Of a stretch of 64,000 nucleotides of DNA, positions 1 through 64,000 are shown in pieces. Both the position numbers and the translations under genes were made by a program. Source of the DNA: an uncultured delta proteobacterium (lineage in GTDB: Bacteria > Desulfobacterota > WTBG01 > CAIYCZ01 > CAIRTM01); assembly GCA_963804955.1 (NCBI GenBank), contig CAWDSQ010000030.1, positions 64,001 to 128,000 on the forward strand, given 5' to 3'. The notes under the pieces are model-generated. The model was not told the DNA's origin, did no database searches, and saw only the letters and a program-made list of their open reading frames with translations. How positions within the stretch are numbered: the stretch's first letter is position 1; every line of letters begins with the position of its first letter.

Positions 1-1189
1 TGAAGCGCGTGCCGCCGCAGGCTGAGCACAGGGTGTAGGCGCGGTATTTTGAAAGCAGCACCCGTATGTGCATTTTATAGGTCCGCGTTTCAAGCCACTT
101 GAAAAAGCCCATGATGCCGTAGAAATCGTCGCTGCCTGTGACAATGGTTGAGCGCTGCTCGTCGGTAAGCTCGCGGTACGGCAGGTCTGCGGGAATGCCC
201 TGCCTGCGGCAGAAGCGCAAAAGATCATGATAGGCCTCGCGGTATGATGGCGTTGACCAGGGCTTGATCGCATCATCCTTGAGGGACAAAGACGTGTCGG
301 GCACCACCGCATCAAGATCAACCTCGATTGTGCGGCCGAATCCCCTGCACAGGTCGCAGGCCCCCAGAGGGCTGTTGAAAGAAAAAAGGCCGGGGGTCGG
401 TATGCGGTAGTGTATGTCGCAGTGGGGGCAGTGAAGGTCGGTGCTGAATTTCAGCGGTAGAGCCTCAGCCTCCGCAAGAAAGACAGAGGCCTGCCCCTTG
501 CCGAATTTCAACGTGGTTTCAAGAGAATCGGCAAGGCGCTTTTTATTGCGCTGTGCAATCGTCACCCTGTCTGCAAGGATATTGACAGTTCCTTCTGCAT
601 GATGCGCCAGCAGTTCAGCCGTTATTTCCTGCGCCGTACCGGCTTCAAAAATCCGGTAAAACCCCTGGGCCCGGAGCCCTGCCTCAACCTCCTGCAGAGG
701 CACAACCGATGCCGGGGGAACCGTAAAGGGAAAGGCGATGGTGCAGCCCAGACCCTCATGGTCTGCCAGAAGCACCCGGCAGATCGACTCTGCTGAGTCT
801 TTTTCAACAACCCGGCCGCAGCCCCGGCAGCACAGGCGCGCAAGCCTGGGAAAAAGCAGCTTCAAATAGTCGGTGATTTCGGTGAGCGTCCCCAGCGTCG
901 AGCGGGAGGTTTTAATAGTGTTGGTCTGGTTGATGGCAATGGCCGGAAGAATGCCCTCGATCGAGTCGACGGCCGGCTTGTCCATGCGGTCCATGAACTG
1001 GCGGGCATAGGCTGAAAAGCTTTCGATATACCGGCGCTGGCCTTCGGCATAGACCGTGTCGAAGGCCAGGCTTGATTTGCCCGAGCCCGACACGCCCGTC
1101 ACGACCGTGATTTTCCCCAGCTCAATATCCAGATCGAGGTTTTTCAGATTGTTCTGGCATGCGCCGCGGATGCTTATTTTATCGCTCAT
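1..1189 (-). CDS. uvrA: Excinuclease ABC subunit A, 5' part (runs off window start)
   Basis: Manual minus-strand translation from ATG 1189: MSDKISIRGACQNNLKNLDLDIELGKITVVTGVSGSGKSSLAFDTVYAEGQRRYIESFSAYARQF (Walker A and UvrA signature). Confidence 0.95.
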   Translation of the reverse strand, partial: MSDKISIRGACQNNLKNLDLDIELGKITVVTGVSGSGKSSLAFDTVYAEGQRRYIESFSAYARQFMDRMDKPAVDSIEGILPAIAINQTNTIKTSRSTLGTLTEITDYLKLLFPRLARLCCRGCGRVVEKDSAESICRVLLADHEGLGCTIAFPFTVPPASVVPLQEVEAGLRAQGFYRIFEAGTAQEITAELLAHHAEGTVNILADRVTIAQRNKKRLADSLETTLKFGKGQASVFLAEAEALPLKFSTDLHCPHCDIHYRIPTPGLFSFNSPLGACDLCRGFGRTIEVDLDAVVPDTSLSLKDDAIKPWSTPSYREAYHDLLRFCRRQGIPADLPYRELTDEQRSTIVTGSDDFYGIMGFFKWLETRTYKMHIRVLLSKYRAYTLCSACGGTRF

Positions 1190-1390
1190 GGATTTTTGTC
1201 ACTCATAGTGTGCCGTGAAATGCCATAAGTAAATTATATAACTATACTTCCCTTGAAGTATCCTTTCAAGTGTTTCTTTACGATATGATTTTCCACCCGG
1301 CCGGAGGTTGGGTGCTTGTTTTGTTGTTGTTATCACCAAAGGGCTGACGGGATGGTGGGTGTACTCTCTGTTTCAGGGTTAACCTTTTAT

Positions 1391-1436
1391 TGTCTTCAGG
1401 AACCATCGCCTGTGGCTGGGGTTCCCGAAAAAGGCA
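1391..1436 (+). repeat. ~47-bp imperfect hairpin motif, copy 1 of 3
   Basis: TGTCTTCAGGAACCATCGCC...CCGAAAAAGGCA resembles the reverse complements of 32902-32949 and 47736-47784. Confidence 0.6.
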
Positions 1437-1625
1437 TCACAAACGCTGCGTATTTGCTTATGCCCTTCATGGCGAAACCAAGCCACCCGCTATGCGGGTG
1501 TTCATTGACATTTCATGGATCAATTTTAAAAGGAGAAAAAGGGGCACTTTATAATACGTGTTTTTTATGATACTAGATAAAGTGATTAATGATACGGTTT
1601 TGCGTGTAATTTGAAAGGATACTCT

Positions 1626-2477
1626 ATGTGCGAATTTTGCTCACAGCATGGCGACGGCAAGGTCTGGTACAAGAATGCGAAAAACTATTCGCAGGATCTG
1701 GCCTCTGATATTCAGCGCCGAAAATATATTGAGCAGTTTCTTGATACGACAATCAAAGAAGGGTTTGCCACGCTCGGCAGGCTCGAAACGCTTTTTCAGC
1801 GTCGGGGCAGGCTTCCTGATGCCATCAAAAAAGGCATGGAAGAGCAGGCAAAGCGCGAGCACTACGGCCAGGTTCTGCCCATTGAGGAAATCCGCGAGCT
1901 GGTGATGAAGGCTGCCACGATTGTGCGCATGCCCTGCGCCTGCCGGTGGACGATCAGCCGCACCGAAGCGCGGTGCTGCTACGGCGTGAGCTTTTCTCCT
2001 GATGCCTGGTATAAAGACCTCGACATGAGCTATTTCGGAAAAGCCTCTGATGAAGGGCTTGAAACCGTTGCGCGGGAAGAAGCGATTGGCCAGATGGAGC
2101 ATCTGGAGGAAAAGGGCGCGGTCCACACCATCTGGACCATGATGACCCCGTTTATCGGGGCCATCTGCAATTGCACCCTGCAGGACTGCATTGCCATGAA
2201 AACGCTTTCCGGCATCAAAGTCGATACGATGGCCCGGGCCGAGTTTGTCGCCGCGGTTGATGAAAAGGCCTGCACCGGGTGCGGGCTGTGCCGTGAAAAG
2301 TGCCAGTTTGACGCAATCACCGATACGCAGGATGCCGGAAACTTTCGTGCAGCCATTGACAGAGAAAAATGTTATGGATGCGGCCTCTGCCGCACTGCCT
2401 GCGCTGCCGAAGCCATAACTCTTAGTGCAGCGATAAGTTTTACGGCGGCATCCGTCAATTTTGAAATACAGGGATAA
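1626..2477 (+). CDS. 4Fe-4S dicluster ferredoxin-domain protein
   Basis: MCEFCSQHG N-terminus, CACR and CNC motifs, two CxxCxxCxxxC motifs (CTGCGLCREKC, CYGCGLCRTAC). Confidence 0.85.
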   Translation: MCEFCSQHGDGKVWYKNAKNYSQDLASDIQRRKYIEQFLDTTIKEGFATLGRLETLFQRRGRLPDAIKKGMEEQAKREHYGQVLPIEEIRELVMKAATIVRMPCACRWTISRTEARCCYGVSFSPDAWYKDLDMSYFGKASDEGLETVAREEAIGQMEHLEEKGAVHTIWTMMTPFIGAICNCTLQDCIAMKTLSGIKVDTMARAEFVAAVDEKACTGCGLCREKCQFDAITDTQDAGNFRAAIDREKCYGCGLCRTACAAEAITLSAAISFTAASVNFEIQG

Positions 2478-2479
2478 TT

Positions 2480-3102
2480 ATGGACGAGAAACGGGGTCTT
2501 AATATGTACCGGGCGGTGTTTGACGCGCTGCCTTCGCTGATCTTTATCGTCGATGACGATGTGAGGATCTATGAATGCAATGCTGCGGCAGAAAATCTGC
2601 TGGGAGCAAAGAGCGCAACTGTTCTGCGAAAACGAGCGGGCCAGGTTCTGCACTGCCTGCACGCCGCGGATGTTCCGGAAGGGTGCGGACGAGCCGAGTT
2701 CTGCCGGGATTGTGTTATCAGAAATGCCGTTGCGGAGGCATTCCGGGGAAACCGCGTTGTGCGGAGCCGCACACGGCTGGAGATCATGAGCAACGGCGCT
2801 GCGATTGAAATATACGCGCTTATAAGCGCTACCCCTTTATTTATCAGGAGAAGGCTCTGGTTTTATTAGTGGTGGAGGACATAAGTGAAATAGCCGAGCT
2901 TCGGCGATTGATTCCCATTTGTTCCGTGTGCAAGAAAGTGCGCGATGATACGGAATCCTGGCAGCGGCTGGAAAGTTATTTTAAGGATCACTGGGATGTT
3001 GACTTTACTCATGGCCTGTGCCCCGACTGCCACAAGGTCGAGCTTACCAAACTGAAAGACCGCAGTAAAGAAAGGTTGAATTCTAAAGAGGATCAGTCGT
3101 AG
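2480..3102 (+). CDS. PAS-domain protein with C-terminal Cys motif tail (frameshift near 2850)
   Basis: ORF 2480-2869 is PAS-like (VFDALPSLIFIVDDDVRIYECN); it continues in ORF 2869-3102 (LIPICSVCKKVRDD...W..LESY...FTHGLCPDC). Confidence 0.75.
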
Positions 3103-3199
3103 CCATGCCATGGTCAGCCGGGCTGAACGAAAACCTTTCACCATAAATTTGTTGGGTTCGCCCTTAGGCATGTTCTTTTTCGCAAGCATCTATTTTTCC

Positions 3200-3256
3200 G
3201 TAAGTTGGGTGGAGGTACGAAACCCAACGGTTTATTCCGGGCTTAACCCAACCTGC
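3200..3256. repeat. REP-like inverted pair (GTAG-family variant)
   Basis: GTAAGTTGGGT...AAACCCAAC ... TTAACCCAACCTGC palindromic arrangement. Confidence 0.5.
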
Positions 3257-3261
3257 AAAAA

Positions 3262-3806
3262 AAAATGATTTTTCGTCGAGCATAGATTTCCTGTGATTGC
3301 TCTTGGTTATACTGTTGTTCCAGCCGTTCCTTGGTGTCTTCATTTGGCAGCCGCAGAACTCTGCGACCACAATTTGTGCTTGTTGTGCACTGTCCCCAAT
3401 TCTTGCAGTCAAAACACAACTGTCTATCCGTTATTTGATAGCGCTTTATGCAGGTTGCCTTCTCTGTTGCCACATGTTTCAGACAGTGGCCCTCCGGGCA
3501 ATAATAGCAATCCTTTTCCCGATCGTAGGTGAAGTGCTGCTTATCAAAGGGGTCCTGTTGCCCGTGTAGCGCCTGGCGTTGCGAGGGAACAATGACTTTT
3601 ATGTTGTCGCCATCAATTTTTTCCAGCTCGCTGGTGTCAGCATATCCCGCATCAGCACAGGCAACCTCACAGGGTTTGGCAAGCACGTCATTAGCCTTTT
3701 GAATTTGCCGGGCAAACTGATTTTGATCAGTTGCATCACTAACGGCTTCGGCATGCACGATAAGACCGTTTTGATCGTCAACAACGCTTTGAACATTATA
3801 ACTGGC
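3262..3806 (-). pseudogene. Internal fragment of an IS1182-family transposase
   Basis: YNVQSVVDDQNGLIVHAEAV...ADAGY...FTYDREKDCYYCPEG...CFDCKNWGQCT; both ends missing. Confidence 0.8.
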
Positions 3807-4021
3807 TTTTTACATGCAGAAAGGCAGTTCATGTTTCAGACAGATAGATGCCTTTCCTGCAGTACCCCGGTACAACAAGAGTGCACTGTTAATTTGTCAG
3901 GGAGAAGCAGCTCTGTTTAATCCCCCTTCGAAAAGGGAGATGCAGGGAAATTTTTTGCAGCCTGACACCCCCTAACCACCTTTGCTACAGGGTTTTTTGT
4001 CCCGTCTTCTACGGAATCTAC

Positions 4022-4780
4022 TTAGCGGCAGGATGCCCGATGTCCGGCGATGGCCCGGACAAGGATGTCCGTTCCAGCCCATGCCTGCACCAGAGCCATA
4101 TCGATAAATGTCTCAGCCCAGGCCGCATGGTTTTTTTCATGGGTTTGCGCAAAAATACCTTCATAGGCATTTCTGCCCAGTATTCCGGTGTCATAGGGGT
4201 TGCCTGCTGTCTGGCTTGCATGCTGCCGTATGGCTTTTCTTTTAGCGAGCACGGCCCGGGAAATATCCACAACCCTTGTGCCTGGCAGGCCGTAGATGCC
4301 GCCCCAAACCGAATAGCCCCAGGCTCGCGGGGCAAGGGAGGCCTGATTTTTGAGAGCCTGCAGCGTGATCCGGGTAACCCGGCGGTGGGTCGGGTGGCGC
4401 TCAAAAGGCGACGGCATATATATTTCAACGGGATTCAGCAGGCTAATAATTCTGCGGAGCTGCCGGGCAACCTTTGCCGCACCGCAGCCTGCAAGTCCGC
4501 TGCTCGCATGGCTGAGAAAAAAAGCGCCGGTGGCCCTGACAATTTTCAAGGCCGCAAGCGCCTCTCTGCGGCGCACGGAAGCCGAACCGCCGTGGGTAAC
4601 ATAGACGGTAAAAACTTTTTTGCCTTCATCTGCAAGCAGCCGCATGGTTCCACCCATGCCGATAACTTCGTCGTCCGGATGTGGAGCAATGACCAGTATG
4701 GTCTGCGCTGCTCCCGCATGCTGCCGAAGATCGTACCCTTGTCTGATTGAAACAAAATCAAACGGCAGTTCCTTTTTCAT
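4022..4780 (-). CDS. PIG-L/LmbE family deacetylase
   Basis: APHPDDE, RRREA, HPTH and HASQ motifs. Confidence 0.9.
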   Translation of the reverse strand: MKKELPFDFVSIRQGYDLRQHAGAAQTILVIAPHPDDEVIGMGGTMRLLADEGKKVFTVYVTHGGSASVRRREALAALKIVRATGAFFLSHASSGLAGCGAAKVARQLRRIISLLNPVEIYMPSPFERHPTHRRVTRITLQALKNQASLAPRAWGYSVWGGIYGLPGTRVVDISRAVLAKRKAIRQHASQTAGNPYDTGILGRNAYEGIFAQTHEKNHAAWAETFIDMALVQAWAGTDILVRAIAGHRASCR

Positions 4781-4894
4781 GACGGCCTATCCCTTAAAAT
4801 AATGCATATACGTATGAAGGACAGTATACCCTGCCAGCGGCCGTTTAACAATTTTTGTTTGCTGCGGGGCCGCAGGCATGGTACTTGAAAACAG

Positions 4895-5062
4895 GAGACA
4901 GAATCAAGGAGTCAGCAGGTGCGGAAAGAAGTTCGGAGTCATGAGTTCGGAGTCAGGAAATGCATAATTGAAAAAATGCATGTAGAGGCAGGTTTTAAAC
5001 CTGCCCGGAGTTCGGAGCCCATGCGTCTTCTATTCTGGATTCTGACTACTGAATTCTGACTT
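4895..5062. repeat. Degenerate heptamer inverted repeats with an internal GTAG REP (4982-5005)
   Basis: GAGTCAG/GTTCGGAGTC runs on the left, TTCTGAC/TTCTGGA runs on the right; GTAGAGGCAGGTTTTAAACCTGCC hairpin between them. Confidence 0.5.
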
Positions 5063-5135
5063 CTTTTCTAAAGAACCATCAACATACATAAAGACTATTA
5101 GAAACACTTACAGAAACTGGTATAAAACAAAAAAT

Positions 5136-6467
5136 ATGGCCAACCGATTCGTCTTTACCATTACCGAGCTGACCCGTCATATCCGCGAAACCCTTGAAAG
5201 CGCCTACCCTGACGTGTGGGTCGAGGGCGAGATTTCCAACCTCCGGGTTCCGTCTTCTGGCCATTGCTACTTTACACTTAAAGATGAGGGCGCTCAGCTG
5301 CGGGCGGTCATGTTCCGCATGCAGGCGCGGCTGCTGCGCTTCGTGCCTGAGGACGGCCTGAAAGTCATCTGCCGCGGCCGGATCAATGTGTATGAGCAAA
5401 GGGGCGACTACCAGCTTATTGCCGAGATGCTGGAGCCAAAAGGTGTCGGGGACCTGCAGCTTGCCTTTGAGCAGCTGAAGCAGAAGCTTCAGCAGGAGGG
5501 CCTGTTTGATGCCAATCGCAAAAAGCCGCTGCCCTTTCTGCCTGCCCGGGTTGCCGTCATAACCTCTGCCACAGGAGCTGCCGTTCGCGATATCATACGC
5601 GTCATGCATCGACGGTTCCCGAATGTGGCCATTCTTGTCGTGCCCGTGAAGGTGCAGGGCGATGAGGCCCCTCGTGAAATAGCCATGGCGGTAGATACGG
5701 TCAATCAGCACAATCTTGCCGATGTCATTATCGTCGGCCGCGGCGGCGGCTCTCTTGAAGATCTCTGGGCTTTTAATACCGAAACCGTTGCACGGTCGAT
5801 TGCCGCGTCAGCTATTCCCGTTGTGTCTGCCGTAGGCCATGAAATAGACGTGACCATAGCCGATTGTGTTGCAGACCTGCGGGCGCCTACGCCTTCGGCA
5901 GCGGCTGAACTTGTCATGCGGGAGAAGCGCGAGCTCGTTCAGCTGCTGGCGCAGCATGAACTTCGGCTTAAGGAGGGCTGGGGCAAACAGCGCGAGCGAA
6001 TCCGGTCGCGCATTGAACATGCCTGCTCGCGGCTGCGGCATCCGGCGCGGCGTATTGCCGATCTGCAGCTGCGCCTTGATGATCTGCAGGGCCGCATGGC
6101 GACAGCTGTGCCCCGCCTTATAACCCGCCGCCGTTTTGCGATATCCAGCGCCTGCCGGATTATTGCCGCCCAATCGCCGGCCAATCGTATTACAGCAGAC
6201 AGGCTCAGGGCGTCTTTTTTCGAGCAGCGGCTCGCTGCAGGCATGGCTGCTGTGGTGCAGCGCAAAAGCGCAGCCCTGCAGACCCTGGTCGCCCAGCTGA
6301 GCGCTTTCAACCCTGCCGCCATTCTTGCCCGCGGCTACAGCATTACGCGGCTGCTGCCTTCGCTGGGGATTGTACGCGGCTCAGTCGATCTGGCGCCCGG
6401 CGCAGCCGTGCGCCTGACCCTGGGCAAGGGAGTTGTTGACTGCATCGTTGAAAAGATAGTAAAGTAA
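5136..6467 (+). CDS. xseA: Exodeoxyribonuclease VII large subunit
   Basis: VWVEGEISN, SGHCYFTLKD, GRGGGSLEDLWAFN, VGHEID, APTPSAAAE. Confidence 0.97.
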   Translation: MANRFVFTITELTRHIRETLESAYPDVWVEGEISNLRVPSSGHCYFTLKDEGAQLRAVMFRMQARLLRFVPEDGLKVICRGRINVYEQRGDYQLIAEMLEPKGVGDLQLAFEQLKQKLQQEGLFDANRKKPLPFLPARVAVITSATGAAVRDIIRVMHRRFPNVAILVVPVKVQGDEAPREIAMAVDTVNQHNLADVIIVGRGGGSLEDLWAFNTETVARSIAASAIPVVSAVGHEIDVTIADCVADLRAPTPSAAAELVMREKRELVQLLAQHELRLKEGWGKQRERIRSRIEHACSRLRHPARRIADLQLRLDDLQGRMATAVPRLITRRRFAISSACRIIAAQSPANRITADRLRASFFEQRLAAGMAAVVQRKSAALQTLVAQLSAFNPAAILARGYSITRLLPSLGIVRGSVDLAPGAAVRLTLGKGVVDCIVEKIVK

Positions 6468-6494
6468 TACTTCAATCAGGTGTGAGGAAATGGT

Positions 6495-6728
6495 ATGGCC
6501 AGGAAAAGATTTGAAGACACACTGGGTGAGCTTGAAAAAATTGTGCAGCGCCTCGAAGACCCCGACGTGCCCCTTGAAGAGGCTGTTGCCCTGTTTGAGG
6601 ACGGCATCAAGCTCTCGCGCTTCTGCTCTCAGAAGCTCGACGAGGTTGAAAAACGCGTCGATGTCCTTCTGAAGGATGAGCAGGGTAATCTTGTCACCCG
6701 GCCTTTTGACGAGGCGACGGAGCAGTGA
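6495..6728 (+). CDS. xseB: Exodeoxyribonuclease VII small subunit
   Basis: FEDTLGELEKIVQRLE...LEEAVALFEDG; follows xseA. Confidence 0.95.
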   Translation: MARKRFEDTLGELEKIVQRLEDPDVPLEEAVALFEDGIKLSRFCSQKLDEVEKRVDVLLKDEQGNLVTRPFDEATEQ

Positions 6729-7621
6729 GCGCGTGCGACATCAAGACCTATCTTGAGGAGCGCAGGCGTCTTGTTGACGCGGCCCTTGAAAGGCTGCTGC
6801 CGCCTGAAGACGCACTGCCTCCCGCTCTGCACAAGGCCATGCGCTACAGCATTTTTGCCGGCGGCAAGCGCCTGCGGCCCATTCTTGCCATGGCCGCTGC
6901 TGAAGCAGTTGGAGCCAAACCCGCAACAGTGCTTGACGAGGCATGCAGCCTTGAGCTTATACATACCTATACGCTGATTCATGATGATCTGCCCGCCATG
7001 GACAATGATGATTTCCGGCGCGGCAAGCCCACGAGCCATAAGGTGTTCGGAGAGGCTGTGGCTATTCTGGCAGGTGATGCTCTGCAGACCGCGGCCTTCG
7101 AGCTTCTTGCCGCCGCGGGGTCAGGCCGTCATACGGCCGACCGGATTGTTGAGGCCGTGCGGCTGCTCGCCTGCGCCTGCGGCTCTCGCGGCGTCATCGG
7201 CGGCCAGGTTGTCGATATAGAGTCGGAAGGAAAGCCCGTGCTCAGGGAAACGCTTGACTATATTCACCGGCATAAGACCGGCGCACTTATCAAGTCATCG
7301 GTGCTGCTGGGGGCGATTCTCGGCGGCGCTGCCGGTGAACAGCTCAAGGCTTGCGGCCGCTACGGTGAGTCGATCGGCCTTGCATTTCAGATTACCGATG
7401 ATATTCTTGATGTCGTCAGCACGACCGAGCAGCTCGGCAAGACCGTTGGCAAGGATGCCCGCGCCGGAAAGGCCACGTATCCGGGCCTGCTGGGCATGGC
7501 TGAGGCGCGGCGCATGCAGCAGCACTATTATGCCGCCTCGATAGAGGCGCTTGCACCTTTTGACGATACGGCCGAACCTCTGCGGCAGCTGGCGCGCGTC
7601 ATCGTGGAGCGGCAGAACTGA
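6725..7621 (+). CDS. ispA: Polyprenyl (farnesyl) diphosphate synthase
   Basis: [36 protein letters not shown]; xseB-ispA-dxs synteny. Confidence 0.93.
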
Positions 7622-7638
7622 AAACGGAAAAACTGCAT

Positions 7639-9519
7639 ATGGAAAGACTTCTACCAAAGATCAACAGCCCTGAGGACCTGCGCAGGCTGAGCCTCAAGGA
7701 GCTTCCCGGCCTGGCTACAGAAATACGCGAGCTCATTATCGATACCGTTTCAAAAACCGGCGGCCATCTGGCGCCAAGCCTTGGCGTTGTGGAGCTCACC
7801 ATCGCGCTGCATTATGTCTTCAATACGCCCCGCGACAAGATCGTTTGGGATGTCGGGCATCAGGCCTATGCCCACAAGATACTCACCGGCCGCCGCGACG
7901 CTTTTCCGTCGCTGCGGCAGATGGGGGGCCTGTGCGGATTCCCCAAGCGCGAAGAGAGCCCGTATGATGCCTTCAACGTGGGGCACAGCAGCACCTCCAT
8001 CTCGGCAGCCCTCGGGATGGCCGAGTCGTGCAGGCTCAAGGGCGAGGACTGCAAGGCCATAGCCGTCATCGGCGACGGCGCTCTGGCGGCAGGCATGGCC
8101 TTTGAAGCGCTCAACCATGCCGGCCATATCAAGCGCGATCTGATCGTTATCCTGAACGACAACGAAATGTCCATATCTCCCAATGTCGGAGCGCTTTCAT
8201 CATCGCTGTCGCGCATCATTTCGGGCCAGGCGTATAACCGGTTTCGCGATAAGGTTAATGCCATGCTTGAAAAGATCCCGGGTATCGGCGAGTCGGTGAC
8301 GCGCATTGCCCGCCAGTCGGAAGGGTTTTTCAAGAGTATTTTTGTGCCGGGCCAGATTTTTGAGGAGCTGGGCTTTGTCTATATCGGCCCGGTTCTCGGG
8401 CACCGCATCGATCTGCTTGTTGACGATTTGCGCAATATTAAAAATCTTAAGGGCCCGATACTGCTGCATGTGATTACGCGCAAAGGCAAGGGCTACAAGC
8501 CCGCCGAGGACGACCCGACGGCTTTTCACGGCATCGGCGCGTTTGACCGGGAAACCGGCAAGCCGCTGAAGGGCAGCGGGGCGCCGTCCTACACAAAAGT
8601 GTTTGGTGATGCGATAGCCCGCATAGCAGCAGACAATCCGCAGGTCGTGGCAATCACCGCGGGCATGACCAGCGGCACGGGCCTTGAGAAATTTCAGCAG
8701 CAGTTTCCCGACCGCTTTTACGATGTGGGCATAGCCGAGCAGCATGCCATCACGTTCGCCGCCGGCATGGCAGCCCAGGGGCTGCGGCCCGTGGCCGCCA
8801 TCTACTCCACCTTTCTGCAGCGATGCTACGATCAGGTGCTGCACGATGTCTGCATGCAGAAGCTGCCGGTCGTGTTCATGCTCGACCGGGCAGGGGTCGT
8901 AGGCGAAGACGGGCCCACACATCACGGCCTTTTTGATATCTCCTACCTGCGCTTGCTGCCGAACATGGTCTTCATGGCCCCAGCAGATGAGAACGAGCTG
9001 CAGCATATGCTCTATACCGCTTTGGGCCTTGACTGCCCCGTTGCCATACGCTATCCGCGCGGCGCCGGCGCAGGGGTGCCCCTGGACCCCGAGCTGCAGT
9101 GCTTGCCGCTCGGGAAGGCGCAGGTGCTCAAGGACGGCACCGATGCCGCGGTGTTTGCCATCGGCAGCACCGTCCACCCGGCTCTCGAAGCGGCAGGGAT
9201 GCTGCAGCAGGAGGGCATTTCCTGCGCCGTGGTGAATGCCCGCTTCATCAAGCCCCTTGATGTCGACATGCTGCAAACTTTTGCCAAATCCGTTAAGGTG
9301 CTCGTAACAGTCGAGGAGAACGCCCTGCAGGGCGGTTTCGGCTCGGCAGTGCTTGAGGCCCTCCAGGAGCAGGGCTGCGCGGCTCGCGTATGCCGCATCG
9401 GCATTCCCGACCGGTTTGTCGAGCAGGGCTCGCAAAAGCAGCTTCGTGCCAAATACAGCCTCGATGCCCAGGGTATTGCCGCTACGGTGAAAAGAACGCT
9501 TGCAGATGGCCGGCCATAA
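7639..9519 (+). CDS. dxs: 1-deoxy-D-xylulose-5-phosphate synthase
   Basis: [25 protein letters not shown]...NDN TPP motif, [13 protein letters not shown]. Confidence 0.98.
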
Positions 9520-10262
9520 AAAAGAGCGCCTTGACAGCCTCGTTCTTGCCCGCGGCCTTGCCGCCGGGCTTGACAGGGCGCGCAGCCTCATCATGGCAGG
9601 CCTGGTGATTGTCGATGATCACCTGGCTGATAAACCCGGCCTCCTTATATCCCCTGATGCCTGTATCCGCCTTCGCGATGAATCATGCCCCTATGTGAGC
9701 CGGGGCGGACTTAAACTGGAAAAACCTCTTGATATCTTTCAGGTGCCTGTAGCGGGAAAGGTGTGCCTTGATGTGGGCGCCTCGACCGGAGGCTTTACCG
9801 ACTGCCTGCTGCAGCACGGCGCTGCCCGGGTGTATGCCGTTGACGTCGGCTATGGCCAGCTTGCCTGGCAGCTCCAGCAGGACAGCCGCGTGGTGCGGTT
9901 TGACCGCACCAATATAACAAAGCTGCAGCCCGCGGATATTGACCCTCCTGGCGATCTGGCCGTCATTGATGCATCGTTTACCTCCCTGCGGCATCTGCTT
10001 CAGCCCGTGCTCAGGCTGCTCGTGCCGGCAGGAGAACTGCTCTGTCTGGTGAAGCCGCAGTTTGAAGCCCGGCGCGGGGCGGCTGCGACAGGGAGGCATT
10101 GTGCGGGATGAAAAGCATTATCAGGAAGCGCTGCGCAGCGTCGCACTGGCCATGCGCAGCGCAGGGCTTTTTGTGAGCGGTATTGTTGAATCTCCCATAA
10201 GCGGAGCAAAGGGTAACCGGGAGTTTTTTATCTATGCACGCAAGCAGGGCATGAAAGCGTGA
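9506..10262 (+). CDS. tlyA: TlyA family rRNA methyltransferase (frameshift near 10075)
   Basis: [28 protein letters not shown]-terminus (GGIVRD...[12 protein letters not shown]) in another frame. Confidence 0.92.
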
Positions 10263-10319
10263 GGCTTTGTCAGAGCATGTAAGAACAATCAACTTAAACA
10301 CTGCGGGTGTTTTTGATTT

Positions 10320-10392
10320 GTCATGCTGAGCGTAGCGAAGATTCCATGCAGTGACAAAAAATTACGAGCCCCTTCACTTCGTTCAGGTCACA
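10320..10392. repeat. Palindromic intergenic repeat (GTCAT-CTGAGCG-AGCGAAG...CTTCACTTCGTTCAG type)
   Basis: Related copies at 16736-16807, 41131-41203 and, more diverged, 37460-37527 and 63054-63140. Confidence 0.65.
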
Positions 10393-10543
10393 ATTTAAAC
10401 TTTCCGTAGAGGCTCTCAGTAAAACATAGGAGAATGATTCTTAGATCGTAGATACTATGAAGGAAAGGATCATTTGACAGGCGTCACGTCTCGGATATGC
10501 TAAAAAAGTCACGTCAATAACTTTCAGCATAAAGGAGACAAAC

Positions 10544-11686
10544 ATGGCGAACAATCAAATGATCCAAACCGAGGCAAAGAATAGCACAGGTAAGCAGGTT
10601 TTGTACATATCCCTTGAACTGTCCAACAAGAAATGGAAACTGACGTTTGGGGACGGGCAACGCAGGAGGGAGCGAACAATAACATCAGCAGATCTTGAAG
10701 AGTTTAAGGAAGAGCTGGTCAAGGCCCGGAAGCATTTTAGACTGGATGAAGATTGCGCCATATACAGCTGTTATGAATCGGGACGAGACGGGTTTTGGAT
10801 ACATCGGTATTTGGAGAGCATAGGGATAAAGAATATCGTGGTGGACTCGGCCAGTATCGAAGTGAACCGGCGGCATCGGCGGGCCAAGACGGACCGGGTA
10901 GATGGGTTAAAGTTGTTAACCATGCTGATACGGCACTTGGGAGGAGAGCAGAAAGTCTGGAGTGTGGTACGGGTTCCGACACAGGAACAGGAAGATGAAC
11001 GGCGACTCAACCGAGAGAGGGATCGGCTGTTAAAGGAACGGGGAGCACATGTAAGCCGGATAAAGTCGCTACTGATATTGTATGGGATACATGCAAAGGT
11101 AGGCAGTAAATTTCTGAAGCTGCTTGAGGAAGTGCGAGCCTGGGATGGCAGCAAACTGCCAGAGTATATCGTGCAGGAGATGAAGCGGGAGTATGAACGG
11201 ATAGGGGTGCTGGACCTGCAGTTGAAGCAGATCAATGAAGAGAAGAAGCGGCAGCTTGCGGCAAGTCCTGAACAAATGCGCAAGGTAAGCAAGCTTGCCC
11301 GGATACGGGCAATTGGGCCGATCAGTTCATGGGATTTGATCTATGAGTTTTTTGGCTGGCGGGAATTCAAGAATGTGAAGCAGGTGGGAGGTGCAGCAGG
11401 TCTTGCGCCAATGCCCTACAGCAGCGGGGATATGCAGATTGAGCAAGGGATAAGCAAAGCGGGCAATCGGCGGATCCGAGCTTTGCTGATAGAGTTAGCC
11501 TGGGGATGGCTGAGATGGCAGCCTGGCAGTAAGCTAAGCACGTGGTTTCATGAGCGCTTTGGAGGGGGCAACAAACGAATGAGGCGAATAGGGATCGTGG
11601 CGCTGGCCAGAAAACTGCTCATAGCGCTGTGGAAGTATGTTGATCACGACATCGTGCCGGAAGGCGCGATACTAAAGATGGCATAA
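10544..11686 (+). CDS. IS110 family DEDD recombinase/transposase
   Basis: CYESGRDGFWIHRYL, AKTDRVD, GLAPMPYSSG (catalytic Ser region), ISKAGN, VALARKL. Confidence 0.95.
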   Translation: MANNQMIQTEAKNSTGKQVLYISLELSNKKWKLTFGDGQRRRERTITSADLEEFKEELVKARKHFRLDEDCAIYSCYESGRDGFWIHRYLESIGIKNIVVDSASIEVNRRHRRAKTDRVDGLKLLTMLIRHLGGEQKVWSVVRVPTQEQEDERRLNRERDRLLKERGAHVSRIKSLLILYGIHAKVGSKFLKLLEEVRAWDGSKLPEYIVQEMKREYERIGVLDLQLKQINEEKKRQLAASPEQMRKVSKLARIRAIGPISSWDLIYEFFGWREFKNVKQVGGAAGLAPMPYSSGDMQIEQGISKAGNRRIRALLIELAWGWLRWQPGSKLSTWFHERFGGGNKRMRRIGIVALARKLLIALWKYVDHDIVPEGAILKMA

Positions 11687-11719
11687 AGGACATACAACAG
11701 GAGGAAAAGGATTTGATAG

Positions 11720-11900
11720 GCATTCCAGTTGGTGAAGCCCTTCGTACCCGCCCTGGGTCTAAAAGCACCGTCTTTGTAGATTGAAGGCTTCTTAAACTGG
11801 TTGGACTGACGCCAATTGGCGCACGCAGTATGTGGATGCACGGTTATAATACCGGCACGGATAGAAGGTGGTTCCGGGCAAGGTTCCCGGAAAACGACAA
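11720..11900 (+). ncRNA. Putative bridge RNA (seekRNA) of the IS110 element; boundaries approximate
   Basis: Stem 11725-11743/11783-11800 encloses ACCCGCCCT (9/9 match to target) and GTAG; a second loop holds AGTATGT and ATAGAAG matching the circle junction. Confidence 0.75.
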
Positions 11901-12093
11901 GCCCAACCGGCCAAAACGGAATGAGTATCAAAAGATAAAGAAAGAAAAAAACAAAAAAAATTAACCCGAGGCTTGACAACGGTCCTCATAGAAGGGCGGG
12001 TGCCAACCCGCCGCAAGATTTTTTAAATTGATTCAACAGGGCATTGATTTTTTCATCGTGATGGTCTCCTGCACACACTGGTTTGGTTATCCT

Positions 12094-12480
12094 TCAGTCA
12101 TACATGACGGTAATCTCGCCTTCGTCAATTTGCTCCGAACGGCATTTAGGACAACGAGGGGGAGCGTCGAGGCAATACCTCCCGCCACACCTGCATGTTC
12201 CAGCAATAAATTCGATTCCTTTGTGATATTCATCTTCGGATATAGGCTCAACTTTTGTAGTCTCTCGTATAGCCTTATCATGTTCCGCACTTGCAACACA
12301 ATACGGTCCCGGCAGTCCTTTTAAGTAGCGCAAATGCAACTCTCCAAGTTCATCAAAACCTATAGACTTCGTCTTTCCACAATTCTCACAGCGAACGAGG
12401 TGAAAGTAAAACCCCCCACCGTGGTCAACAGTGAAAGTGTTACCGCATTTGCGGCATTTGGCTTTAACTTGATGTCCCAT
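12094..12480 (-). CDS. Hypothetical zinc-ribbon protein
   Basis: 128 aa with CRKC, CENC, CRC and CPKC motifs; SD GGAGGAGG upstream. Confidence 0.75.
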   Translation of the reverse strand: MGHQVKAKCRKCGNTFTVDHGGGFYFHLVRCENCGKTKSIGFDELGELHLRYLKGLPGPYCVASAEHDKAIRETTKVEPISEDEYHKGIEFIAGTCRCGGRYCLDAPPRCPKCRSEQIDEGEITVMYD

Positions 12481-12559
12481 TTTCTGATGCCTCCTCCATT
12501 ATAATCGAACAGATATGCACATACGAGAAAATCAATTTCTCGATGACAGCATCTATAGC

Positions 12560-13117
12560 TTAGTTCTTGGGCTCGATGAGCCACGCCGATAGTCCCTTAA
12601 ACGGTGGGAGCACCGCACCAGAAAATCCTCCGTGGGCAATGATTGCAAATGTGCGGGTTCGTAAGCAGGCAGGCATTGCTTTCGGAACCATTCCATAACG
12701 CATGAAGTAGCCTCCTCGCGAGTGAAATTTACCATTCAGGAAAAACTGGAACTCTTCAAAACCCGATAACGGTCCCCAGCTTATGAACCGAACGAAGTCG
12801 ATGTGTATAGTTTTCTTTAGGAACTTAAAATTGCAGTGAATGTGCCGCGGAGTTGGATTAGGACTCGCCGAGGGATCAGAGCAAGGATAGTTTGCATCGT
12901 CTTCAGCAAGTTCCCAGGTAACATCCAGAGGAATCCTTTGCCAGCTCTCACCGTCGATAGTCATTTTAAACATCTTTTTTGTCTTAGTCTTCTGTAACTG
13001 TTCGAAGGACGGACAATCACCAAACCACGGCGGATAATGCTCATATCGTCTTGAAGGGTCGTAAAAGAAAAGGCCGTTTTTTTCTACTGACAATAAGTTA
13101 TTTAGTGGGCATTTCAT
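12560..13117 (-). CDS. Hypothetical protein directly downstream of tandem riboswitch
   Basis: 185-aa ORF with SD AAGGAG after the second terminator; no recognisable family. Confidence 0.55.
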   Translation of the reverse strand: MKCPLNNLLSVEKNGLFFYDPSRRYEHYPPWFGDCPSFEQLQKTKTKKMFKMTIDGESWQRIPLDVTWELAEDDANYPCSDPSASPNPTPRHIHCNFKFLKKTIHIDFVRFISWGPLSGFEEFQFFLNGKFHSRGGYFMRYGMVPKAMPACLRTRTFAIIAHGGFSGAVLPPFKGLSAWLIEPKN

Positions 13118-13143
13118 GGCAGATTAATCTCCTTTCTCAAAAC

Positions 13144-13182
13144 AAAAAACCTCGGGAGCTGGAACAGCCCACGAGGTTTTTT
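13144..13182 (-). terminator. Intrinsic terminator following SAM-II-like aptamer B (copy 1)
   Basis: CCTCGTGGGCTG-TTC-CAGCTCCCGAGG-TTTTTT on minus strand. Confidence 0.75.
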
Positions 13183-13235
13183 GGCTGTTTAGCACCTTGG
13201 TAAGGCGGTTGCAAGTAACCCTAAATCGGCCCGCC
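13183..13235 (-). promoter_or_regulatory. SAM-II-like riboswitch aptamer B (copy 1)
   Basis: GGCGG-GCCGATTT-AGGGTT-AC-TTGC-AA-CCGCC-TTACCAAGGT-GCTAAA-CAGCC fits the SAM-II pseudoknot consensus. Confidence 0.75.
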
Positions 13236-13258
13236 GTAAAACAATTGTATTTTAAAAT

Positions 13259-13287
13259 AAAAAAACCCCGTGCTTTGGGGCGCGGGG
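13259..13287 (-). terminator. Intrinsic terminator following SAM-II-like aptamer A (copy 1)
   Basis: CCCCGCGC-CCCAAA-GCACGGGG-TTTTTTT on minus strand. Confidence 0.75.
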
Positions 13288-13305
13288 TTAAATACACTTT
13301 TAACC

Positions 13306-13357
13306 GGCCTTTAGCACATTTATATAGCGGAGCAAGTAACCAAACTAAATCACCGCT
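13306..13357 (-). promoter_or_regulatory. SAM-II-like riboswitch aptamer A (copy 1)
   Basis: AGCGG-TGATTT-AGTTTGGTT-AC-TTGC-T-CCGCT-ATATAAATGT-GCTAAA-GGCC; upstream TTGACT-16-TATGTT promoter (13392-13365). Confidence 0.8.
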
Positions 13358-13446
13358 TTGTAATAACATAGTCATTCTTTCAAACAAGTCAATAGCCGCT
13401 GCCCGGCCAAGGCCATTTTTCCCAAATACCAATAGAAATCTGTCCG

Positions 13447-14163
13447 TTACAACAACTTCCCAAAATCCTGCCAACTGGTATGCAGCGAGTCTTTATTTAG
13501 TGTTTCCGCTAATATTTTTAGATACTTCTTTCGTGGTATCGACTTTCCTCCGAGACTCAACATATGGTCAGTTACGGCCTGGCAATCGATAAAATCAAAC
13601 TCAAGCTGCAGCAGTACACGGCACAGGGCAAAAAACGCGAGCTTTGAAGCATTCGGCCGCTGGTGAAACATGGATTCACCGAAAAAAGCTCTTCCAAATG
13701 TGAGCCCGTAGAGGCCACCGCAAAGCTCGTCTCCATCGTAAACCTCAACGCTGTGCGCTATGTGCAGATGGTGCAGTTTGGTATAGACAGCCGGCATATC
13801 GCCATTTATCCAGGGGGCAGTCTGAAACGTCCTTTCCACCCGAGCGCATTGTTCCATAACCCTGGTAAAATTTCTATCAAAGCTGACTGTCAGGCTGGTA
13901 TTCCGGATAAAACTGCGCAGGCTCCGGGAGAGATGCAACTCGGATGGATACAAAACCAGGCGTGGATTCGGAGAATACCAGGGAATAGGATCCAGTCCGG
14001 ACCAGGGGAATATCCCCCTTGTGTAAGCTTCAACTACGGTGTTAACAGTTATTTTGCCGCCCAGGAAAACCAAACCATCCTTCCGCGGCTGTAATTTTTC
14101 CGGAAACTGTGCTGGGATTTCTCCACGGCGGATATCTTCGAGAATTGTCTTATAGTATTCCAT
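13447..14163 (-). CDS. aat: Leucyl/phenylalanyl-tRNA--protein transferase
   Basis: AYTRGIFPW, WYSPNPR, AHSVEV, GGLYGL, FFGESMF, NASKLA, IDCQ. Confidence 0.95.
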   Translation of the reverse strand: MEYYKTILEDIRRGEIPAQFPEKLQPRKDGLVFLGGKITVNTVVEAYTRGIFPWSGLDPIPWYSPNPRLVLYPSELHLSRSLRSFIRNTSLTVSFDRNFTRVMEQCARVERTFQTAPWINGDMPAVYTKLHHLHIAHSVEVYDGDELCGGLYGLTFGRAFFGESMFHQRPNASKLAFFALCRVLLQLEFDFIDCQAVTDHMLSLGGKSIPRKKYLKILAETLNKDSLHTSWQDFGKLL

Positions 14164-14230
14164 TTATACGTTTGAGAGAAAAATTAATAAAGGAACCCGT
14201 TGATTATTGTCGGTAAAACATAGACTCATC

Positions 14231-14867
14231 TTACAAATCGCCTTCCTGTAATACCCGACCAAGACCATTTTTCTCCAGATACCAATAGGTAAAGTGTTTA
14301 GACAGCCAGCTTGCAGCTTTTTCTTCAGCCAGTGGCCGATAACGAGACGTGTAAATAACCGGTATGCAAAAGCGTGCTTCCAAAGCATCAAGTGTTCCCG
14401 AAACAGCATTGGGGTGTGCCTCTGTGCATTCATCATCATATGGCGACTTTATATCTTCATAGCTCGCCTCTACCAGTAAAGCACGCCACCGGTACTGAGC
14501 CAATTTTTCGCACATTTTGAAAAAGCGTGACCGCTGCTGTATCAAGGTTGTTATGAGGTCGGAAAGTGTTTTGCGCTCAATTACGAGCAAGTCTTCCATG
14601 CCTTCTATGCTGTAATCACCAACGTCAAGCTTCTGCCTTCTTTCGCCGGCAATCCAGTTGGGAAACCTGCTGAAATCAAGAGGGAGTTTTTCACGGGTAT
14701 CGACCAAAACAACAGGCTTGGGAATTTGCCGTGTAATGCTGTGACCGCCACGCTTCACAATTAATCGGCCCGATGGCGGTGCTACAGGATTTTGGTGTTG
14801 TATCGGTTCATCAAGTTCATCCTGATCGGATTCTTCGACATCTTGAGGAGATCTGATCTTTTGGCAT
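14231..14867 (-). CDS. ERCC4/XPF-like nuclease domain protein (likely 1-nt error just after ATG 14867)
   Basis: VDTRE, LDVGDYS, IERKTLSDL motifs; SD AAGGAG before ATG 14867. Confidence 0.85.
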
Positions 14868-14894
14868 ATACACTCCTTTATATCGTTATAGTGG

Positions 14895-14972
14895 TTATAG
14901 AAACAGAAGAACCCCCAGTGCGGCAAGAGCAATACCGAAACCTGCAAGACCAATCAATATATCTTCTTTCAT
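14895..14972 (-). CDS. 25-aa single-TM peptide MKEDILIGLAGFGIALAALGVLLFL
   Basis: Manual translation; purine-rich SD-like GAAGGGGG upstream; lies between the DraG-like and ERCC4 genes. Confidence 0.45.
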   Translation of the reverse strand: MKEDILIGLAGFGIALAALGVLLFL

Positions 14973-15029
14973 GTAGCCCCCCTTCTATCCAATTATAAGC
15001 CTTTAATGGCAGTATACTGGTTTAGCCGG

Positions 15030-15807
15030 TCATTTGTTCTTACAATATTTTTCCGTGAATGCCTTCGTGATATCTCCAAGCCGGGCGTCCAGTACTTCGT
15101 AGACTTTTTCCTGAATTAAGGCCGGAACGCCTTTGTAGAAAGCCTGCGCTATGCCGCCAGTAATACAGGTGAGCGTATCGGTGTCTCCACCCAGCGATAC
15201 TGCCGTTCTTATGGCATCTTCAAAATCGCTGGAATCAATGAATGCCCGTATTGCCTGCGGAACAGTGCCCTGGGACGAAACATCGAAACTGTATGTCGGC
15301 CGGATCTCGTCCACGTGTTTGCTCAGATCATAGCCGAACCATGCTTCAATCGTGTTTTTGATCTCAGCCTTTGACTTCCCTGTCCGGGCAAGGAATATCG
15401 CAGACAGCGGTTGCTTGCCCTCCCTTGATTCCTTCAGGATGATTATGGGTAATCTCGGTATACTCCTTTGCCTTTTGCAGTACCGTGTCCAGATCATCAA
15501 AAGCATACCCCACAGGGCTGATGCGCATGGCAGCGCCATTGCCCCAGCTGTTGTAGGGTTCTGATGACGTGCTTTGCGCCCATTCATCAAAGTTGCCGCC
15601 ATACCCTCTGTGCGGATACCAGCAGTAGAATTTCTTGAGATTGTCGATATATGGCGTTCCGGTCAAAATAGTATCGGCCAGTGCGATTGTCAGAACCGAG
15701 TCGTCTGTGAAATGACATTTTTTAGAGAACAACTCAAACTGTTTGGTCTTGATGTTGTCCCACTCGTACACCGAACCGATGATGTCACCTGCTATTGCAC
15801 CTATCAT
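15030..15807 (-). CDS. ADP-ribosylglycohydrolase (DraG/ARH family), frameshift near 15420
   Basis: GAIAGDIIGS, FTDDS, SWGNGAAMR, THNHPEG; C-terminal GGDTDT in the second frame. Confidence 0.92.
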
Positions 15808-15920
15808 TTATTCACTCCGTCCTAAACTAAAAATTTATTATGTTGCTCATTGCATCATCAAAAGGCGCAATCAGCATATCTGCAAACATCTGACTGGTAA
15901 GCATGCTCATCTCAATACCG

Positions 15921-16579
15921 TCAGTGAAGCTTGTGATCTTTCCTGTCATTGAGATCAAAATCCATCTTCTTTTTTTTGTTACTTCGATAATCAGTGGTGT
16001 TGCACGAGAGGACTAGCAAAAGCATCTCGTGTACCTTTAGCGTCCTTGACATATGCAAGGTTTGCCTGCTTGTCTATGCCGTATGACTCTGCGTCCCGAA
16101 TCGCATCTAAATCAGAGCTGAGAAAAACAAACTGCCAGTCGTTCTTTTTTGTTTTTTCGTCTATCATTTTCACGATCTGAGCTCTGTTGAACTCGCGGCT
16201 GGCGTTCTCCTGCCCGTCAGTGACGATGGCCAGCACGACTTTTGAAGGCTGTGATTTTTCATCAATGCTTGCCAAGAGAGGCTTCCAGGTCGTTTATGCC
16301 TCTTCCGATCGCGTCCAGCAGCGGCGTGGAGGCCCGCGGGACATATACATTTCGGTCCAGTTTAGGGACTTCAGCAACAGGGGCAAAGCGGCAAATAACC
16401 TCATAGGGGTCCTGGGAGTCAAACTGAACGAGTGTCATTGTGGCCTTCCCGGGCAACTTTTGCTGCTCATCCAAAAATGCGTTGAAGCCGCCGATAATGT
16501 CATCGCGTATGCTTTCCATGGAACCGGTCCTGTCAAGGATAACGGTTATGTGCGTGTAATCGTTTTTTTCATTTTTCAT
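15921..16579 (-). CDS. von Willebrand factor A domain protein (frameshifts near 16265 and 16010)
   Basis: ILDRTGSM MIDAS motif, TPLLDAIG, IVTDGQENASREF, WQFVFL. Confidence 0.85.
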
Positions 16580-16735
16580 GGCATTCTCCTTTGTAAAACG
16601 TGGTTTATTGTCTCTTGTCTTTCCCTGTGATTTTCTATGTTCTGAATAAAGTATAGCGGTTGGTTTTGTCATATAAGGACAAAACCAAATTTTTTATCTT
16701 AGAGTCTGTACGAAAAGCCAAAGCACCTTCGTTTT

Positions 16736-16807
16736 GTCATTCTGAGCGCAGCGAAGAATCTCGTCGTTTTAATGAATTCAGAGATCCTTCACTTCGTTCA
16801 GGATGAC
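16736..16807. repeat. Palindromic intergenic repeat
   Basis: GTCATTCTGAGCGCAGCGAAGAATCTC...GAGATCCTTCACTTCGTTCAGGATGAC. Confidence 0.7.
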
Positions 16808-16914
16808 ATTAAATGACTTTTCATACCCGTTCGTGCTTAAACTCAACATACGGTGACCCGGATAACAATATTGAGATCAAGATATTTTGTTTTTTTTGCC
16901 TCCTTTTTTACAAC

Positions 16915-17163
16915 AAAAAACCCCGAGAGCTGGAACAGCCCACGAGGTTTCCTGGCTGTTTAGCACTTTGGTAAGGCGGCTGCAAGTTGCCGTAAATCGA
17001 CCCGCCGTAAAACAATTGTATTCTAAAACAAAAAAACCCGTGCTTTAGGGCACGGGCTAACTACGCTTTTAACCGGCCTTTAGCACATTTATAAAGCGGA
17101 GCAAGTAACCTTTTAACTCACCGCTATTTAATTATAGTATAGGTATGGTTTTTATAAAGTCAA
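16915..17163 (-). promoter_or_regulatory. Second copy of promoter plus tandem SAM-II-like riboswitch with two terminators
   Basis: TTGACT-16-TATACT (17163-17136); aptamer A' 17075-17125, terminator ~17030-17056, aptamer B' 16954-17006, terminator ~16915-16950; colinear with 13144-13392. Confidence 0.75.
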
Positions 17164-17207
17164 GGGAGCTTTGGCAAAAATCACTCCCTTAAACTACAGC
17201 AGCTTGC

Positions 17208-17255
17208 TCACAGATCGCCTTCCTGTAATACACGGTCAAAACCACTTTTTTCCAG
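17208..17255 (-). pseudogene. Duplicated 3' end of the ERCC4-domain gene
   Basis: Aligns to 14231-14278 (ends ...VLQEGDL*). Confidence 0.75.
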
Positions 17256-17258
17256 CTT

Positions 17259-17308
17259 GTAGGGCGTGCTATGCCCACCGATTAAAATGGTGGGCGCCAC
17301 ACCCCATG
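17259..17308. repeat. GTAG-family REP pair
   Basis: GTAGGGCGTGCTATGCCCACC...GGTGGGCGCCACACCCC. Confidence 0.55.
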
Positions 17309-17369
17309 GACTGAAAGATATGGTGCTTCAGGCAGAAACAGCATAAGCGGTATGCAGGTGTAAAAACAA

Positions 17370-17405
17370 ACAAACGCCTGCCATATAATAATGGCAGGCG
17401 TTTGT
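17370..17405 (-). terminator. Intrinsic terminator
   Basis: ACAAACGCCTGCCAT/ATGGCAGGCGTTTGT perfect hairpin, followed by TTGTTTTT on minus strand. Confidence 0.8.
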
Positions 17406-17410
17406 CGAAA

Positions 17411-17560
17411 GTCTGATGGTGCCGGTGCGTTATTTGGCAAAAAACCCGTTACTCATAGTAGCCCGAAAGCTTCACCCTATAAAGGTCATCATGACCAAAG
17501 GGTATTTGTATTAACAAAGGATTTTGCGCATGTTAACGCTTATCGAACACCTCAGACAGA
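17411..17560 (-). ncRNA. 6S RNA-like long hairpin
   Basis: 5' GTCTGAGGTGTTCGATAAGCGTTA pairs with 3' TAACGCACCGGCACCATCAGAC; ends resemble E. coli 6S (CTGAGATGTTCGCAAGCG...CGGCATCTCGG); internal bubble and apical stem. Confidence 0.55.
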
Positions 17561-17578
17561 GAGCCGTCTTTTTTAAAA

Positions 17579-17762
17579 GAAGGAAGGAGGAGGGGTGTAA
17601 GTCCGTATGGTTTGTTAGACTTAAAACACTCACTTCTCGTTAAGGTTAACTATCGATTACGTTTTACCTCTAGTTGGTGGGTCTGTCGCAGCAACTGCGA
17701 CTGAACATCGTTGCTGTTGATTGCTCAAGTTTGCTGAGCTTAACCCACCTCCTTCCCTCTAT
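17579..17762 (-). ncRNA. Unidentified multibranch structured RNA candidate
   Basis: Closing helix GGAAGGAGG/CCTCCTTCC, nested GGTGGGT/ACCCACC and several internal hairpins; no ORF; promoter-like TTGTAA-16-TATATA upstream. Confidence 0.45.
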
Positions 17763-17860
17763 CTTCTATATAACTCATAAATAGAGATTTACAACAGGGC
17801 CGAGAATATTTTTTAAGTTCAGCCGGTGGCGCATATGCATACATTATGCCACTGGGTATC

Positions 17861-18709
17861 TTATGCGTTCTTTGCTTCCGCGGTTTCGGGAAGGGAGCCA
17901 GCAGCTTTTTGCCCCCTGGCCATGATGATTTCAAAAGTGGCAGGAACGCCCTCCGGGGCGCCGAATTCCTGCTCGTAGAGCTCTATCATGCGGCGCCACA
18001 CCCTGCGCACGCCGGTGCTGCGGTTGCGGTGGGTTGACGCATTGCGCGCGCCCATTCCCTTGATGGCCCGCACAAGCTCGTTGACCGATGCATAGACTGC
18101 CGTAACGCTATAGGTTATGCCCGAGACATGTGTAAAGCCGGCATCTGCCATGTCGCAGCGCATGCGCTTTTCAGTGATGGGAAGGGCAAGAGCCTCTCCC
18201 AGTCCGTAGCCTGTTTCCCGGCTTGCCCGGGTGAATGCCTGCCGCAGTTCGCAAAAGGTATTGGTGCCGAAAGCCGAAAAGATAAAAAGCCCCCCCGGCC
18301 GCAGCACGCGCATGACCTCATCCAGCGCATCGCGCCACTGCTCAAACCACTGATAGGCAAAATTGGAAGCCACAAGATCAAATACCGAATTTGCATAGGG
18401 CAGCTGTTCGGCATCGGCAACAGGAAAGAGCAGGGGCGCCTGCGAAAGCTTGCCCCTGGCATGGGCTATCATATTGAAGGCGATATCGCAGCCGTGAACC
18501 TGTGCCGACGGGTATGCCGCCATGAGCTGTGCCGTCAGGTTGCCGGTGCCCATGCCTATATCGAGCATGCGCGCAGCTGTCTCAGCCGGCAGATCGGCAA
18601 GCTCCAGCAGCCGCGCTCCCATGGACTCCTGCAGGCCTGCATAGTGGTCATAGGTGCAGGCGCTTGCATTGAATGATTTTTTTACAAAGGGCTTGTCAAT
18701 GATCGTCAT
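17861..18709 (-). CDS. bioC: Malonyl-ACP O-methyltransferase
   Basis: SFNASACTYDHYAGLQ, LDIGMGTG, SNFAYQW; third gene of the bioF-bioH-bioC operon. Confidence 0.9.
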   Translation of the reverse strand: MTIIDKPFVKKSFNASACTYDHYAGLQESMGARLLELADLPAETAARMLDIGMGTGNLTAQLMAAYPSAQVHGCDIAFNMIAHARGKLSQAPLLFPVADAEQLPYANSVFDLVASNFAYQWFEQWRDALDEVMRVLRPGGLFIFSAFGTNTFCELRQAFTRASRETGYGLGEALALPITEKRMRCDMADAGFTHVSGITYSVTAVYASVNELVRAIKGMGARNASTHRNRSTGVRRVWRRMIELYEQEFGAPEGVPATFEIIMARGQKAAGSLPETAEAKNA

Positions 18710-19509
18710 AGTTTTCTTTTCAGAAAAAGGCGCAAGCGGCTGATAACCTCTCTGCTGCGGGTAAGAAACGGCACATGACCGGTTTGCTGAAACAGCACAA
18801 GCTCCGAGCCGGGGATATGGCTGTGCATGAAGGCCGCCCCTGCGGGGTTGCAGATGCCGTCCTCCTCACCATGCAGTATGAGCGTTGGCACACAGATGCG
18901 CGAAAGGGCTGGCCGCAGGTCCTCCTGCATGAGGCAGGCGAGCAACTCAAGGGCGGCATCTTTGGCCGGTGCACGGGAGGTGTCGGTCATGGCTGCGTAG
19001 CGCATATGTGCGCCGAATAATTCCTGCTCGCCGGGTGTCAGCAGCAGGCTGTAAAAATTTTTCAATCCTTCGGGGTATGAGCGCTCAACCTGCCGATACA
19101 GGCGCCGCACGGTTATCTCGGGGATGCCGCAGGGATAGTCAGGCCTGCTCACCAGGGATGGATTGCCGCTTATGAAAATCAGGCTGTCAAAAAGCCGGGG
19201 CGCCATTTCAAAGGCTTTTAGCAGAATTGAGACTCCCATGGACCAGCCGGCGGCGGCGACCGGGCCGGGAGAGAGGCTGTGCAGCAGATCGATTATATCA
19301 CGGGCACACGCATCGAAGGTGCTGGCGCCGGGGGCGGGCTGCGATGCGCCGTGGCCGCGCAGGTCGACTGTAATGATCTGATGTGTTCCGGATAATTCTT
19401 CCGCCAGTTCCGTAAAGGCGCCGCCGTTCATGGCCCAGCCATGCACGAGAAGAAGGGGAGCCCCCTGGCCGGATATTTGATAGTGGAGTGGTGTTGCTGC
19501 TGTATCCAT
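18706..19509 (-). CDS. bioH: Pimeloyl-ACP methyl ester carboxylesterase
   Basis: HGWAMN, GWSMG nucleophile elbow, GHVPF; between bioF and bioC. Confidence 0.85.
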   Translation of the reverse strand: MDTAATPLHYQISGQGAPLLLVHGWAMNGGAFTELAEELSGTHQIITVDLRGHGASQPAPGASTFDACARDIIDLLHSLSPGPVAAAGWSMGVSILLKAFEMAPRLFDSLIFISGNPSLVSRPDYPCGIPEITVRRLYRQVERSYPEGLKNFYSLLLTPGEQELFGAHMRYAAMTDTSRAPAKDAALELLACLMQEDLRPALSRICVPTLILHGEEDGICNPAGAAFMHSHIPGSELVLFQQTGHVPFLTRSREVISRLRLFLKRKL

Positions 19510-19550
19510 AAGGAGTTCGTACCGGCCTGCAAAACTGCCGGCTGTAAAGC

Positions 19551-20720
19551 CTATATGATATTTAGTTCTCTACCTGTTTTCTCAATTGCTTCGAGCGCCC
19601 GGGCCAGGTCCTGCCGGGTATGGCTGGCCATTACCGTGATGCGCAGGCGCGATGAGCCCTGCGGCACTGTGGGCGGCCTGATCGCCTGAATGAAAATGCC
19701 CTCTTCAAAAAGGCGGCGCGCCATGGCAACTGCCTTTTCCGGCTCTCCGATCAGCAGGGGGATGATCTGCGTGGAGCTGTCAAGGGTGTTGAATCCACGG
19801 GCACTGAGTCCTTCGCGCATGAAATCGGCATTGTCTGCAAGCCTGTTGCGCAGTTCAGGCTCCTCCTCAAGAATCAGCAGCGCCTCCAGGGCTGCAGCCG
19901 CAGCAGCCGGCGGCAGGGCAGTGGTAAAGATGAAGCTTCGTGCCCGGTTGATCAGGTATTCCCGCAGATCGCGGGAGCCAGCAATGCAGGCGCCGAAGCT
20001 GCCCAGTGCTTTGCCAAGGGTGGCCATGACGATGATATCGGGCCGGCCCGCAAGGCCGAAATGCTCAAGCGTGCCGCGGCCCGTCGGGCCGAGGGCGCCC
20101 GTGCCGTGGGCGTCATCAACGATGAGGGCTCCGTCATACCTGCTGCTGAGTGCCGCAAGTTCGGGCAGGGGCGCAAGATCGCCGTCCATGCTGAAGACGC
20201 CGTCGGTAACGATGATGCGCCTGCGTGCGTGACCGAATTTTTTCAGAAGCCCTTCAAGGGCCTGCATGTCGCGATGGGGATAGACCTTGATGCAGGCATG
20301 GCTCAGGCGGCAGCCGTCTATAATGCTTGCATGGTTCAGCTCATCGCTGAAGATGACATCCTCGGGCCCGGCCAGAGCCTGCAAAAGGCCCGTATTTGCC
20401 ATATACCCGGTATTGAATACAAGGGCAGCTTCGGTTTTTTTGAACCGGGCAAGGGCCGCCTCAAGCTCATCAAAAAGTGTCGTGTTGCCGGTGATTAAAC
20501 GGGAAGCCCCCGACCCCGTGCCCCAGCGCTCGATCGCCTCCTGCGCCCGGGCCTTCATGCGCGGATGCGCTGCAAGGCCAAGGTAGTCGTTTGAGGCAAG
20601 CAGCAGAACCTGCCTGCCGTCGATGGTGACATGCGGGCCCGAGGCAGACGCACAGCTTACCATTCTGCGGTACAGCCCCGCCTGCTCCAGAGATGTCAGT
20701 TCGTGGTTCAGATTCAACAT
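19551..20720 (-). CDS. bioF: 8-amino-7-oxononanoate synthase
   Basis: SNDYLGL, GSGASRL, NHASIIDG, DDAH, TLGKA, IRPPTVP. Confidence 0.95.
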   Translation of the reverse strand: MLNLNHELTSLEQAGLYRRMVSCASASGPHVTIDGRQVLLLASNDYLGLAAHPRMKARAQEAIERWGTGSGASRLITGNTTLFDELEAALARFKKTEAALVFNTGYMANTGLLQALAGPEDVIFSDELNHASIIDGCRLSHACIKVYPHRDMQALEGLLKKFGHARRRIIVTDGVFSMDGDLAPLPELAALSSRYDGALIVDDAHGTGALGPTGRGTLEHFGLAGRPDIIVMATLGKALGSFGACIAGSRDLREYLINRARSFIFTTALPPAAAAAALEALLILEEEPELRNRLADNADFMREGLSARGFNTLDSSTQIIPLLIGEPEKAVAMARRLFEEGIFIQAIRPPTVPQGSSRLRITVMASHTRQDLARALEAIEKTGRELNII

Positions 20721-20886
20721 GGCATGACGATAGCCGACGCGGGGACGCTTGTCAACAGCACTGTGGTGATGCCTGATTGGCAGAGGCTGCGCACGGAAGC
20801 ACTCTTATGGACATGGTGTTTTTGCAGCTGCGCTTCAAGCCGTGACTGCCGCGCTGTGGTGTTCATGCAACCGTTACACGTGACGG

Positions 20887-22359
20887 CTACTGGTCCTTTA
20901 AGAAGGGCTTTATATTGCGCATGGCGATGGCCAGAAACGGCTTTGGCGTCACGATTTTGGCAGCCTGCACTACCGTATCCTCATCAATTATATTGTTCAC
21001 GGCAAGCTCTTTAATCGAGCGTACCAGCTTCTCCCGCACGCGGGATCTGAAGCCAAGGGGGCTGCTTTGCACCAGAAGGTCAAGCATCTTTTCGGAGTTT
21101 CCCTGCCAGACAGGCCCGCGTTCCTGCTGCGGAGGCTCTTTGGTGAGCCACTGGGCGCCGCGCCCGAACTGGAGCATGCCGGTCATCAGGGTCGGCTGGT
21201 CGTTCTGCGTCTGCTCCGCCGGCTGCTGCAGGCGCATAATTTCCTCATTCACCAGCGCAAGGTTCCAGGGGCTCTTGGCCTGAGTCAATCCCGGCCGCAT
21301 ATCGCTGACCAGTGCGCCGTCCGTTTTATCCGCATAGCGAATAAAAAGCTCGGCCATTTTTTCGCCGGCCTCCACAAGCCAGTCGGCTTCCGGCGGCGGA
21401 AAGCGCTCCATTTTGGAACCTGTCAGCTGTACCCGGGTGATGGGCAGCGGCGCAATGCCTTTTGACAGCCGCTCTTCCAGCCCTTCCAGCAGCGATTCCA
21501 TGGGCTCGAGCCCCATGAGCAGAAAGCTCACCGTGCCGCGGCCGGGACCGAAAATATCCCGCGAGGCAATCTGGGCATCTTTCCAGTATGCATGGGGCCG
21601 GAAGCTGTTTTTGCCGGGGCAGATAGCCGCAAAATAGTTCGAATCCGCGGTTTCAAGGTCAAACTGCGTGCCGTGAAACCCGAGGTCCTTCCATTTCAGC
21701 ATTTCTGAAAAATTTTCAGGCGGATAGACATTGGCGACAACATGGAGCTGCGAGAACACGTCCGGGCTGAGCGCTTCGCGGATAGGGGTGATGAAGGTTG
21801 CCAGCCGGTCGGTCAGGGTATGCCATTTATCATGCGGGAATGCGCCGCCGTTGAGCGCTACCGTTCCCCGCCAGCCGGCGTCGGTGGCGATTTTTATGAT
21901 TTCGGCATTGCAGGCCGCCAGGTCCTTGAAGGTTTCCGGCGCGAGGTGCTCCATGTCCGTCGGGTTATGCGTGTAAAAGCCGCAATAGTGGCATCCCTCG
22001 CCCCGGTGGCAGTTATCGCAGTAATAATGGATTACCACGTTCATGAGCTTGACGGTGAAGTAGGTGAGGAAGTTGTCTATGGCCTGGCCATTGCTGAGCT
22101 TTATATTGCGCCACGCAGGCCTTTTGATAAGGTGCGCGGTTTCAAGAAGCGTGGCCTCGTCATAGATGGATGCCCGGTCGCCCTTGAAAACTACCCTTAA
22201 ACGCGAGTACGGGTTCATCATGCACTGAACCGGCAGGCCGCTTTTATCGAGCTCGATGGTGTCAAATGAATGCGACTGGCTGAGAGGCTCCTTTGTTTCA
22301 AAGCGAACACCCTCGGACAGAATTCTGGCTTTGATGAAAATATCGTTTTTTGTGATCAT
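20887..22359 (-). CDS. Radical SAM-like protein with C-terminal PCP_red/DUF2621-like helical domain
   Basis: CDNCHRGEGCHYC cluster motif, FAAICPGK, LMGLEPMES; tail SPLGFRSRVREKL...IIDEDTV. Confidence 0.7.
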   Translation of the reverse strand: MITKNDIFIKARILSEGVRFETKEPLSQSHSFDTIELDKSGLPVQCMMNPYSRLRVVFKGDRASIYDEATLLETAHLIKRPAWRNIKLSNGQAIDNFLTYFTVKLMNVVIHYYCDNCHRGEGCHYCGFYTHNPTDMEHLAPETFKDLAACNAEIIKIATDAGWRGTVALNGGAFPHDKWHTLTDRLATFITPIREALSPDVFSQLHVVANVYPPENFSEMLKWKDLGFHGTQFDLETADSNYFAAICPGKNSFRPHAYWKDAQIASRDIFGPGRGTVSFLLMGLEPMESLLEGLEERLSKGIAPLPITRVQLTGSKMERFPPPEADWLVEAGEKMAELFIRYADKTDGALVSDMRPGLTQAKSPWNLALVNEEIMRLQQPAEQTQNDQPTLMTGMLQFGRGAQWLTKEPPQQERGPVWQGNSEKMLDLLVQSSPLGFRSRVREKLVRSIKELAVNNIIDEDTVVQAAKIVTPKPFLAIAMRNIKPFLKDQ

Positions 22360-22777
22360 GGTTTCTGTTCCTTGGCGGTTGGGGTGAGGAGTCTTTTTTA
22401 TAAGGGCTTGTTATAGATTTATATGATGTTGTTTGTGGGTTTTTTGCTAAATATAAAATTACGGCGATTGTGTGTCAAGGCAAATGTCGGCGCATGATGT
22501 TGCAGTGCGCCTTCTGGGTGTTTGCTGCTTTAATCAGTACTGTCGTGCAATCAAATTGCACCTGGCCAAGAGACCCCGTGATTCTCTTATTACGCAAATA
22601 ATAAGCGCCTGCCACGTGAATTATCCCGGGTTGTATGCTATATTTAAATCTATGATCCTCCGGGCAGGGCAGCCCGGCGTGGCCTTTGGCAAGTGAGGAC
22701 AGGCGCTGCCCGCATAGGCGATACGGCGGCACCCCTCACGAAGAAACAGCATATGTAAAACTGAAAGGAGCTTTACC

Positions 22778-22906
22778 ATGGGAGATAAAGGCGGAAAAAA
22801 AGACAAGAACAAAAGCCAGAAACAGAAGTCAATGAAGCATGACCAAAAGGAAAAACAAAAGCATGATAAGCAGCCCAAGAGCCTGCTGATGCGCTCCCCC
22901 GTCTGA
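22778..22906 (+). CDS. 42-aa Lys/Gln-rich small protein
   Basis: SD AAAGGAG; MGDKGGKKDKNKSQKQKSMKHDQKEKQKHDKQPKSLLMRSPV. Confidence 0.65.
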   Translation: MGDKGGKKDKNKSQKQKSMKHDQKEKQKHDKQPKSLLMRSPV

Positions 22907-23086
22907 CAGAGACAGTCGGGTCTGCTTCAAGGTTTGTTGCTCCGGACAAGAGGTGCGGGCCCTGATATGCACAAGGTCACCCCCACCTCTTTTCATTTTT
23001 GTGCCTTTTTCGGGATTTGTGCAAAGTGCAGGCACGAAAGAGCCTGCCATGGTCGTATGCTATTTTAACTAAAAGCCCAGGAGGAA

Positions 23087-23476
23087 ATGACGATGGCACA
23101 GAGAAATGAAATCTACAGGTGTGAACTATGCGGCAACATTGTTGTGGTGCTGCACGGCAGCGACGGGGAACTTGTGTGTTGCGGCAAGGAGATGATACTC
23201 CTTAAGGAAAACTCCGTAGAGGCTGCACAGGAAAAGCATGTGCCGCTCATAGAACACAAGGGCAGCACCTATACGGTTCAGGTCGGCAGCGTAGCGCACC
23301 CCATGGAGGAAAAGCATTATATCGAATTTATTGAGCTTGTGACTGAGGCGCGCGTTTACCGTGCATTCCTGGATCCGGGCAAAAAGCCACTGGCCGAATT
23401 TGATGTCCACGGCAAGGTGCTCGGAGCGCGGGCATACTGCAATGTTCATGGCCTGTGGAAGAGCGCCTGGCAGTAG
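23087..23476 (+). CDS. dfx: Desulfoferrodoxin (2Fe superoxide reductase)
   Basis: CELCGN...LVCCG, EKHVP, HPMEEKHYI, YCNVHGLW. Confidence 0.95.
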   Translation: MTMAQRNEIYRCELCGNIVVVLHGSDGELVCCGKEMILLKENSVEAAQEKHVPLIEHKGSTYTVQVGSVAHPMEEKHYIEFIELVTEARVYRAFLDPGKKPLAEFDVHGKVLGARAYCNVHGLWKSAWQ

Positions 23477-23585
23477 AGCTCTCTTGGGCCGCCTTCAAGT
23501 CATCGATCATAAAACAGCTCCTGGCAGATGAATGGCTCCAGTCTGCTTTGATTGCAGGCCAGGTCACTTGATCCGTGCGGGTGTT

Positions 23586-24503
23586 TCAGTGTGCAGCAAG
23601 CCGTATCGTGAACTTTTCCACCAGCCGCACGGGATGGTAGGAAAGCTTTGCCTGCCGCAGGCCGTCATCACCAAGGTCCTGCTCGCGGTTGACAAACGGA
23701 ACGCCGCTCCAGGCATGCTCGCAGAACTGCTGGTTCATGACAGCATAGAGGCCGGGTATTTGGGCATTAGCTTTCTCTATGTGCACAACGGCAGTGTCTT
23801 TATTTAAAAGCTCTCCAAGCGTAAATGCCTCCACCGCGCCGTTGATGACGATCACCCCGCCCTGCACCGCCAGCCGGTCACAGGAGCCAAGGAGTTCCCT
23901 GATTGCATCCCATTCGCCCATGAGGTTCATATCCTCGCTGCACCGGTTGCAGCCGCACCAGGCGTCCTGAAGCCTCAGGCATGCCTCAATATGCCCTGCT
24001 GTCAGGGGCTCATAGGCAAAGCCATAGGCTGAGCGGAATTTGTTTACATGGTTTTTTTTGCCGTGATACTTGCGGCCGGCAAGCTGGACAAGATCGCCGG
24101 TAGCATACACATAGTCAAAGTGTTCACGCTGGGGCTCAATGGTAAAGCCGGATTGCGCGGCAAGCTCTGCGGCGAGCCGGCCGTCAGCCCGGACGATGCA
24201 GGGCTGTGGTTGTTTTTTTTCTTCCTGAAGCCATGCCAGCAGCAGATGTACCGCTTCTATGCGTACGGAAGGCCCAACCGGCGGGAGGCAGAAAAGACTG
24301 CCGTCTGCAGTACTGCAGAGAAACAGCAGCGTGTTACGCCACAGCGACCACTGCGTAGCGTAGTGCCTGCGCCAGATGAAGAGGTTGGTGAAGGTAAGCT
24401 CAGAGGTCTCGGGCTGATAGGCCCGGAGCAGTTCGCTGATGCTTTCGCGGTCTTCGAGTTCAAGCTGTTTGAATTGCGGGAATACGGGTATGCCAGCCAT
24501 CAT
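23586..24503 (-). CDS. DUF2156 / phosphatidylglycerol lysyltransferase-like GNAT domain protein
   Basis: SELTFTNLFIW, DYVY, LAGRKYHGKKNHVNKF, VHIEKA, NREQDLG, LRQAKLSYHP. Confidence 0.88.
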   Translation of the reverse strand: MMAGIPVFPQFKQLELEDRESISELLRAYQPETSELTFTNLFIWRRHYATQWSLWRNTLLFLCSTADGSLFCLPPVGPSVRIEAVHLLLAWLQEEKKQPQPCIVRADGRLAAELAAQSGFTIEPQREHFDYVYATGDLVQLAGRKYHGKKNHVNKFRSAYGFAYEPLTAGHIEACLRLQDAWCGCNRCSEDMNLMGEWDAIRELLGSCDRLAVQGGVIVINGAVEAFTLGELLNKDTAVVHIEKANAQIPGLYAVMNQQFCEHAWSGVPFVNREQDLGDDGLRQAKLSYHPVRLVEKFTIRLAAH

Positions 24504-24648
24504 ATGTCCTGTTTTAAAATCCAGTACGAATCTAATACAGGATCTGAACGCGTGCAACAGCAATTTTCAAAAGACAGGTTGACAAGATATGCCGGCCTGC
24601 ATATATTCACGCAATGTTCTTCGGTACACTTCAGGCGGGATCGCAACT

Positions 24649-25843
24649 ATGAAACCGGCACTCACCGGCATACGCATAATTGACTTCACGCGGGCGCTTG
24701 CAGGCCCCTACTGCACCATGCTGCTTGCCGACATGGGCGCCGAGGTGATCAAGGTGGAAATGCCCGGCGCGGGCGATGATTCCCGCGGCTGGGGCCCGCC
24801 GTTTGTCGGCTCGGAGTCGGCCTTTTTCCTCAGCATCAACCGCAACAAGAAAAGCATCACCCTTGACCTCAAGCAGGCGGCAGCCCGCGATATAGCGCTG
24901 CGGCTCATCGGCTCGGCTGATATTGTTGTCGAGGGCAGCCGGCCCGGCGTCATGAAGCGCCTCGGGCTTGATTATGAACGTGTATGCAAGCAGCAGCCAG
25001 CGCTTATTTACTGTTCTATTTCGGCTTTCGGCCAGACAGGCCCGTATGCTGAAAAGGCCGGCTACGATCAGGTGCTGCAGGGCTATGGCGGCATTATGGG
25101 GCTGACCGGCGAACCTGACGGCAGGCCCATGAAAGTCGGCCTGTCGATTACTGATCTTACGACGGGCATGTTTGCCGTGATCGGCATAGTCACTGCCCTG
25201 TATCACCGGCAGCAGAGCGGCCGGGGCCAGTATATCGATGCCGCCATGCTCGACGGCCAGGTCTCCTGGCTCACGTATCAGGCGCAGAGGTACTGGGCAA
25301 GCGGCGAAATACCCGCACGGTCCGGTGCAGGGCAGGGGCTGATCGTTCCCCACCAGTCGGTTGAAACTGCCGACGGCTTCATCAATATTGCCGTGGGCAA
25401 TGAAAATCTTTGGCAATGTTTACTAGAAGTCATGGGGCTTGACCGCTGGCTCAAAGATGATCCGCGGTTTGCGACGAATCCCTCACGGGTAGAAAATCGT
25501 CATGACTTGCTGGACATACTTGAGCCCATATTCAAGGCACAGCCGTCATCGCGCACTGGCTGGAGCTTTTCGATAAGGCAGGCATACCCTGCGGGCCCAT
25601 TTATACCGTTGACCAGGTGGTGACCGATCCGCAGGTGCTGGCGCGCGACATGGTGTCGCAGGTGAGCCACCCGGCCTATGGCACAATCAATATGCTCGGC
25701 TTTCCCATTAAATTTTCTGAAACGCCGGGGCTCAGCCCCTCTGCCCCTCCGACGCTGGGGAGCATACCGAAGAAGTATTGAAAGGCCTGGGTATGAGCGA
25801 TGCGGAAGTGCAAACATTGCGGGAAGAAAAAATTATTCATTGA
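24649..25843 (+). CDS. Family III CoA-transferase (CaiB/BaiF), frameshifts near 25550 and 25760
   Basis: LAGPYCTMLLADMGAEVIKVE, NRNKKSITLDLK, GYD; C-terminal PIKFSETP...PPTLG(E)HT in shifted frames. Confidence 0.92.
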
Positions 25844-25887
25844 TGAAGATATAGTAAGTCGTGAATCCGGTGCGAACCGGGGCCAGA

Positions 25888-25946
25888 GCAGGGGCAGGCC
25901 TGCTTGTCTGCCCATAACAAGGGCGCACACACAGGTGCGCCCCTAC
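25888..25946. repeat. GTAG-family REP doublet
   Basis: GCAGGGGCAGGCCTGCTTGTCTGCCC ... GGGCGCACACACAGGTGCGCCCCTAC. Confidence 0.7.
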
Positions 25947-25963
25947 GAAGGAAATCGCATTGC

Positions 25964-27359
25964 ATGAAACTATCCGCCATACTGTTCGACAAGCACAATC
26001 CCCGATTGCTTTCCGTGCTTTCGGCGTCATCCGCTCATTGCTGCAACGCTTTACTGCGACGGGCCGGGAGGTGCGGCTGTCAGCCGCGCGCTTGAAAAGG
26101 CAGGTGATGCAGGCTATGCGCTCATAGTCCCCGCCTCAGAAGGCCTTGCGCTGTCTGATGCTGATCTGCGCCGGCTGTGCGCCGCAGCGGCAGAGCGGCA
26201 GGCAGGCCTTCTGTATGCCAATTACTTCGCGGGGTCGCGGACAGATGCCTCGGTTGTAAAACTTGCCGGATACCAGGCCGGCAGCATTCGCGATGATTTT
26301 TCCTTCGGCCCGGTGCAGCTGTACAGCATGCAGGCGGTGCGGCAGGCATTTGAAAAATACGGTGCTCTCTCTGATACACAATGGGCTGGGCTCTATGAAC
26401 TGCGGCTCAAGGTGTCGTGCGCAGCGCCGGTCGTGCATCTGGCTGAGCCGTGCGCGCTGCTAGCCGGGGGCGGAGACCTGAAAAAATCACAGTTTGCCTA
26501 TGTCGATCCGCGGCAGGTTGCCTATCAAAAAGAGATGGAGGCAGTGGCAACAGAGCATCTCAAACGCATCGGCGCCTACTGCAGCCATGAACCGCTGCCC
26601 CCTCCCGATGATGGCGCAGCCTATCCCGTTGAGGCAAGCATTGTCATCCCGGTGCGCAACCGGGAGCGCACGATTGCCGATGCCGTGGGCAGCGCTCTTT
26701 CGCAGAAAGCTGAGTTCGCGTTTAATGTACTTGTCGTGCAGAACCATTCCACTGACCGCACCGGTGCGATACTCGATGAACTGGCGGCCCGCGACAGCCG
26801 CGTTGTGCATATTATTCCGCAGCGCACGGATCTGGGCATCGGCGGCTGCTGGAATGAAGCCGTGCAGTCGGCCCGGTGCGGGCGTTTTGTCTGCCAGCTT
26901 GATTCAGATGATCTTTATACTGATGGGCATACGCTGGCAAAAGTTATCGGTATGCTTCGTGAGAGCCGCCACGGCATGGTTGTTGGCGCTTACCGTCTCG
27001 TGAATTTCAACCTCGAAGAACTGCCGCCCGGCATTATCGACCATCGCGAGTGGAGCGACGATAACGGCCGCAATAATCTTTTGCGGGTGAACGGCATCGG
27101 CGCGCCCCGCGCCTTTGCCGCAAGCCTTCTGCGCCGGTTCCCGTTCCCGAACGTAAGCTATGGCGAGGACTATGCCGTGTCGCTGCGGATATCACGGGAC
27201 TATACGGTCGGCAGGATCTATGAGCCCGTTTATCTCTGCCGGCGGTGGGAGGACAATACGGACGCGCAGCTCTCAAACGAGCAGGAAGTGCGCTATGCGG
27301 AGTATAAGGACAGCCTGCGCACCCGGGAAATGAACGAGCGGCAGTTGCAGAATCGTTGA
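25964..27359 (+). CDS. Glycosyltransferase family 2 (N-terminal part frameshifted)
   Basis: SIVIPVRNRERTI, GIGGCWN, QLDSDD, SYGEDY; start at ATG 25964 is tentative. Confidence 0.85.
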
Positions 27360-27369
27360 ACGGTAATCC

Positions 27370-27697
27370 CTATTCAACGTTCTTGTCGTAGTATCCTTCA
27401 TCATAGAGCTTTTCATCGTCCCGCACCTGATAGCGGATCAGGACGATGGCCAGGCCTATGAGCAGCCACAAGCCCGCAAGGCCGTAGAGCCTGTCGCCGG
27501 TTACAGCGCGTGATTTCTCCACCTGGTCAAGCGACACTTTCCGGAGCTGTGCCTCGGTGGCGGCATCCTGGACCTCTTCGGTCGCAATGGTCCTGCTGGC
27601 AGCAGGAGTCTGCAGGCTCTGCCGCACAGGCATTGCGCGCAGGCAGGCCGCTCCACAGCAGCATGCCGATGAAAACCAGTAAGCAGATCTTCTTCAT
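27370..27697 (-). CDS. Small exported/membrane protein at the end of the Rieske-cytochrome b operon (frameshift near 27600)
   Basis: Signal-like MKKICLLVFIGMLLWSGLPA, continuing in ORF 27370-27633 with one TM (LYGLAGLWLLIGLAIVLI). Confidence 0.65.
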
Positions 27698-27711
27698 ACC
27701 CCTGCCACCTC

Positions 27712-28788
27712 TCAGGAAAAATAACCGATAAGAGTACAGATCACGAACACCAGCAGGCTCATGACGCCGATTATAGTAAATACAGGGCTCAGCTCTCCGC
27801 GCTGCGACCTGCGGTCGATAAACGGTGCACACGTTATGCAGAGGGCCGCAGCGGCAAGGCCCACAATGCCCACGACTTCTCCCTCGATGCCCGCAATGAA
27901 TGTGGGCAGCCATTTCAGTATCTGATAGACCCAGAGGAAGAACCAGTCTGGCTTGACCCCTTCAGGTGCGGGCTTCAAATAATCTATTTCCTGCCCGAGC
28001 TCAGAGGGCATGATGACGGCAAGGGTCGCTACAAGGCCCAGCAGCAGCAGGCAATTGACAATATCGTGCCAGAGCAGGTGCGGAAACATGGGCTTGGCCG
28101 GCAGCGTCTTTTTTTCCGCCGCAGCTTTTTTCAGAATGGAGACGGGTACGCTCATGCCCAGCAACTGCACGAGCAGCAGATGCACGCCCACTATGAGCAG
28201 GAGCGCCGCCGGCAGCACGCCTACATGCAGGGCAAAGAACCGGTTCAGGGTCTGGGGCCCGACATTTTCGCCGCCCCTCAGGAATTCAAGAATGTATGTG
28301 CCCACCACCGGTATGGCGCCGGGCATGTCGGTTCCCACGTTCAGGGCAAAGAATGCGCGCTCGTCAAAGGGCAGGGTGTAGCCGCTGTAGCCAAGGAACA
28401 TGACCACCACCAGCAGCGCCATGCCCGTAAGCCAGGTGATCTCCCGGGGCCTGCGGTACGCCTTCACAAAGAACGTGGAGAAGAAGTGCACGAAGGCCAC
28501 CACGATCATCAGGTTGCTGGCCCAGTGGTGTACAGAGCGGATGAGCCAGCCGTAGGGAACATTCACCATGATCTCGGCTATGCTCTGGTAGGCGGTTTCC
28601 GCCGAGGGCTTATAGTAAAAAAGGAGCATGATGCCGGTGAGCCCCTGGATCATGAAGAGGAAGAGCAGCAGGCCGCCCATGTAGTACCAGACCGAGTGCC
28701 GGTGCATGGGCACCATTTTTTTGCGGGCAAGGCTGATGATGGCATCAAGCCCGATGCGCTCATTGATTTCTTTTTTAACGTCGAACAT
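27712..28788 (-). CDS. Cytochrome b of a Rieske/cytochrome b complex (unsplit)
   Basis: GWLIRSVHHW, RFFALHV, VHLLLVQ, and PDWFFL (PEWY-equivalent). Confidence 0.93.
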   Translation of the reverse strand: MFDVKKEINERIGLDAIISLARKKMVPMHRHSVWYYMGGLLLFLFMIQGLTGIMLLFYYKPSAETAYQSIAEIMVNVPYGWLIRSVHHWASNLMIVVAFVHFFSTFFVKAYRRPREITWLTGMALLVVVMFLGYSGYTLPFDERAFFALNVGTDMPGAIPVVGTYILEFLRGGENVGPQTLNRFFALHVGVLPAALLLIVGVHLLLVQLLGMSVPVSILKKAAAEKKTLPAKPMFPHLLWHDIVNCLLLLGLVATLAVIMPSELGQEIDYLKPAPEGVKPDWFFLWVYQILKWLPTFIAGIEGEVVGIVGLAAAALCITCAPFIDRRSQRGELSPVFTIIGVMSLLVFVICTLIGYFS

Positions 28789-28805
28789 CCTTCAGCCTTT
28801 TTATA

Positions 28806-29273
28806 CTATGCCTTTTCATCATTGTGCTCCCGGAGCGACAGCACCAGCCTGCCCCCTTCTTGTGTCAGCTCAAATACGTCAAGGGGCCGCGGCGGAGGGC
28901 CTGCCACATTGATGCCCGCGTCGTCGAAATAGCCCTCATGGCAGGCGCAGAAAAACTGCTTCGTGTCAGGCCTGTACTGCACAGTGCAGTCCAGGTGCGT
29001 GCACTTGGCCGAAAAGGCCCGCAGCTCGCCTGATGCGGTCTTAAGGAGCACGCCGGGCAGGCGGCCGTATTTGAAATACACAGCCGAGTTCGGCGCAAGC
29101 TTCTCAACGTCGGCCAGCGGCACGGTCACAGCCTTGGGCAGGGGTATTTTCTTTTTGAAAAACAGGAACCCTGCAACCGGATAAAGGGCGTATGCCGCAA
29201 GCGAAGCAAGGCTGCCGGTGATGAACCCCGTTATGAGCTGACGTCGCGAAAGGATTGATTCTCTAAGTTTCAT
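28806..29273 (-). CDS. Rieske 2Fe-2S protein with Tat signal/anchor
   Basis: SRRQLI, CTHLDC, CACHEGYF, GPPPRPL. Confidence 0.95.
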   Translation of the reverse strand: MKLRESILSRRQLITGFITGSLASLAAYALYPVAGFLFFKKKIPLPKAVTVPLADVEKLAPNSAVYFKYGRLPGVLLKTASGELRAFSAKCTHLDCTVQYRPDTKQFFCACHEGYFDDAGINVAGPPPRPLDVFELTQEGGRLVLSLREHNDEKA

Positions 29274-29289
29274 GCCAAGCCTTTTTTAG

Positions 29290-29413
29290 CAGGCTGTTGA
29301 AAAACGCCCATTTGCTGCGTTGCGTTCATCATGCTTCACTGCGGCGTACGAACAAGTACGCCTCATTCGCATGATTTCACACGCCTTGCATCTGAACATT
29401 TTTGAACAGCCTG
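29290..29413. mobile_element. MITE-like element between sdhB and the Rieske gene
   Basis: Terminal inverted repeats CAGGCTGTTGAAAAA / TTTTTGAACAGCCTG; non-coding interior. Confidence 0.65.
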
Positions 29414-29439
29414 TATTCATAGACTTTTTAAACAACCTA

Positions 29440-30189
29440 TTAAAGTAACCGAAATAGTTTTTTAAATTTGTACGCCACCAGCTTGCGCCGCAGGGCCTCG
29501 ATAGTGTCCGTGGGCCTGATATCTTTCGGGCAGGCGTCGACGCAGCGGAATATGGTGTGGCATGCCCACAGGCCCTGGGCGTTATTGACCCGTTCAAGAA
29601 ACTGCGGGCCACGCTGGTCGCGCGAGTCCTGCATAAAGCGGAAAAGCTTGGCGATGGCCGCCGGGCCGAGATACTTTTCGTCGAACCGCACCACCGGGCA
29701 GGAGCCGTAGCAGCAGGCGCACAGTATGCAGTTGACATAGGGGTCAAGGCTGACTACCGCATCATGGGACTGGAGCCGCTCTTTTTCCGGCCTGTCGCCG
29801 TTGACATGAAGCCAGGGCTCCACGCGGCGGTAGGCTTCCCAGAATGGCTTCATGTCAACGACCATGTCGCGGATTATCTCCATGTTCGGGAGGGGCTCAA
29901 TGAGAACCTGGCTGCCTATGAGGCTCGTGAGCTGGGTTCGGCAGGCGAGCACGGGAGCGCCGTTTACCAGCATACCGCAGGAGCCGCACACGGCGCTGCG
30001 GCAGGAGTAGCGGACTGCTATGCTGTCGTCCTCGGTCTCGTGGATATTTAAAAGCGCCTCCAGAACCGTGCGGCCCCGGGGGTAGGTTTTGACAAAGGTA
30101 TCATAGCGCGGCGCTGAGTCCACGTCGGGATCGAAGCGAAATATCTTGAACGTATACTGAATATCAGTATTTGCGTTCTGTGGGCTCAT
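29440..30189 (-). CDS. sdhB: Succinate dehydrogenase/fumarate reductase Fe-S subunit
   Basis: SCRSAVCGSC, CILCACCYGSCP, CHTIFRCVDACP. Confidence 0.95.
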   Translation of the reverse strand: MSPQNANTDIQYTFKIFRFDPDVDSAPRYDTFVKTYPRGRTVLEALLNIHETEDDSIAVRYSCRSAVCGSCGMLVNGAPVLACRTQLTSLIGSQVLIEPLPNMEIIRDMVVDMKPFWEAYRRVEPWLHVNGDRPEKERLQSHDAVVSLDPYVNCILCACCYGSCPVVRFDEKYLGPAAIAKLFRFMQDSRDQRGPQFLERVNNAQGLWACHTIFRCVDACPKDIRPTDTIEALRRKLVAYKFKKLFRLL

Positions 30190-31864
30190 AATCGGTTATC
30201 TCCACGTCAGTATAGCTCAAGTCCGGCCCCTCGGGGCGGTAAGCGGCCATGGTGTGTTTCAGCCACTGCTTGTCGTCACGTCCGGGAAAGTCGGTGCGCC
30301 AGTGCGAGCCGCGGCACTCCTCGCGGGGGATGGCGCCAGCGACAGTAACCTCGGCAAGGTCGAGCATGCCCTGCAGCTCAAGGGCGTTCATGAGGCCCGG
30401 GTTGTACCGCCGGGTGCCGGGGCTGCGAAGGCTCATGCGCTTGTAGCGCTCCTGCAGCTCTTTAACTTTGGCCAAACACTCGACAAGCGCCGGGCGCTGC
30501 CTGAAGACGCCGCATTTATTGAAGAGGGTTTCGCGCATCTCGCTGACGATGGTGCCCACAGTGTCGGCGCCGCGCTGCCGCGACAGGATCGTCTGAATGC
30601 GCGCCTCCTGTTTATTCAGCTCATCCTGCAGCACCGCGGCTTCGGGCTGCGGCGGCGCCGAAGAAAGATACCGGCAGATTGCCTCGCCGGAGAGCTTGCC
30701 GAAGACCGTCGTGTCCAGCAGCGAGTTTCCTCCCAGACGGTTTGCGCCGTGCACGGACACGCACGCGCACTCGCCCGCGGCATAGAGGCCCGTGAGGTTT
30801 GTGGCGCCATGCGCATCGGTGGCAATGCCGCCCATGGAGTAGTGCTGGCCGGGCTGCACCGGAATGGGCTCGTCGATGGGGTCGATACCGCCGAAGTCCA
30901 TGGCGATCTCCCGTATGCCCGGCAGGCGTTCGAGGATTTTTTCACGCCCCAGGTGCCGCAGGTCAAGGTGCACGTACTCGTCGTTGAAGCCCCGCCCTTC
31001 GTTTATCTCGGTCTGTATGCTGCGGGCGACGATGTCGCGGGGCGCAAGCTCCCAGACAGTCGGGGCGTACTTTTCCATGAACCTCTCGCCCTTGCTGTTT
31101 ACCAGGTAGCCGCCCTCGCCGCGGGCGCCCTCGCTTATGAGGATGTTGGTGCCGCAGATGGTGGTGGGGTGGAACTGAACGAACTCCATGTCCTCGATGG
31201 GCACGCCGGCATAGTAGGCAAGGGCAACGCCGGAGCCGGTGTTGATAAGGGCATTGCTGCTGCGGGCAAATATCCGGCCGTACCCGCCGGTGGCAAGCAC
31301 CACGGCCCTGGCGGCAAACATTTCCAGGCGGCCTGTGGCCATCTCCATGGCGATGACGCCATGGACCCTGCCGCCCTGCACGGCAAGGGAAAGGGCAAGC
31401 CACTCCTCGTAGCACTTAACGCCCAGCTGCACGGAGCGCTCGTACATGGTGTGCAGGGTCATATGACCCGTGCGGTCCGAGGCGTAACAGCAGCGCGGAT
31501 AGCCTGCGCCGCCGAAGGGCCGCTGGGCGATGCGGCCGTTCTCGATTCTGCTCCAGGGGCAGCCCCAGTGCTCGAGCTCATAGACCAGCAGGGGCGCCTG
31601 CTCGCACATAATGCGAACGGCCTGCTGGTCGGCAAGGTAATCGCTGCCCTTGATGGTGTCGAAGGCGTGCTTCTCCGTGGTGTCGTCTTTTGAGCCGTCC
31701 ACGTTTGCAAGGGCAGCGTTCATGCCGCCTTGTGCCGCCACGGAGTGGGAGCGCACGGGATGCACCTTGGATAGCACTGCGGTATCATATGCGCCGCAGG
31801 CGCCGATTGCCGCCCGCAGGCCTGCAAGCCCGGCGCCTATGACCAGTACATCGTGTTTAACCAT
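30164..31864 (-). CDS. sdhA: Succinate dehydrogenase/fumarate reductase flavoprotein
   Basis: RSHSVAAQGG, QFHPT, EGARGEGG, HYSMGG, HGANRLGGNSL. Confidence 0.95.
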   Translation of the reverse strand: MVKHDVLVIGAGLAGLRAAIGACGAYDTAVLSKVHPVRSHSVAAQGGMNAALANVDGSKDDTTEKHAFDTIKGSDYLADQQAVRIMCEQAPLLVYELEHWGCPWSRIENGRIAQRPFGGAGYPRCCYASDRTGHMTLHTMYERSVQLGVKCYEEWLALSLAVQGGRVHGVIAMEMATGRLEMFAARAVVLATGGYGRIFARSSNALINTGSGVALAYYAGVPIEDMEFVQFHPTTICGTNILISEGARGEGGYLVNSKGERFMEKYAPTVWELAPRDIVARSIQTEINEGRGFNDEYVHLDLRHLGREKILERLPGIREIAMDFGGIDPIDEPIPVQPGQHYSMGGIATDAHGATNLTGLYAAGECACVSVHGANRLGGNSLLDTTVFGKLSGEAICRYLSSAPPQPEAAVLQDELNKQEARIQTILSRQRGADTVGTIVSEMRETLFNKCGVFRQRPALVECLAKVKELQERYKRMSLRSPGTRRYNPGLMNALELQGMLDLAEVTVAGAIPREECRGSHWRTDFPGRDDKQWLKHTMAAYRPEGPDLSYTDVEITDYEPTERKY

Positions 31865-31897
31865 GCAGACCGATGCCTTTTTTGTGACCGTTCAAGA

Positions 31898-32260
31898 TTA
31901 TTTAAGTACCCAGTTGAAGCAGACAAAAACGTACAGCACAAGCCCGAACGCCGATAGCCCCCAGAAAAGCTCCTTCTCCTTCTTTACGCCCCAGTCGACA
32001 AGGCAGGTCCGAAGGCCATAGAGGCTGTGGTAGATAAAGAACAGAATGACCACAAGGTCAACTGCCACAAGGCCATGCAGCTTTGTCCAGTACGGGACCA
32101 CATCCTGGCCGAATCTGCCCACCACGCCGAAGCCAGAATAAATTTTAAACCCGATGAGCAGAATGAGCAACAAACCGCTGACCCGGTGAAACACCCAGAC
32201 AAACATATAACACCCTCCACAAAGAGATTCGAAAGCGGAAGATTGCAGGCTGCTCCGCAC
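31898..32260 (-). CDS. sdhC: SdhC-like cytochrome b membrane anchor
   Basis: WVFHRVSG and YHSLYGLR His motifs; three hydrophobic segments; start uncertain. Confidence 0.8.
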   Translation of the reverse strand: MRSSLQSSAFESLCGGCYMFVWVFHRVSGLLLILLIGFKIYSGFGVVGRFGQDVVPYWTKLHGLVAVDLVVILFFIYHSLYGLRTCLVDWGVKKEKELFWGLSAFGLVLYVFVCFNWVLK

Positions 32261-32328
32261 ACTTCAATTCTGAATCCTGCCTATGCCGGCAGCTGCAGTG
32301 CTGCTGTGACCGGACAGGTAACGTGTGA

Positions 32329-32778
32329 TCACGTTTCAATCGCCGGGAACCAGTCATGGGCGCTGTGTGTGTCGAGAAAACGCCCGCCGACAATATCAGC
32401 AAAGTTTTTTATAAAAGTCAAACCGTTCAGGCAATCCTTTTTGAGAAGGGCATCCAGCTTCTTTTTTTCGATCCTGACAACCCTGCTCGGAAGCACGCAC
32501 TCTGCCGAGGCGGAATAGGCCGGCCGGTCAAGCAGGCATGACCAGCCGAAAAAGTCTCCGGGGGTATGCAGAAAGGAGACGCTGTTTTTGTTCCGCTCAG
32601 CGCGAATGCAGATTCTTCCTTCTTCCAAAAGGTAGAAGTTTTTGGCCGGGTCGCCATTCTTGATGAGAATAGCACCTTTCTCTTTCGACTCCAGAACCGC
32701 AATCGCCTCCAGCTGGGCTAAAAAATCCTTGCTCAACCCTTTGAACAGCCTTTGTCCTTTGAAAGATTTGATACTCAT
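32329..32778 (-). CDS. Stand-alone cyclic-nucleotide-binding domain protein
   Basis: GDPAKNFYLLEEG, PGDFFGWSCL, YSASA; no HTH. Confidence 0.85.
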   Translation of the reverse strand: MSIKSFKGQRLFKGLSKDFLAQLEAIAVLESKEKGAILIKNGDPAKNFYLLEEGRICIRAERNKNSVSFLHTPGDFFGWSCLLDRPAYSASAECVLPSRVVRIEKKKLDALLKKDCLNGLTFIKNFADIVGGRFLDTHSAHDWFPAIET

Positions 32779-32901
32779 CGCATGACCTCCTCTAAGGGTT
32801 TATTGTGGTAAATACCTGTCAACAGCCGGCATCCCCCGCATAGCGTGTGGATTGATTCCGTCCTGGAAAGGCGTAATCAAAAAAACACTAAGTGCTGGAG
32901 C

Positions 32902-32949
32902 TGCCTTCTTCACGAAAATATCGCCTGTTGCGATGGCTCCCTGAAGACA
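32902..32949 (-). repeat. ~47-bp imperfect hairpin motif, copy 2 of 3
   Basis: Reverse complement TGTCTTCAGGGAGCCATCGCAACAGGCGATATTTTCGTGAAGAAGGCA. Confidence 0.6.
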
Positions 32950-33011
32950 GTAAAAACATGTACTGGTCTCCGCAGCATGCTTGTGAGCAGTTGACAGTAT
33001 CCTATATGTGT

Positions 33012-33920
33012 TTATGCCTTCCGCGCACTATGCAGCCGCAGGGCTTCAACCCCAAGCGCCGCCGCTATCTCCGTGCCGAATTTTGCAGGGTTTTTCAGCA
33101 CGTTTATCCCGGCATCCACCCAGGCGCTCATTTTTTCAGCTGCGGTGCCTCTGCCGCCGGCTATAATAGCTCCGGCATGGCCCATGCGCCTTCCCGGAGG
33201 GGCGGTCTGCCCTGCGATAAATCCAATGACCGGCTTGGTGAAATGGCTCTTTATATAGGCTGCAGCTTCCTCTTCAGCCGTGCCCCCGATCTCGCCGATC
33301 AAGACCACTGCCAGCGTCTGCTCATCTGTGTTGAACAGCCTCAGCAAATCGGTAAACGAGGAGCCAACGATCGGATCACCGCCGATGCCGATACAGGTCG
33401 ACTGGCCGATATCCAGCTGTGTCAGCTGATAGACCGCTTCATAGGTAAGCGTTCCGCTTCGGGAGATGACGCCCACCGGGCCCTTTTTGTGGATATAGCC
33501 CGGCATGATGCCTATTTTGCAGGCTCCCGGCGATATCACGCCCGGGCAGTTGGGCCCGATGAGAACCGTTTTCCGGCCGCACATGAATTTTTTTATTTTG
33601 ACCATATCCAGGACCGGTATGCCCTCCGTGATGCAGACCACGAGGTCGAGCCCGGCGTCAACTGCCTCCATGATTGCATCGGCCGCCACAGAAGGCGGCA
33701 CGAAAATACACGAGGCATTTGCCCCTTCCTTTTCCTTTGCATCGATAACCCGGTTATAGACCGGCACTTTCTCTTCAAAAAGCTGGCCGCCCTTGCCCGG
33801 GGTTACCCCGGCAACTATCTGCGTGCCATAGGCCATGCACTGGCCGGCATGGAAGCCGCCTTCCCTGCCGGTAATTCCCTGCACGATAACGCGCGTTTGA
33901 CTGTTCACAAGAATGCTCAA
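33012..33920 (-). CDS. sucD: Succinyl-CoA synthetase alpha subunit
   Basis: [32 protein letters not shown]; likely TTG start at 33920. Confidence 0.96.
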
Positions 33921-33940
33921 GATAGTTCCGTGATAAAAGG

Positions 33941-35101
33941 TTATGCCCCTGCGCACCGGGCCACTTTTTGAGCGGCATCCCCAAATGACAAAGCCACATG
34001 AAAATTGAGTCCCGACTGCCGCAGCAGCTCTTTTCCCTGCTCGGCATTGGTTCCCGCGAACCGTATGACCAGCGGCACGGTAAACTTGATTTTCTCCGCC
34101 GCGGCTATGATGCCGGCTGCCACCCGGTCGCAGCGCAAAATACCGCCGAAAATATTTATGAGCACGGCTTTCACATGTGTATCCGAGAGCAGTATCCTGA
34201 GCGCCTGCTCCACCTGCTCGGCAGAGGCCCCGCCGCCCACATCCAGAAAATTGGCGGGCTCGGCCCCGGCAACTTTGATAATGTCCATCGTCGCCATGGC
34301 AAGGCCTGCGCCGTTGACCATGCAGCCTACGTTTCCGTCGAGCTTGATATAGCTGAGCCTGTGCCGGATCGCTTCGATCTCGATGGGGTCCTGCTCATCA
34401 GGGTCGAACAGCTCCATGATGTCCGTATGCCGGAACAGGGCATCGTCGTCAAAGGCGGCCTTGGCGTCAAGGGCGATCATAGTCCGGTCTTTTGTTATGA
34501 CCAGGGGATTGATTTCAATAAGGGAGCAGTCTTTTTCGATAAACATTTTATAGAGGCGGGCAACGATATCTGCGGCAGGCTTTGCAAGGTCGGCGCCAAG
34601 GTTCAGACCGAATGCGAGCTTTCTGGCGTGCATGCCCGAAAGACCTGTGGCGGGATCAACAGCAATGCGGATAATTTTTTCAGGGGCCTTTGCGGCAACC
34701 TCTTCAATATCGATGCCGCCGGAGGCAGAAGCCATGATGACCGGCATGGCAAGGGCACGGTCAACAACGATGCCCAGGTAAAGCTCCTGTGCCACGTCAA
34801 GGCCCTGCTCCACAAGCACCTTCTGTACCTTCCTGCCCTCGGGGCCGGTCTGGTGCGTAACCAGGTTCATGCCCAGAATATCTCTGGCAGCTGCATGGGC
34901 ATCATCAGGATTTTTCGCCAGCCTAACGCCGCCGCCTTTGCCGCGGCCTCCGGCGTGAATCTGCGCTTTCACCACCACCACGCCGGCAGTGCTTTCAGCA
35001 AATATCCGCACCTGCTCGGCAGTAACGGCTACGGTGCCGTTGGGTACCGGGATGCCATAATCGCTCAAGATTTTTTTGGCTTGATACTCATGAACTTTCA
35101 T
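33941..35101 (-). CDS. sucC: Succinyl-CoA synthetase beta subunit
   Basis: [37 protein letters not shown]. Confidence 0.96.
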
Positions 35102-35523
35102 GCACTACCTTACCAGGGTTCATATGCCGTACCGCCAGCCAACCTTTAGCATCGCGGCAATGAAAGAACAGATTTAGAAAATCCAGAGCATATCTTTTAC
35201 ATAGCACATAGCAAAAAATGAATTTTAATAAAACATTTATTCTTATTACTCAACTTGACTGGCTTTTAACAGAATCATGGAAAATCCTTGTATTTATTAT
35301 TAGTGCCCCGGCCAGCCTGTTCAGGGGCACAAAGCGTCGCAAGGGCGGTGCGAATGAATGTGCCGTATCACACAAAAAACCGGTTTTATGAGCACGTAGC
35401 CCGACGCAAGCGGCGTGCCACTGAGCAGGCCGGCGCCAGCTTAAAAAGTCAGTCAAGTTGAGTTATTAGCATGAGCAGCAAAACTGAAAGAAACAGCCAT
35501 CCGGGCGGCGCTGCCTTCAGTTG

Positions 35524-37170
35524 TTACTTCCCTGCCTTCATGGCCTCCAGTTCTTCCTTTTTGATAATGTTTTTCTGCACCTTCCCGATGGAAGTCCGGG
35601 GGAAATCGTCTCTGAATTTTACAAAGCCCGGCACCTTGAACTTTGCCACCCGTTCGGCGCACCAGTCGATGATTTCCTGCTCCGAGCATGTTTCGCCGGG
35701 GATCAGGATAACGCATGCCATGACCGCCTCATCCCGTATGACATCGGGCACGCCGATAACCGCCACCTCCCGCACCTTGGGATGGAGGCTGATGACATAC
35801 TCCACTTCCGAGGTCGCCACGTTTTCGCCAGACCGCTTGATCATGTCCTTCTTTCTGTCCATGAAATGGAAGTAGCCGTCTTCATCCATATGGGCATTGT
35901 CGCCCGTATACAGCCACCCGTCTATGATCGTTTCGGCTGTGGCCTGGGGGTTATTGTAATAGCCCTTCATGAGCGTTCTGCCCGGCACGCCCTTGACGAC
36001 GAGCTCCCCGACAGTGCCCGGCGGAACTTCATTGCCGTGCTCATCGATGACCTTCGCCGCATTTTCCATGCGCGGCATGCCGATGCAGTTTCGCTTCAGT
36101 ACGCCGTCGACAGGATTGATGGTCGTTGCGCCGAGCGTTTCAGTCATGCCCCACAGATCGCACAGGGGAACATTGAAGCGCGTTTCGAACTCGATCCATT
36201 TTTCTTCGGGGATCGCAATGGCATACATAATCATCCTGAAATCGTTCCGGCCGTCGAGCCCGGCTGCGGGCTGATTTAATATCATCTTTACCGTTGCCGC
36301 GACGAGGCTAGACGTCGTTGCTCCATGCCGGCGCGCCTGCTCCATATACTTTGATGCGCTGAACACCTCTGCCATAACAAGCGTGGCCCCTGCGGTGAGC
36401 GTGGGCATGACGGATATGAACTGGCCGTTCACGTGGAACAGGGGCAGCACGATAAAATGCCGGTCGGCAGGAACAACCTTCCAGGCCTGGGCTCCGAAAA
36501 TACCTGAAAAAACCGCATTGGCATGGGTGAGCTGCACAGCCTTCGGCCGTGATGTCGTTCCTGATGTAAACAGCCACATCAGGTCTTCTTCATTATGCAT
36601 CGCGACCGGCGCAAGCTCAGCCGGCGCGTCTTTCAGAAGGTCAGGGATCAGAACATGCTCAACCCGCGCGCGGACAGCTTCAGGCATCTCCCTGCGGTAG
36701 AGCTCGACAATACGCGGGCCGGGATAGCGGGGGGAAGTTCTTGTGAGGAAGAGGTGGCCTATCTTCGGACACTTTTCCGCAAGGCCGTTGAAAAGCTCAA
36801 AATAGGCAGGCTCCGTGATGACCGCTACGGATTCCGAGAACTCAAGATAATATTCAAGTTCGAAAGCACCCGCCAGGACATTGGTGGGAATCATCACCGC
36901 GCCGATTTTCGCCAGGGCAAACCATGCAAAAAGATATTCCGGCGAGTTCACAAGGTGCACCGTCACCTTGTCGCCTTTCTTAATGCCCTTGCTTAAAATA
37001 ATATTGGCGTACTTGTTGACAAGATCATCAAGCTCCCTGTAGGTATAGCGTATGACATTGCCGTCGCGGTCTTCGAAAACGATGGCTTCCTTTGAAGCAA
37101 ACTCCCTGCATTTGAACTCTAAAACGTCCCTGAGGTTTTTCGTTCCGATGATGTCCATGCTGCCCTCCAT
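35524..37170 (-). CDS. AMP-forming acyl-CoA ligase (CaiC-like)
   Basis: FTSGTTSRPK, WGMTE, TGD, RSGENV, PRTSIGKVQK. Confidence 0.9.
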   Translation of the reverse strand: MEGSMDIIGTKNLRDVLEFKCREFASKEAIVFEDRDGNVIRYTYRELDDLVNKYANIILSKGIKKGDKVTVHLVNSPEYLFAWFALAKIGAVMIPTNVLAGAFELEYYLEFSESVAVITEPAYFELFNGLAEKCPKIGHLFLTRTSPRYPGPRIVELYRREMPEAVRARVEHVLIPDLLKDAPAELAPVAMHNEEDLMWLFTSGTTSRPKAVQLTHANAVFSGIFGAQAWKVVPADRHFIVLPLFHVNGQFISVMPTLTAGATLVMAEVFSASKYMEQARRHGATTSSLVAATVKMILNQPAAGLDGRNDFRMIMYAIAIPEEKWIEFETRFNVPLCDLWGMTETLGATTINPVDGVLKRNCIGMPRMENAAKVIDEHGNEVPPGTVGELVVKGVPGRTLMKGYYNNPQATAETIIDGWLYTGDNAHMDEDGYFHFMDRKKDMIKRSGENVATSEVEYVISLHPKVREVAVIGVPDVIRDEAVMACVILIPGETCSEQEIIDWCAERVAKFKVPGFVKFRDDFPRTSIGKVQKNIIKKEELEAMKAGK

Positions 37171-37359
37171 GTCATTTAAATTTGTTTATAACAGCCCTCT
37201 TCAAAAATAATATCTGAACATCAGTAACCGTATCAGAGCAGTGCGCCAGAAGCAGTGGCGGAGGTAAAAAGCTTGTTCTGGCTGGGCAGAAGATAGGATT
37301 CCGAGTAGTAAATGTCAATAAATATTTCAAATTATGAAAAAATTAATAGTAAAAAAATA

Positions 37360-37600
37360 TGGTTATCTCCAAAGCTGAACCTGTGTATGGTCGTTACTAT
37401 CATCGCACAATTTTGTCCATTTCGACCGCAGGGAGTCCGCAGGTTGCGTACTCGCATCAATCTTAGACTGAAGTGAAATTATGGCGTTAGGATTTCTCAT
37501 CCCGCTTTCAGCGGGATTCGAAATGACAGCAAGAGCAATTACGACCAAGGTATACGCTCGTGTCCAGAATAAGGGGTTAGTTCAGCTTTGGAGATAACCA
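37360..37600. mobile_element. MITE-like element with perfect 21-bp terminal inverted repeats
   Basis: TGGTTATCTCCAAAGCTGAAC (37360-37380) / GTTCAGCTTTGGAGATAACCA (37580-37600). Confidence 0.7.
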
Positions 37601-37693
37601 GATAAAAAAAACTATGCTGATTTTGCAGAACAAAATCCTGTTGCGCGTTGCACTGCAGATTTCTGAAAGAAATAATTGATTGGCGGCTTGCGC

Positions 37694-38251
37694 CTAGCAT
37701 TTTTTGTATTTCATAGCGCCTTCAGCATAAAGGTCATTCCCCCGCACGTCGTTAATAACAACGACCGGAAAATCCACTACCTCCAGCCTTCTGATCGCCT
37801 CAGGCCCCAGATCTTCATAAGCCACAATCTCTGCCTTTTTAATTGCTTTGGCTAAAAGAGCGCCGGCACCGCCGGTTGCACCGAAGTAGACAGCCTTGTA
37901 TTTCTTCATGGCATCTATTACAGCCTCCGCCCTGTTGCCCTTGCCTATCATACCCTTAAGGCCGAGCTCTATCAGCTTGGGTGAAAAACTGTCCATCCGG
38001 TAGCTTGTCGTGGGCCCTGCCGACCCAATAGCCTGGCCCGGTTTTGCCGGAGAAGGCCCTACAAAATAAATAAGCTGCCCTTTAATGTCCAGGGGCAGTT
38101 GCTTGCCCTGCTCAATAAGATCGAGCAGTCTTTTATGGGCCGCGTCTCTGCCCGTATAGATGATGCCGGTAAGTAAGACCTTATCCCCTATGTTCAGCGG
38201 CTCAAGGTCTTTCACCGTAAGCGGAGTACGAAGGCGTATCGGGTTACTCAT
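37694..38251 (-). CDS. Class I fumarate hydratase beta subunit
   Basis: GRDAAHKR, GSAGPTTSYRMD, MIGKG, DLGPEAI. Confidence 0.92.
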   Translation of the reverse strand: MSNPIRLRTPLTVKDLEPLNIGDKVLLTGIIYTGRDAAHKRLLDLIEQGKQLPLDIKGQLIYFVGPSPAKPGQAIGSAGPTTSYRMDSFSPKLIELGLKGMIGKGNRAEAVIDAMKKYKAVYFGATGGAGALLAKAIKKAEIVAYEDLGPEAIRRLEVVDFPVVVINDVRGNDLYAEGAMKYKKC

Positions 38252-38271
38252 GTTCCTGCTCCTGCTTCATA

Positions 38272-39111
38272 TTAAATGACAGCTTCTTTATGGCGCGCAG
38301 AATGGCAGTTGATATTCACAGCCACAGGCAGGCTTGCAATATGGCACGGCTCAATTTCCATAAAGACATCGAGGCTGGTCGTATTTCCGCCGTATCCCAT
38401 GGGGCCGATACCAAGTTTGTTTATCTCGTTAAGAATTTCCAGCTCCATTTCAGCCAGTTCGGGATCAGGGTTCCTCGTCCCGATCTCGCGCAGCAAGGCC
38501 TTCTTTGCAAGCAGGGCGGAGCGTTCGAACGTGCCGCCGATGCCGATGCCGACAATAGTCGGGGGACAGGGATTGCTGCCCGCTTCGCGCAGACGGTTGA
38601 CGACGAAATCCTTGACGCCCGCATAGCCGGCTGCCGGGGTGAGCATGGTTACGCGGCTCATGTTTTCACTGCCGCCGCCCTTCGGGGCCATGGTGATTTT
38701 AATTGTATCTCCCGGAACAATATCCACATGAATTATAGCCGGAAGATTATCGCCGGTATTCTTGCGCGTGAACGGATGGCACGCAGACTTCCGCAAATAG
38801 CCATCCGCATAGCCCTGCTGTACGCCCTGGCTGATTGCGGCTTTCAGGTCTCCGCCCGTGACATGCACGTCCTGGCCTATCTCAACGAACAGAACCGCAA
38901 GGCCGCAATCCTGGCACAGCGGCACCTCTTCATGCCGTGCAATTCTCGCGTTTTCCTTCAGCTCTTGAAGCACCTCCCGTGCTACAGGAGATTCGTCCGA
39001 GGCAATAGCCTTGTCAAATGCGCTCAGAACATCCTGCCCCAGATTATAATTTGCGCTCATGCACAGATCCCGCACAACCGGGATTATTTCACTGATTGCT
39101 ATTTCTCTCAT
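38272..39111 (-). CDS. Class I fumarate hydratase alpha subunit
   Basis: PLCQDCG, KGGGSENMS, NPCPP, CHIASLPVAVNINCH. Confidence 0.92.
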   Translation of the reverse strand: MREIAISEIIPVVRDLCMSANYNLGQDVLSAFDKAIASDESPVAREVLQELKENARIARHEEVPLCQDCGLAVLFVEIGQDVHVTGGDLKAAISQGVQQGYADGYLRKSACHPFTRKNTGDNLPAIIHVDIVPGDTIKITMAPKGGGSENMSRVTMLTPAAGYAGVKDFVVNRLREAGSNPCPPTIVGIGIGGTFERSALLAKKALLREIGTRNPDPELAEMELEILNEINKLGIGPMGYGGNTTSLDVFMEIEPCHIASLPVAVNINCHSARHKEAVI

Positions 39112-39120
39112 GACCGGCTC

Positions 39121-40579
39121 CTATTTCCTGACCGCGTCCACAGCCTTTTTCGCGGCGTCCTCAATTAATTTGGTATCAGGCTTTTTAATGAAATTTTTCT
39201 CCATAAGAAGATCCATTACCGCTCGCGCTTCTCTGATATCGGCAAGGGTCCTGTTGTACACTTCATCTCTTGTGAGGATTATCCTTGCGACGCCGTTCTT
39301 AATCGCCTCCATTGCGACAGCCGCAGCCTCTTCGGCAAACAGCTCTGTTTCGTCCATTGAGGGCATTATCCTGTCCGGATGAATGCCTTTTCTCTCCGCG
39401 AACTTTGCAATGGAATATGCGGCGGCGAGGGCCATTTCATCCGTTATCTTTTTAGACCGGACGAGAAGAGCGCCTTTGAGGATTCCCGGGAACCCGACGG
39501 AGTTGTTGACCTGGTTCGGGAAATCACCCCTGCCCGTTGCGACAATGCAGGCGCCTGCCTCCTTTGCCGCATACGGATAAATTTCCGGCACCGGATTTGA
39601 GCAGCAGAACACTATCCCCTTGAGTATTCATGCTTCTGATCCAGTCCTGTTTAACCGCATCCGGCCCGGGGTGGCTGAGTGCTATGAGTACATCGGCTCC
39701 CTTCATTGCTTCTTCTATGGCTGTATATTTATCCGGATTAGTAGCTTCACACAGCTCCCATTTCCGGTAAAAGGCTGTGTCGGCTTTAATGTCCTCCCTC
39801 CCGGTATGGAGGCCCCCCTTTGAGTCAAACACTGACATTTTTCCCGGATCAGCGCCTGCCTGGAGAATCAGCCGCGCGATTGTTGTATTGGATGCGCCCG
39901 CTCCCATCATAACTATTTTAACTTTATCAATATCTTTTCCTGCCACCTTGAGTGCATTGATCAGCCCTGCTACGGTAACGCAGCCGGTACCCTGCGCGTC
40001 ATCATGCCATACGGGAATATCACATGCCTCACGCAGGGTATCCAGTACCTTGAAGCAGTTGGGCTGCGAAATATCTTCGAGGTTTACGGCGCCGAAACTC
40101 GGCTCCGCCATTTTTACGAAATCGATAATTTTATCCGGATCATGCCTGCCTTTGTCGTTATAGCTGTTCATGCACAGTGCGACAGCGTCAACGCCGCCGA
40201 GGTATTTCATCAGAAAGGCTTTTCCTTCCATGACCCCGAGCCCGCCCGCCGGCGTACAGTCTCCGTCGCCGAGAACTCTTGTTGAGTCGGAGACTACGGC
40301 AACAAGATTGCTCCTGTTTGAAAGATCAAAAGAAAGCTCATTATTGTCGCGAATGCTGGTTGACACTGCGGATACGCCCGGCGTGTACCATACATTGAAC
40401 CAGTTGAAGCCGTATATGCCGGCTTTCGGCATTGTCATGGTCTTTCCGCCGTAAAACTTGTGTGCGGTATATGACAGTTCCTTAAGAAATATTGTCTTTG
40501 CTTTGGCTTTCTGCTCTTCCGTAAACTCATCCGGGAAAATGGAATTTAAATTCGACAGCGATATATCTATTTTTTCCAT
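39121..40579 (-). CDS. NAD(P)-dependent malic enzyme (frameshift near 39615)
   Basis: WYTPGV, VMEGKA, NLEDI, WHDDAQGT, GAGA; C-terminal NPVPEI...ATGRGDFPNQVNN in the second frame. Confidence 0.93.
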
Positions 40580-40860
40580 GGCTCAAGTCCTTTGCTGCAA
40601 TGCTTTTGTTAAATATTTTTTTTGTTTCACCGGCTGCCTTTGCCGCAGCGCGACAGGTTCGCGATAACCATTATTATGAATTCGATACCGCGTCAACAGC
40701 TTCATGAACAGAATGCCTTCATATTTTGGCAACCCTTGCTCTTTTTTAGCTAATAAGCATAGCATATATTTACTTTTTTCTGCTATTTGTCACAGGGCGG
40801 CAACCTTCTAAGTCGCTTTGCCGTTTCACGGGGATGTACAGCAAAGACTAACCGGTATAG

Positions 40861-41036
40861 CTGCAGATATCGAGGGAATTACATGGTCGGCAGAATTTAT
40901 GAGCCCGTCTATCTCTGCCTCCGCCGGGCGAACAATGCTGATGCACAGCTTTCAATTGAGCAGGAAGTCCGCTATGCGGAATAGAAGGGCCGCCTGCGCA
41001 CGCAGGAGATGCAGGAGAAGCGTTTAAGGAACCGTT
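40861..41036 (+). pseudogene. Diverged duplicate of the 3' end of the GT2 gene
   Basis: Aligns to 27183-27357 (VGRIYEPVYLC...DAQLS.EQEVRYAE); has an internal TAG. Confidence 0.8.
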
Positions 41037-41130
41037 CTATGCGTCGTTAGATTGGTTCAAGTAGTTTGAGCAGTCAGCACTTAAATTCTCCATTTATTTA
41101 ATTTTATGGTTTCGTAAAAAGTCAGAAACT

Positions 41131-41203
41131 GTCACCGTGAACGAAGTGAAGGGTCTCTTAGCATGCTCAAAAAACGAGATTCTTCGCTCCGCTCAGAAAT
41201 GAC
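41131..41203. repeat. Palindromic intergenic repeat
   Basis: GTCACCGTGAACGAAGTGAAGGGTCTC...GAGATTCTTCGCTCCGCTCAGAAATGAC. Confidence 0.65.
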
Positions 41204-41412
41204 AACCGCTGGGACTTTTACGGCGGCATCAATGTTGGAAATCGATATTCTTGCTGCCCTTATTCGATTGAACGTTTTGATGCTCGTCGAAAAAAGAACG
41301 GCTGTTCAATAGTTAAATAATTGAAATAAATTTCTTGACAGAACAAGAATATTGATATAATCTATCAAAGTACTAGTTTCAAATTTATAATAATTTAAGC
41401 GAGGAGAAAGGT

Positions 41413-42087
41413 ATGAAAAAGTTTGCCTTCACAGTCATGTTTTTGTTCACGACAATACTTTTAGCCGGGGCGCAGAAGGGTTTTGCGTATCAGGATTTTA
41501 CATCAACACCAAACGGCGGCTGCCTGCAGTGTCATGCATTTGGGGGAGGGGGGCCTGCTCATAATACGCATTGGACAGCCTTAAATTTTGATTGCGCCCC
41601 ATGTCATCTCAACGGCGTACATGCTAAAAACGTAACGTCATCTACATGTGCAGCATGTCATCCTGCTGCTAATCCTGGAAACTGTCAGATAATTAATAGC
41701 GTTCAGGCAAATCATCCCAAAACCGGTGCTAACTCCTGTTATTCGTGCCACACGGCCTGCGTTGATGCAGATCGAGACAGCATTGCGGATGCCGCTGATA
41801 ACTGCCCGAACGTTTACAATCTCCAGCAGCTTGATGCCGACAGTGACGGATCAGGGGATGTGTGCGACACAACACCCGGTTGTGGTGGCTGCGGGCAGGG
41901 TGCCTGTGAGCCGCTGCAAACCGATTCAGACAATGACGGGATTGCTGATGTAGTAGATACCTGTCAGAACCTTTGCAATTCTCAGCAGCTTGATGCTGAC
42001 AATGACGGGGTAGGGGATGTATGCGATACCACGCCCGGTTGCGGCGGCTGCGGGCAGGTTGCCTGTGAAACGGTTTGTGCGCCGTAA
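41413..42087 (+). CDS. Secreted tetraheme cytochrome c with C-terminal thrombospondin-type-3-like/CGGC repeats
   Basis: Signal peptide; CLQCH, CAPCH, CAACH, CYSCH; DADSDGSGDVCDTTPGCGGCGQ-type unit twice. Confidence 0.85.
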   Translation: MKKFAFTVMFLFTTILLAGAQKGFAYQDFTSTPNGGCLQCHAFGGGGPAHNTHWTALNFDCAPCHLNGVHAKNVTSSTCAACHPAANPGNCQIINSVQANHPKTGANSCYSCHTACVDADRDSIADAADNCPNVYNLQQLDADSDGSGDVCDTTPGCGGCGQGACEPLQTDSDNDGIADVVDTCQNLCNSQQLDADNDGVGDVCDTTPGCGGCGQVACETVCAP

Positions 42088-42120
42088 TAGAGGTTAGCCG
42101 GTTACATTTTGTGAAATACC

Positions 42121-42160
42121 AAAAGGCCTCACCGCAACATATAGTGGTGAGGCCTTTTTT
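42121..42160 (+). terminator. Intrinsic terminator
   Basis: AAAAGGCCTCACC...GGTGAGGCCTTTTTT. Confidence 0.8.
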
Positions 42161-42328
42161 CTTAAAACTCCACATTGCGTCATACTATAATGCACTTTTT
42201 AATTAATTCCAATTGTTTGTTAAACTTCACACCCAAGTCTCGTATCTCAAGTTTTTTTGATTATGTCCTTCTCAGGGCGAGAAATCAAGCCTTCGTATGC
42301 GGTTTTCTGAGCTTCCCGTGCCCTGTCG

Positions 42329-44035
42329 TTACATAACTGGCTGCATGCCGTTGAGCTCGCGCATTTTATTGACCGCTGCCTTTACCTCACCGGGGAACTG
42401 CTGCCATTCATCTTCGGTGAACACCTGACGCCCCGGAGAGGCCACGTTGTTGGGATCAAACACCTTTCTGATTTTTCGCATGAAAAGATGGGCGTTCGGG
42501 CCTGCTTCGGGGAACATGGTCGTGAAGGGCTCCACATTCACGAAGGCCATCAGCTGGGGCCCCAGATTGTTTTTCGCGACCACGGCAGCGCCGTAGATGC
42601 CGAATCCCATGGCCTTGCGGATTTCATCGGGCAGGACCGGGTCGGGATAATTGTCGGTCTCAAACAGGCAGAAGTGCCCGCGCTGCAGCGCATAAACAAA
42701 AGGAGTGTCATCAGCGCCGCCCCGGTCGGTAATGTCGAGCTCGCCGAACATATCAAGTGCCTTTTTCCACTCCCGCGAAACCGTAAGCGCGCTGTCCAGA
42801 GGCCCCACGGGCAGCCACGCGTTTGCGTAAAATTTGCGGTTCATGCGGTAGCCGTGGCAGTGCCGGATACAGTCATAATTCCATGGCTGCAGGGCCTCAA
42901 GAACCTCGGGCTTATGCTCGGGTGACAGCAGGGTCCCGCCCGCCTCTTCAATAATCTGCCGCACGACCTGCTCCTCATAGGCAATCTGTTTGTCCGAGGT
43001 CGTGTTGACAAGAATCACATAGCAGTTCCAGTCGGGGAAAAAGTGCTCTTTGCAGCGCTTGATCGTTACGTCCTGCGTGGGTGAGCAGTAAAAGGCCGAA
43101 TAGACGCCGGTGGCGTTCAGGCCGATGGCAACGCCCGAGTGGCAAATCTCGCGCATGGCCCGGAGCTGGCTTTCAAAATCCCGGAACTCCGCCCAGAGGA
43201 GCTTGTGGTTTTTCAGGGGCTCGGGGGGGTTGTCGTATTTTTCATCATGCACGTCGATAAGGCTCGGCCTGCCTGCGGGAAGCTCGGGAAATGATTCTCC
43301 GCCCGTCCAGGCATGGAGCTTTACCGTTATCTCAACGACAATGCCGTTCGTGCCGATCCCGGAGCGCTGCAGCCCCATTAGGTCCGGGCCGGGACCGTAT
43401 TCCCAGAAGTCCCCTGCCCGGGGCATGCAGCGCGACCCTGTCTCGAGGATATCGCCATCGGGGAGCACCATCTTGACGCTCACGATGTTGCGGTTGAACA
43501 GCCCGTACTTCAGGTCCGTCTGCCACAGCCCTGCAAACGCGAACTGCGAGGAGAGCTTGCACAGCGTTGTGGCAAGGGGCGTGCCGCCGTTCCACAGGCC
43601 CCGCTTCATGGCCTCGGCCTGCAGCTGGGCATAATCCACATACGGCTCAAGGGTGGCGCTCATGTTCTGCGTGTCGATGCTCACGACCCGGTTCATGCGC
43701 GACAGGTGGATAATGAGGGTCGGCTCCTGGTTGGTGGGGTTGCAGAAGACCTGGCCATTGGTGAAGGGAATAAAAGGGACAGCGTAGCGGTTGCAGATTT
43801 TCACAATTGCCTGAACCTCATCGATCGTGCCCGGCAGCACGGCGCAGGCGGGCAGCACATGGGGGTCTTTTTCATGCTTTTTCAGAAAGCTTGCGCCCTC
43901 GATGGACATTTTGCTGTAGGTCTCGACAACGGAGCGCTGCTCATATATCCACTGTTCGCCGACCACATTTTTCAGCGCCGCATAGACGGGCCGGGCCAGC
44001 TTTTTCTGAAGAACCTTCTTTTTCGTGTCACTCAT
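42329..44035 (-). CDS. FAD-binding oxidoreductase (VAO/GlcD-like family)
   Basis: VLPGTIDEVQAIVKICN, LSRMNR, KMVLPDG, GTNGIV, FDPNNV. Confidence 0.85.
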   Translation of the reverse strand: MSDTKKKVLQKKLARPVYAALKNVVGEQWIYEQRSVVETYSKMSIEGASFLKKHEKDPHVLPACAVLPGTIDEVQAIVKICNRYAVPFIPFTNGQVFCNPTNQEPTLIIHLSRMNRVVSIDTQNMSATLEPYVDYAQLQAEAMKRGLWNGGTPLATTLCKLSSQFAFAGLWQTDLKYGLFNRNIVSVKMVLPDGDILETGSRCMPRAGDFWEYGPGPDLMGLQRSGIGTNGIVVEITVKLHAWTGGESFPELPAGRPSLIDVHDEKYDNPPEPLKNHKLLWAEFRDFESQLRAMREICHSGVAIGLNATGVYSAFYCSPTQDVTIKRCKEHFFPDWNCYVILVNTTSDKQIAYEEQVVRQIIEEAGGTLLSPEHKPEVLEALQPWNYDCIRHCHGYRMNRKFYANAWLPVGPLDSALTVSREWKKALDMFGELDITDRGGADDTPFVYALQRGHFCLFETDNYPDPVLPDEIRKAMGFGIYGAAVVAKNNLGPQLMAFVNVEPFTTMFPEAGPNAHLFMRKIRKVFDPNNVASPGRQVFTEDEWQQFPGEVKAAVNKMRELNGMQPVM

Positions 44036-44071
44036 TATCTGTCGCCTCCTTGCACTGTGCGGAAAAATTAC

Positions 44072-45319
44072 TCACCCGATGCCCAGCGACCGGACCATAA
44101 GCTGCGTCAGGTCATAGAGCTTCATGCCGTCGCTCATTTTGTCGATAGCCTCGCCAAGGTTCTGCTCGCAGAAGGGGCAGGCTGTCACAATGGCGCTTGC
44201 GCCGGTTTTTTTAGCTTCGCCGATGCGCTTGACCGCTGTCTTAAGGGCAAAGTCGCGGAATGCCGTGCGCGCGCCGCCGCCCCCGCCGCAGCACCATGAC
44301 TGGTCCTTGATGCGCTCCATTTCCACAAGCTCCATGCCCGGCATGGCCCGCAGCAGCCTGCGCGGCTCTTCATAAATGCCGCAGTGGCGCCCGAGATGGC
44401 AGGGGTCATGCCAGGTGGCGCGCAGGGGCTCGCTGTTGGTGAACACCAGCCTTTTTTCTTCTACCAGCCGGTCGAAATACTGCGAAGAGTGATACACCTT
44501 TGCCTGCAGCGCAGGAGCATTCGGGATCTGGGGATAGTCATGCGTCAGAGCCCGGTAGCAGCCGGGGCAAAAGGTGACGATCTCACGCGCGCCGGCATCG
44601 TTCAGACGCTCGATGTTGCGCTTTGCAAGGCTCATGAACGTGTCGCGGTCGCCGATGCGGGCCACGGGGCTGCCGCAGCAGAGCTCCTCCTTGCCGAGTA
44701 TCCCGATGTCGACATTCGCGTGCAGCAGAATACGGGCCGTACTCTGCGCAACATGCCACAGCGTATTGTCGAAGGCCGAGGTGCAGCCCACGAAAAAGAG
44801 GACCTCTGCCCGGTCTTTGCCCGCATCTTTTATGGGGAGCTTCCTGGCCCACCGGTCGCGCTGCGTGCGGGGCTGCATCCACGGGTTGTCATAGTTCTTG
44901 ACGCTTTTTATGAGGGCCTTGTGCTCGGGCATGGGGCCCACGCCGTCGCGCACAAACTGGGCCCGCAGGGTTTCATTGACCTGCAGGGGCTCCTTGTCCT
45001 GCAGCCGCTGGCAGTTCATTTCGCAGGCCCCGCAGGTCGTGCAGGTGTAGAGGAACTTGACCACCTCCGGGGCGTCCTCATAGTCGAAATCCCCTTCAAG
45101 CAGCGCCCGGGCAATGTGCATCTTGCCCATGCCCGAATAGGGGAAAATGCGGTATTCGTGAAAAGCGGGGCACACCTCGGAATACTCAGCGCTCTTGACA
45201 TTCCAGCCCCAGTGGTTCTGGCACCAGTTGCACCGGGCGCAGCCCCAGATGGAGTCGCGGTAGTCGGCAAGCTCTTTTTCAAAAAACTTCTTCTCCGGCT
45301 TTATGTCGTAATATGGCAT
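44072..45319 (-). CDS. Fe-S oxidoreductase with two CCG domains (GlpC/HdrD-like)
   Basis: CARCNWC, CTTCGACEMNC, ELCCG, HDPCHLGR, WCCGGGGG, TACPFC. Confidence 0.9.
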   Translation of the reverse strand: MPYYDIKPEKKFFEKELADYRDSIWGCARCNWCQNHWGWNVKSAEYSEVCPAFHEYRIFPYSGMGKMHIARALLEGDFDYEDAPEVVKFLYTCTTCGACEMNCQRLQDKEPLQVNETLRAQFVRDGVGPMPEHKALIKSVKNYDNPWMQPRTQRDRWARKLPIKDAGKDRAEVLFFVGCTSAFDNTLWHVAQSTARILLHANVDIGILGKEELCCGSPVARIGDRDTFMSLAKRNIERLNDAGAREIVTFCPGCYRALTHDYPQIPNAPALQAKVYHSSQYFDRLVEEKRLVFTNSEPLRATWHDPCHLGRHCGIYEEPRRLLRAMPGMELVEMERIKDQSWCCGGGGGARTAFRDFALKTAVKRIGEAKKTGASAIVTACPFCEQNLGEAIDKMSDGMKLYDLTQLMVRSLGIG

Positions 45320-45356
45320 TGATACAGCCTCCTTTGCCCGTTATGGGCGCCTCGAG

Positions 45357-46814
45357 TTAAAAACAGAGCTGGCCCGGGTTCATGATATTGCACGGATCAA
45401 TTTCGCGCTTAATCTCCTGAAGCTTCTTGGTGTAGGAGCCCGCCCTGCGGTACACCATGTCTGCCCATGCGCCATAGGGCCTGTCGAAAAAGGCGCCTTC
45501 GTCGATCAAGCGCTCGCTCACGTCGCGCCACAGCGCTTTCACCCGCTCGGTTTCACGGCCGTCCCGGGGATTGCAGTGAAAATCAGCCTCGCAATGATAG
45601 GCCCGGCCCCGCTCAAGGGGCAGTACATAGACGCCCACATCCTGAAGCGGATAATTATAGGTGTTGATAAATTCCATGACCGTTTTCTGAAAATCCGGGA
45701 AGCGGCGCAGGGTTGTTTTAAATGAAAGATTGTGAACAGAGCCGCGGTAGCAGAATTTTTTAAGGATGCCCCAGGGCCGGAGAAGCTCGGCAAGCAAACA
45801 GTCGCGCAGGCGGCCGTCTTCATAGAAGGGAAGATGTGCCGCGGCGCAGACGGACTCAAGCGCCTCTGCCTCATAGGCTGTTTTCCCCTCTGGCATGCGC
45901 GGACCGCCGCTGATGCACACGGCAAGCAGCCACGGCGGCAGGCTTGCCCTTAAAGACTCAAACTCCTGCGACGGCTTCATGGGGGCGGGAAAATCCTGCG
46001 GCACCGCCCAGTCGGAACACAGCAGCGCTGCGGCATTGAAGGCATTCAGCATGAAGCACTCAAGCCCGATTTCCTTTCTCTGCAGCATGCGCAGGGGCTC
46101 CATGGCTTCGGGGAATGAATCAAAAGGAACCATAAAAAGATTTCGCGACCGTGGCAGATATTCAACCTTGATGTTCATTTTCGTCATAATGCCAAGGGTG
46201 CCCTGAGCGCCTGTCCAGAGTCTGTTCAGCATGGCCCGCACGGGCCCCATGGGCGAGCCTGGCTTGACGCCGGATGCCCACAGCCCCGTGCGAAAGAGGT
46301 CGCCCGAGGGCAGCACTATTTCGGTGTCCATGATCAGCTCATTGCCGTATTCAAAGCTTGCGGCGGCAAGGGCGGGGTCGCGCTCAAGAAAGCTCGTCAG
46401 GGCGGAGCGGTTCGGGTGGATGCCAAGAGGGAGCATCGCCCTGAGCCCGTGGCGCTCAAGCTCGTCCTGCAGGGCGCTTGCGGTAACTCCCGGCTCAATC
46501 ACGCAGGACCAGTTGTCAACGTCCACGGCAAGTATTTTATTCATCCGCGACAGGTTGAGAACTATGCCGCCCTCGCGGGGGACTGTCCCGCCCTGGAGAT
46601 TGAGGCCCGAGCTGAACGGCACCAGGGGCACTCTGGTTTTATTGGCGTATTTGACAATCGACTGAACCTGCTCGACTGAATGGGCAAAAGCCACAAGATC
46701 AGGCATGCGGGGCGAGACAAAGCTCTGGTCTGAGGCATAGCGGCTGAGGCTCTGCTCGTCATCCAGCACGCTGTCGGGGCCGACAATGGCCGTGAGGTCG
46801 TTTTTAATGGACAT
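45357..46814 (-). CDS. FAD-binding oxidoreductase (VAO/GlcD-like family)
   Basis: LSRMNKI, IEPGVT, GAQGTLGI, IDPCNIMNPG. Confidence 0.88.
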   Translation of the reverse strand: MSIKNDLTAIVGPDSVLDDEQSLSRYASDQSFVSPRMPDLVAFAHSVEQVQSIVKYANKTRVPLVPFSSGLNLQGGTVPREGGIVLNLSRMNKILAVDVDNWSCVIEPGVTASALQDELERHGLRAMLPLGIHPNRSALTSFLERDPALAAASFEYGNELIMDTEIVLPSGDLFRTGLWASGVKPGSPMGPVRAMLNRLWTGAQGTLGIMTKMNIKVEYLPRSRNLFMVPFDSFPEAMEPLRMLQRKEIGLECFMLNAFNAAALLCSDWAVPQDFPAPMKPSQEFESLRASLPPWLLAVCISGGPRMPEGKTAYEAEALESVCAAAHLPFYEDGRLRDCLLAELLRPWGILKKFCYRGSVHNLSFKTTLRRFPDFQKTVMEFINTYNYPLQDVGVYVLPLERGRAYHCEADFHCNPRDGRETERVKALWRDVSERLIDEGAFFDRPYGAWADMVYRRAGSYTKKLQEIKREIDPCNIMNPGQLCF

Positions 46815-46897
46815 GCTTGCCTCCTCTAGATGGTGTCTGTAGCGCGTAGTTTGCCTGTGGCGGAGGGCCCGCTCTATGTGTATGGTGACATACTAAA

Positions 46898-46930
46898 TGA
46901 CCGTGGTCAACATTTTTATGACCACAGTCA
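46898..46930. promoter_or_regulatory. Two palindromic operators (likely TetR sites) overlapping the operon promoter
   Basis: TGACCGTGGTCA (46898-46909) and TGACCACAGTCA (46919-46930). Confidence 0.6.
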
Positions 46931-47024
46931 TATTTTTTTATAAAAATGTGCGTGCTGCCGGTCCGGCGCATGGCGGGAGCTATGCATGGGGAATCAAGAA
47001 GAAGGCGGGGGGGGGGCGGCCGGC

Positions 47025-47627
47025 TTAGCGGTGGTCCCGGGCAACGCCCTGGAGCATAAGCAGGCTGACCTCGCGAATGCGCTCAACGCACTGCTTTTTC
47101 GTTTTTATGAAGCCGTTGGTCCAGTAGATGACATACATGGTGTAGATCGCAAAAACCATTTCCGCCAGATGGCCCGAATCGATATCGTCGCGGATTTCGC
47201 CCCGCTGCTTGGCCTCGTCAAAAAGCCCGGCAAGCTGCCGCATCAGGTTCAGCTCATTTCTGTTGCTGCCCGTGCCGAGATTCATGACCCGCTCTTTGAT
47301 GAGCACCGATGAAAACTCTTTATTGGGGAATATATATTTAATATAGGTCGCGATCAGCAGCTCGATTTTTTCAGATATGGTTGACAGCAGGGGCATTTTC
47401 CGCTGAATTTCATCAATGCTTTTTGCAAATTCCGTATCGAGAAAATAGAGGAGCACATCCTCTTTTTTAGGAAAAAAGTTATAAAAAGTCCCCTTGGCAA
47501 CATGCGCCGCCCGGGTGATGTCTTCAACTGTGGTCAACTCGAATCCTTTTTTTGAAAAGAGATCCATGGCCGCGCGCAAAATTTCACCGCGCCGGTTTGC
47601 TTTCTGCGTTTCCCGTTTCCCCGGCAT
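47025..47627 (-). CDS. TetR/AcrR family regulator
   Basis: ILRAAMDLFSKKGF..TTVEDI...VAKGTFYNFFPKKE. Confidence 0.93.
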   Translation of the reverse strand: MPGKRETQKANRRGEILRAAMDLFSKKGFELTTVEDITRAAHVAKGTFYNFFPKKEDVLLYFLDTEFAKSIDEIQRKMPLLSTISEKIELLIATYIKYIFPNKEFSSVLIKERVMNLGTGSNRNELNLMRQLAGLFDEAKQRGEIRDDIDSGHLAEMVFAIYTMYVIYWTNGFIKTKKQCVERIREVSLLMLQGVARDHR

Positions 47628-47735
47628 GCCGGACTTCCTCCATGTTCTAATAGTAAGTCAAACAACTATAAGAAGCAGCGAAATGTCTGTCAATGGAATT
47701 TTGAGTTTTCATATCAAAACATGCAGTGTTTGAGT

Positions 47736-47784
47736 TGCATTCTTCAGGAAACACATCGCCATAGGAGATGGCTTTCTGAAGACA
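47736..47784 (-). repeat. ~47-bp imperfect hairpin motif, copy 3 of 3
   Basis: Reverse complement TGTCTTCAGAAAGCCATCTCCTATGGCGATGTGTTTCCTGAAGAATGCA. Confidence 0.6.
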
Positions 47785-48394
47785 ATGACAATACATATTT
47801 GAATTTTACAACCTGATTCAATTTCAGGGTTCCGGGGATTCTGGTTTTTTTATTTTTTCAATATCAGATATATCATCCATTCCGCCAAATCGCCTGCAGT
47901 TTACCCCGCTAGAGTATCACGGTTTTTTGCAGGCGAGTGTATTGGAGCACAAATGCATGCTCCAAAAGTGTATGACGGTACATGTCTTTAGGGTTTAAAG
48001 AGCGCAAAGATAAATTTTTATTAAAAAAGCAGTTGGTTTTTTATGAAAAACAGCCTGGATTTTGTTTGCAATAGTATTATAAAACAAATAAAAGTGATCA
48101 TAGTATAATTATTTTTATAATTTTTTTACCATAAATTTGATTCTGGTTGGAATTTGGCATGACCCGTGTATTGGATAGAATGCGAAAGATTTTTTTGTCG
48201 GAAAGGTGCATCCAATGTGTATGAACATGAAGGTATATATGCTGGTTGAACAAGTAATTAAAAACTTGTACGCAATGTTTACGGAAAGCTTTGTATTCTG
48301 GCCGCAGATTGCGGTGCCCATATATATCGAGAGCATTGACCGTACAGGCAGGTTGCCTGGTTTTGGAAATACGAATAGTACAGGGAGGTTTCCC

Positions 48395-51300
48395 ATGATG
48401 AAACGATATATCGCAACAGTGCTGTTTTTTTGCGCGCTCTGGCCGTTTGCGGCCGCAGCAGCCCCGAGCTTGCGCTACCAGGCCGACATTCATGGCGATT
48501 TCGTGATGATAGGCGGGCCAACTGCTCATGACTGCAGCGCCGTCGCTCCAGCCACTGGCACTGTTTCAGATTGCGGCGGAACTGATGCAGCGGCCGGTTC
48601 TGCCAATAACTTCTGGCGCTCGGATGTCACTCCTCCCAGAACGAGAAACTCCTATTCCATAGCCCAGGCGAATACCACTTTAAAACTTACCCTCCCTGCG
48701 GGAGCCGTCGTCAATAAAGCATATCTCTACTGGGGTGGAACCGCCCAAAACGACGGGTTCTACGACAATACAGCAACCATCTCCCGCACAGGCACGGGCG
48801 CGTTTACGGCAAATGTAACGGCCAGTCAGTATTGGAAATCGAATCTTTCCGGTGTCTATTTCTACCAGGCTGTGGCCGATGTGACTACTATACTCGCTAA
48901 CAATGTGCGGGATTATGGTGCCGGCGCATATCGTGCAGGCAATTTCGCTGTTTATAATTTCCCCGCTAATCAAAGCCAAAAAAACAACGTTTCCGGCTGG
49001 TGGCTGGTTGTTTTTTACGAGCTTGCCACCGAACCGCTACGTAATCTCGTTGTGTTTGACGGACTTGATATGGTTGATGTTGACAATACCCCGGCGACAG
49101 CGAATTTAGCCGGTTTTGAGGTCCCGAACGCCGGATTCGACGGCAAACTGGGAGTTGTGACGTATGAGGGTGACAACCACATCACCGGCGATAGTCTTTC
49201 ATTCGGAGGTCATACGCTGAGCAATAATTTAAATCCGTCTGACAATTTTTTTAATTCCACTCGCTCCTATTTCGGCTCTGCTGTGCAGGTGACAGGTGAC
49301 CTGCCACGGCTTACCGGAGCCATAAACAGCCAGTCCGGAATGGACTTCGACCTTGTTGATATTAAGCCGTATCTTACTGCAGGCCAGACTTCCGCCCAGA
49401 TTCAGGCCGCAAGCACCCAGGATCGTTTTTGGCTTGGATGTTTTGTTACATCCATAGCAACCTATAGGCCGAATTTTGCAAGTTCAGCATTAACCGCTGT
49501 TGACGTGAATGGCCCCCCTCTGCTGGCAGGCGATATACTCGAATACACCGGCACTATTGTCAATAACGGCAATGACGCCTCTCTCAGTACAGTGCTGCTC
49601 GTCCCCCTGCCTGCCATGGTCAACGATGTCCCGGACAGTCTTCAGATCGTGTCAGGCGCCAATGCCGGAGCAAAGACGGATGCAATCGACACTGATCAGG
49701 GCCAATACGACTCAGCAACGCGTACGATATACTTTAATCTTGGTACCGGCGCCACCGGCACGCAGGGCGGCCGCATGGCCATTGGCGATACCGCTGTCGT
49801 GCGTTTCCGCGTGCAGGTAATGCCCGGATTTTCCGGAATTTTGGATATCCAGGCTTCCATTGGAGCAAGCGGCGAGCTTGGTGCGCCGCAGGATCAGACC
49901 CCAACCGACGGCAATGGCGGCGGGGCCGGCGAGCCGCCGACGGAAGTCATTGTCGATGAATGCGTTACCAATGCCAATTGTTCCTCACCCGAGTCAATAT
50001 GCAATACAGGGGCATCTCCCAAGTCGTGCGTTCAGTGCCTGATGAATTCTGATTGCTCGGCTCCGACACCGTACTGCAGCCCAACCACCAATACCTGCCT
50101 GACCTGCAGTAATCCGTCGACTGAAATATGCGACGGCATTGATAATGACTGCGACGGCACGATTGATGAAGGGCTTACCCAAAACATATTTTACCATGAT
50201 GCCGATGGCGACACCTTCGGCGATCCTTCTGATGCAGTACAGGCATGTTCGGCGCCCGCTGGATATGTCGCAAATAATCTTGACTGTAATGATGCCAGTG
50301 CAGCTATCAAGCCGGGCGTAACTGAAATATGCGACGGCATCGATAATAACTGCGACGGACAGACAGATGAGTATCTGCCGCTCAATTCGTATTACCGTGA
50401 TGCCGATGGCGATAACTACGGCAATGCGGCGCAATTTACGCAGACCTGCTCGGGTACACCTCCTGCCGGGTATGTTAGCAACAGCGCGGACTGCAATGAC
50501 AGTAATGCAGCGATCTATCCCGGTGCCACGGATGCCAATTGTAATGGCATAGACGACAACTGCAATGGTCAGACGGACGAAGGCTATGTGGCAGTAAGCA
50601 GTTGCTTTCTGCCGGGTGCCTGCGCGGCAGGCAACCAGGCATCAACCTGCGTGGCGGGAGTTGAGACGGGTTGCCAGACAGGCACTCCTGCGGCAAGTGA
50701 CGATACCTGCGACGGGATAGACAATAACTGCAATGGCGCAGTTGATGAAGGATATGTGAACTGCTTCCTGCCGGGCGCCTGCGCGGCAGGTAATGTGGCA
50801 TCAAGCTGTACAGCAGGAATTGAGACCGCGTGCCAGACGGGCACTCCAGCGGCATGCTGATGATACCTGCGACGGGATAGACAATAACTGCAATGGCGCA
50901 GCTGACGAAGGCTATGTGGCAGTAACGAACTGCTTTCTGCCGGGCGCCTGCGCAGCGGGTAATGTAGGCATCGACCTGCGAGGCAGGAATTGAGACCGCA
51001 TGCCAGACAGGCACTCCTGCGGCTGCTGACGACAGCTGCGACGGGATAGACAATAACTGCAATGGCGCGACCGACGAAGGCTATGTGGCAGTAACGAGCT
51101 GCTTCCTGCCGGGCGCCTGCGCAGCGGGTAATGTAGGCGTCAAGCTGTACAGCAGGAATTGAGACGGCGTTGCCAGACAGGAACGCCAGCGGCAAGCTGA
51201 CGATACCTGCGACGGGATAGACAATAACTGCAATGGCGCGAGCCGATGAAGGCTATGTGGCAGTAACGAGCTGCTTCCTGCCGGGCGCCTGCGCGGCGGG

Positions 51301-53466
51301 AATGAGGCATCAAGCTGCACAGCAGGAGTTGAGACCGCCTGCCAGACAGGCACTCCTGCGGCATGCTGACGACACCTGCGACGGGATAGACAATAACTGC
51401 AATGGCGCGAGCCGACGAAGGCTATGTGGCAGTAACGAACTGCTTCCTGCCGGGCGCCTGCGCGGCAGGGAATGTAGCATCAAGCTGTACAGCAGGAATT
51501 GAGACCGCGTGCCAGACGGGAACGCCTGCGGCAAGTGACGATACCTGCGACGGGATAGATAATAATTGCAATGGTGCAGTTGATGAAGGCTATGTGGCAG
51601 TAACGAGCTGCTTTCTGCCGGGCGCGTGCGCAGCGGGTAATGTAGCATCGACCTGCGTGGCGGGAGTCGAGACGGGTTGCCAGACAGGCACTCCAGCGGC
51701 TGCTGATGACAGCTGCGACGGGATAGACAATAACTGCAATGGCGCGACCGATGAAGGCTATGTGGCAGTAACGAGCTGCTTCCTGCCGGGTGCCTGCGCA
51801 AGCGGGAATGTGGCGTCAAGCTGCACAGCAGGAATTGAGACCGCGTGTCAGACAGGAACGCCTGCGGCAAGTGATGACAGCTGCGACGGCATAGACAATA
51901 ACTGCAATGGCGCGACCGATGAAGGCTATGTGGCAGTAACTAACTGCTTCCTGCCGGGTGCCTGCGCGGCAGGGAATGTAGGCATCAAGCTGTACAGCAG
52001 GAATTGAGACGGGTTGCCAGACAGGCACTCCTGCGGCAAGTGACGATACCTGCGACGGAATCGACAATAACTGTAATGGCGCAGCCGACGAAGGCTATGT
52101 GGCAGTAACGAACTGCTTCCTGCCGGGCGCCTGCGCGGCAGGGAATGTAGCATCAAGCTGTACAGCAGGAATTGAGACCGCGTGCCAGACGGGAACGCCT
52201 GCGGCAAGTGATGACAGTTGCGACGGGATAGATAATAATTGCAATGGTGCAGTTGATGAAGGCTATGTGGCAGTAACGAGCTGCTTTCTGCCGGGCGCGT
52301 GCGCAGCGGGTAATGTAGCATCGACCTGCGTGGCGGGAGTCGAGACGGGTTGCCAGACAGGCACTCCAGCGGCTGCTGATGACAGCTGCGACGGGATAGA
52401 CAATAACTGCAATGGCGCGACCGATGAAGGCTATGTGGCAGTAACGAGCTGCTTCCTGCCGGGTGCCTGCGCAAGCGGGAATGTGGCGTCAAGCTGTACA
52501 GCCGGTATTGAAACCGCCTGCCAGACGGGAACGCCTGTACCTGAGACCTGCAACAGCATCGATGACAACTGCGACGGGCAGGTTGATGAGGAGGCATGTG
52601 TCACGACGACATCCACGATCGTATCTACAACGACAACAACAATTGATGGCGGACCGGTTGATGCTGACAATGATCATGACGGCATTCTTGATGCAGCTGA
52701 TAACTGTCCGAACAGCTGCAACCCTGAGCAGCTTGATGCCAATGGCGACGGCATCGGTGATGTGTGTGACCAGACGCCCGGCTGCGGCGGCTGCGGACAG
52801 CCTGTGTGTGAGCTGCAGGGACAGTGCGATTCTGACAATGACAGTATTATTGATGCCGCAGATAATTGCCCGGCTATTGCCAACCCCCGGCAGCTTGATG
52901 CCGACGGTGATGAGACAGGAGATGTGTGTGACCAGACCCCCGGCTGCGGCGGCGGTTGCGGACAGCCTGTGTGTGAGCTGCAGGTTGATGCGGACCATGA
53001 CGGCTGGAGTGATGTCGTTGACAACTGCCGGAATATCTGCAATGGCCTTCAGCTTGATGCTGATGGCGACGGGACAGGAGATGTGTGTGACCAGACGCCC
53101 GGCTGCGGCGGCGAAGGGCAGCCTGACTGCGAACAGACATGCGATTTAGACAATGATGATATTTTTAACAGCCTTGACAACTGCCCGGACATAGCCAACC
53201 CCCGGCAGCTTGATGCCGATGGCGACGGCAACGGCGACGTGTGTGACCTGTCACCCGGTTGTGGCGGCCGCGGCCAGTCGCTCTGTGAGGGCCAGGTGGA
53301 TACAGACGGAGACGGCTGGGCTGATGCCGTTGACAGCTGCCCCTCTATGTGCAACGTGCAGCAGCTTGATGCTGATGGTGACGGCGCAGGTGATGCATGC
53401 GATACAACGCCCGGCTGCGGCGGCTGCGGACAGCCCGTGTGTGAGGAGGTGTGTACGCTGCAGTAG
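48395..53466 (+). CDS. Giant secreted Cys/Asp-rich surface protein (DUF11-like, MopE-like CDGIDNNC motifs, 56-aa tandem repeats, TSP3-like tail); frameshifts in the repeat tract
   Basis: SD GGGAGG, signal peptide MMKRYIATVLFF...AAA; ORFs 48206-50860, 51402-52007 and 52099-53466 carry the same repeat. Confidence 0.85.
50531..52545 (+). repeat. Coding tandem repeat, ~168-bp period, about 12 units
   Basis: Unit DDTCDGIDNNCNGAVDEGYVAVTSCFLPGACAAGNVASSCTAGIETACQTGTPAAS. Confidence 0.9.
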
Positions 53467-53535
53467 ATAAATCGTAGAACATGGGTATGCTCAAACAATA
53501 CGTGCCGTGTTAACCAGTTGATCCTGTGATACAGC

Positions 53536-53577
53536 AAAAAGCCTGACAGCACTCTGCAGTTGTCAGGCTTTTTTTTA
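53536..53577 (+). terminator. Intrinsic terminator
   Basis: AAAAAGCCTGACA...TGTCAGGCTTTTTTTT. Confidence 0.8.
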
Positions 53578-53754
53578 TTATTCATAGTACCTGTTGCAAG
53601 CACAATTGCCAGCCAGCATGCAGTCATTATAGACTTGCCTTGTAATATAGCATTGTCTGATATCTCAAAGTCATGTTATAAAAGGTAATCAATGCAGCCG
53701 AACTTACCAATCAAACTAATGCAACCAATGTAACCGCTTGCACTCATTGAACCA

Positions 53755-54774
53755 ATGAAACCGATATCTCATATCCTTGCCGGCGACAAGCTCCTTGCGC
53801 CATATGCTGAGACTGCAGCATTGCCATCACTCGCCGGGCGTCTGTCCGCATTCATACGACAGCAGCTTGCAACCTGGCCCGAGCTGCGGGATGCCCATGA
53901 GGGGCTGCGGCAGAGCCTGTATAAAAGTCTATTTCTTGCCGATCTGGAAGTCAGGCTCCAGCATAACCCCTTCCGCATGAAAAGCTCTTCGGCAAAAGTA
54001 GACAGGCAGTCCATAGAAAAGCGGCCGTGCTTTCTCTGTCCGGACAATCTCTATCCTCATCAGCGGGCGCTTGGCTATCGCGATGAGTGGCTCATACTGT
54101 GCAATCCCTATCCCATCTTTGCCGACCACCTGGTCATTTCACATAAGGAGCACAGGCTGCAGGAGATAGTTTCCTGCCTTGGTGCGATGATTTCATTTGT
54201 CGTTGATCTGCACGGCGGATTCGAAACATTCTATAACGGCCCGGCCTGCGGCGCATCTGCCCCCGACCATCTGCACTTTCAGGCATATCCGGCAGGGGAG
54301 GGCATACCGCTTGTGCCGCAGGTTCAGCTTTTACTTGCTGCAGGGATGGGGTTCTCTCAGATCGATGCTCTGCACGGGCAGGGCGCCTGCTTTGAAGGAG
54401 AGATCGATTGCCGCGGCGTTTTTATCTGCCGCAGCCCGGATCCTGCTGTGCTTGAAGCTAGCCTGATTCGCGCAGTCAGCCACCTGAAGAAGGTGACCCG
54501 TGCGCAGGATGAGCCCCTTGTAAATATTTTAATTGCCGCAGACGGCCCCGACCTTATCGGCATTCTTCTGCCGCGCAAAGCGCACCGGCCTGCCTGCTAT
54601 TTCAGCCAGGACGGCGACTATATGGTTGTGAGCCCGGGGGCTGTTGATGTGGGCGGGCTGCTGGTGCTGCCGCGCCGTGAAGACTATGAGCGCATGACCC
54701 GCGAGAAGGTGCTGGGGATTTTTTCCGAGGTGTGCCTGGGCCGGGATATTTTAGAAAATTTTCAGATAGCTTAG
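53755..54774 (+). CDS. DUF4922 / HIT-like nucleotide-sugar phosphorylase family protein
   Basis: RPCFLC, LCNPYPIF, FYNGPACGASAPDHLHFQ, SPGAVDVGG. Confidence 0.85.
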   Translation: MKPISHILAGDKLLAPYAETAALPSLAGRLSAFIRQQLATWPELRDAHEGLRQSLYKSLFLADLEVRLQHNPFRMKSSSAKVDRQSIEKRPCFLCPDNLYPHQRALGYRDEWLILCNPYPIFADHLVISHKEHRLQEIVSCLGAMISFVVDLHGGFETFYNGPACGASAPDHLHFQAYPAGEGIPLVPQVQLLLAAGMGFSQIDALHGQGACFEGEIDCRGVFICRSPDPAVLEASLIRAVSHLKKVTRAQDEPLVNILIAADGPDLIGILLPRKAHRPACYFSQDGDYMVVSPGAVDVGGLLVLPRREDYERMTREKVLGIFSEVCLGRDILENFQIA

Positions 54775-54970
54775 TTCGCAGAGGCTCAAAATTTTGCGCC
54801 CCTGCTTTTTATGGTACCATTAAATAAATTGCCGCAACACAGTTAGATGCTATTTCTTCTTTTTTTATACATTTCTTTAGCTCTTGACAAAATTCAAGCA
54901 ACAAGATATTTTGTCTTTTAATGTCCAGTTTTGGGCAATATGGTTTAACATAAAGAATAAATAAGGCAAA

Positions 54971-55660
54971 ATGAGACTCACTATAAAAGATTTATCCGAG
55001 CTTTTAAACGTCACGGAAAAGACGATTCGTCGCTGGATAAAAGAGGGGAGCATACCTGCCTATAAAATCAATGGACAGTATCGCTTCAACCGCACGGAAA
55101 TTCTTGAATGGTCAACCTCACGGCGCTTGAATGCGCCGGTGGAAATATTTCAGGAGCCTGAATCAGAACAGGTGATGAGCCTGACGGATGCGCTCACCGC
55201 AGGCGGTGTTTTTTATCGCATAAGCGGCTCGGATAAAGAATCAGCGCTGAAGGCTATTGTCGAGGTATTGAGGCTTCCCGATGATGCCGACCGGGGCTAT
55301 CTGCTGCAGTTTCTTCTTGCCCGGGAGGCAATGTCATCGACCGGCATTGGCGACGGCATCGCAATACCCCATGTGCGCAATCCCATAGTGCTGCATGTGC
55401 CGCAGCCCATGATAACGCTCTGCTTCCTTGAAAAGCCGATACATTTTTCGTCTCTTGACGGGCAGCCGGTCAACTGCCTGTTCACGCTTGTTGCGCCGAC
55501 AGTGCGCACGCATCTGTTTCTGCTGTCACGGCTTTCCTTTGTGCTGCGGGATCCTGAATTTAAGCAAATGATTAAAGAGCAGCGCTCCCGGGAAGAGATA
55601 CTGCAAAAAGTCCATGATCTGGAAGCAGCATTAGCCTCCGACGGGGCAGGAGGTCTGTAA
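54971..55660 (+). CDS. Excisionase-type HTH fused to PTS EIIA(Ntr)-like domain
   Basis: LNVTEKTIRRWIKEGSIPAYKINGQYRF; STGIGDGIAIPH. Confidence 0.9.
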   Translation: MRLTIKDLSELLNVTEKTIRRWIKEGSIPAYKINGQYRFNRTEILEWSTSRRLNAPVEIFQEPESEQVMSLTDALTAGGVFYRISGSDKESALKAIVEVLRLPDDADRGYLLQFLLAREAMSSTGIGDGIAIPHVRNPIVLHVPQPMITLCFLEKPIHFSSLDGQPVNCLFTLVAPTVRTHLFLLSRLSFVLRDPEFKQMIKEQRSREEILQKVHDLEAALASDGAGGL

Positions 55661-55662
55661 CG

Positions 55663-57637
55663 GTGCTGCTGCTTCTTCTGGCCCTGGGAATCATTGTTAT
55701 AAGCGGTTGCGCTGCTCTGACAGTTTGGAACAAGCCCGTGCTCAGCAGCTGCATCGGCGCCGGCGGCACGGTGCTTGGCTGCGCTGTGGGCATCATCCCC
55801 GCGCTGGAGGTGCTCCTGGGAGGCGCCACCCGGTCGCTGCGCTGTGCCTGGAGCATGCCGTACGGGTCTTTTTTTATACAGCTTGACAGCCTTGTCCGCT
55901 TTTTTCCTTCTGCCGGTGTTTCTGCTCTCAGCCCTTGCCGCCGTCTATGGCGGGCAGTATCTGATGAAATATAAAGATACAAACAAGCTCGGGCTCGCAT
56001 GGTTTTTTTATACCCTCCTTGTTGCCAGCATGGCACTGGTGTGCCTGGCGCGCAACGCGGTCCTGTTTCTCATAGCCTGGGAAATAATGGCGCTTGCGTC
56101 TTTTTTTCTTGTGGCCTTCGAAAATGAAAAGCCGCAGGTGCGCAGGTCTTCATGGATATATATGGTTGCCACCCATCTGGGCACGGCCTGCCTGCTGCCG
56201 ATGTTTCTCATCTTCGGCGCCTCTGCCGGATCCCTTGACTTTGACCGGTTTGCTCACAGCCTGCCGCAGCCTTTGGCAAGCATCTGTTTTATCCTTGCGC
56301 TTATCGGGTTCGGCACAAAGGCCGGCATCATCCCCTTTCATGTGTGGCTCCCCGAGGCCCATCCTGCAGCCCCAAGCCATGTATCTGCCCTCATGTCGGG
56401 CATAATGATTAAAACCGGCATTTACGGCATAGTCCGCATGCTGACCTTTTTTGATGTGCCGCCCTTGTGGTGGGGCTGGCTGGTGCTTGCCATCGGCATT
56501 ATTTCCGGCGTGCTCGGCGTGCTGTTTGCCCTGGCGCAGCATGATCTTAAAGGCCTTCTTGCCTACCACAGCGTTGAGAATATCGGCATTATCATGATGG
56601 GGCTGGGAGTCGGCCTTATCGGCTGGAGCGCAGCTGTTCCCTCTGTTGCCATACTGGGTATGGCAGGCGGGCTTTTTCATGTAGTCAATCATGCGCTGTT
56701 CAAGGGCCTGCTCTTTCTGGGGGCCGGCTCCGTGTATCAGGCCGCGCATACCAGGGAGATCGACCATCTTGGCGGCCTTATCAAAAAAATGCCCTGTACC
56801 GGCGCCTGCTTTCTCGTCGGAGCAGTCGCCATTTCGGGCTTGCCGCCCCTGAATGGTTTTTTAAGTGAATTTTTAATCTTTCTCGGCTCGCTGCGCGGCG
56901 CGATTTCCATGAGCGCAGATGTTGCCGTGCCGCTTATCGGTGCTGTTGCGGGGCTGGCCCTCATCGGCGGGCTTGCGGCGGCCTGTTTCACCAAGGCCTT
57001 CGGCATAGTTTTTCTCGGTGAGCCGCGCTCGAAGCCTGCTGCCGATGCCCGTGAGTCCGGGCCTCTGATGGTGGCGCCGATGGTGCTGCTTGCCGCAGCC
57101 TGCGTTGCTGTGGGATTCCTCGGCTTCTGCATCGTGCCGGCCATGTCCGGGGTCGTTTCAGGCATACTTGGCTTTGATGCCGGCCCCGAGCTGAAGATAG
57201 CGGGAGGCTGTCTTGGCTCTATTACGGCCGCATCGATAGCGCTGCTGCTGCTGGTGGCCTGCTTCGCCTGGCTCCGCCGCCTGCTGCTGTCGGGCAGGGA
57301 GGTCGGCAGCGCCGTTACCTGGGACTGCGGCTACACAGCGCCGACCCCGCGCATGCAGTATACGGCCTCGTCTTTTGCCCAGCCCGTCACCCATTTTTTC
57401 GGTTCTTTACTGGGCACAAAAAAGCACCTGCAGATCGGCGGGCAGTATTTCCCCGGCGCGGCGGAATTTGCAACGCACACGCAGGATATGGGCTATGAAA
57501 AACTCTACCGGCCTGTTTTTACGGCGGTGAAGCAGTTCTGCGAGCGCTTCCTTGTTCTGCAGCATGGCCGCATGCACCTGTATGTGCTGTCTATCGTGGC
57601 AACGCTCGTGGTGCTGCTTGTCTGGCAATTGGGGTAG
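55663..57637 (+). CDS. Ehr/Hyf antiporter-like membrane subunit (HyfB-like), frameshift near 55895
   Basis: KAGIIPFHVWLPEAHPAAPSHVSALMSG, LAYHSVENIG, PRMQYTASSF. Confidence 0.88.
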
Positions 57638-57640
57638 GGT

Positions 57641-58540
57641 ATGCATGCTGAAGCATTCATGAATATTATTCTGGGCATTGCGTGTGCGCCGCTTCTGGCG
57701 GGCATAATCAGCAGGGTAAAGGCCCTTGTCGCCGGCCGCACGGGCCAGCCCCTGCTGCAGCTGTACTTTGATATCTATAAAAATTTCCGCAAGGGCGCGG
57801 TCTACAGCACGACCACGTCATGGCTGTTTCGCGCGGGCCCGGTCGTGGGGCTGGCGGCTGCGCTGACAGCGCTGGCCATAGTGCCCGCAGTCGGCTGCGC
57901 CGCGCCCCTGGCATTCACCGGCGATTTGCTCCTGTTTGCGTATCTGCTGGGGATCATGCGGTTTTTCACTGTTCTGGCGGCCCTTGATACGGGCTCAAGC
58001 TTTGAGGGCATGGGTGCCAGCCGCGAAGTGTTTTTCTCGGCCCTTGCCGAGCCTGCGCTGCTGCTGGGCCTGGCCGCGGTTGCGCGCAAAACAGGCACCC
58101 TGGAGCTCTCCGGGATGCTTGCCGCAACCTCGGCCACCTCACCCGAGCTGGTGCTCGTGCTTGCTGCCTTGTGCATCATTTTTTTATGCGAAAACGCCCG
58201 CATCCCCTTTGATGACCCGAGCACGCATCTTGAGCTGACCATGATTCATGAGGTCATGGCTCTTGATCACAGCGGGCCGGATTTTGCTTTTATTGAATGC
58301 GGGGCAGCACTGAAGATGTGGGTGCTCGGGTCGGTTATCGTGGGCCTCGTGCTGTCCGGGGCGGGTGAACATTCCTGGTTCATACATGGCGCAGCGTTTC
58401 TGGCCGGCATGTTCGTGCTGGCGGTTTCAGTGGGCACTGTCGAATCGGTTATGGCGCGGCTGCGGCTGCTCAGAGTGCCGCAGCTGCTGATAGCGGCGGG
58501 TGTTCTGTCGGCCTTTGCTTTTATACTGGTTTTGAGGTAG
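57641..58540 (+). CDS. HyfC/NuoH-like membrane subunit
   Basis: GRTGQPLLQ, GASRE, ENARIPFD, ELTMIHE. Confidence 0.88.
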   Translation: MHAEAFMNIILGIACAPLLAGIISRVKALVAGRTGQPLLQLYFDIYKNFRKGAVYSTTTSWLFRAGPVVGLAAALTALAIVPAVGCAAPLAFTGDLLLFAYLLGIMRFFTVLAALDTGSSFEGMGASREVFFSALAEPALLLGLAAVARKTGTLELSGMLAATSATSPELVLVLAALCIIFLCENARIPFDDPSTHLELTMIHEVMALDHSGPDFAFIECGAALKMWVLGSVIVGLVLSGAGEHSWFIHGAAFLAGMFVLAVSVGTVESVMARLRLLRVPQLLIAAGVLSAFAFILVLR

Positions 58541-58545
58541 CCCGG

Positions 58546-59190
58546 ATGGCATCCCTTGTCGAAACAGCCATGATGCTGCTCATACTCACGGATATGGCCC
58601 TGCTGGGCCTGAGCCGCCTGCGGCCCTGCATTGCCGTTTCGGCATTCCAGGGCATGCTGCTGGGCGCGTTCACCATCCTGGCCCACCTGCACGCCCTGGC
58701 GCCCCGCATTATCATCATCGGGCTGGCGAGCTTTGCCCTGAAGGGCTTTGTCTTCCCGTGGCTTCTTCGCCGCAGCATCCGGGAGGCCGATGTGCATGCC
58801 GAGCTTGAGCCCTATGTCGGCTTCAGCCTGTCGATACTGGCCGGCATAGGCATGCTGGGGGCGTCGGTCTGGCTGAGCGGCCAGCTGCCGCTTGCCGCGC
58901 CGGCGGGCGGGAATGTTGTCGTGCCGGCGGCCCTGACGACTTTTTTTACCGGCCTGTTCCTGATCGTGGCGCGCAAAAAAGCCATAACGCAATGCCTCGG
59001 CTATATCATTATGGAAAACGGCATCTATGTCATCGGCATCATGTCGGTGGTGCATGTTCCCGCCCTGGTGGAGCTTGGCATCCTGCTGGATGTATCCGTT
59101 GCGGTGCTGGTTATGGGCGTGGCGATTTTTCATATCAACCGCCAGTTTGATCATATTGATACGGATCAGCTGGACAGCCTGAAGGGATAA
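58546..59190 (+). CDS. HyfE-like membrane subunit
   Basis: Multi-TM; MENGIY, ELGILLD. Confidence 0.85.
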   Translation: MASLVETAMMLLILTDMALLGLSRLRPCIAVSAFQGMLLGAFTILAHLHALAPRIIIIGLASFALKGFVFPWLLRRSIREADVHAELEPYVGFSLSILAGIGMLGASVWLSGQLPLAAPAGGNVVVPAALTTFFTGLFLIVARKKAITQCLGYIIMENGIYVIGIMSVVHVPALVELGILLDVSVAVLVMGVAIFHINRQFDHIDTDQLDSLKG

Positions 59191-59205
59191 AGGTTTTGCG
59201 CACTC

Positions 59206-60717
59206 ATGCTTCATGAAACAGCGCTCTGGCTTCCGCTGCTGATCCCGTTTGCCGCCGGGTTCATCTGCACGGTCCTGCCCACGGCGCGAAGCGCTTTTGC
59301 GGCCATGTGCTGCTGCGTGCTTGCCACGGCCATTGCGGGTTTTCCCGTACTGCTCCAGGTGTTTCAGCACGGGCCTGTCTATGCCGCGTCGAAGTGGCTT
59401 TTTCTGGACGGGCTTTCCGCCTATCACTACGGCGTGATGCTTGTAATTTACTGCCTGAGCTCTGCCTATGCCTGGGTGTACTTCGGCGAAGAGCTCGACA
59501 AGGGGCAGCTTATCCGCAAGCAGGCGCGGCTGTTTTCCGGCCTGTGGTGCTTTTCCCTGTCAGCCATGACCCTGGTTCTTTTTTCAAACAATCTGGGGAT
59601 CATGTGGGTGGGTGTTGAAGCAACGACGCTTATCACCGCTTTTCTCATCTGCATCCATGTGTCCCGTGAATCAATGGAGGCCATGTGGAAATATATCGTT
59701 ATCTCGTCGGTGGGGATAGCCTTTGCTTTCATGGGGACGCTGCTTGCCGCCGCCGCAGCCCGGGGCGCCGTCGCTCAGGATGCCCTTCTGTGGACCGTCC
59801 TGCGGGATAATGCAGCAGCCCTTGACCCAAGGCTTATGAAGGCCGCTTTTATTTTTCTGCTTGTCGGCTACGGCACCAAGGCGGGACTGGCGCCCATGCA
59901 CAGCTGGCTGCCCGATGCCCACAGCAAGGCGCCCGCGCCGGTCTCGGCGATGTTTTCCGGTTTTATGCTCAATGCGGCTCTGTACTGCATCATGCGCTAT
60001 ATACCCATTACGCAAACCGCCACGGGAGGTTCGGGCTGGCCCCTGAACCTGCTGGCCGGCCTTGGGCTTATCTCGATTATCATTGCCGCGATTTTTATTC
60101 TTTTTCAGAAAGATGTGAAGCGCCTGCTTGCCTATCACAGCGTGGAGCACCTGGGCATCATAGCCCTCGGGCTGGGGCTTGGCGGCCTCGGGACCTTTGC
60201 GGCGCTTTTTCACACCCTCAATCATTCACTGTGCAAAAGCCTGTCGTTTTTTGCCGCCGGCCGGCTCGGCCAGATGTGCGGCACGTATGATATGGAGAAG
60301 CTCTCCGGCAGTTTCAGGGTGTCGCCCCTCTGGGGCGCGGGCATGTTCTGCAGCATTCTTGCGCTGATCGGGCTTGCGCCGTTTGCCCTGTTCATGAGCG
60401 AACTGCAGCTTGTCAAGGCAGCCCTTGACAGCGGCTCCGTCACAGCCCTTGTTCTGTTTCTTGCGGGGTCATCTATTGTGTTTATCGGCGCCCTGCAGCA
60501 TGCCATCCCCCTTGCCTGGGGAACGCCGCAGGGCGCTGCCAAAGCCCTGCGGTTAAAGGGCCTTGAGGCGCTGCTGGTCGTGCTTCCGCTTGCGGCTCTT
60601 CTGGCGCTGGGGATATGGCTTCCCGGGCCGCTTATTGCCGTGCTGAACAGCGCGGCAGGCATTCTGCAGTCAACCCTCCCGGCTCAGGCAGCGGGCCTTT
60701 CAGGATATATGCCATGA
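59206..60717 (+). CDS. HyfF-like antiporter-like membrane subunit
   Basis: WVGVEATT, GTKAGLAPMHSWLPDAHSKAP, LLAYHSVEH. Confidence 0.88.
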   Translation: MLHETALWLPLLIPFAAGFICTVLPTARSAFAAMCCCVLATAIAGFPVLLQVFQHGPVYAASKWLFLDGLSAYHYGVMLVIYCLSSAYAWVYFGEELDKGQLIRKQARLFSGLWCFSLSAMTLVLFSNNLGIMWVGVEATTLITAFLICIHVSRESMEAMWKYIVISSVGIAFAFMGTLLAAAAARGAVAQDALLWTVLRDNAAALDPRLMKAAFIFLLVGYGTKAGLAPMHSWLPDAHSKAPAPVSAMFSGFMLNAALYCIMRYIPITQTATGGSGWPLNLLAGLGLISIIIAAIFILFQKDVKRLLAYHSVEHLGIIALGLGLGGLGTFAALFHTLNHSLCKSLSFFAAGRLGQMCGTYDMEKLSGSFRVSPLWGAGMFCSILALIGLAPFALFMSELQLVKAALDSGSVTALVLFLAGSSIVFIGALQHAIPLAWGTPQGAAKALRLKGLEALLVVLPLAALLALGIWLPGPLIAVLNSAAGILQSTLPAQAAGLSGYMP

Positions 60718-62222
60718 CGACGGCTCCTTTCCTGACGATGCAGAACAGCACGGCCATACCGCTCAGCACAGTGCCGCTGGCGCCGGCGCCTGTTTTCCGG
60801 GATGCTGTTCTTCGCGGCATTGCCGACGGCGCGAGGATAAGCGCCCTTTTCGGCGTGCCGGATCAGGCGGACACCCTGCTCCGGTTATTTGCCGTTCTGG
60901 CCGATGATGAAAATGCGCGGCTGGCTATTGCCTCAACGCTGGTCGAGGGAGCCTATCCGTCCCTTACCCCCGATTGCCCCCAGGCGCATCTGTTTGAGCG
61001 TGAGCTCTATGAGCAGTGGGGCATCGTGCCCGAAGGACACCCCTGGCTCAAGCCCGTCCGCTTTCAGGCACGCTATGCAGACGGCCACTCCGGCCTGAAG
61101 CCGGTTATTGGCATAGCAGATTTTTTTCATCTTGAAGGGGCTGAGGTTCATGAAGTAGCCGTGGGGCCCGTGCATGCCGGCATTATCGAGCCCGGCCATT
61201 TCCGCTTTCAGTGCCATGGCGAGGATGTGTACCATCTTGAAATATCCCTTGGCTATCAGCATCGCGGCATTGAGCCGGCGCTGATCCGGGGGCCGGGCAA
61301 GCGGCTGCCTCACTATATGGAAACCCTTGCCGGCGATACGACCATCGGCCATGCAACAGCCTATGCTCAGGCCATGGAAGCGCTTGCCGGCTGCATGGCC
61401 CCGCCGCGGGCCCAGGCCCTGCGCGGCATAGCCCTTGAGCTTGAGCGGGCAGCCAATCATACCGGCGATCTGGGCGCCCTGGCAGGCGATATCGGGTATC
61501 TGCCCACTGCTTCTTATTGCGGCCGCATACGCGGAGATTTTCTTAATCTGACGGCGCTGCTGTGCGGCAGCCGCTTCGGCAGAGGACTGGTGAGCCCCGG
61601 GGGCGTGCTGTATGATATTGACGCAGAGCGTGCGGCCCGGCTGAAAGACAGGCTGCTGCAGGCGCAGAGAGATGTTGCCGGCGCTGTCAATCTGCTGTGG
61701 GAAACGCCTTCGGTCATGGCGCGCTTTGAACAGACAGGCGTGCTGCCGCCCGATGCCGCAGCAGAACTTGGCCTGGTCGGCCCGGCTGCGCGCGCCTCTG
61801 GCGTAGAGCGCGACATTCGCTATGATTTCCCATCGGGGATATACCGCTTTGCCCAGGTTCCCGTATCAACCTGGGGCACGGGTGATGTTTTCGGCCGCGC
61901 CTATGTGCGCTGGCTTGAACTGCAGCGCTCGCTGGCATTCATACTGGGTCAGCTTGAAATGCTGCCTGCGGGTGAGATCATGGCAGCTCCCCAAAAGCCT
62001 GCCCCGAACAGCCTTGCCGTTTCTCTGGTCGAGGGCTGGCGCGGTGAAATCTGCCATGTCGCCATAACCGGCGGGCAGGGCGGCTTCAGCCGGTATAAAA
62101 TTGTCGATCCGTCTTTTCATAACTGGATGGGGCTTGCCATTGCCATGAGAAATCAGCAGATATCTGATTTCCCGCTGTGCAATAAAAGCTTTAATCTTTC
62201 CTACTGCGGCCATGATTTGTGA
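60714..62222 (+). CDS. Ehr large subunit (HyfG/NuoCD-like, no NiFe ligands)
   Basis: VGPVHAGIIEPGHFRF; L1 position reads ETLAGDTTIGH, C-terminus DFPLCNKSFNLSYCGHDL. Confidence 0.88.
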   Translation: MTTAPFLTMQNSTAIPLSTVPLAPAPVFRDAVLRGIADGARISALFGVPDQADTLLRLFAVLADDENARLAIASTLVEGAYPSLTPDCPQAHLFERELYEQWGIVPEGHPWLKPVRFQARYADGHSGLKPVIGIADFFHLEGAEVHEVAVGPVHAGIIEPGHFRFQCHGEDVYHLEISLGYQHRGIEPALIRGPGKRLPHYMETLAGDTTIGHATAYAQAMEALAGCMAPPRAQALRGIALELERAANHTGDLGALAGDIGYLPTASYCGRIRGDFLNLTALLCGSRFGRGLVSPGGVLYDIDAERAARLKDRLLQAQRDVAGAVNLLWETPSVMARFEQTGVLPPDAAAELGLVGPAARASGVERDIRYDFPSGIYRFAQVPVSTWGTGDVFGRAYVRWLELQRSLAFILGQLEMLPAGEIMAAPQKPAPNSLAVSLVEGWRGEICHVAITGGQGGFSRYKIVDPSFHNWMGLAIAMRNQQISDFPLCNKSFNLSYCGHDL

Positions 62223-62231
62223 GCTGATATT

Positions 62232-62978
62232 ATGCTGAAAGTACTGCGTGCCTCTTTGCAGCAGGGGCATCAAACGACTGCCTATCCCGAAATCGAGCCG
62301 GTTCTTCCGGACCGGTTCCGGGGCCTTCCCGTGCTCGACAGGTCTCGCTGCCCTGCGGACTGCAGATTGTGTAGAGATGCCTGCCCGACTGATGCGCTCT
62401 GCGAAGGCCTGAAAATTGATCTCGGCCGCTGCCTGTTTTGCGGCACCTGCAGCCGGGCCTGCCCGGCGGGGGCAATCAGCTTTTCGCAGGACTATCGCCT
62501 GAGCGTTCGAAAACGCGAAGACCTGGTTCTGGACAAAAATGCGTTGAAGCTGGCCGGGGCGCTGGATAAAAAAAGCAAAGCCCTGTTCGGCCGTTCCTTA
62601 AAGCTGCGGCAGGTAAGCGCGGGGGGATGTAATGCCTGCGAAGCGGATACGAATGTTTTGAATACCGTCGGCTGGGACCTGGGCAGGTTCGGCATACAGT
62701 TTGTTGCCTCGCCCCGTCATGCAGACGGTTTGCTTGTTACCGGGCCTGTTTCAGGCAATATGTTTTCAGCGCTTAAAAAAACCTATGATGCTGCCTCCTG
62801 GCCCAAGCTGGTGATCGCCGTCGGGGCCTGCGCCCTTTCCGGCGGCATGTATCGGGACCATCCGGAAGTCAAAAACGGCGCTGATCAGGTTCTGCCGGTT
62901 GATTTATATGTGCCCGGCTGCCCGCCACATCCCCTGACCATTCTTGACGGCCTTCTGCGGCTCCTGGGGAAAATTTAA
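62232..62978 (+). CDS. Ehr small subunit: ferredoxin (HyfH-like) fused to NuoB/HyfI-like domain
   Basis: CRLCRDACP, CLFCGTCSRACP, GGCNACE, SPRHAD, GAC, PGCPPHP. Confidence 0.9.
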   Translation: MLKVLRASLQQGHQTTAYPEIEPVLPDRFRGLPVLDRSRCPADCRLCRDACPTDALCEGLKIDLGRCLFCGTCSRACPAGAISFSQDYRLSVRKREDLVLDKNALKLAGALDKKSKALFGRSLKLRQVSAGGCNACEADTNVLNTVGWDLGRFGIQFVASPRHADGLLVTGPVSGNMFSALKKTYDAASWPKLVIAVGACALSGGMYRDHPEVKNGADQVLPVDLYVPGCPPHPLTILDGLLRLLGKI

Positions 62979-63019
62979 TTCAAACCCTGCTTGTGAGCCT
63001 TCACATTTGATTTTGTAGG

Positions 63020-63196
63020 CCCCCTCACCCCAACCCTCTCCCATCAGGAGGCTGTCATCTCGACCGAAGGGAGAGATCTTTGTAATAAGTAAAATCAAGG
63101 GCTTAAGATTTCTCACCGCCTGCGGCGGATTCGAAATGACATTAATAAATCAATTGCGTCACAGCCGCTGATGGGAGGGGATTAAGTGGAGGGTGA
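63020..63196. repeat. Nested palindromic repeats
   Basis: Outer CCCCTCACCCCAACCCTCTCCCATC / GATGGGAGGGG...GAGGGTGA; inner GTCATCTCGACC...TTCGAAATGAC. Confidence 0.55.
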
Positions 63197-63801
63197 TCGC
63201 AACTGATAATTTCAAATGTGATGATCCACTAGTATTCGAGCCGGGTCCATACTCCGCGGCGGAAAGTAATCTCTGTCTACAAGCAGGGGGTCAAAATTTC
63301 GATCCCCTGCGAAAAACCAGGATTGCCACGGCGGACACCCTGCAATGATAGTCGCTGGAATTTTCGCGATTGCATCAGCTTTGAAGATATACAGATTATT
63401 TTACAGCCCCTCTGATTTTTTTTCGCCAATTCCTAACGATATGCCCTTCAAACATAAAAAACTAACACTTTTATGTTTATAATGTGAACAGAGTCCAATA
63501 CTTCCAATATGTTGATTTTCCATGTTTTTGTCAAAACGCCTCTTGATTCGTTGTTTAGGTGTAAAAAATTTAAACAAATACGTCTTCCTATGATCGTGGA
63601 TTTGTTTATTTTATGAACATTTTATTGATAAAATTTAATATTTTTTTATATTTTTATTAAAATTTTGAGTAAAATTTTGACATAAATCCGGTCTTGGTAT
63701 AATTATTGTATATATATAGGTGAGAGCAGAGATGAATGAACTAATACGTTATAGTTTATTTATATTTAAAACCATTAAAGAGAGAGCAGAAGGAGGAAAC
63801 A

Positions 63802-64000
63802 ATGTCGGAAGTTGTTAAAAACAAAGGTTGGTCGGTGACATGCGGCGGGCTGGGCATTAATCTTGCCCTTGGAATACTCTATGCCTGGAGTATGTTTAAA
63901 GGCGCCATAGAGAAATCCATAAAAGCAGGCGGTGAAGGCGCGTTTACCTGGGATATGTCTCAGCTGAATGACCCCTATTCAGTATGCTGCCTTGTTTTTG
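63802..64000 (+). CDS. MFS transporter, oxalate/formate antiporter (OFA)-like, 5' part
   Basis: SD AAGGAGG; MSEVVKNKGWSVTCGGLGINLALGILYAWSMF; runs off window end. Confidence 0.85.
   Translation, partial: MSEVVKNKGWSVTCGGLGINLALGILYAWSMFKGAIEKSIKAGGEGAFTWDMSQLNDPYSVCCLVF

Follow-up and report, generated by a model that had tools for sequence, protein, structure and literature searches.

Positions 10450–11994 of the window (the whole stretch of DNA analyzed, 64,000 nucleotides from an uncultured delta proteobacterium) hold a 1,545-bp IS110-family element of IS1111 layout, which consists of a short left end, a gene for a 380-aa recombinase, and a 308-nt right end. The noncoding region downstream of the gene (11687–11994) is longer than the 94 nt upstream of it (10450–10543), an arrangement that PMC11187229 gives as a rule for IS1111 elements. 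In PMC11208160, the bridge RNA of IS1111 elements likewise lies in the right end, with the donor guides often in a multiloop. The right end studied here very probably encodes a two-part bridge/seek guide RNA for the choice of insertion site. The features are collected in Table 1.

Table 1. Features of the insertion sequence, its predicted RNA, and its target (positions in the window)
Feature	Positions	Strand	Basis and remarks
Left junction: target left half GT (10448–10449) and core AG (10450–10451)	10448–10451	+	GT-AG-ATACT in 4/4 full copies
Whole insertion sequence	10450–11994	+	1,545 bp, core AG counted at each end; flanks diverge beyond these limits
Left sub-terminal inverted repeat CTATGAAGG	10455–10463	+	Pairs with CCTCATAG (11984–11991), one extra A
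Promoter-like TTGACA-16-TATGCT upstream of recombinase gene	10474–10501	+	Consensus scan, 10/12 matches
Recombinase gene, 380 aa: RuvC-like domain, coiled coil, Tnp domain	10544–11686	+	Pfam, NCBIfam, AlphaFold/Foldseek, HMM alignment
Predicted bridge/seek RNA, approximately 186 nt	11725–11910	+	Family alignment and covariation; ends inferred from outermost covarying stems
Target-binding domain: outer stem CCAGTT (11725–11730)/AACTGG (11795–11800); stem GAAGCC-C-TTC (11734–11743)/GAAGGCTTC (11783–11791)	11725–11800	+	
5′ target guide ACCCGCC-CT (ACCCGCCCT)	11746–11754	+	Would pair with + strand AG-GGCGGGT (core and right flank)
3′ target guide (T)GT-AG	11775–11779	+	Identical to left flank and core; would pair with − strand
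Multiloop-closing stem, 5′ strand CUGGUUGG; partner CCAACCGG (11903–11910)	11797–11804	+	Alifold; 8 pairs read directly here
Hairpin CGCC-AATT-GGCG before donor guide	11810–11821	+	Sequence reading
5′ donor guide AGTAT	11827–11831	+	Would pair with + strand ATACT (10452–10456), left IS end; 5/5
Hairpin between donor guides: CGGT (11841–11844), loop TATAAT, ACCG (11851–11854), and outer pairs	11835–11858	+	
3′ donor guide ATAGA-AG	11861–11867	+	Identical to right IS end and core (11988–11994), 7/7; would pair with − strand
Hairpin TTCCGGG-CAAGGTT-CCCGGAA inside multiloop	11872–11892	+	Single-sequence fold; relatives carry a hairpin at the same place
Outward-facing TTGACA	11973–11978	+	In a circle junction, would be 17 nt upstream of TACTAT (10453–10458)
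Right sub-terminal inverted repeat CCTCATAG (11984–11991) and terminus, core AG (11993–11994)	11984–11994	+	Sequence reading, relatives
Target right half GGCGGGT (11995–12001) inside palindrome GGCGGGT-GCCA-ACCCGCC	11995–12012	+	Same palindrome after all 4 copies

The insertion sequence and its target

The genome carries four full copies of the element, 1545–1546 bp in length and 98–100% identical. All four have AG at both ends, the same dinucleotide at both junctions as in site-specific insertion, and all sit at GT-AG/IS/AG-GGCGGGT (a junction pattern also given as AG-GG(C/A)CGGGT). Every one of the six left-end junctions in the genome reads GT-AG-ATACT. The sub-terminal inverted repeats agree at eight positions with a one-base indel, lie three and one bases in from the core, and are kept in relatives, as is the left end AGAT[N]CTATG; they are in keeping with the sub-terminal repeats of approximately 7–17 bp that characterize IS1111 elements.

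A sequence-only reading of the locus had proposed a CT/AG core and the target ACCCGCC-CT-AC, which corresponds to GT-AG-GGCGGGT on the + strand. This target is confirmed by all four copies and by an uninterrupted site, and none of the four copies lies at an unrelated site. The uninterrupted site reads GTAGGGCGGGT, of which the genome has three exact IS-free occurrences, and an uninterrupted GTTCGTAGGGCGGGTGCTAACCCGCC adjoins one IS copy. The same reading had called the target a REP palindrome. The target is indeed a repeated palindrome: GGCGGGTGCYAACCCGCC has 16 matches in the genome at two or fewer mismatches versus none for a control, a wider pattern finds 23 loci versus one for a reversed control, and inverted pairs of the palindrome occur on C24 and C33. 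A family of approximately 23 loci is nevertheless low in copy number for a classical, high-copy REP. The genome gives two hits to PF01797 (a RAYT-type Y1 transposase is the usual REP companion). Because the target is palindromic, ACCCGCC is also its own 3′ arm.

Because only 1 of 60 other related genomes contains a homologue at E ≤ 1e-30, the comparison was extended to larger collections. Among the 8,000 candidates scored, at least 7,998 proteins reached E ≤ 1e-40, and the hosts of related recombinases range from Desulfobacterota to Chloroflexota, Gemmatimonadota, and Burkholderiales.

The recombinase and promoter-like sites

The recombinase scores 170.7 bits on the NCBIfam model NF033542 (cut-off 140) and 60.7 bits on PF02371. 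Its AlphaFold model has a mean pLDDT of 75.1, and Foldseek matches this model to ISCro4 (9t56_A, E 5.3e-12) and IS621 (8wt9_A, E 9.8e-11), with ISCro4 and IS621 matches ranging from E 5e-12 to 2e-9. At the level of sequence, a phmmer search against PDB sequences gave no hit at 0.001 and a profile was needed; with the profile, only the Tnp domain shows similarity to IS621 (E about 1e-9). There, GLAPtPYsSG of the recombinase aligns with GLTPRRYESG of IS621, which places S294-G295 opposite the ESG of IS621. The motif itself, GLAPMPYSSG, spans residues 286–295, and G286, L287, P289, S294, and G295 are invariant in alignment A1, in agreement with the GL-P----S(t)G motif of IS1111 transposases. In addition, KTDRVD of the recombinase matches the D102/D105 motif. 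The RuvC-like DEDD domain, the coiled coil, and the Ser-Gly of PF02371 that mark IS110-family recombinases are thus all found, with two caveats: PF01548 scores 24.6 bits, below its cut-off of 29, and the first catalytic acid appears to be E25 and not D (D11 in IS621). Taken by its profiles and predicted fold, which is that of ISCro4 and IS621, the protein is an IS110-family RNA-guided transposase.

The promoter-like sequence upstream of the recombinase gene is the sole such site found in a scan of 10300–12150, and it is weak evidence because shuffled sequences give a mean of 2.3 sites. In the same scan, the sequence just before the RNA yielded no promoter-like site, and the sequence following it no intrinsic terminator. 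Junction promoters have been described for the IS110 family (PMC12288879, PMC11187229), and TTGACA-N17-TACTAT, which would form when the ends of the element meet in a circle, is predicted to be a candidate for such a promoter.

Of five RNA runs considered, two contain part of the stretch, each at a 0.05 share of words. In the lake metatranscriptome X2, whose library may contain DNA, one 151-nt contig covers 11728–11878 with one difference and a second contig covers 11966–12013 and continues into a different flank. Contigs from X1 cover part of the recombinase gene only, with differences, and X4, the third run compared, gave no match. These contigs indicate neither transcription nor its absence, because the libraries may hold DNA.

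The predicted RNA and comparison with its relatives

The stems, guides, and other strings that the sequence-only reading had picked out in the right end are all present in place, including CGGT-TATAAT-ACCG at 11841–11854. In the target-binding domain, the second stem has GAAGCCCTTC (11734–11743) as its 5′ strand and GAAGGCTTC (11783–11791) as its partner. The inner hairpin of the loop, GGTC (11756–11759)/CACC (11766–11769), has only three standard pairs, with a mismatch between C11759 and C11766. The 5′ target guide is the exact reverse complement of AGGGCGGGT (11993–12001) at nine of nine positions. Counting both strands, the 64-kb window contains ACCCGCCCT just twice, as guide and as flank, where 0.54 occurrences are expected by chance and 10 of 100 shuffles reach two. 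The 3′ target guide GTAG (11776–11779) is identical to 10448–10451, as had been pointed out; GTAG fits all six left junctions and TGTAG three of them. The guide complementary to the + strand thus precedes the guide identical to it, which is the order that PMC11187229 gives for IS1111 (a top-strand-complementary match 5′ of a bottom-strand match), the reverse order being that of the IS110 group.

The donor guides had been placed in a second loop. They are present there, but the loop is a multiloop closed by a further stem (11797–11804/11903–11910), which shares 11797–11800 with the outer stem of the target domain, and not a simple internal loop. The 3′ donor guide ATAGAAG matches the right end in full, as claimed. 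For the left end, AGTATGT (11827–11833) had been proposed as a 6/7 match; AGTAT stands as a 5-nt guide, whereas across relatives the final GT (11832–11833) lacks both conservation and complementarity to the core. Taken alone, GTAG and the 6/7 left-end match are each no better than chance; it is solely the constant position they occupy in the family alignment that makes them meaningful.

Comparison of relatives provided evidence on the guides. Two sets of loci were used, in which those without exact GGATAGAAG/CATAGAAG anchors or with too little flank were dropped (82 genome loci reduced to 53, and 80 metagenome loci to 51). When the seven non-core bases of the 5′ target guide were compared with the locus's own right flank, 26 of the 53 genome loci had no mismatch, 18 had one, and nine had two; permuted flanks gave 1.0%, 14.4%, and 59.5%, respectively. 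Every match with at most one mismatch lies 108–123 nt upstream of the donor anchor. The independent metagenome set gave 32, 9, 8, and 2 loci with zero to three mismatches (n = 51), compared with 0.7% exact matches for permuted flanks. A test of nine bases that included the core was weaker (9/56 exact), since the bases that face the core are CG or GG in many relatives. For the 3′ target guide, the mean contiguous non-core match to the left flank was 3.0 versus 0.51 when permuted (n = 44), and GTAG sits in the alignment column that covaries with the left flanks. The covariance between guides and targets that the sequence-only reading had named as a check is therefore found in homologs, and the predicted RNA has what defines an IS110 guide: loop segments complementary to both target strands, overlapping at the core, and covarying with the target.

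Close relatives L097, L098, and L099, whose recombinases are 85%, 84%, and 76% identical to that studied here, keep the RNA scaffold with different guides, TCTGCCCCT, GCGCACCCT, and ACCCAACCT, each of which is complementary to its own right flank at nine of nine positions. In both sets, guide and flank vary together while the guide keeps its position in the RNA, nonpalindromic targets included.

The helices covary as well. The 25 pairs in four helices are 90.6% paired, versus 34.0–40.5% with slid partners, and their covariation score is 0.403, versus at most 0.103 when slid; none of 500 shuffles reaches the observed value on any of five measures. In the family, helices 1 and 2 (of the target-binding domain) are 89.4% and 91.2% paired, with changes on both sides in seven of eight and five of five pairs; helix 3 (the 11810–11821 hairpin) is 82.4% paired, and helix 4 (the hairpin between the donor guides) 95.5%, with six of eight pairs changed on both sides. 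Many G-U pairs fit the + strand only, and Alifold on 67 sequences recovered the multiloop-closing stem with several pair types. Folded as a single sequence, the complete right end does not outperform shuffles (z −1.29), so that support for the structure comes from the relatives. In the fold of lowest energy, some of the 5′ target guide is paired with GGGU. A scan of 10000–12500 against Rfam 15 at E ≤ 1 gave no hit; thus, no curated family covers the bridge RNA region.

For the donor guides, the base of the 5′ guide opposite left-end position 5 is complementary to it in 45 of 51 relatives (A-T 22/25, C-G 6/7, G-C 17/18) in a column-wise test, which was used because the first base of the 5-mer varies and an exact 5-mer test therefore gave only 15/51. 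For the 3′ donor guide, GGATAGAAG occurs at 72 of the 82 loci from genomes and at 66 of the 80 from metagenomes, and the right terminus CATAGAAG is equally conserved; being invariant, this guide yields no covariation. These observations bear on whether the functional RNA might be only the short 5′ domain (a "short seekRNA" of approximately 76 nt, 11725–11800), the donor matches being conserved for another reason, for example, as a protein-binding site or a processing signal. The invariance of the 3′ donor guide and the lack of core pairing by the 5′ donor guide would suit such an RNA, as would the report in PMC11187229 that for ISEc11 an abundant seekRNA of 70–100 nt with only target matches sufficed for movement. 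Set against this are the covariation of the 5′ donor guide with the variable left-end base, the covarying helices around the donor guides, and the donor-binding nucleotides that Durrant et al. describe in a multiloop for many IS1111 orthologues (PMC11208160). We consider the short form unlikely. Comparison of relatives shows that the two target guides are real and indicates that the 5′ donor guide probably is as well, in what is probably a longer, two-part RNA.

Alternative readings, known systems, and meaning

The matches might instead record past insertions, with a genuine bridge RNA gene that is now an immobile fossil in this genome. In favor of this, a frameshift breaks the recombinase frame of one copy among the four, the genome contains several left ends that are truncated or solo, and the right flank of one copy reads AGGACGGGT. 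However, the other three recombinase frames are intact at 98–100% identity, the RNA region is 100% identical in all four copies, a 97%-identical element in a metagenome has the same target with a different left flank, and the three perfect empty sites remain in the genome. On balance, a fossil is improbable. It is very improbable indeed that the right end is a structured 3′ UTR or regulatory sRNA, with matches copied from the palindrome or due to chance and a site chosen by the protein: the palindromic target, the chance-level GTAG and 6/7 matches, and the absence of an Rfam hit would agree with this, but guides follow flanks at a fixed position in two independent sets, proteins 76–85% identical share one scaffold with different, fully matched targets, and the RNA was required in the deletion and reprogramming experiments on family members reported in PMC11187229 and PMC11208160.

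The reading as an IS110 bridge RNA is thus supported by the protein family, the layout, and the covariation of guides and helices. It is highly likely, in our judgment, that 10450–11994 is an intact IS110-family insertion sequence of IS1111 layout with a + strand bridge RNA of about 186 nt; its arrangement (RNA downstream of the gene, top-strand-complementary guide first) is that of the IS1111 group, of which it is a probable member. The element would be what the sequence-only reading had called it, intact and programmable. Its RNA would be transcribed, processed, and bound by the protein, the element would form a circle with a junction promoter, and it may be active at present.

In the mechanism proposed, domain 1 would act as a stem-enclosed internal loop in which ACCCGCC-CT on the 5′ side pairs with core AG and GGCGGGT on the target's + strand and (T)GT-AG on the 3′ side pairs with the − strand of the left target half and core. 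Domain 2 would be a stem-closed multiloop in which AGTAT pairs with the left IS end ATACT, and ATAGA-AG with the − strand of the right IS end and core. As inferred from IS621, ISCro4, and ISEc11, the 380-aa recombinase would form a complex with this RNA; its proposed active site comprises E25, E78, D117, and D120 of the RuvC-like domain and S294-G295 of the Tnp domain. Within this complex, the circularized IS junction CATAGA-AG-ATACT would meet the target GT-AG-GGCGGGT, strands would be exchanged at the AG/CT core, and the target would not be duplicated.

Compared to known systems, the element is a new, well-preserved natural member of a kind that was already described in 2024. First, it resembles the seekRNA-guided IS1111 elements ISEc11, ISKpn4, ISPa11, and ISPst6 of Siddiquee et al. 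2024 (PMC11187229): a long downstream noncoding region, sub-terminal repeats, a top-strand match 5′ of a bottom-strand match that overlap at the insertion point, the GL-P----SG motif (GLAPMPYSSG here), and site-specific insertion without true target duplication. ISPa11 and other IS1111-family members also target repeated palindromes (same source). Unlike those elements, the one described here has a different target and guides and is known from sequence alone, and its recombinase has 380 aa, compared with 330–350 aa for IS1111-family transposases in that text.

Second, IS621 and ISCro4 (Durrant et al. 2024, PMC11208160; Hiraizumi et al. 2024, PMC11208158; PDB 8wt6, 8wt9, 9t56) share the predicted fold and, as predicted here, an RNA in which both binding regions combine a longer guide on the 5′ side with a shorter one on the 3′ side, directed to opposite strands and overlapping at a CT/AG core. 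The target format of seven nt, CT, and two nt is also common to both (ACCCGCC-CT-AC here, ATCAGGC-CT-AC in IS621), and both targets are repeated palindromes. In contrast to these elements, the one described here has its RNA downstream and not upstream of the gene, the opposite orientation of the gene relative to the core, donor guides in a multiloop, longer sub-terminal repeats, and a 5′ donor guide that pairs over 5 nt without reaching the core. Third, ISPpu9 and ISPpu10 of Pseudomonas putida (PMC12288879) are IS110-family elements at a fixed position in repeated extragenic palindromes, often as inverted pairs, with AG at both ends and with partial and modular derivatives in the same genome; their bridge RNA, unlike that found here, lies upstream of the gene, as in the IS110 group. 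ISPpu9 is also followed by a small RNA, Ssr9, but this is an independent hitch-hiking module and dispensable for transposition (PMC12288879).

More tentatively, the element may represent a very large cross-phylum IS1111-like subfamily in which the core is possibly handled differently from IS621, a proposal that we consider doubtful at present. Relative to IS621, the subfamily has nearly invariant donor ends, a 5′ donor guide without core pairing, and apparently Glu in place of Asp as the first catalytic acid; the core-facing bases of the 5′ target guide in relatives are often CG or GG instead of CT, and the recombinase exceeds described IS1111 transposases by 30–50 aa. In that case, recognition of the core would fall at least in part to the protein, leaving the target loop as the sole freely programmable part, as the natural guide-swap series L097–L099 suggests.

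Bridge/seek RNA recombinases are being developed as programmable DNA-insertion tools, and natural diversity is the raw material for this work. The element leaves knowledge of the mechanism unchanged and adds a fully readable case of the less studied IS1111 arrangement, in which comparison defines the target, the four guides, the helices, and the probable extent of the RNA. It accounts for four insertions in a small palindromic repeat family of its host genome and predicts three further perfect landing sites, and in its close relatives the scaffold has been redirected by nature to other sites of 11 bp.

Insertion sites and the palindromic target

The organism's own genome (4.26 Mb in 36 contigs, 87% complete) carries four full copies of the insertion sequence, 1545–1546 bp long and 98–100% identical, one of them with a split recombinase frame. 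All four read ..GT-AG-ATACTATG at the left junction and ..CATAGA-AG-GG(C/A)GGGTGCYAACCCGCC at the right, and their flanks diverge outside these points. The element therefore spans 10450–11994, with the core AG counted at each end. One copy adjoins an uninterrupted GTTCGTAGGGCGGGTGCTAACCCGCC on the opposite strand, and three IS-free GTAGGGCGGGT sites are present on contigs C5, C24 and C29. The alignment of copies and flanks, together with these empty sites, bore out the target ACCCGCC-CT-AC with a CT/AG core that had been proposed in the sequence-only reading.

The same reading took the target to be a REP palindrome. The palindrome GGCGGGT-GCYA-ACCCGCC has 16 matches with up to two mismatches in the genome, compared to none for the control, and the looser pattern GG[CT]GGGT..ACCC[GA]CC has 23 loci, compared to one for the reversed control. 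Some loci form inverted pairs about 40 bp apart, reminiscent of the paired REP units (BIMEs) of Pseudomonas and E. coli; pairs with a conserved spacer lie outside the window at C24:162355-162440, C24:165118-165200 and C33:120-185. The target belongs to a repeated palindrome family, partly in inverted pairs, but with 23 loci the family is small and not a classical high-copy REP. The genome has two Y1-transposase matches. A single C-to-T change separates GTAGGGTGGGT, at C29:28273 (−) and outside the window, from the target. This sequence would make an rG:dT pair with the guide, a type of mismatch that IS621 tolerates (PMC11208160), and it may be a further landing site.

Partial copies are also found in the genome: a 310-bp left-end fragment (93% identity), after which comes an empty target-like palindrome on the opposite strand, a relic of about 170 bp (72% identity), and two solo left ends, one of 14 nt and one of 25 nt that precedes a full copy by 36 bp. 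Each is preceded by GT-AG, and aberrant recombination or deletion is a possible origin. In the window, two convergent ORFs, 9500–10111 (+) and 12094–12480 (−), flank the element. With the element removed, the palindrome followed by GCAAGATTTTTT would look like a terminator hairpin common to both; a terminator scan did not call it.

Features of the element, its target and its remnants (window positions unless a contig is named)
Feature	Sequence or size	Position	Basis or remark
Target	GT-AG-GGCGGGT; opposite strand ACCCGCC-CT-AC		four copies and empty sites
Sub-terminal inverted repeats	CTATGAAGG / CCTCATAG	10455–63 / 11984–91	
Promoter-like sequence	TTGACA-16-TATGCT	10474–10501	promoter scan
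Recombinase ORF	380 aa	10544–11686	
E25, proposed first acid of RuvC-like catalytic set		10616–10618	LELS or FELS context
Outer stem	CCAGTT / AACTGG	11725–30 / 11795–800	read directly
Second stem	GAAGCCCTTC / GAAGGCTTC	11734–43 / 11783–91	read directly
5′ target guide	ACCCGCCCT	11746–54	exact reverse complement of AGGGCGGGT at 11993–12001
3′ target guide	GTAG	11776–79	repeated at 10448–51
Multiloop-closing stem	CUGGUUGG / CCAACCGG	11797–11804 / 11903–11910	read directly
5′ donor guide string	AGTATGT	11827–33	
Hairpin	CGGT-TATAAT-ACCG	11841–54	
3′ donor guide	ATAGAAG	11861–67	repeated at 11988–94
Solo left-end remnants	25 nt; 14 nt; 310 bp; ~170 bp	C24:164018; C7:537272; C7:252707; C1 ~55650–55825	outside window

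Covariation of guides with targets and element ends

Every string named in the sequence-only reading was found in its place, and the guide 9-mer occurs in the window, on both strands, only as guide and flank. Taken alone, GTAG and the 6/7 donor match have no meaning. Relatives were collected from related genomes (1 in 60; locus L010, 54% identity), a genome collection (80 loci kept of 566 confirmed, 40–58% identity) and metagenomes (80 loci, 43–97% identity). Among them, two sequences are near-invariant, namely GGATAGAAG on the donor side of the RNA region and the right-terminal CATAGAAG, and the left-end consensus is AGAT[A/G/C]CTATG; of the 82 loci from genomes 72 have the donor anchor, as do 66 of the 80 from metagenomes.

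For the 5′ target guide, the reverse complement of the seven non-core right-flank bases was sought over the 110-nt stretch preceding the donor region, using loci with both anchors and sufficient flank. Among 53 distinct genome RNAs, 26, 18 and 9 matched their own flank with 0, 1 and 2 mismatches, compared to 1.0%, 14.4% and 59.5% for permuted flanks, and all matches with at most one mismatch lie 108–123 nt upstream of GGATAGAAG. In the 51 metagenome RNAs, 0, 1, 2 and 3 mismatches were found in 32, 9, 8 and 2, respectively (permuted flanks, 0.7% exact). The covariance of loop guides with targets in homologs, a check named in that reading, was thus observed, with exact matches in 26/53 and 32/51 compared to about 1% by permutation. 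Similarly, in 44 RNAs (two further RNAs without anchor were left out) the 3′ target guide, taken as the column block with GTAG, matched the left flank over 3.0 contiguous non-core bases on average, compared to 0.51 after permutation.

The clearest single result is a natural reprogramming series. Metagenome loci L097, L098 and L099 encode recombinases 85%, 84% and 76% identical to that of the window, and their RNA scaffold is almost letter-for-letter the same, with ACCCGCCCT replaced by TCTGCCCCT, GCGCACCCT and ACCCAACCT, respectively, each complementary at 9/9 positions to its own right flank. In a 97%-identical metagenome element, guide and target are unchanged and the left flank is different.

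The donor side required a correction. In 45 of 51 relatives, the 5′ donor guide has the complement of the variable fifth left-end base at the position facing it (A-T 22/25, C-G 6/7, G-C 17/18), and the two bases that follow the supported guide (GT in the window element) vary freely. The 6/7 match claimed for AGTATGT therefore comprises five pairs borne out by relatives and one coincidence.

Predicted structure, extent and possible expression of the RNA

RNAalifold predicted 22 pairs from 67 distinct sequences, 19 of them with compensatory changes. Helices were counted over 25 pairs in four helices: the target-loop stem, the inner hairpin, the hairpin before the donor guide and that between the donor guides. 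In these, 90.6% of the cells were paired, compared to 34.0–40.5% with slid partners; the covariation score was 0.403, compared to at most 0.103; and on every measure 0 of 500 shuffles matched the observed values. The right end folded alone was no better than shuffles, and an Rfam 15 search of 10000–12500 gave no family match at E ≤ 1. The many G-U pairs agree with transcription from the + strand. In an extended alignment, a further stem closes the donor part into a multiloop; the RNA would therefore span about 11725–11910 (inferred ends), a stretch identical in all four genomic copies. An A-rich tract, AAAAGATAAAGAAAGAAAAAAACAAAAAAAA (11920–11960), separates the predicted RNA from the terminal TTGACA and the inverted repeat. 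The sole hint of the RNA itself is a 151-nt contig over 11728–11878 that carries one difference and comes from a single lake metatranscriptome, whose library may contain DNA.

The recombinase and comparison with known systems

The recombinase matches NCBIfam NF033542 (IS110 family RNA-guided transposase; 170.7 bits, cut-off 140) and Pfam Transposase_20 (60.7 bits); its match to DEDD_Tnp_IS110 is weak (24.6 bits, under the cut-off of 29). An AlphaFold model from a 14-sequence alignment (mean pLDDT 75.1, pTM 0.53; low confidence at residues 102–118 and 290–306) best matches the ISCro4 synaptic complex 9t56_A (E 5.3e-12, TM 0.72 by target length), followed by the IS621 complexes 8wt9 and 8wt6 (E 1e-10 to 2e-9). 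The family profile aligns residues 219–363 with the ISCro4 and IS621 proteins (E ~1e-9), so that S294-G295 falls on the ESG of IS621, whose catalytic serine loop is S241-G242 (PMC11208158). AKTDRVDG corresponds to the D102/D105 motif. Compared to Asp (D11) in IS621, the proposed first catalytic acid is Glu: 13 of the 14 aligned sequences have it, and by a regex over 80 loci it is Glu in 75, Asp in 2 and not detected in 3. Its location where strand 1 ends, rather than a superposition, suggests that E25 is the equivalent of D11. Two distant IS110-family homologues in the genome, outside the window at C36:53453-54466 and C26:95295-95963, share 27% and 24% identity, respectively, with the window's recombinase.

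By analogy with tested family members, the recombinase would bind the RNA, itself produced either along with the recombinase message or downstream of it. The first domain of the RNA would read both strands of GT-AG-GGCGGGT and its second the joined ends CATAGA-AG-ATACT, with strand exchange at the AG/CT core. The joined ends would place TTGACA (11973–78) 17 nt upstream of TACTAT (10453–58), a predicted counterpart of the junction promoters known from the IS110 family.

The element shares the target format 7 + CT + 2 with IS621 (ATCAGGC-CT-AC; PMC11208160). It follows the IS1111 rules of a longer non-coding region downstream, sub-terminal inverted repeats and the top-strand-complementary match first (PMC11187229), as well as the IS1111 form with the bridge RNA in the right end and donor guides in a multiloop (PMC11208160). 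It differs in several respects. First, its recombinase has 380 aa, compared to 330–350 aa for the IS1111 transposases described in PMC11187229. Second, its 5′ donor guide is without core pairing. Third, many relatives (among L016–L095) have CG or GG instead of CT where the 5′ target guide should face the core, and these two bases run into the base of the inner hairpin; exact guide matches number 9/56 with the core included versus 26/53 without it. Collectively, guide–flank and helix covariation in relatives support the bridge-RNA reading of the right end with small corrections, and the system is the IS1111 version of the one that Durrant et al. and Siddiquee et al. reported in 2024.

Follow-up and report, generated by a model that had tools for sequence, protein, structure and literature searches.

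Control of the synthesis of methionine and S-adenosylmethionine (SAM) is the textbook role of riboswitches that sense SAM, and those of the SAM-II class usually occur in Alpha- or Betaproteobacteria and Bacteroidota, unlike the carriers of the relatives described below. Bacillus anthracis provides an example of tandem TPP riboswitches. For SAM-II itself, an excerpt of the survey by Sherlock et al. (2022, RNA Biol 19:1059, PMC9481103) describes tandem leaders with two complete aptamers each, some with a terminator for each aptamer, which are read as pseudo-cooperative; 44 such examples were found there with standard models. A double terminator-type SAM-II gate, which a preliminary description of the DNA analysed here had called atypical, is thus already catalogued.

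The window, i.e. the whole stretch of 64,000 nucleotides that was analysed, contains four SAM-II-like aptamer units that form two tandem leaders at 13.1-13.4 kb and 16.9-17.2 kb. Leader 1 very probably consists of two complete SAM-II-type riboswitches in series that likely act as SAM-sensing OFF switches, as judged from sequence comparison. The order of promoter, aptamer A, hairpin with U7, aptamer B, hairpin with U6, Shine-Dalgarno sequence and 185-aa gene given in the preliminary description was confirmed on the minus strand from 13392 to 13117. The parts of this leader and its two cargo genes are as follows:

13392-13387 and 13370-13365, minus strand: putative sigma-70-like promoter of leader 1, -35 TTGACT, 16 nt, -10 TATGTT (consensus match only, 9/12, from a consensus scan)
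13306..13357, minus strand: aptamer 1A, A-type, SAM-II-like (sequence, Rfam, own model R1, covariation, P2a analysis)
13287-13266, minus strand: hairpin of the intrinsic terminator of 1A, stem CCCCGCGC/GCACGGGG, followed by U7 at 13265-13259 (terminator scan and folding)
13183..13235, minus strand: aptamer 1B, B-type, SAM-II-like (sequence, RF01726, R1)
13176-13150, minus strand: hairpin of the intrinsic terminator of 1B, 12 pairs with one mismatch, followed by U6 at 13149-13144 (folding)
13115..13136, minus strand: Shine-Dalgarno sequence GAAAGGAG at 13136-13129 and ATG at 13117 (sequence)
12560..13117, minus strand: first cargo gene, an orphan ORF of 185 aa (ORF and homology searches)
12094..12480, minus strand: second cargo gene, a Cys-rich (zinc-ribbon-like) ORF of 128 aa (sub-threshold Pfam)

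In 1A, helix P1 is formed by AGCGG (13357-13353) with CCGCU (13330-13326), and L1 carries GAUUU (13351-13347). The loop GGUU-ACUUGC (13341-13332) was assigned to pair with the tail GCUAAA (13315-13310) and GGCC (13309-13306), giving the putative pseudoknot helices P2a (GGUU:GGCC) and P2b (ACUUGC:GC-U-AA). The corresponding parts of 1B are GGCGG (13235-13231) with CCGCC (13208-13204), GAUUU (13227-13223), the loop GGUU-ACUUGC (13220-13211) and the tail GCUAAA (13193-13188) with AGCC (13186-13183), assigned to P2a (GGUU:AGCC) and P2b (ACUUGC:GC-U-AA). A simple terminator scan listed the terminator of 1A only; that of 1B, which has an internal mismatch, was confirmed by folding.

The second leader and the genes behind it were located as follows:

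16915..17163, minus strand: leader 2, which repeats the entire tandem leader (87% of columns identical to leader 1, R1, Rfam sub-threshold); promoter TTGACT at 17163-17158, aptamer 2A at about 17125-17075 with its terminator at 17057-17030, aptamer 2B at about 17006-16954 with its terminator at 16947-16915
14231..16672, minus strand: genes for a vWA-like protein (two ORFs), an ADP-ribosylglycohydrolase (two ORFs) and an ERCC4-type nuclease (Pfam; PHROG phrog_7371, phrog_3490)

Three copies of the signature GATTT..TTGC..TGCTAAA were counted in the window, where shuffles gave an expectation of 0.03. The fourth unit, 2A, has GAGTT (GAGUU in the RNA) in place of GATTT, a variant also seen at the loci L229, L206 and L192. 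Unsplit versions of the genes downstream of leader 2, of 230 aa and 213 aa, were present in a genome of the same genus (G002).

At Rfam gathering scores no covariance-model match was obtained in the window, an outcome that, by the test set in the preliminary description, speaks formally against its reading, and none, to SAM-II or any other family, over the aptamers of 20 related loci. The gathering cut-offs of the two Rfam SAM-II models, RF00521 and RF01726, are 36 and 44 bits; the window units scored 14-22 bits, with E values of 0.06-9 that were computed on short stretches. These two models were nevertheless the best riboswitch models for all four units. Scores were 15.6 bits (RF00521) and 14.4 bits (RF01726) for 1A, 21.7 bits (RF01726, E 0.13) for 1B, 14.8 and 15.4 bits for 2A and 16.7 and 20.8 bits for 2B, and GAUUU, CUUGCA and GCUAAA aligned to upper-case consensus positions of both models. 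Three scans of short stretches with the SAM-V model (RF01826), which the preliminary description had also proposed for the search, gave no match at E <= 10. Other sub-threshold Rfam matches (His, Leu and Thr leaders, toxic sRNA, mir-186 and others) covered terminators only, and among further weak matches to RF00521 and RF01726 in the own genome the four inspected were coding sequence. Because the units score under the gathering cut-offs, their membership in SAM-II is based on comparative evidence and not on Rfam.

For this comparison we built a model of our own, R1, from six units, and used it at a cut-off of E <= 1e-4 on 55 genome loci that had been pre-selected by pattern. Of the 55 loci, 42, all in other genomes, gave matches to R1, 67 units in total, and 24 of the 42 had a tandem arrangement; R1 scored 1A and 1B at 69.1 and 71.4 bits. 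The motifs GAUUU, ACUUGC and GCUAAA were kept in nearly all of 71 units. In an alignment that was fitted to the model's P1, and on which the pair counts are based, P1 paired in 99.7% of cells, with compensatory changes at four of its five pairs (64 distinct sequences), and its covariation score was reached by none of 500 shuffles. Helix P2b (UUGC with GC..AA) was pairable in 99.6% of cells; its four pairs are invariant and, since they never vary, covariation does not prove them. P2a gave a modest signal, with on average 3.24 of 4 positions paired versus 2.76 +/- 0.07 for shuffled tails; its third base, when C, is paired with G and, when U, with A or G. The pattern in both helices is consistent with an H-type pseudoknot, although it is no proof of one. 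A hairpin with a U-run was present behind 64 of the 68 units from genomes and the window and behind 48 of the 52 B units from metagenomes, and in other loci a ribosome-binding region ('GAAAGGA') homologous to that of leader 1 sits after terminator B. A TTGACA-like motif past terminator A of other loci was considered as an internal promoter and rejected, as no acceptable -10 follows by eye.

The relatives are carried by Syntrophales, other Thermodesulfobacteriota, Omnitrophota, Blastocatellia, Zixibacteria, Cryosericum and others. Among the 17 genomes of the family R1 found units in G000 and G002 only, and two weak matches proved to be coding sequence. A loose pattern run on 41 related genomes gave mostly chance matches, with true units in G002 only, and none of 108 pattern matches in viral contigs had a convincing P1 or context. 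A sequencing-run search listed no RNA dataset with the sequence; the shares in the DNA datasets were 0.13 or less.

Relatives were found in front of metK in five loci (L181, L188, L207, L219 and L192) and, as the first leader, in L229, in front of metH in L190, in front of genes for a ThrC-like PLP enzyme and a ThiS-like carrier in seven Blastocatellia loci, and in front of sulfite reductase or DUF2061 genes in L221, L230 and L187. With metK, metH, the ThrC-like/ThiS operon and sulfite reductase behind relatives, the ligand is likely SAM. In L196 a SAM-I riboswitch with a score of 48 bits lies behind a SAM-II-like unit, in the same orientation. Together with the best riboswitch models and the covariation in P1, these genes support the core of the preliminary description, i.e. 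two SAM-II-like aptamers with terminators of their own before a gene of unknown function.

Each unit would then be an H-type pseudoknot aptamer with a P1 of 5 bp and a U-rich L1 (GAUUU), whose 3' tail (GUGCUAAA plus RGCC) would pair back into the P1 loop (ACUUGC and GGYN). With the ligand, most likely SAM, bound, the tail would be locked in the pseudoknot, the terminator would form and transcription would stop. When SAM is scarce, the free tail would act as an anti-terminator on part of the terminator, and RNA polymerase would read on. A transcript would have to escape two independent OFF switches, and expression of the 185-aa and zinc-ribbon genes should therefore be confined to low SAM, leak little and follow a steeper, 'pseudo-cooperative' dose response. 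Folding of growing transcripts predicts OFF switches. In 1B and 2B the folds contained the anti-terminator AAACAGCC:GGCUGUU, in 1B in transcripts cut at 78-84 nt, and in 1A and 2A they contained GUGCU of the aptamer tail paired with AGCAC of the 3' arm of the terminator, plus GGC:GCC. In these folds the pairings of tail and terminator exclude both the pseudoknot and the terminator. As the full-length MFE structure contained the terminator in every case, the switch logic depends on kinetic, co-transcriptional reasoning.

The cargo of the window showed no link to methionine or SAM metabolism by Pfam. For the 185-aa protein there was no match in Pfam, PADLOC or PHROG, and 5.8 billion proteins included only seven relatives. 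Its AF2 model is all-beta (pLDDT 62.7), and a Foldseek comparison with the PDB gave nothing at E <= 0.001; the best VIA-align match (Z 6.1) was to a generic beta-sheet and is uninformative. As for the zinc-ribbon gene of the preliminary description, a Cys-rich ORF of 128 aa is indeed present, but the Pfam matches to HypA and Zn_ribbon_PF0610 stayed below threshold. The unusual non-methionine gene context noted there is real, and far more general than one window could show. The cargo of A+B leaders elsewhere was likewise without a link to methionine or SAM, with the MetK fusion in L192 as the one exception, and none of the first-gene groups scanned behind metagenome leaders matched a methionine or SAM family. 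Neighbours of A+B leaders included Dcm with Vsr, a C5-methylase, GmrSD, SIR2-like, PIN, AbiEi, NERD-UvrD, GIY-YIG, resolvase and transposase genes, and restriction-modification or mobile-element genes often adjoined the leaders in metagenome loci. In a search of 38 cargo and neighbour proteins against PADLOC-DB 2.0, only the ClpX-like AAA protein of L182 matched, as a generic AAA protein. The recurrent cargo families include a helical protein of roughly 100 aa. For the cargo protein of L229 all scores in the ESM Atlas were below 0.9, and viral GIY-YIG-like clusters among the matches were kept as leads only. The A+B leader is a conserved cassette before varied uncharacterised genes in horizontally acquired regions of many uncultured anaerobes. 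Both units were present in 51 of 55 metagenome loci, and two more loci were cut off by contig ends. This fixed pairing of A and B with cargo outside methionine and SAM metabolism appears to be what is new.

The constancy of the pairing raises the question whether both units sense the same ligand. The A-type unit might sense SAM while the B-type unit has drifted to another ligand, such as SAH, MTA, decarboxylated SAM or a signal that has nothing to do with methionine, so that expression would need two conditions. This would suit the order of the units, as the B-type unit was always second, behind an A-type unit, in all 15 A+B genome loci, and also the cargo unrelated to methionine or SAM. The two types further differ consistently in the P1-L1 junction (3 nt in B, 1 in A), in the nucleotides after CUUGC (AR in B, U in A) and in the L3 linker, and an excerpt of PMC10853860 reports a SAM aptamer variant whose ligand changed, from SAM-I to spermidine. 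Because B-type units were never seen alone in genome or metagenome loci, including before any methionine gene, their ligand is judged only from the core nucleotides shared with A. These nucleotides argue for SAM: GAUUU, ACUUGC and GCUAAA, the conserved core of both Rfam models, are identical in A and B, the B-type fits the classical consensus (CUUGCAg, L3 of the UUAAAcAAg type) at least as well as the A-type and scores slightly above it on RF01726, and one A+B leader stands before the MetK fusion of L192. We therefore consider two different ligands distinctly unlikely.

Leader 2 bears on another explanation, in which the leaders would produce small terminated RNAs acting in trans, or would be protein-dependent attenuators, with control in cis being secondary. 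It is complete with a promoter and, for each unit, an aptamer and a terminator, yet there is no ORF behind its ribosome-binding site, and the next genes start about 240 nt downstream; an excerpt of PMC9373788 documents an sRNA, RZ of S. meliloti, that derives from a SAM-II leader. In nearly all other loci, however, a ribosome-binding site and an ORF follow 40-110 nt past terminator B. Since leader 2 lies in a decaying region where the neighbouring vWA-like and ADP-ribosylglycohydrolase genes are split, loss of its ORF is the simpler reading, and action in trans is very improbable. That the likeness to SAM-II came about by chance or duplication, in repeats that sense no ligand, is already disfavoured and can be given hardly any credence. 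The sub-threshold Rfam scores and the origin of the window's two leaders as recent duplicates of each other would agree with it, but 64 distinct relatives from several phyla with compensatory changes in P1, the coupling of terminators to units, and the repeated occurrence of metK, metH, thrC-like and sulfite reductase genes behind relatives do not. The reading of two SAM-II-type OFF switches in series is the one that we prefer.

Beyond these two OFF switches, the A+B switch might serve as a portable 'low-SAM alarm' which silences orphan genes on mobile or defence islands and releases them when SAM collapses, although we regard this as unlikely. Possible triggers would be a phage enzyme that degrades SAM and so disarms SAM-dependent restriction-modification, or a failure of methylation capacity, and the cargo would then have back-up defence, counter-defence or SAM-rescue functions. 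The leads are circumstantial. Besides the defence and mobile-element neighbours, they comprise the island of L229, where an extra riboswitch-controlled MetK is followed by a second leader, and one common cargo family which shares a domain with the N-terminal extension of the MetK in L192. Further, SAM-type riboswitches were found in the 87%-complete genome only within a low-GC, foreign-looking gene island that includes leader 1; the metK of the host itself lacks such a leader. Our literature searches found no work joining SAM riboswitches with defence islands, or SAM-II riboswitches with hypothetical proteins and mobile genetic elements, and apparently nothing related on riboswitches with SAM lyase and anti-phage defence. 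If true, a riboswitch would for the first time be seen to guard a cofactor that phages target.

A SAM-II-type pair that is missed by Rfam gathering thresholds is wired to dozens of protein families lacking any known domain. Its hosts are uncultured members of the Syntrophales, Omnitrophota, Zixibacteria, Cryosericum and other groups, and the surrounding regions abound in restriction-modification and mobile-element genes. This suggests that Rfam should reseed its SAM-II models. With SAM as the ligand, the orphan genes would form a hidden low-SAM regulon, whose function could then be approached directly by experiment; should the B unit respond to something other than SAM, the cassette would represent a new ligand class derived from SAM-II.

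Compared with known systems, the units resemble SAM-II (RF00521 SAM_alpha and RF01726 'SAM-II long loop') in their short P1, the GAUUU loop and the putative CUUGCA/GCUAAA pseudoknot, in the terminator behind many members, and in the methionine, SAM and sulfur genes under the control of relatives. A second short helix, GGYN:RGCC, would lie where the classical GGCC:GGCC helix does according to an excerpt of PMC9373788. They differ in that the window copies precede genes without a link to methionine and reach only 14-22 bits where the cut-offs are 36 and 44. Tandems of SAM-II with SAM-V or SAM-I-IV, as far as the excerpt of PMC9481103 describes them, are likewise serial SAM sensors of which the first terminates, and L196 resembles them; in SAM-II/SAM-V, however, the second unit controls the ribosome-binding site, whereas here each unit has a terminator at its end. 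The same excerpt lists tandem TPP riboswitches that have two expression platforms. These, too, are two independent OFF switches for one ligand in series with a more digital response, but they belong to another aptamer class with another ligand, and their cargo is a known thiamin gene. The tandem SAM-II leaders of PMC9481103 share the arrangement of two complete aptamers, in some instances with a terminator for each; relative to these, as the excerpt presents them, the leaders analysed here stand out by two distinct and fixed subtypes, A and then B, placed before orphan genes.

Reading of the minus strand confirmed the preliminary claim of two SAM-II-like aptamers, each with its own terminator, in front of a 185-aa gene, and this arrangement was in fact found to be doubled. 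By chance, 0.03 occurrences of the signature GATTT..TTGC..TGCTAAA would be expected in the window; three were observed, and the third revealed a second leader.

Features of leader 1 (units 1A and 1B), leader 2 (units 2A and 2B) and their surroundings
13392-13365, minus strand: sigma-70-like promoter TTGACT-16 nt-TATGTT (consensus match)
13357-13306, minus strand: unit 1A, P1 = AGCGG/CCGCU, 5 bp
13287-13259, minus strand: terminator of 1A, GC-rich hairpin and seven U's
between terminator of 1A and unit 1B, minus strand: spacer of 23 nt
13235-13183, minus strand: unit 1B, P1 = GGCGG/CCGCC, 5 bp
13176-13144, minus strand: terminator of 1B, 12-pair hairpin and six U's
ATG at 13117, preceded by GAAAGGAG, minus strand: start of the 185-aa ORF
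12560-13117, minus strand: 185-aa ORF
12094-12480, minus strand: 128-aa Cys-rich ORF, second gene behind leader 1
17163-16915, minus strand: leader 2, full tandem copy (promoter, 2A, terminator, 2B, terminator, ribosome-binding site)
about 16735-16812, minus strand: REP- or MITE-like inverted repeat GTCATCCTGAACGAAGTGAAGGATCTC ... GAGATTCTTCGCTGCGCTCAGAATGAC, seen by eye
within 15030-16672, minus strand: vWA-like gene (phrog_7371), split into overlapping 136-aa and 94-aa ORFs
within 15030-16672, minus strand: ADP-ribosylglycohydrolase, split into overlapping 147-aa and 190-aa ORFs
downstream of leader 2: ERCC4-type nuclease (phrog_3490; Pfam/PHROG match)
13447-14163: leucyl/phenylalanyl-tRNA protein transferase gene, directly upstream of leader 1, inside the low-GC stretch
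10544-11686: IS110-type transposase ORF bounding the low-GC stretch (named from its translation, not by Pfam)

In both 1A and 1B the P1 loop contains GAUUUAG, GGUU and ACUUGC, and P1 is followed by an A-rich linker and GUGCUAAA. Leader 2 shares 87% identity with leader 1 over the stretch that runs from its first aptamer to the SD; its promoter and downstream sequence differ from those of leader 1, and no ORF was found behind its ribosome-binding site. Both leaders lie within a low-GC stretch of about 7.5 kb (~10300-17800; G+C 0.42-0.50 versus 0.59-0.62 in the flanks), near which no tRNA gene was found. The inverted repeat separates leader 2 from the vWA-like gene. The two split genes are probably frameshifted pseudogenes, because an intact 230-aa version of the vWA-like gene exists in G002, a genome of the same genus (locus L035, 2925-3617); the vWA-like and nuclease genes are both intact there, with no leader in front. 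A search of 5.8 billion sequences returned only seven relatives of the 185-aa protein, and its predicted structure (all-beta, pLDDT 62.7) gave no informative match in structure searches. Its homologue in G002 occupies the third or fourth position in the operon headed by that genome's leader, after two orphan genes of 280 aa and 84 aa, which shows that cargo is reshuffled.

At Rfam gathering scores none of the 4227 families matched in the 64-kb window, and no aptamer in 20 related loci reached such a score. When short stretches were searched in E-value mode, the two SAM-II models RF00521 (cut-off 36 bits) and RF01726 (cut-off 44 bits) were the best riboswitch matches for all four units, with 15.6 and 14.4 bits for 1A, 14.8 and 15.4 bits for 2A and 16.7 and 20.8 bits for 2B, respectively, and 21.7 bits with RF01726 for 1B, for which RF00521 was not listed. 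GAUUU, CUUGCA and GCUAAA aligned to upper-case consensus positions of both models, and the SAM-V model gave no match at E <= 10 on the same short stretches. Other weak matches, to amino-acid operon leaders and sRNAs, covered terminators only and were rejected. Formally the Rfam search was thus negative, yet judged by sequence the resemblance to SAM-II is specific. The RNA is best classified as a variant of the SAM-II type of riboswitch that lies below Rfam gathering thresholds, with putative SAM binding.

One genome per species was scanned with an exact pattern, which yielded 55 loci. R1, a covariance model seeded with six units (acceptance E <= 1e-4), confirmed 67 units in 42 of them, and the remaining 13 were rejected as chance matches. 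The assembly to which the window belongs (4.26 Mb, 87% complete) contained the four units only, and G002 a single leader combining the two subtypes of unit, A-type then B-type (A+B). Across 64 distinct sequences P1 was paired in 99.7% of cells, with compensatory changes in four of its five pairs (closing pair A-U, C-G, G-C; third pair C-G, U-A). None of 500 shuffles matched the P1 score and slid controls collapsed, in an alignment whose fit to the model's P1 gives that helix some advantage. All four pairs of P2b (UUGC with GC-U-AA) could form throughout and never varied. The proposed P2a, four loop bases before ACUUGC with RGCC right after GCUAAA, paired at a mean of 3.24 of 4 positions versus 2.76 +/- 0.07 in shuffled tails, with Y:R co-variation at its third pair. 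A hairpin and U-run followed 64 of the 68 units with enough downstream sequence. Motif alignment, covarying P1, coupled terminators and the position of relatives before Met/SAM genes support the SAM-II-like reading, which is right in substance.

The genes behind these relatives bear on the ligand. In four Syntrophales-type genomes (L181, L188, L207, L219) metK lies behind a single A-type unit, and MetH lies behind a unit in L190. In seven Blastocatellia loci the units, always in tandem, stand before a ThrC-like PLP enzyme and then a ThiS-like carrier; sulfite reductase or DUF2061 lies behind units in L221, L230 and L187. L229 carries two leaders 1.4 kb apart (minus strand, 4448-2021): the first precedes a 418-aa MetK and the second a 270-aa orphan protein with an N-terminal domain like the N-terminal extension of the MetK of L192. 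In 'Ca. Tritonobacter lacicola' (L196, 2760-3050, minus strand) a genuine SAM-I aptamer (RF00162, 48 bits) comes next on the same strand after a SAM-II-like unit and its terminator, and the ORFs behind them matched no Pfam family. These genes represent the classical SAM and sulfur regulon and point to SAM as the likely ligand. The earlier statement that the leaders stand before non-Met genes holds for the window and for A+B leaders in general. The metK gene of the host itself (G000:C27; L287, 2560-2760) is preceded by a promoter close to consensus (TTGACA ... TATAAG) and by some 30 nt of leader in which no riboswitch was found; SAM-I was not found in the 87%-complete assembly.

Tandems were of two kinds, pairs of similar units before the ThrC-like operon at nine Blastocatellia loci versus the fixed A-then-B composite, which was present at 15 genome loci besides the window. 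The B unit departs from the A unit at three sites: where P1 meets L1, in the nucleotides behind CUUGC and in the linker. A pattern specific to B retrieved 55 metagenome loci, of which 51 had an A-type unit by model 110-130 nt upstream and two more were truncated at the contig start. Homology between loci extends over the entire leader and takes in the ribosome-binding region behind terminator B. The first genes differ from locus to locus. At the 15 genome loci these encode a MetK extended N-terminally by 110 aa (L192), a ClpX-like AAA protein (L182), 11 proteins without Pfam domains and two unclear cases. The first ORFs present in 49 metagenome loci formed 19 similarity groups, and representatives of 16 were scanned (three groups of 58-67 aa were excluded). 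No Pfam family at E <= 0.001 was found for 14; of the other two, one showed TPR repeats and one a sub-threshold SHOCT match, and no Met, SAM or sulfur family occurred among the 16. Recurrent cargo comprised a ~100-aa protein in 13 loci and a family in nine loci sharing a domain with the L192 MetK extension. Neighbouring genes encoded Vsr and a C5 methylase (L177), a C5 methylase (L185), GmrSD (L193), a resolvase and a primase-like protein (L197), a SIR2-like protein (L206), PIN and ADP-ribosylglycohydrolase (L210), a transposase (L205), AbiEi (L235), NERD-UvrD (L273), GIY-YIG (L263) and a PD-(D/E)XK nuclease (L246). These restriction, defence and mobile neighbours are a lead and not a demonstrated enrichment. 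The boldest reading, that A+B is a low-SAM alarm releasing defence-related or SAM-rescue genes, appears unlikely to us.

Full-length minimum-energy folds of the leaders always contained the terminators, a usual trait of OFF switches under kinetic control. In folds of the growing transcript, the aptamer's 3' tail paired with terminator sequence until the terminator's 3' arm was made. The predicted anti-terminator pairs AAACAGCC with GGCUGUU, extended by GGUGC pairing, in 1B and 2B, and GUGCU with AGCAC and GGC with GCC in 1A and 2A. These pairings use exactly the P2a and P2b nucleotides, so that a ligand-stabilised pseudoknot would occupy the tail, free the terminator to form and turn transcription off; each unit is thus predicted to be an OFF switch. 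With two of them in series, the read-through probabilities would multiply. Insertions between units A and B, one hairpin-rich of ~120 nt in G002 (L035, 4750-4890) and one of ~430 nt in L264, indicate that the two switches tolerate separation. About half of the A+B leaders (L177, L182, L183, L201, L206, L210, L191) carry a conserved UUGACA(A) motif between terminator A and unit B, 3' of the U-tract of terminator A, which is absent from the window's two leaders; as the -35 box of an internal promoter it was rejected for want of an acceptable -10 behind it.

What seems to be new is the A+B composite as a conserved cassette, together with the orphan-gene regulon that it heads in acquired regions. 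The literature search returned nothing relevant linking SAM-type riboswitches to orphan, mobile or defence genes, although the supplements of PMC9481103 may list some of the loci. The tandem double-terminator architecture as such is already known, because Sherlock et al. 2022 (PMC9481103) catalogue 44 tandem SAM-II examples, some of them with a separate terminator for each aptamer; the view of a double transcriptional SAM-II gate as atypical was accordingly not borne out. That paper terms the behaviour of such switches in series pseudo-cooperative.
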